Made by a program: the position numbers and the translations under genes. A stretch of DNA of 64,000 nucleotides from sequence record NZ_CP023526.1; one strand, written 5' to 3'. The DNA is from a plasmid. Shown here in pieces: positions 1 through 64,000 of this stretch. Position 1 is the stretch's first letter; every line of letters begins with the position of its first letter. The notes below the pieces were generated by a model, which ran no database searches, was not told the DNA's origin, and worked only from the letters and a program-made list of their open reading frames with translations.

Positions 1-143
1 TTCATGAACATATTCAAAGGTCGGCATTTTCAGCGTGAAATAATCCTGTGGGGGCGAGATGTATCTGGTAAACCGAGTTTTTGAAATGTAAAGCCTTTCA
101 ATAAGAAAAAGGCTACCTTATCGCTAACTTTGCAACAGTACCT
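1..143 (+). mobile_element. IS6-family (IS26-like) remnant. The first ~17 transposase codons are fused to the last ~85 bp of the element, which ends in the terminal inverted repeat at 120-143. It is internally deleted and the left end lies outside the window.
   Basis: The ATG at 4 gives MNIFKGRHFQREIILWGRDVSGKPSF*, matching the conserved N-terminus of IS26-type transposases (MNPFKGRHFQRDIILW, recalled from memory). The segment GATGTATCTGGTAAACCGAGTTTTTGAAATGTAAAGCC...ATCGCTAACTTTGCAACAGTACC resembles the IS26 right end and terminal IR. Confidence 0.55.
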
Positions 144-556
144 GATCGGGTACAGCAAGGGGGATATTCATCAGTCTGGATGGAGAGGCCAGAGTAGCGT
201 GCCTGGCCATCGGGCGTGACGAGAGTGCAATAACCCCGGGTGTTATCCAGAGAGTCAGGCTGCCGCGTTACTTCAGGCCGGCTTCGTATCGTGTCAGTTG
301 GTAACCCTTTCTGGCGTTGTGTTTATGCGACATCCTTAACATATCTCAGAATGGGCAAGTGTTGATTCGACCCATTTAGCCATCTATGCACCAACGCCCA
401 CTGATGCCGTTCAAGTTGGAGGCGTCCATTTCATAAGAGCCGCATTAACAGTAAGCGTCGTTGGAACTACAGCCAGACTGGCCAGAGCAACGAATATATC
501 AGCATTCAGCATCAGCGCCTCATACACGCTGATGCTATGTGCTTTCAGGGCTGGAA

Positions 557-1150
557 CTATCGGACAATATTTGTATCAATAGCTTGATAGAAAGCATTGC
601 CAGTATCGGCAATATCCCACACAGCCAGAATTACGTGGTAACCGGTATGTCCTGCCGGAACAACGCATGAATGGCTCACTGATGAGCCGGGGAGATTTTC
701 GTTTCCATCAATTTGACAAAAAGGAGTCAGTTCGAAGGCACCACGACTTAAAGGTTTGGATGAATCCCACCCTTGTTTGGTGATGAAATATCTCCAACTA
801 GTGGTTTTGTGGCGCGCAGTCAGCGTCCAGACGAAGGTATTACTTCCCGGATGTAATGTGACTTTTGACCATCGGGTAGCGGACTGTTGGTTGAGTTCCG
901 GGAAGCGTGAATTACCGCCGCTGGCCAAAACCCCATCAACCGGGCCTGCAGTGGGAAATCCTTTCACCCCCTCCACGCTTTGAGGTTCGTACTGAACAGC
1001 ACCGCAACCCGTATTAATGCCTTTGTTACATAACAAAGAGCGGCTTTCTGGCATGGAAACATAGCCATGGGCCAGAGCCTGCTGTGTTACACCGGTACAG
1101 AGAGACAATGTTATCGCCACACCAAATAATTTACGTGTAATAGTATTCAT
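557..1150 (-). CDS. AA10 lytic polysaccharide monooxygenase / chitin-binding protein (CBP21/GbpA N-domain-like, single domain, 197 aa)
   Basis: A signal peptide ends ...ALA|HGYVS, placing His1 at the mature N-terminus. Strong motif-level similarity to the GbpA/CBP21 LPMO domain (QYEPQSVEG..GFP, RWSKV, YFITKQGWDSSKPLSR, GYHVILAVWDIADTGNAFYQAID). An AT-rich upstream region follows. Confidence 0.85.
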   Translation of the reverse strand: MNTITRKLFGVAITLSLCTGVTQQALAHGYVSMPESRSLLCNKGINTGCGAVQYEPQSVEGVKGFPTAGPVDGVLASGGNSRFPELNQQSATRWSKVTLHPGSNTFVWTLTARHKTTSWRYFITKQGWDSSKPLSRGAFELTPFCQIDGNENLPGSSVSHSCVVPAGHTGYHVILAVWDIADTGNAFYQAIDTNIVR

Positions 1151-1639
1151 TTAAAAATCCTTATCTAAAAATGTATTCTGAGTGTTAATGTCAACGTCAG
1201 GCATCTATCATAAACGTGCGGAGCTTATTGCCACACAACACGGTGAAAAGTATATTTATTCCAACCTCTCATGATGCATGACATGTTTTTAATATATCAA
1301 TACTTTATGTCTGGATGTGTTTTTTAATTTGGAAACTCCTTGTGACTTAATGACTTGATTTATTTTCAGTGTCATTCCCATAGTAATATATAAAAAACCC
1401 TCTTCTCTCCACATGAGAAGAACCCCATTTGTTGCAAGTACTAGCTGCATCCTCCGCATCTTATTTCCTGTAGCGTTAAAATAATTCGATATATCGCACT
1501 CCATCATGTATGACGTGGGGATATAAACATTTCGAATGACTTTATGGTTTAGAGTGTAGAGGGCGAAATTGTACTCTGGCTAATTAATTAAATATCCTGG
1601 ATGTTATTTTTTTGATTATAAAAATTAAATCTGGACGTG

Positions 1640-2192
1640 AAATTATTATTTATAATACTACTGGTGACTGGAGGGCTCCTTCTCTGGTAAAGGCCATATT
1701 CAGCGACTCTTTTTCGGTCCAACCCCCGTTCTCCTACGCGAAGTCGGATATCCCTCCGGCAGCCCAGACGTCGTCCTTCCGCACCCCCGAGGCACAGGTC
1801 AGCCAGCAGGTGAGGAACAGATTCTCAGCACGGGGTGTACCGACGGTGCCACCCTGCCGGACCAGTGAGAAAACAACGGAGGTGCAGAACGTCAGATAAG
1901 AGAGTGCTGCGACGGTGTTCCAGGCTAATTCTGCGTCCATGTATTCTGACAAGGGCTGTCCTGGCGAAGAATTAATGGCAGATTTGCGCGAGGTCGTCGC
2001 CATCAGGCCGGTCATTTTTATCTCCATGCTGCTGTCAATACCGTTTTGCAGCATGGTACGGGCAATTTTCAGCATCGCTTCCCGTTCGCCCTTTTCTATA
2101 CCGCATTGTTCACCAAACTGAATACCTTCTATACGACCCGGCTCAATGTCCTTCTGTTCGGGCTGTTGTGTGACGGTCATCTTCAACATCAC
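1640..2192 (-). pseudogene. Decayed copy of the Rpn-module: the C-terminal ~50 codons of an Rpn-family nuclease gene fused to a frameshifted, internally deleted copy of the Rpn-adjacent gene seen intact at 29024-29650
   Basis: The ORF contains IEGIQFGEQCGIEKGEREAMLKIARTMLQNGIDSSMEIKMTGL (Rpn C-terminal motif). It then runs in frame into AELAWNTVAALSYLTF...GTPRAENLFLTCWL, homologous to the N-terminus of the 29024-29650 protein. After a frameshift near 1734 the homology continues (NGGWTEKESLNMAFTREGALQSP vs KNGFWVEKETLNTAFTGDGTLLSP). Confidence 0.55.
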
Positions 2193-2504
2193 TGCAAACG
2201 CGGATCACGGTCATTTTAGACACGCCTGACAGGTAGGCAGTTTTGCACAGGGATTTTCCGTGGCCCAGCCGGAGGGGGCGTATTAATTTGTGTTTCTACG
2301 CATCGGCCACCCTGCCCAGATATTTTCCTTCGATCTTTGTCTTTCTTAATCCCTCCGCCTGTCGGTGGTGGTACAGAAAACCAACAGCGAAAAAAGCTTA
2401 GCGAGCATTGAACGGCGGCGATATGATCGATGCGATGAAGATATTGCAGTCAAGTTCTGCAGGCGTAATGTCCTGATTCATTCATGGCTGACCATATCCG
2501 GCTA

Positions 2505-3150
2505 AAGAGGGTTGTTACTTGACCAAGGGATCCCCACTGGCATTGCTGTCTTCATAGCTCGCCGGGTTATTCCCTTTATCCTTGAAGATGCAGGAAACGG
2601 TCTACGTCCCCTATGCGCAGAATAATTGCGGGACTCGATGATCTCTTTAACGATCTCGGGCGCCGAATCCATTTTTTGATAAGGAAATTGAAACCGTATT
2701 CATGTAATCAGAAACCTGTCAGCGTATCGCCAAAGTTAAAGGCATTGGTCCTAAAACAGGCACGCCCGTTGTTGTTCTTGGCACAGAAACTGAATTTAAG
2801 CATGGCCGTCACATTGCTGCATGGCCTGGTCTGGTTCCACGCCAGCACCCGAGTGATAGCAGGCAGGTACTGATGAATATGACGAAAAAAGCGACAAGCA
2901 TCTGCGGACACGTCTTATTCATGGTGCCCGCGCTGACGTCAGGGTGCCACGAATAACAATAATGGATATATGAGTCAGTGGGTTAAACAGGGAAAGGAAC
3001 GGCGCAAATTTAATAAATGGACCGGGCGGCCGCTAACAAAAACGTGAGAATAATCTGATTGATGCTGGGAAATGAGACCGGGTATCAGGCTGCAGGAAGT
3101 TAACATCCTGCCAGCAGAAGTTACAACGTACTCAGGGGATGGCTTACACA
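2505..3150 (+). pseudogene. 3' fragment of an IS110-family transposase gene, paralogous to 16540-17200 and degraded
   Basis: Nucleotide-level similarity to the intact IS110-family copy (ACTTGACC..GGGATCCCCA..TGGCA; CTTTAACGATCTCG; GCCAAAGTTAA; the GTTCCACGCCAGCAC region). The frame is broken by stops and the 5' half of the gene is absent. Confidence 0.65.
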
Positions 3151-3389
3151 GTACGGTCTGCCTCAGGGCAAAGACAATCTGCTCTTCGTTGAATTGTGAT
3201 TTTTTCAACGGCACCACCTCCGCACAGGGAGTGTAGATCATGCCGTAATTCGGTTTCAGGATTGTGCAGGATTCAGAGACTGGGTTAACAGGAACCCGCT
3301 TATTTTAAGCGGGTTCCTGAGTAACCACCGTCGTTTTAATGCTGACTGACGATAGGAGATAAGTGTTTATGCAATTTTGTAGTCATTCA

Positions 3390-6098
3390 TTAAAATGAGT
3401 ACTTAATGCCCACCATGGTCGCCGTGTTGCTGTAGCCTTTGTCTCCCAGTTGCTGCCCCACGTTACCCCACAGCGCTGTCTGACGGCTCAACTGCCCTTC
3501 CACACCGAGTTTTACTTCCCCGACATTGACAGCCCCGGCCTGCTCCAGCGATACGCCATTCATCACCACGCCATTACGCTTCGTGTTATGCAGCCAGTTG
3601 ACTTCCACGAACGGCTGGAAATTTCGGTCTTTTCCGCTATCCATCTGATTATGCCCCCGCAGGAAAGCCCTGGCACCCAGGCGGGTCTGGACGTTGTTCT
3701 CGCCCTCAGCGCTTACCCTCGTGCCGTTCGCCTCGGTCACATCACCGGACTTCACCCCCATCCAGGTCACCTGAGCCTGGGGCTCAATAAAGTACGCTGT
3801 ACGGTTAGCCTGTGGCCCGGACTCCCCCAGCGCGAAGGTGTAGCCGGTCTCCACGGACGCCGTCAGCCCTTTTGATTTGTAGCTCTCCTCGCTGATGCCC
3901 TCGCCGTTGACGTGATTGTTAAACCAGCTGTACATCAGTTGGCCATCCACCCAGGCGCCGGTGTCAGCCTGGTCATTCTGATACCAGGTGCCGTACATGC
4001 CCACACTGTAACCGTCCACTGAGCCCTTTGAACCATGGCCGGATACCGTGGAATGGGTGTTGTTGTGGTTATTACCATAGCCCGCCATTACGCCAAGATG
4101 AAAGCGGTCCCGGTCATTGCTGCTCCACTGGGTCAGATCCCCCCCCAGTTGGGCGACGTATGTATTGCCTGTGGTACGCAACTGGCCGGAGCCGTCGTGG
4201 AACTGATTGTGCACCCCCACCTGACGCAGCCAGAGACTGGATACGCTGCCGTCAGTGTTGAGGGTATTCATATAACGGTTTTCACCGGCACGGTCGTGCA
4301 GGGTGGTCAGGAACATGGAAGAGGCCGCCTGGTTGGCGATGTAAGAGCCCGCTTCAGGCCGGACAACGTGAATAACCGGTTTGGGGGGAACAGGTGGCAC
4401 TGGCCCCGGTGAAAGCCGGCTGTCCAGATACCAGCTGTTGCCGTGTGCGTTCAGGGTGTAATCGTAGGCCCCGGCGACGATACGCCCCTGCTGTTTAAAT
4501 GCGCCCGCAGCAGATGTCCCGTCCACCTCGATGAGTTTAATCCCGTCAAGGGTCTGTGCCCCGGTGCCCCCGGCGTTGGTGACAGAGACATTCGTCGTCC
4601 CGGCGGCATTGCCTTTCACCACCAGCTTGTCGGTGAGCGAACTGTCCCCGGCCAGCGCGCTGTTGAACAGCAGTGCACCGCCGTTGCCGGTATAGTTGCC
4701 ATTGACCGTCAGCGTATTCCCGACGCCGCCGTTGTTAAGGGCGATGGTCCCACTGTTCGACACATTTCCCGTGATACTGGAATTGCCCGTGAGCGTGGCC
4801 TGACCGCCGGCCTGCGTCGTCAGCGACGTCAGTCCGGTAAAGGTCCCGGTCCAGCTCCCGGCATTGCCCAGTGTCAGGCTGGTGTTACCGCCGGTATTGA
4901 CCAGATCACCGGCAATATCAGCGTTATTCACGGTGACTGCGGTGGTGCTCCCCGCGTCGGTCTGCAGCGCGCTCTGCCCTGCACCGGCCAGCAGTCTGGT
5001 GGCTTTGCCCGACAGGTTAATCACCGCCCGAGTGTTCTGTTGTACCCAGATGGCAGCCTTTGTATCGGACTGGATGGTGGAATTGTTCACATTCAGGGTG
5101 CTGGTTCCCGTTCCCGGACTGGTGCCCGTCGGATCCGCATCGAATACGGCCCCGTAACCATCCGCATGAACGCTGGAGTTATTAACGTTCATCACCGGGT
5201 GGCTGGCATTGCTGGCGACAAGACCCAGCCCTGTATTTTTCAGTCCCGCCTTTACCTGGAGTGTGGTATCAGACAGGGTCAGGGTTGGCGCTTCACCCGA
5301 CACCTTATCCCCGCCGTAGATAATGGCGCCAAAGGCATCAAAATCCTGCAGGGCTCCGACACCCGTCCCCGCCGCCCGGGTATTAGTGACGGTGATGGAA
5401 CTGCCGGATACGGTCAGTTGTGCGTTGCCGACCGCCGTCACGCCGCCTCCGGCAGCCACAATACTTCCTCCGGTTAGCGTAGCTCTCGAGTTGTCCTGTA
5501 TGGCAATCCCTTCCATCCCCGACGTAATGGTTGACCCGTTCAGGTCCGCGGACGAATTGTCGAACAGCCATACCGCAGTCTGCTCACTGTTGCCGGCTAT
5601 CACCGTCCGGCTGGTAGCGCTCACGTGGCTCTGGTCATGCAGGATGAGGACCCCGGTGGAGTCGGGAGGGGTGAACACAGGGTGGCCGCTGCCTACCGTC
5701 ACATTATCGAGCGCAATGGAAGCCTGACCCGACGCAAGTAAATCAGTGAATGCGGCCGGCCCCCCCCCGGTTGTGCCAATATTTGCGGCGGAGGTCCCAC
5801 GGATGAGAAGCTGTCCTGCCATACTGGCCCCACCTTCCATCATCAGGCTACCGCCGGACATAGAAATCGACGGGGGAGAAATACCGTCACCGCCCAGGTG
5901 CAGGCTCTGCTTCAGGAGAAGATTGCCTCCCGTCATTTCGACGGTATCCCCTGAATGGTCCACGGTGCCATCCAGTTGGGTTGTATCGCCCGGTGATACA
6001 CTGATGGTTGCACCTGACGCTTCAGGGAATATAAGCGTGCTGGCAAGACCCATTGTAATAATGGCCAATGCCGTTGGTTTAAATGGAATGAGCACCAT
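3390..6098 (-). CDS. Autotransporter (type Va) adhesin-like protein of AIDA-I/Ag43 type, with a beta-helical passenger, a proline-rich linker and a C-terminal beta-barrel
   Basis: The N-terminal signal peptide is MVLIPFKPTALAIITMGLASTLIFPEA. The passenger is Gly/Thr/Asn-rich and repetitive. A PVPPVPPKP linker is present. The C-terminal ~300 aa has alternating hydrophobic beta-strands and ends GIKYSF (aromatic terminal residue typical of OM barrels). The ORF-track start at 6134 is a GTG; the ATG at 6098 has GGAG upstream. Confidence 0.88.
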   Translation of the reverse strand: MVLIPFKPTALAIITMGLASTLIFPEASGATISVSPGDTTQLDGTVDHSGDTVEMTGGNLLLKQSLHLGGDGISPPSISMSGGSLMMEGGASMAGQLLIRGTSAANIGTTGGGPAAFTDLLASGQASIALDNVTVGSGHPVFTPPDSTGVLILHDQSHVSATSRTVIAGNSEQTAVWLFDNSSADLNGSTITSGMEGIAIQDNSRATLTGGSIVAAGGGVTAVGNAQLTVSGSSITVTNTRAAGTGVGALQDFDAFGAIIYGGDKVSGEAPTLTLSDTTLQVKAGLKNTGLGLVASNASHPVMNVNNSSVHADGYGAVFDADPTGTSPGTGTSTLNVNNSTIQSDTKAAIWVQQNTRAVINLSGKATRLLAGAGQSALQTDAGSTTAVTVNNADIAGDLVNTGGNTSLTLGNAGSWTGTFTGLTSLTTQAGGQATLTGNSSITGNVSNSGTIALNNGGVGNTLTVNGNYTGNGGALLFNSALAGDSSLTDKLVVKGNAAGTTNVSVTNAGGTGAQTLDGIKLIEVDGTSAAGAFKQQGRIVAGAYDYTLNAHGNSWYLDSRLSPGPVPPVPPKPVIHVVRPEAGSYIANQAASSMFLTTLHDRAGENRYMNTLNTDGSVSSLWLRQVGVHNQFHDGSGQLRTTGNTYVAQLGGDLTQWSSNDRDRFHLGVMAGYGNNHNNTHSTVSGHGSKGSVDGYSVGMYGTWYQNDQADTGAWVDGQLMYSWFNNHVNGEGISEESYKSKGLTASVETGYTFALGESGPQANRTAYFIEPQAQVTWMGVKSGDVTEANGTRVSAEGENNVQTRLGARAFLRGHNQMDSGKDRNFQPFVEVNWLHNTKRNGVVMNGVSLEQAGAVNVGEVKLGVEGQLSRQTALWGNVGQQLGDKGYSNTATMVGIKYSF

Positions 6099-6273
6099 AA
6101 TATTATCTCCGGTAGTAGAGGCGTAGCCATTCACATGTCATAAAGTATCCAGACTGTTTTCTGACTGCAGTTGTGGGCAAGGAAGATAGCGTTAAAAAAA
6201 ATACGCGCTATATTATTTCCAGATTGTAGCTTATTTTTCGGACACTTCTCTCGGGGGCGGAAGCCAGAATGAA

Positions 6274-6299
6274 AAGCGCCCTCCTTTCAGAGGGCGCTT
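6274..6299 (-). terminator. Putative bidirectional intrinsic terminator hairpin (AAGCGCCCTC...GAGGGCGCTT) downstream of the 6318-8501 gene
   Basis: A perfect 10-bp GC-rich inverted repeat with a 6-nt loop. On the minus strand it is followed by TTCATTCT. Confidence 0.4.
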
Positions 6300-6317
6300 G
6301 AGGCGGGATGGTGTGTG

Positions 6318-8501
6318 TTACTCCGCGAAGGTTCTGGTTATCTGGATCGGCAGTGTCTTCGTGAACAGGGTCCAGGGGCCTGTTTTATCACTGAAGGTGT
6401 TGCTAGCCTCAATAATCAGGTTAAATTTCCCTGCAGCAATGCCGGAAATTTTGTTAAATGGAACGATAATTTCGCCGGTAGCACTTGTTTGCAGGATGAT
6501 CCATTTCCCGTTCGGATCTTCGTCCGTGGCTGCGCCTGGACTAAACTTCAGATTTGTTATTCCGTCAGCCATACTCACGTCCAGCGAAACCCTGACATAC
6601 CAGTGCGGGACAGGCACGGGGTGCCCGGTCTGGCCTTTGACTTCTTCCCCCTGCAGCACAAGCCTGGTCGCACTGGCCTGGGTCGCAAAATTACGCACCG
6701 GGTAAGATCCGTTGGGGCCGCCCTGCGCTGCGCCTGGCGTCGGCAATACATGCCAGGTGACGGTGTCTGTCTGGCTTCCCGCGGTGGCAGTAATGGTGAC
6801 CGGTCCGGCCGTTGTCCCTGCGATAATGACGGGTATAGTGTTGTCAGGGACAACATCAGCCTGGGTCGGGTTTCCTTTTTCAAATTTTGCCGGGCTCGCC
6901 CCGGTAACAGGGGATGCTGGACCGCTCAGGGTAACATGAACCGGTGTGCGGCTGGAGGCCGGCACAACTGTAATTGCAGGCATACTCCCGGCCAGGGCAA
7001 ATTCTGTGCCCTGCATGGTGTAGCGTACGTCTGGGGGATCAATCTTGACGCGGGTCACCGCGGCCGCAATGCGCCCGGTAAACGTGCTTTTCGCCCCGCC
7101 ACGGCCCGTCGCCGTCAGGGTCGATGCCTGGCTCTCAGTCCCGATCGCCTTGAGTTGGGTGATAGACAGACCTGTCGCGCCGGTAGGCACCAGCGCTGGT
7201 GAGTCATCTGACAACGTCATAATGTTAGTATCTTGCACCTGAAATGCGACAGGGACCTTGGCCGCTGTGCTGCCACCTTTATTGGTCGCAATGAGCTTAA
7301 AGGCGGCAAAGAAAGCACCTGGCGCGGCTGTCAGGGCTGCCGGATCAAACTTCAGGTCGTACAGTGCCCTGCCATCGGGATCCACGGGGCCGACGTTCTT
7401 CACATCAATGTACACGATTTGGCTATTGCCGTTGGAGTCCGCCACGAGCAACGCATCTTTTGCCGGCTGCCAGACCATCATTGCCGGGGCGATTTCATTC
7501 GCAGCGGCGCCTTTCGGCAGGGGGAGTTCAACGGAGGCACCGCTGATGTTATCCAGGCCATAAATACAGCCTTGCGTGGTCGTGTTAGAGAAGTCCGCTG
7601 CCCAGAGATAACCGGCTTTGTCCACTTCCAGATAATCCAGTTGCGCAGTCACGCCATCATGCTGCGGGACGGTGCTCTGCCAGGTTACCGTGGGTGCCTG
7701 AGTGTTTCCCTTCGCGATATTGAGGCATACCACTTTCCCGTCGGCCTGGCCTAAAAACAGATCATTATAGACAGGGGATGCCTTCAGGGACGCCGTATTC
7801 CCGTTGACCTCTGGCAGGGTAAAGACCTTCGCCCCCCCGGCAGCAGGTAATGCGCCGGCCGGCATTTTCAGCGCGCTCAGCACATAGTGGCCAGGCGCCG
7901 TCGTCTCTTCCAGCAGTGACCACAGGACCTGGGTGGCTGCATGATAGGTAAAATAATAAGCCTTGTAGGTTTTGCCGGTCTCACCCAGAGGGATCGTCGC
8001 CGCTGCGGGAGCCCCCGCGGTTGCGTCATTCTTAAATAACAGGATTTGGGCCGTCGTATCCAGCACGCAAATGTACTCTGCGCCCTTGGTCATGACCGGC
8101 GTCATTGCCCAGAACTGCTGATTTTTCCCATCGTCAGGCCGGGTATAGATAATCTCCGGCTTTGTGCCGGATACGCGATACACCACGCCATGAGCCGAAT
8201 CGCATACCCAAATTTGGCCTGTCTTGTCAACACTCAGGCCCGTAATCAGCGGGGCGGGAACATCGGGTCCGGGGGTGACTCCCGTAGGGTAAGGCAATGC
8301 GATGGCGGCGCCACCCGTCCATTTGTCGGTGGCAAACGTGAAGGAGCACAGGTGAGTGTCCTTGCCTTGTAGGACATTGGTTTCCCCCGCCCACAGTTTG
8401 TCTCCTGCCGCAGACATAACCAGTTTCTCAAACGTGGTCGCGGCAGGCACTCCGACGCCGGGAATAAACGTGGGTGCCGTCGTAATTTTAAGATCCGTCA
8501 T
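6318..8501 (-). CDS. Large hypothetical protein (727 aa) with N-terminal beta-propeller-like repeats and C-terminal tandem Ig-like (Big-type) domains; no N-terminal signal peptide
   Basis: GAGGAG RBS 9 nt before the ATG. Propeller-like blades are visible (GQIWVCDSAHGVVYRV, GYLWAADFSNTTTQGCIYGLD, ALLVADSNGNSQIVYIDV). The C-terminal half is Thr/Ala/Gly/Val-rich and beta-strand repetitive. It is the last gene of the 12526->6318 same-strand trio. Confidence 0.7.
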   Translation of the reverse strand: MTDLKITTAPTFIPGVGVPAATTFEKLVMSAAGDKLWAGETNVLQGKDTHLCSFTFATDKWTGGAAIALPYPTGVTPGPDVPAPLITGLSVDKTGQIWVCDSAHGVVYRVSGTKPEIIYTRPDDGKNQQFWAMTPVMTKGAEYICVLDTTAQILLFKNDATAGAPAAATIPLGETGKTYKAYYFTYHAATQVLWSLLEETTAPGHYVLSALKMPAGALPAAGGAKVFTLPEVNGNTASLKASPVYNDLFLGQADGKVVCLNIAKGNTQAPTVTWQSTVPQHDGVTAQLDYLEVDKAGYLWAADFSNTTTQGCIYGLDNISGASVELPLPKGAAANEIAPAMMVWQPAKDALLVADSNGNSQIVYIDVKNVGPVDPDGRALYDLKFDPAALTAAPGAFFAAFKLIATNKGGSTAAKVPVAFQVQDTNIMTLSDDSPALVPTGATGLSITQLKAIGTESQASTLTATGRGGAKSTFTGRIAAAVTRVKIDPPDVRYTMQGTEFALAGSMPAITVVPASSRTPVHVTLSGPASPVTGASPAKFEKGNPTQADVVPDNTIPVIIAGTTAGPVTITATAGSQTDTVTWHVLPTPGAAQGGPNGSYPVRNFATQASATRLVLQGEEVKGQTGHPVPVPHWYVRVSLDVSMADGITNLKFSPGAATDEDPNGKWIILQTSATGEIIVPFNKISGIAAGKFNLIIEASNTFSDKTGPWTLFTKTLPIQITRTFAE

Positions 8502-8661
8502 TGATTATACTCCTCAGTATAAATAGCATCTTCATTCAGTGAATGGATTTGGGTTGTATTCAGGTGGGCACTGTGCCCTTTATTTCTTTTTAAATGTGTC
8601 GCAGGATAAATATCTGTGGCGCTCAGTTCTTCAGTTGCCGTGTCCTGCGGGTCGTACAAGT

Positions 8662-9774
8662 TTATGCATCGGTTATCCTGACAGTAATGTCCTTATGTAC
8701 CGGCCTCAGAGGCCGGATAAAAATGTCAAAACCTACCGAGGCGTTGCCTCTCTTCTTCGGCGCGATCTCCAGCGCCCCATTTCCCGTCACAGGACTGAGA
8801 AGCCCCGTCGCATCAGAAATCAGTTCAACGCTGGCGCTTTCACCCCCGCCTGCTGTCTGACGCAGCATAATTACCTCCGGGGCAGACACTGCCGCATGAC
8901 CATGGATATAGGGCCATCCGATGGCGGTTCCCCGAGTGTGCACGTAAGCACGGCAGACACCGCTATTATCATTCCGCAGATGAATGGCGATATCGTCCCG
9001 CTCGAATGTGACCTCCAGCTGCGAACTCTGTGGACCCAGCGCCAGGTTGAAGACCACCGGACTTGCGGTTCCGCAGCGGGCCGTGACGGTAAACACGCCG
9101 GGTTGCGTGTGTTTTGCGAGTAGCACGCGTGTGACACCGTCAGCGTCGGTGGGGGCTGGCGTGCCCACGACGGACGCGCTGGCAGGTGAGGCACTGGTGA
9201 ACGTCACGGTCGCATTCTGGACCGGGGTTGTACCGTGAAACGCCCGGACAACCAGCGGGGAAAAGTCATCCCCGTCCAGCGCGGTAAATTGTTTATCGCC
9301 GCTGACAATGACCAGTTTGTCCACTTCAGCTGTGTGGTCATTCACCGTCTCCTTCAGGCTGAATGTCAGCGTGTTTTTCCCGTCCTGGTATGCCGGCTCA
9401 TCCTGCAGCATGGCCCGAAGCTTGAGATTCTCCGGGAGAGGAACGGGTACCTTTAATGAAAACTGAGCTTGCCCCGAGGCATCAGCAGGTAAAACTGCGC
9501 TCCCCCCCCAGTGGCTTTTATCATCCTGAACTAACGGCAGATCGACGACGTTGTGGGTAATCGTGTTAATAAATGCCAGTTCCACTTTTTTATTTACAAC
9601 GGGAGTACCGTCGTTAATATGCACAGAAAAGCTCAGCGTACATTCCCCGGAAGGCAGCGTTAATCGGGAATTGTCAATGGAAATGCCCTGTACTGGATCG
9701 TTGTCTATCGAAAGTGCATTCATAGGTGGCTCAAAATAGCAGTTAAACATCACGCTCTCTTTCCGGCGACTCAT
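8662..9774 (-). CDS. Hypothetical Ig-like (Big_1/invasin-type) domain protein (370 aa), middle gene of the trio
   Basis: An invasin/intimin-like Big-domain signature is present (LVIVSGDKQFTALDGDDFSPLVVRAFHGTTPVQNATVTFTSASPASASVVGTPAPTDADGVTRVLLAKHTQPGVFTVTARCG). There is no signal peptide and only a weak RBS. The start is 31 bp after the stop of the upstream gene. Confidence 0.6.
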   Translation of the reverse strand: MSRRKESVMFNCYFEPPMNALSIDNDPVQGISIDNSRLTLPSGECTLSFSVHINDGTPVVNKKVELAFINTITHNVVDLPLVQDDKSHWGGSAVLPADASGQAQFSLKVPVPLPENLKLRAMLQDEPAYQDGKNTLTFSLKETVNDHTAEVDKLVIVSGDKQFTALDGDDFSPLVVRAFHGTTPVQNATVTFTSASPASASVVGTPAPTDADGVTRVLLAKHTQPGVFTVTARCGTASPVVFNLALGPQSSQLEVTFERDDIAIHLRNDNSGVCRAYVHTRGTAIGWPYIHGHAAVSAPEVIMLRQTAGGGESASVELISDATGLLSPVTGNGALEIAPKKRGNASVGFDIFIRPLRPVHKDITVRITDA

Positions 9775-9805
9775 CGCCGCCGGTTTTGTGTGTGTGAACG
9801 TATCG

Positions 9806-44824: not shown

Positions 44825-46050
44825 TCAGTCTTCAAGTGATTTCTCCTTCACGATGTCCCGTTCAGCCTGGTTCATCCGGGCTGCGGACGGCGGGTCTGTC
44901 TCCGTCCCGCGCTCCTCCAGCTGCCGTTCAGCCTGTTTGTCCTGTGACAGGCGGGAGACCGAAGCTATATCCCGGTCCAGGCGCTGCTGCGCCGTCCTCT
45001 GCTCCCGTGAAAGGATGGCCGCCAGGGCTGCCACCTCGGTATCCTGGCCACCCATCTCATCCTTCAGCAGAGTAAACACCCTGTCCAACGTCGCCGGATC
45101 GGTCTTCTCCGTTTGCGGCATATTTTCTATCAGGAGGGCCGCCAGTTTCTCTGCCTCCCGCTTCGCCACCGCTTCCAGGTCCTGAAGCACCGGGATAACC
45201 GCCGTTTCGGGCGTGCTCGCCCTCACGGCCTGAGCTGACACTGCTGCCTCGTCGATAAGGTTATCCGCCCCGGTGAGCCGACTAAGGTTGTGCGGCAGGT
45301 CATCCCCTTCCAGACGCACAATCACCCCGCTGGCCGGATAGTCGCGGGCAAGTTCCAGCCCCGCAGGCAGGCTGTCGGCCACCCGCACCTCGCCGTTGCG
45401 GCTCTGCTGAATGCCGGCAAAGCGCGCATCCTCCCGACCGGTGACCCGGTGCGCCCCGGAGAACGCCTGTCCGCCGTGCTCATCCTGGGTGAGACTGAAT
45501 ATCACCATCCCCGCCCGGTTGCCGTTGGTGTCCCACAGCGCAAACCCCACGCCCGGCTCTGGCTGACGACGGGTGGCAGGGACAAACACGCCCTGCGATA
45601 CCCCCTGCGCCAGCCCGTGGCTTTTCAGCAGGGCGCGCCCGGCCGCGACGCGGTCCAGCGGTTTTGCCCAGGACAGGATACCCTCCGCCGCCCGGGCGGC
45701 GTGGTCCTCGCTCTCCTTCAGGTAGTCATGCGCCGTCCCGTCGCCTTTGTGCTTCGCCAGTTCGGCCAGCCAGCCCTCCCGGTTGTCCGTCTATAGGTGG
45801 CGATGGCGACCACCACCTCCCCAATCAGCAGCCACTTCATCAGGGAGGAGTCCTGCCCGAAGGTGCCCTTCACCGCGTCATCCCCGACCTTGAGCAGGTC
45901 TTTGGTTGCCCCGGCAAACGCTGCATGCTGCAGCACCAGGAACAGCGCGCAGGCCAGCAGGGCCATCACCAGAACGTGCGCCACCTCCCGGCGGAACACC
46001 TTTTGTTTCACGGCGGAGAAAGCGCCGCGATGACTCAGTACCACTTCCAT
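44825..46050 (-). pseudogene. Frameshifted gene for a membrane-anchored, Ala/Glu-rich protein of unknown function (two ORFs 45718-46050 and 44825-45800 in different frames)
   Basis: The upstream ORF has a TM helix (VAHVLVMALLACALFLVL). The downstream reading frame stays open upstream of its first ATG to a TAG near 45790 (TDNREGWLAELAKHKGDGTAHDYLKESEDH...), so both pieces look like one gene broken by a +1/-1 shift. Very GC-rich. Confidence 0.45.
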
Positions 46051-46131
46051 TATTGAATCCTTCTGAAACAGTGAGTTAAAACAACGTTGTTACAGCGGAC
46101 CGGGTAACCTGCCCGCTGTAAAAATGGTGTC

Positions 46132-46314
46132 TCAGGGGCGCCGTAAACCGGCCTTACCCGACGGGCACCTCGCCCGATGCTGCTCTATCTGCACCAGGAG
46201 GTCCGCGATATCGCAACTGCGGGCGAGCGCATCCCGGCACAGACGCTGGTAGCGCAGCTTCAGCGCCGAGAGGGCAATCACCGGTTCACGCCAGTGTTTT
46301 ATTTCCGGGGACAT
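46132..46314 (-). CDS. Small hypothetical protein (60 aa, MSPEIKHWREPVIALSALKLRYQRLCRDALARSCDIADLLVQIEQHRARCPSGKAGLRRP) preceded by the conserved leader repeat
   Basis: GGAGG lies 6 nt upstream of the ATG at 46314. The ORF-track version is extended upstream into the leader. Confidence 0.45.
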   Translation of the reverse strand: MSPEIKHWREPVIALSALKLRYQRLCRDALARSCDIADLLVQIEQHRARCPSGKAGLRRP

Positions 46315-46374
46315 ACGAACCTCCAGTGAAAATAAGCCGGGAGAGAAAGCCAAAATAAGAGAGAAGCCCCGCCG

Positions 46375-46500
46375 GGAAACAGGCATGCTACCGCCCCAGG
46401 GTGTCACACCTGTCGTGGGGCAGAGATGCCCCGACGGGGTTCGGGCAAAGGGAAGCCCGCCGCTTTTTCGGGAATAAAAAAGCGGGTAATGCAAAAACAC
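46375..46500 (-). promoter_or_regulatory. Conserved ~100-bp upstream leader/regulatory repeat, copy 1 (core ACGACAGGTGTGACACCCTGGGGCGGTAGCATG)
   Basis: Shared with 48368-48480 (also ...GAAAAA.C.GGCGGG.TTCC.TTTGCC.AAA...CGTCGG...). Both copies sit directly 5' of small minus-strand regulator-like genes. Confidence 0.5.
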
Positions 46501-47017
46501 GTTTTTGGGGACGGACTGCGACCGGCGTCAGCTTGTCGTGCCGACCGGGCTGAACACTACAGCGTCAGAATGTCTTGTGGATCACCAGTCAGCACAGGGA
46601 TGGTCTTCAGGCTGTGGTAGAGTCGAAGTTGCGCCTCAGCAGTGCGGGTACGTCCGGCCTTCTTCGGGCCAGCGTCAGCAGATCGCTGGCGGGCCGCATC
46701 AGCAGAATGCGGGTACTCACCGGGTTATTGGCCGGGTGCTCTGGATCGTTGATGGGTGTGGTCATAAACATTTCTCCTGGTTAGGTGGAGAAATTCTTTC
46801 ATAAAAAAACTCTTTTTTTACTTGGGCACCTGCCCAATGTGAATTTATACAGTGTTTTCTATCCCTTTAAATTAAAAGAAATTATGCCTTTTTCATAAAT
46901 GAAGATATATTTTCTATTAATTATGTTTTTGATAAATATCAATTTCTAGATCGCGGCCATCACCATAAATATCTTGATTACTACAATATGGTGGGGAACA
47001 TCCCCACCATATTGTTC

Positions 47018-47758
47018 CTATCCAAGAGGCAATAGTGTGGGCTCAGAAACAAACTGCTCAGGAATGATATTAAGCCAGCCATAGTGCCTGGAAAAGTGTA
47101 AGAGATCCTCTCTGTCAGAGAGATTAAGCTTCAGGTAGATACTACGAAGGCATTGCTCTATCGCCTGTTTGGATACTTTCATGTATTCAGCAATCCACCG
47201 GTTGGACCTGCCTGCGGCTGTTAGCCAGGCGACGACCCATTCCTTCCTTGTCAAAACAGACGCAGGTGACACCCCGGTGAATCTGCCGGAATCAATAATA
47301 TTGAGGGGGGCCTTTTTTAGTTCCGGAATAACGACCGGCAACCAGTCAACAGATTGTTCGAGGGAGGAGAGCTCCGTAAGGAAAATCAGGGTACATTTAT
47401 TCCCTTCAAGCAGAAGGGGAACCAGTCTGACGATGAATGACGTAACACCATTGATGTCATTGAAATATCCCCATGAGAAAAGAAGCGTCTCTTTCCCGGA
47501 CGCCATCGTTCGTTTTTCAAATTCATGCATCAGACTGATGTTATGCGCTGGGGCAGCAAAAACTTCCAGATCGGTCATTCCGGCAACGGAAATCACTCGG
47601 GGTAAAAAACGGGCTGAAAACGCAAGACTGGTATCCATCAAATAATGATCTGCGGATTTTATGTACCATATCCCACTGAAATTTTTATAAAAATCATAAA
47701 AATCATGATGAAATCCTTGTGATCCGGCGGTGAGATCCATAGGATCGAGAGTAGCCAT
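47018..47758 (-). CDS. LuxR-family transcriptional regulator (N-terminal ligand/sensor-like domain + C-terminal GerE-type HTH), ~247 aa
   Basis: C-terminal HTH LTRKEWVVAWLTAAGRSNRWIAEYMKVSKQAIEQCLRSIYLKLNL. AGGAGG precedes the ATG at 47758. Confidence 0.7.
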   Translation of the reverse strand: MATLDPMDLTAGSQGFHHDFYDFYKNFSGIWYIKSADHYLMDTSLAFSARFLPRVISVAGMTDLEVFAAPAHNISLMHEFEKRTMASGKETLLFSWGYFNDINGVTSFIVRLVPLLLEGNKCTLIFLTELSSLEQSVDWLPVVIPELKKAPLNIIDSGRFTGVSPASVLTRKEWVVAWLTAAGRSNRWIAEYMKVSKQAIEQCLRSIYLKLNLSDREDLLHFSRHYGWLNIIPEQFVSEPTLLPLG

Positions 47759-48016
47759 AACCATCCTCCTTAAACTGAGTGGTTTTTGGTTAGCTCGTAT
47801 GATGGGGGTCCAGCCCATCATACGAGCGCAACATGATATTTTGAGGCAGCATTATTTCGTGCTGCCCGGTCACTTTATCACAGCGATAAGATACCGCCAG
47901 GGTTATTTCTGTCCGTTGAATACTCATGTATTCCCCCCAGAATCATGCAGGTGCAGCGTTTATTTACTGCAGGCCTTGAATCGTTTATAGGCGTTGAATA
48001 ACCGTGCCCGGTAACC

Positions 48017-48322
48017 TTATTGAATAAGAGCCTGTACCAGGATCAGGTTATAAAAGCCTTTCCTGTAACAAACTGAAATAACTTCATTGTAATTTCGTAC
48101 ACCGAAAGCGATTATTAGTTCGCGCAGACAGCGATTGATCTCTCGGCCATGCAGGCCGGTCATTTCAGTCACACCGGAACGTGAAAATCCTTTCAGAAAG
48201 AAAAAGAGCACTCTCGCCTGCTCATCACTCAGGTGGTAGCCAGGATAATATGCCGTCGGCATCATCATTTTCTCTACCACCACGTCATCACGGATAAGCT
48301 CACACATTTCTTTGTAATTCAT
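48017..48322 (-). CDS. Small single-domain LuxR/GerE-type HTH regulator (101 aa)
   Basis: LSDEQARVLFFFLKGFSRSGVTEMTGLHGREINRCLRELIIAFGV fits the GerE HTH pattern. Preceded by leader-repeat copy 2. Confidence 0.6.
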   Translation of the reverse strand: MNYKEMCELIRDDVVVEKMMMPTAYYPGYHLSDEQARVLFFFLKGFSRSGVTEMTGLHGREINRCLRELIIAFGVRNYNEVISVCYRKGFYNLILVQALIQ

Positions 48323-48367
48323 GTCCTGCTCTCTGCATTACTTCCCGTTCAGCCGGGAAAGGATTAT

Positions 48368-48480
48368 TTAAAAAAAAGACATGCTACCGCCCCAGGGTGT
48401 CACACCTGTCGTGGTCCGCTGTGGGACCGACGTTTTTGGCAAAAGGAAACCCGCCGGATTTTTCGGTAAAGAAAAATTCA
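48368..48480 (-). promoter_or_regulatory. Conserved upstream leader/regulatory repeat, copy 2
   Basis: See copy 1 at 46375-46500. Confidence 0.5.
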
Positions 48481-48730
48481 GGTAACACAAAATATATTTT
48501 CAGCACCAAATTCATCGTGATGATGAATATTTTTGCATCTCTTTGAAATTAAGACTTATCGCTATTTTTCTCTCCGCTCTCAAAAGAGGGCGAAATATAC
48601 CCCTTAATTTCCCGTCAAGTAAATTGATCTACATCAATAAACTACACTGAGTGTACTGGACAACAATTTTTAAATGTGATTGGCGAAAAAAGTGTAGCCA
48701 GGTACACTTTTGGAAATGAGGTCGGACCAG

Positions 48731-49096
48731 ATGAAAGAAAACACCCACCCTGCTATCGAAGCACTCAGGGAAGAAATCCATCATCAGGGACTGACATATG
48801 AAGACATTGCGCGACAAGCACCAATGTCCCTTAACCACCTTAAAAACCTGATGAGTGGCCGCACCCGACTGCGTGTTGAAGACAGGGATGCTATCTGCCG
48901 GGCGATGAACGTCGATCCACAGGATATCTTCCTGCAACGAAAGGACTATATAGAAAACCTCTACTTCATTGATATCCGACACCTTCCGCCAGATTTGCAG
49001 GATGCCATCAGGATGATCATCGGCGACCTCACGCTGCATGCCAGACTGCTGGAGATGCATACGAAAAGGCGAAAGCGGCGCGCTATAAAGAAGTAA
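48731..49096 (+). CDS. XRE-family (Cro/C1-type) HTH DNA-binding protein, ~121 aa
   Basis: HTH LTYEDIARQAPMSLNHLKNLMSGRTRLRVEDRDAICRAMNV. GAGG lies 9 nt upstream of the ATG at 48731. The overlapping minus-strand ORF 48629-49261 has no recognisable features. Confidence 0.6.
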   Translation: MKENTHPAIEALREEIHHQGLTYEDIARQAPMSLNHLKNLMSGRTRLRVEDRDAICRAMNVDPQDIFLQRKDYIENLYFIDIRHLPPDLQDAIRMIIGDLTLHARLLEMHTKRRKRRAIKK

Positions 49097-49453
49097 TTTC
49101 CGGATACAGATGAGGGAAGCATGCCAGTGGAGGTGACTTTCTGCACGCTGGCACGCTCTGCCATTCTGGCGGCGACCAGCCGCGGAGGTCAGTTTCTCCA
49201 GGTAAATGACCTGCTTTTTCGGTAAGAAACCAACGAAATCAGAGGACAGAGAAGAAGCCATTCATTTACCCGCCCATGACCGGGTCATTGCCCGATCCAT
49301 AGCAAAACAGTAAAGTATACTACTCCATACCCTTATGACCTTTTAATGCTGATTAAAGGGCCATAAGACGCCTACATCCATCCCATTTAATCACGACAAA
49401 TGAGCATTTAAATGCACCATTCTGTATATTATACTATATAGAGAAATACTATA

Positions 49454-50110
49454 ATGCAAGAGAAGCACAATCTGATACCTCGCGATGAGGGTATGTCATT
49501 GAATAACATCGGTAAAAACCTTACCCACTTAATGCAACTGAAGGGGATCGACTCACAACAACTCAGTGACCGGATCGGGGTCGGCATCGCGACGATTAAA
49601 AATTTAAGAAGAGGCGTGGGCAACCCAACGATTTCAACCCTGCTGTCTATTGCAGATTTTTTCAATGTCAGCATCGGCGCACTAACCGATCAACTGCTGG
49701 ATGGCGATAAAACCATCAGCGCTAACAACGCCCGGGTTCTGCCACTGATAAAGTTTAATGAAACAGAAGCGTTCCTGGAAAAGAAGGTACTGCACACTGA
49801 CACTTACACAACCGAAGTAGATAATGAGGAGGATGATTCTCTCTTTGTCGTTGAAATAACCAGCAGGGTCCTCCAGCCAGAACTGGACAGAGGAACCCTC
49901 TGTGTTATATCCAGAACGGAAGAATATTATGACGGAGACATCGTTCTTCTGAAGATCAAGGACTATCCACTCTGTTTTCGCCGTATCTTCATCGGGAATG
50001 ATGGATATCAATTTTGTAATATCTCCATGGGAACCGAAATGGATATGAAACAATATACTGATTTTAAGATAATCGGCGTGATGTTAAAAAAAATAAACAG
50101 GTTGAGATAA
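49454..50110 (+). CDS. Phage-repressor-like protein: N-terminal XRE HTH + C-terminal LexA/S24-like domain lacking a clear Ser-Lys dyad
   Basis: HTH LNNIGKNLTHLMQLKGIDSQQLSDRIGVGIATIKNLRRG. C-terminal beta-rich domain VVEITSRVLQPELDRGTLCVIS..YDGDIVLLKI with no GDSM motif. Its stop abuts the next start (TAAATG). Confidence 0.6.
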   Translation: MQEKHNLIPRDEGMSLNNIGKNLTHLMQLKGIDSQQLSDRIGVGIATIKNLRRGVGNPTISTLLSIADFFNVSIGALTDQLLDGDKTISANNARVLPLIKFNETEAFLEKKVLHTDTYTTEVDNEEDDSLFVVEITSRVLQPELDRGTLCVISRTEEYYDGDIVLLKIKDYPLCFRRIFIGNDGYQFCNISMGTEMDMKQYTDFKIIGVMLKKINRLR

Positions 50111-50608
50111 ATGAAAATACTTTCAACCCTGAAGAGGTTGATTATTGATCTGTATACACCTGCATACAGCTATACTCTTGAAAGAAATAATCAGGGCGCA
50201 GAAAAGGATGTCTGGATTTTCAAAGAGTACGGGACACACTCTTTTGTAAAAAAGAGCTGGAAGCAACTCCAGGAAAGCAATTTTCTTCAGCAGGTCAATC
50301 CTAAAGACATTGCCTATATAGCAGAAGCCGAGGCAGAAAAAAAACTTGAAGAATCAAAGATGTATATAACTGAGGAGAAACGAAACAGAGTATGGGTGCT
50401 AAAAAGCTCCCAGGAAAAGCTGTCTGTCACGGGTGATGAATTTATCAATAATCCTGAACTCATTGATAAAACAGAGAGCGCTGATGCTACCCGGATAGCT
50501 TTTCATACCGGATTAAAAAAGGGGCTGCTCATTTCAGCGACTCTGCATACAGGTCAACCGGAAAAACCCCAAACAAAAGGAGGCGGAAGACTGACAATCG
50601 TTAAATGA
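50111..50608 (+). CDS. Hypothetical protein (165 aa), translationally coupled to the repressor-like gene
   Basis: The ATG immediately follows the upstream stop. No recognisable motifs. Confidence 0.45.
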   Translation: MKILSTLKRLIIDLYTPAYSYTLERNNQGAEKDVWIFKEYGTHSFVKKSWKQLQESNFLQQVNPKDIAYIAEAEAEKKLEESKMYITEEKRNRVWVLKSSQEKLSVTGDEFINNPELIDKTESADATRIAFHTGLKKGLLISATLHTGQPEKPQTKGGGRLTIVK

Positions 50609-51338
50609 TAAAGGTTTTAATAACGGGCCTGTCGGCCAGTGATATGACAGAGAATCCGCTATTCTCAACAATTTTCACACTTGTTGCCCCGTTTTCCCAC
50701 TGATGACAGACTGCAGGGGAAACCGATAATAAAATGTCTCCCGTTTTGCGTTGAAAAAGTGTATGCGCATGGCCGGAACCAATAAACCTGACGCCGTTTC
50801 TTCGACAAACGCTCAAAAGTTCGTGACCATTTAACAGCAAACACTCATCAACCAAAGGCGTACCAACGGGTAGCAGGTGATGATGCAAAAAAACAGCCGT
50901 CTTTCTGTCTGAATCACTCAGCTGACTTTCAAGTTGATTGAGTTCCTGAGGTGAAATAAGGCCATAGTCGTCCCCCTTCACTACGCTGTTAACGAACAAA
51001 ATGCGCCATTGGCTGTCGGAAAGCTGGAAAGCATCAACATTATTGATGCCCCCGTGTTGTTGATGTGCCAGTAAGACATGTTCAGCACTATCATGGTTTC
51101 CCAAAAGATAAGCATAAGGAATATCGAGCAATTCCATTTTGCTAAAAAAATAGCGATACGACTCAACACTGCCATCATGGCTGATATCGCCGCTGACGAC
51201 AATCCCGTCAACATTTAGCAGATCGCGATGCGATATGATGTATGAAACAACCGAGTCAAAAGACGCCCGGTTTTTAATCGCCGCAGCAGATGAGGTATCA
51301 GAAAAAAGATGAATATCTGTGAGCTGTAAAATACGCAT
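50601..51338 (-). CDS. Calcineurin-like metallophosphoesterase of the CpdA/Icc 3',5'-cyclic-nucleotide phosphodiesterase type (245 aa)
   Basis: Motifs in the CpdA order: MRILQLTDIHLF, VVSGDISHDG, LLGNHD, AVFLHHHLLPVG, GSGHAHT. Alignment to E. coli CpdA recalled from memory. AT-rich. Confidence 0.75.
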   Translation of the reverse strand: MRILQLTDIHLFSDTSSAAAIKNRASFDSVVSYIISHRDLLNVDGIVVSGDISHDGSVESYRYFFSKMELLDIPYAYLLGNHDSAEHVLLAHQQHGGINNVDAFQLSDSQWRILFVNSVVKGDDYGLISPQELNQLESQLSDSDRKTAVFLHHHLLPVGTPLVDECLLLNGHELLSVCRRNGVRFIGSGHAHTLFQRKTGDILLSVSPAVCHQWENGATSVKIVENSGFSVISLADRPVIKTFII

Positions 51339-51339
51339 A

Positions 51340-52038
51340 TCAACCTTCCTTTGTTTTTCTCAGCCATAAAATGGGATTATACGATTCACCCCAGTCAAAA
51401 TGATCTGTTTTTTCTATGCGTTTAACAAACGCAGCGAGTATGATAGCCAGCGGTAAAAGCACAATAGAAATGATAACCTTGTAACTCCATGTTGTAAGGA
51501 TAATATTTATTAGCTCATAAAATTTATATTTACCTGATAAGCTTATCGGATACGCAGTCAGCAGCAACGCCCCTTGAGTAATAACAGCACCCAATGTGTA
51601 TCTGATGAAAAACAGTTTCCCCGAAAACAGCATTTTCATTTTTGAGATAAAAATACCGTTAATAAAATATGATACTGGCACAGAGATCCAGGTACCGATC
51701 ATCACACGCCAGAAATCATGATACATGAGATAATATCGCCGGGAAATTTCATTATAATCCATCTGAATAATTGATGACAGATTGAGAGCAACAACGTAAA
51801 ACGTCTGACATATAACCATGATCCATATAGAACGCACTGATAATTTATAGCCATACACCTCGGTCAATATCGTAGATATTAAGAAGCATAACGAAAAAAT
51901 GACACCACTTGCCGTGATCTTAAGGTCATACACAGAGTACACCTTATAAACAAGTGTGTCGCAGGTTATCATTATTGTAACAAGCAACCCGACAAAAAAA
52001 CCATAGAGTTTAAAATCATTATTCATGTCAGCACCCAA
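51340..52038 (-). CDS. DUF165/YhhQ-family (VUT-type) membrane transporter, putative queuosine-precursor transporter homolog (232 aa)
   Basis: Multi-TM protein with YhhQ-like motifs (DLKITASGVIFSLCFLISTILTEVYG; WSYKVIISIVLLPLAIILAAFVKR). Its stop is 1 bp before the PDE gene start (operon). Confidence 0.65.
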   Translation of the reverse strand: MGADMNNDFKLYGFFVGLLVTIMITCDTLVYKVYSVYDLKITASGVIFSLCFLISTILTEVYGYKLSVRSIWIMVICQTFYVVALNLSSIIQMDYNEISRRYYLMYHDFWRVMIGTWISVPVSYFINGIFISKMKMLFSGKLFFIRYTLGAVITQGALLLTAYPISLSGKYKFYELINIILTTWSYKVIISIVLLPLAIILAAFVKRIEKTDHFDWGESYNPILWLRKTKEG

Positions 52039-52302
52039 CCAATAAACGAACTCCAGAAATCTGGTACGTTGCTATGAGGTCATTCACTTCGCACCAACCA
52101 GAGCAGATACATCCTCCTTTTATGCAGGGGGTGCATGTTATGTCTGTGTGCTAAAGCGAAAGCGTATACCCTCAATAAAATGCAGGTCGGGAAAATTTAT
52201 TGCAAGAATTAGGGTTATTAACGACTGTTATTTAAGAGAATTCTTCTGTGCAAACTTTAATTTCAAAGAATACACTTTAAAATCTTGTTGTTAAAAAAAT
52301 CA

Positions 52303-52704
52303 TCAGCCTTCAGCATCAAAAATCCGATCCAATTGCTCAGCTGAGTTTCGCCGTATTTCAGCCCTGATAGATTCAAACTGATATTCCCCACGGGATTTCA
52401 CCTCATCAATTTCGCCAACCATACGGAGGAGCATCGTCGATGCATAGCTGGTTTTCAGCATATAATCCATCAGTATCCGGTTAAAATCAGCCTGCCCTGC
52501 GTCGTTATCGGTTCTGTTTTCTTCGCCCTCAGCTTCTCTTTTCTTTTGAGCCGAATAAACACGAAGGCCAAGATCAAGAAGCATCCCGCACACCGATGAA
52601 ATATTTGCCTGGCTGACATCAGCTCCGTCATTTCTTTTTTCGTCCACTATCTGACGAACCCGCTCATAATTATTTTTATCAATGTAGACCTGTGCTCTTG
52701 GCAT
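52303..52704 (-). CDS. traM: F-like conjugative relaxosome protein TraM (133 aa)
   Basis: Clear similarity to F TraM: VYIDKNNYERVRQIVDEKRNDGADVSQANISSVCGMLLDLGLRVYSAQ vs F VNLYISNDAYEKINAIIEKRRQEGAREKDVSFSATASMLLELGLRVHEAQ. A C-terminal tetramerisation-like region is also present. Confidence 0.8.
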   Translation of the reverse strand: MPRAQVYIDKNNYERVRQIVDEKRNDGADVSQANISSVCGMLLDLGLRVYSAQKKREAEGEENRTDNDAGQADFNRILMDYMLKTSYASTMLLRMVGEIDEVKSRGEYQFESIRAEIRRNSAEQLDRIFDAEG

Positions 52705-52719
52705 GCTCTCAGCTCTCTT

Positions 52720-53000
52720 ATCTGCGCTATTTCAACGTCCGTTTACCGGTTAAAAAATGGTCTAACTCTGACACCAAAATCAGACTCTATGTCACAATTT
52801 AGCATAGAGTCTGATTTAGAGTCTAGTTACAAAACACACAATAAATTAGAGTCTAAATCAGACTATGCAATAGAGTCTGATTCAGACTCTAGTCATTATA
52901 ATTATATGTTTTTATTGCGATAGTCTGATTAGAGTCGCCAGAAGACTCTAACCAGACTCTGTTGAGGACTCCAATTAGAGTCTGATTTATTGCAAAATGC
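52720..53000 (-). promoter_or_regulatory. F-like oriT / TraM-binding-site region with multiple direct and inverted AGAGTCTGAtt / TCAGACTCT repeats
   Basis: At least 10 copies of the AGAGTCTGA core (GANTC-containing) in both orientations within ~260 bp immediately upstream of traM, as in F-like sbmA-C/oriT regions. Confidence 0.6.
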
Positions 53001-53600
53001 GTTAAGTGAACACTAATGCTTCAATATAACTTATTGTTTTAAAAGCATCTTGCAGGATTTTCAAATCCTGCGTCAGGTGTGGTAATTATCAGATCAATGA
53101 GCTGGGTCTTAAAATACCATCGTCACCTGTCTCGTTTGTGCCAGAATAATGGCGGGAATATGCCCTATCTGTATGACTTTAGTCCCTAAAATTATTAATA
53201 AAGTTAGCTGCTCATTCGCAATTGCCATTCAGCATATAAACACTAAAGCTTATCTGAAGACCCACGAAATGATATCTCGAATAATCTGATATTTCTCATT
53301 CATGTTTATATCAATGCGTTGTTAGGGAATCATTCATCCCCCGTTGTGACAAGCGTATTATCTGCCAAACTAATAATGTCGATATGTGGCCATATTTTAC
53401 AATGATGCAATAACCTGCATTTCCGCATGAAGCCGATCCCATCATAGAGGATACATAGAGATTGGAAGGTATTTTTGGGTGTTTTGGCTCAGTCCTGACA
53501 ACGGTGACCCTGCGGATGACACCACGAAATTGATAACTTATGTGGAATCCAGACCGGGTCACAACAGCACATTTTTTGACCTACACAGACAGTTATATTT

Positions 53601-64000: not shown

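Follow-up and report, generated by a model that had tools for sequence, protein, structure and literature searches.

The surviving oriT-traM end of an F-type transfer region in Cedecea neteri

A traM gene and an adjoining array of short repeats lie in the 64-kb stretch of DNA analysed here (the window) with neither traJ nor traY beside them, which raises the question of what such a unit is and whether it could still serve in DNA transfer. A sequence-only reading had taken it for a chromosomal orphan that a resident F-like plasmid might drive in Hfr-like fashion, or else for a scar of plasmid integration. Here, we identify the locus as the surviving start of an F-type transfer region, oriT and traM, in Cedecea neteri, from which the transfer machinery has been deleted. 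It very probably represents the oriT-traM end of a degenerate F-type (MOBF/MPF-F) transfer region on a C. neteri replicon annotated as a 254-kb plasmid.

The locus belongs to a lineage of F-like plasmids of Cedecea and Enterobacter; the nearest relatives described for this lineage are conjugative plasmids from Erwinia and Pantoea that are compact and IncFII-related. Sister plasmids in this comparison are L013, from an assembly named Enterobacter asburiae, and L015, L017 and L006, from sequencing runs and JGI samples; their TraM proteins are 94-98.5% identical to that of the window, and they are collinear with it from oriT to traA at 86-89% DNA identity, including a Vut_1/phosphoesterase block behind traM. 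They differ in having an intact traY and traA followed by traL, traE, traK and traB (the tra genes run traA-traL-traE-traK-traB-traV-traC in L013 and L015, traA-traB in L017 and traA-traV in L006), and in their leading regions, that of L017 carrying ArdA/PsiB/PsiA/methylase. The Erwinia/Pantoea plasmids, represented by those of E. pyrifoliae (NZ_CP104746.1, 40 kb) and E. tracheiphila (pETR004-a, NZ_CP089946.1), come closest among described plasmids in TraM (50% identity) and in the C-terminus of TraI (45-46%), have a near-identical nic and inverted-repeat core of the origin (88% over 65 bp) and the GANTC sites described below, and likewise have no traJ beside traM. The E. pyrifoliae plasmid differs in possessing a full MPF-F set, TraD and TraI, and its traM-traA block holds an HTH regulator and a NusG-like protein in place of the Vut_1 protein, phosphoesterase, LexA-like repressor and LuxR-type regulator found here. 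A megablast of the locus against PLSDB and E. coli genomes returned no close relative, the sole match being the 65-bp oriT core in E. tracheiphila.

TraM, its predicted sites and the oriT core

The traM gene (52303-52704, minus strand) is intact and encodes a 133-residue protein that matches Pfam Tra_M (PF05261) over profile positions 1-122 of 124 with an E value of 1.2e-36 and 125.9 bits (cut-off 27.7), bearing out the earlier call of a bona fide homolog; against the NCBIfam TraM equivalog model it scores 101.8 bits, slightly short of the cut-off of 104. It belongs to the relaxosome accessory proteins and has a ribbon-helix-helix at the N-terminus and a tetramerisation domain at the C-terminus. 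The best solved match is TraM of pED208 (F0lac; 3on0), which belongs to the same fold family but is distant (alignment over residues 1-129, E only 2e-11). When the N-terminus MPRAQVYI is aligned to MPKIQTYV of pED208, the two share Q5 and Y7, with R here in place of K3, giving R/Q/Y at the base-contacting positions 3, 5 and 7 where pED208 has K/Q/Y. The recognition element of pED208 TraM is GANTC at 12-bp phasing, read via K3, Q5 and Y7 (PMC3159463).

An array of GANTC motifs (GAGTC, GACTC or GATTC) occupies 52764-52990 and overlaps the traM promoter region, its members falling into three clusters (about 52778-52825, 52844-52891 and 52920-52989). Twelve motifs lie within 261 bp (52740-53000), where 0.73 would be expected from the density of the window (Poisson P 3e-11), and no other 260-bp stretch contains more than 5. 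Of the 15 matches to AGAGTCTGA across the window (at most one mismatch), nine fall within 52780-52985, and a 21-nt repeat unit, TAGAGTCTGATTCAGACTCTA, is present in four copies. Motif spacings are 6, 11, 12 and 24 bp; the phasing at 6/11/12 bp resembles that of the pED208 TraM sites, in which neighbours are 6 bp and alternate motifs 12 bp apart, although the number and layout of clusters differ between the two. Across Erwiniaceae and Cedecea-lineage origins the motifs are kept at homologous positions while the spacers diverge, and indels among these origins gain or lose whole GANTC units without scrambling the array.

These features identify the repeats, first described as a ~260-bp array resembling TraM sbm sites and oriT, as predicted TraM-type (sbm-like) sites and not iterons. 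An AT-rich intergenic region with repeats of about 21 nt, both direct and inverted, would suit a plasmid replication origin as well, but the repeats are almost certainly nothing of the kind: no Rep gene is adjacent or elsewhere in the window, where the IncFII RepA of E. pyrifoliae and of the related locus L025 find no match; every relative has repeats in the corresponding interval from nic to traM, and those of the window are homologous to the TraM-site regions there; and their core is GANTC at the 6/12-bp phasing of pED208 sbmA.

A search for a nic site, set beforehand as a check on the origin, located a recognisable and conserved core at 53052-53083. Its first element is a 9+9 inverted repeat, GCAGGATTT-TC-AAATCCTGC (53052-53071, plus strand), the predicted relaxase-binding hairpin of oriT, which occurs a single time in the window (0 expected), folds as single-stranded DNA at -8.5 kcal/mol (z -3.7), shows little or no variation across all aligned origins, and equals GCAAAAAC-TT-GTTTTTGC of F (NC_002483) in position and register. 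This repeat is followed 9 nt on by GGTGT|GGT, in the register of F, within a predicted nic region, GTCAGGTGT|GGTAATT (53072-53087, plus strand), that shares 10 of 12 bases with GTGGGGTGT|GGT of F at the same 9-nt distance; by analogy with F, we predict a plus-strand nick between 53080 and 53081. All 11 related origins keep the element ACCACACCTGA(C/T)GCAGGA, L017 with a single C-to-T change. Among the species-representative genomes the exact 21-mer AAATCCTGCGTCAGGTGTGGT was found in only four, all of them F-like plasmids or contigs of Erwiniaceae. At the fourth base 3' of the predicted nick, the window and L005 carry an A and the sister origins a G (GGTGT|GGTA versus GGTG).

Between the core and the array, 13 nt from the inverted repeat, lies an IHF-like site, AAACAATAAGTTA, with one mismatch to WATCAANNNNTTR (53027-53039, minus strand); this consensus is too loose for significance (80 window matches against 62 expected), and a block AAA.AAT.AGTTAT is invariant in alignments of the related origins; no TraY site could be delimited next to it. 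On the other side, the distal end of the conserved oriT module (53088-53154) is marked by the end of sister-plasmid homology, with blastn matches of L013, L014, L015, L017 and L018 terminating at 53151-53154. With hairpin and nic, an IHF-like site and three GANTC clusters, the cis-acting origin looks complete. From nic through the inverted repeat, an A/T-rich IHF-like region and the TraM sites to traM, the arrangement is that of the F oriT, in which the inverted repeat also ends 9 nt ahead of GGTGT|GGT and traM is also antisense on the nicked strand; the distance from nic to traM is 376 bp here and about 320 bp in F. The two origins differ in the arm sequence of the inverted repeat, in their TraM sites, which in F are A(G/C)CG(G/C)T and not GANTC, and in what follows traM, F having traJ-traY directly 3' of it. 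They also differ at two bases 5' of the nick, which we take to lie in the stretch that separates the TraI specificities of F and R100.

Remnants of the transfer operon and their replicon

The unit is no orphan. It is the terminal part of an F-like remnant of 9.8 kb (43329-53154), in which there also remain a LuxR-type regulator in the position of traJ, a traY with a frameshift, and a truncated traA that abuts the final ~320 codons of traI. The description of a unit lacking traJ, traY and the rest of the operon was thus correct for its immediate neighbours but not beyond them, where remnants lie 4.5-8 kb further on. The traY copy (46560-46765, minus strand) is a pseudogene with a 1-nt deletion near 46666: its 69-aa orthologue in L017 scores 22.7 bits against Pfam TraY (cut-off 21.3), the window copy aligns in two frames with a 1-nt gap relative to L017 and L006, and the independent NCTC 12120 assembly has the same sequence. 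The pilin gene traA (45784-46050, minus strand; Pfam TraA positions 1-95 of 118, tblastn) is cut after about codon 86-89, which marks the deletion junction; homology to L006, L013 and L017 ends at 45792, the collinearity with L017 running from 53154 to this point at 86.5%.

Across the junction lies a 3' remnant of traI (44828-45805, minus strand; tblastn and Pfam TraI_C) corresponding to about residues 1425-1737 of the full-length relaxase/helicase. It is 50% identical to E. pyrifoliae TraI (tblastn, E 1e-73) and 80% identical to the TraI_C of L025, contains neither the relaxase nor the helicase core, and has no stop in about 320 codons, its frame being broken at the junction. Post-traI genes of the lineage follow at 43329-44604 (minus strand), encoding by Pfam a DUF3811-like protein (44317-44604, minus strand) and a ScsC/DsbA-like protein (43396-44238, minus strand); their collinearity with L025, at 83%, extends as far as 43329, where the F-like backbone ends and a Tn3-family remnant adjoins it. 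The genes that come next in L025, namely PLD, copB and IncFII repA, are absent from the window. A second, tiny traI relic of about residues 530-568 (58715-58831, minus strand; tblastn, 54% identity over 39 aa, E 1e-6) has stop codons on both sides and lies beside an IS3-family remnant.

Nothing else of the machinery was found in the 64-kb window: it holds no relaxase domain, TraD, pilus or T4SS gene, or replication gene; the complete tra set of E. pyrifoliae, searched by tblastn, left TraD and traL, E, K, B, V, C, W, U, N, F, H and G unmatched; and tblastx with the sister loci revealed no further tra gene. The window therefore does not appear to encode self-transfer by an F-type system, for which a TraI relaxase domain, TraD and MPF-F genes would be needed. 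We also considered separate plasmid sources for the traM end, which is AT-rich at 39% GC, and for the traA/traI remnant, which is GC-rich at 63% GC. We rejected them because TraM and the traI remnant have the same Erwinia/Pantoea best matches, and because the segment from oriT to 45792 is collinear with L017 and the traI remnant with L025.

The remnant's setting bears on the proposal that an orphan oriT-traM in the chromosome allows a resident F-like plasmid to drive Hfr-like transfer of the island, which we consider unlikely. Proteins ATF95416-ATF95449, identical to those of the window, come from a C. neteri record of 254,496 bp that is labelled a plasmid; the window has no housekeeping genes, its content being IS elements and genes for an RHS protein, VirK, an autotransporter and a peptidase; and the unit is contiguous with the traY, traA and traI remnants. 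The replicon label is nevertheless not fully settled, since in the NCTC 12120 draft assembly the region lies within a 721-kb contig without duplicated copies. An aryl-polyene-type cluster and MacB-type efflux genes flank the region beyond the window, both often chromosomal, and the lack of a relaxase domain, T4SS or replication gene in the window would fit a chromosome too. The balance favours a plasmid. Closest to the truth in the sequence-only reading was its alternative of a scar, in that we find a decayed plasmid backbone within a larger replicon, though not a scar of chromosomal integration.

Genes around traM

A LysR gene (53601-54518; Pfam) lies upstream of traM; the ArdC product encoded near the locus has 331 aa. 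Downstream, and co-directional with traM, are a Vut_1/YhhQ-like membrane protein (51340-52026, minus strand; Pfam Vut_1 E 3.7e-20), 95% identical to the product of the same-position gene of L017, where tra is intact, and a CpdA-like metallophosphoesterase (50601-51338, minus strand; Pfam Metallophos E 1.6e-14) that is conserved in L013, L015 and L017 and scores 124.6 bits, under the cut-off, against the NCBIfam cAMP phosphodiesterase model. These are the neighbours that had been recognised from the sequence, but the idea that the pair stands in the place of traJ fails: we rejected an insertion displacing traJ because relatives whose tra operons are intact have the pair behind traM too. As close relatives with intact traA-traC also carry it there, the pair is typical of the lineage; L005 and L006 have different deletions of this block.

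This arrangement also bears on whether TraM has been kept as a transcription factor for these genes and not for transfer. The three genes are co-directional and linked in all relatives, and a promoter-like site lies directly 3' of traM; however, the linkage is present where tra is intact as well, so a new role is not needed to explain it, and the 276-bp gap between traM and the Vut_1 gene has no GANTC cluster. We regard such a role as distinctly improbable.

Between this pair and traY, a regulatory block (48017-50608; Pfam, 91-96% identity to collinear L017 genes) encodes a 165-aa protein with a collinear gene in L017 (50111-50608, plus strand), an HTH/S24 LexA-like repressor (49454-50110, plus strand), an HTH protein (48731-49096, plus strand) and a 101-aa protein, again with a collinear L017 gene (48017-48322, minus strand). 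A PADLOC scan from traM to the LuxR-type gene gave weak HTH matches only, and an Rfam search of 44-54 kb for FinP, a traJ leader or a preQ1 riboswitch 5' of the YhhQ-like gene gave only spurious miRNA matches on palindromes. The LuxR/GerE-type regulator itself (47018-47764, minus strand; Pfam GerE E 1.4e-8) occupies the traJ position upstream of traY-traA and is 73% identical to the product of the L017 gene preceding traY-traA-traL; this gene order suggests a TraJ-like role.

Possible mobilisation in trans

A single deletion joins traA at codon ~86-89 to traI at codon ~1425; it takes out the pilus and secretion genes, TraD, and those parts of TraI that hold the relaxase and helicase. The IncFII replicon, which follows traI in relatives, appears to have been lost as well. 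TraM, we infer, may still bind the GANTC sites and repress its own promoter. The replicon would be unable to transfer itself through the F-like system, and a sister plasmid supplying TraI, TraY, TraD and a pilus could bring about nicking of the plus strand at 53080|53081. Transfer would then proceed from 53081 upward, with the LysR-to-ArdC side entering first and traM last. With relaxase domain, coupling protein and pilus genes all missing from the window, mobilisation in trans is the plausible mode, and this decayed transfer region with its intact origin and TraM could be mobilised in that way. To ask whether the same strain might have a helper, we looked for the lineage's TraI at full length and retrieved fragments only. 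A precedent for large oriT-only plasmids moved by IncF helpers exists in the pLVPK-like virulence plasmids of Klebsiella (PMC8299605), which are likewise large accessory plasmids with an F-type oriT and no working transfer apparatus, and whose movement needs a co-resident conjugative F-like plasmid. They differ from the present case in lineage and host; the window also retains traM, and mobilisation here is a prediction from sequence.

How far the retained genes speak for present function depends on the age of the deletion. The dN/dS of traM against relatives is 0.02-0.10, and the gene has been under strong purifying selection across the lineage; this low ratio does not single out the period after the deletion, so retention of traM may merely reflect a recent event. 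The origin and traM could then be a dead relic, intact only because the deletion is young, with no present function and on a replicon that cannot be mobilised, an explanation that we take seriously but lean against. The frameshift in traY, the truncation of traA and traI, the G-to-A difference near nic relative to the sister origins, and a traI remnant still unbroken by stops across about 320 codons, suggesting a young deletion, are all in keeping with it. On the other hand, all recognisable cis elements are retained, TraM and its counterpart in a relative whose tra is intact differ at just 2 residues in 133 even though dS is 0.57, and indels in the origin comprise whole GANTC units. In addition to mobilisation in trans as such, oriT-traM might be under selection as a hitch-hiking module by which a large accessory replicon of C. 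neteri rides on the transfer apparatus of sister F-like plasmids circulating in Cedecea and Enterobacter, and, separately, the block conserved in this lineage from traM to the regulator in the traJ position, with its YhhQ-like, CpdA-like, LexA-like and two small proteins, might form an undescribed input to transfer control or establishment; we offer these ideas as speculation, and both are doubtful.

If the origin works, a replicon of ~254 kb would be movable between Enterobacterales by a related helper plasmid, and its virulence-style cargo (autotransporter, RHS protein, M12 peptidase, VirK and an OspG-like kinase fragment) would move too, even as typing tools would score the replicon as non-conjugative. 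A decayed transfer region that can be mobilised in trans is an ordinary and familiar situation, and the pattern has already been shown for Klebsiella virulence plasmids, to which this locus would add an example and not a principle. The comparison also defines a little-described F-like lineage with pED208-type GANTC TraM sites and its own nic-site allele.

Predicted TraM sites beside an intact traM

The open reading frame at 52303-52704 (- strand) encodes an intact TraM homolog of 133 aa, in agreement with the sequence-only reading: Pfam Tra_M matches it over its whole length (E 1.2e-36), and TraM of the F-like plasmid pED208 (3on0) is its best solved relative. The protein misses the NCBI TraM equivalog cut-off by 2 bits; NCBI already calls it TraM, so the name is not new. 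TraM of the window and of the sister plasmid L017 differ at two residues despite a synonymous divergence of 0.57, and pairwise dN/dS values of 0.02-0.10 show TraM to be, by this measure, under strong constraint within the lineage, a constraint that dN/dS cannot date to after the deletion described below because the window is almost indistinguishable from the nearest deleted copies (loci L003 and L004).

Upstream of traM, an array of AGAGTCTGA/TCAGACTCT units spans 52764-52990, with nine of the 15 matches to these units in the 64 kb falling within 206 bp. Over 261 bp, 12 GANTC motifs are present where 0.73 would be expected, and no other 260-bp stretch of the window holds more than five; a 21-nt repeat unit is present in four copies, and GANTC spacings are 6, 11, 12 and 24 bp. 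pED208 TraM reads GANTC via Lys3, Gln5 and Tyr7 of its N-terminal beta-strand, with 12 bp between alternate motifs, whereas F TraM uses a motif other than GANTC (Wong et al., PMC3159463). Window TraM begins MPRAQVY where pED208 TraM has MPKIQTY, retaining Gln5 and Tyr7 and replacing Lys3 with Arg, and positions 52873-52889 read GAGTC-T-GATTC-A-GACTC, with the 6-bp neighbor and 12-bp alternate phasing of pED208. The predicted site type is pED208-like, not F-like. In alignments with related plasmids, GANTC motifs are kept at homologous positions while the spacers have diverged, and indels among the aligned origins add or remove whole GANTC units. That the repeats might instead be replicon iterons, an alternative the sequence-only reading had itself raised, is made very unlikely by the lack of a Rep gene near the array, the absence of any match to IncFII RepA queries in the window, the pED208-type phasing and the conservation. 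On these features the repeats are predicted TraM-type sites rather than iterons.

A nic region in the F register

A search for a nic site had also been proposed, and a recognizable one, with its inverted repeat, lies at 53052-53083 (+ strand): GCAGGATTT-TC-AAATCCTGC-GTCAGGTGT-GGT. This pattern occurs once in the window and never in shuffles, and none of 200 shuffles folds as well as the hairpin (z -3.7). Direct comparison with the equivalent strand of F, GCAAAAAC-TT-GTTTTTGC-GTGGGGTGT-GGT, shows the inverted repeat at the same place and the same 9-nt distance from it to the GGTGT/GGT nick sequence (nick at the slash), with 10 of 12 bases identical; the window's nic-region allele differs from that of F at two positions. 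The core ACCACACCTGA(C/T)GCAGGA is conserved across eleven origins - the window, six of the Cedecea lineage (L005, L006, L013, L015, L016, L017) and four from Erwiniaceae (E. tracheiphila, E. pyrifoliae, Rosenbergiella and Ca. Pantoea bathycoeliae) - apart from one C-to-T substitution in L017. At the fourth base 3' of the predicted nick, the window and L005 carry A instead of the G of other sister origins. A conserved IHF-like site lies 13 nt from the hairpin, its consensus being too loose to be evidence by itself. Megablast of the locus against PLSDB returned as its sole match a 65-bp stretch of the core, located close upstream of traM in plasmids of E. tracheiphila; among species-representative genomes, only four contain the exact core 21-mer, in each case on an Erwiniaceae plasmid or contig. 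The same 21-mer, together with a TraI fragment, is found in L009 (Pantoea stewartii p1, NZ_CP046559.1; 25 kb), where no traM lies within 900 nt of the core; like the window, L009 probably represents a decayed form of this family.

The + strand, predicted to be nicked, has traM in antisense orientation 376 bp 5' of the nick, so the side from 53081 upward would lead, the same geometry as in F. About 9 kb from the predicted nick is an ArdC-type anti-restriction gene (ArdcN plus zincin domain; 61784-62779, - strand). Its template would be the strand predicted to be transferred, as expected of leading-region genes that are expressed early. Leading regions are unrelated among close relatives sharing the origin (L006, L013, L014, L015, L017), with homology running out over 53083-53154, and position 1 of the L006 contig coincides with the nick sequence; the origin resembles a boundary between modules or a point of recombination.

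A deletion within an F-like backbone

The unit at 52303-53000 was at first taken for an orphan, yet it is contiguous with traA, traI and frameshifted traY remnants. Gene calls on the contig of NCTC 12120, an independent draft assembly, place TraA and TraI_C proteins ~6.5 kb past traM, and both were confirmed: the Pfam TraA match is limited to positions 1-95 of 118, and the adjacent ORF matches Pfam TraI_C. Queries with all E. pyrifoliae plasmid proteins matched TraM, TraA (residues 1-84; 46050-45793), the C-terminal part of TraI (residues 1425-1737; 45805-44828), DUF2913 and a 39-aa TraI relic from the helicase region (residues ~530-568; 58715-58831, - strand, with stop codons on both sides); neither these queries nor tblastx found TraD, pilus genes or a relaxase domain in the window. 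Lying on oriT's leading side beside the remnant of an IS3-family element, the 39-aa relic points to an old backbone scrambled by IS elements. A traY pseudogene (46560-46765) is split across two frames by a 1-nt deletion also present in the NCTC assembly.

Despite their contrasting composition, AT-rich at traM and GC-rich at traI, the two ends form one backbone, since the best plasmid matches of the TraI remnant are the Erwinia and Pantoea plasmids that also match TraM best, L017 is collinear with the window from oriT as far as the break in traA (window 53154-45792, 86.5% identity) and the traI remnant is collinear with the related locus L025. The match of all sister loci to the window ends at 45792, inside traA, and the traI frame begins a few bases past this breakpoint, behind a stop codon; thus, a single deletion took traL through most of traI. 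Beyond traI, L025 carries a DUF3811-like gene, ScsC/DsbA, PLD, copB and IncFII repA, an order that the window tracks only to 43329, where a Tn3-family remnant starts. On the oriT side, sister-plasmid homology ends at 53151-53154, ~70 bp past the nick, and these two limits define a 9.8-kb F-like remnant (43329-53154). L014, another sister plasmid, has a different internal deletion: within its positions 15001-17905, traL is joined directly to traN-traF, so tra-region decay recurs in the lineage.

The neighbors of traM match the initial description: downstream come Vut_1/YhhQ-like and metallophosphoesterase genes, while upstream of traM and the array there is a LysR gene. Proteins 92-98.5% identical to window TraM were traced to contigs. 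The sister plasmids L013 (assembly named Enterobacter asburiae) and L015 encode traM, Vut_1, phosphoesterase, a 165-aa protein, an HTH/S24 repressor and traA-traL-traE-traK-traB...traV-traC, with no LuxR-type gene called in either locus. In L017, the same genes from traM to the repressor are followed by an HTH protein, a 101-aa protein, a LuxR-type regulator, a 69-aa TraY (Pfam score 22.7 bits, cut-off 21.3), an 84-aa protein and traA-traL-traE-traK-traB, where the fetched locus ends; L006 has a reduced traM-proximal block, then a LuxR-type gene and traA through traV. In view of these sister loci, the YhhQ-like/phosphoesterase pair, initially noted in the place of traJ, belongs to the regular gene set of the transfer region in this lineage. 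The window's LuxR-type gene (47018-47764) occupies the position of traJ in F. The block between it and traM (48017-52026: YhhQ-like transporter, CpdA-like phosphoesterase, 165-aa protein, HTH/S24 LexA-like repressor, HTH protein, 101-aa protein) is conserved even where relatives' tra operons are intact (L013, L015, L017), and gave no defense-system or riboswitch match.

Replicon status and predicted mobilization

The unit had been considered chromosomal, but proteins of the window are identical to Cedecea neteri ATF95416-ATF95449, from a 254,496-bp record labelled plasmid, and the window holds accessory genes only. Logan contigs of run SRR5872854 are 100% identical to it. Replicon status is not beyond doubt, since the NCTC 12120 draft has the same sequence (99.95%) within a 721-kb contig (UAVU01000009.1); plasmid is the better-supported status, and a chromosomal location lacks support. 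The IS elements are IS66, IS110 and IS3, and the cargo is virulence-style with a mosaic GC content (37-68%), all on the - strand: LPMO_10 (557-1150), a pertactin-type autotransporter (3390-6134), a 1939-aa RHS-repeat protein (18109-23928), an M12 metallopeptidase (26548-28395), VirK/DUF535 (34316-35359) and an OspG-like kinase fragment (39308-39811). A ~300-bp repeat has three copies in the window (186-398, 24936-25246, 40528-40794) and recurs in L013 (3690-4026) and L014. Immediately outside the window, one flank carries an aryl-polyene-type lipid cluster and Wzz, and the opposite flank a MacB/OEP efflux system.

Judged by sequence, the locus is shown to keep an F-type, complete-looking origin and an intact traM, and to have lost the relaxase domain, coupling protein and pilus genes, with traY a pseudogene. 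It is not a self-transmissible F-type system, because relaxase, coupling-protein and pilus genes were sought in the window and not found. We propose that TraM would bind the GANTC clusters and autoregulate, that the replicon would be incapable of its own transfer by an F-like system at this locus, and that, given TraI, TraY, TraD and the pilus from a sister plasmid, the + strand would be nicked between 53080 and 53081 and transferred. Such mobilization is plausible because the nic core is shared with the sister origins, sister TraM is 94-98.5% identical, and plasmids of this kind are found in Cedecea and Enterobacter; it may be affected by the lack of TraY in cis and by the A-for-G difference shared with L005. 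The oriT-bearing, non-conjugative Klebsiella virulence plasmids mobilized by IncF helpers are a direct precedent (PMC8299605). By these sequence criteria the locus belongs to the F-like MOBF origin/TraM family, to which our analysis adds the anatomy of this origin, a defined deletion, and an F-like lineage with an unusual traM-traA gene block.
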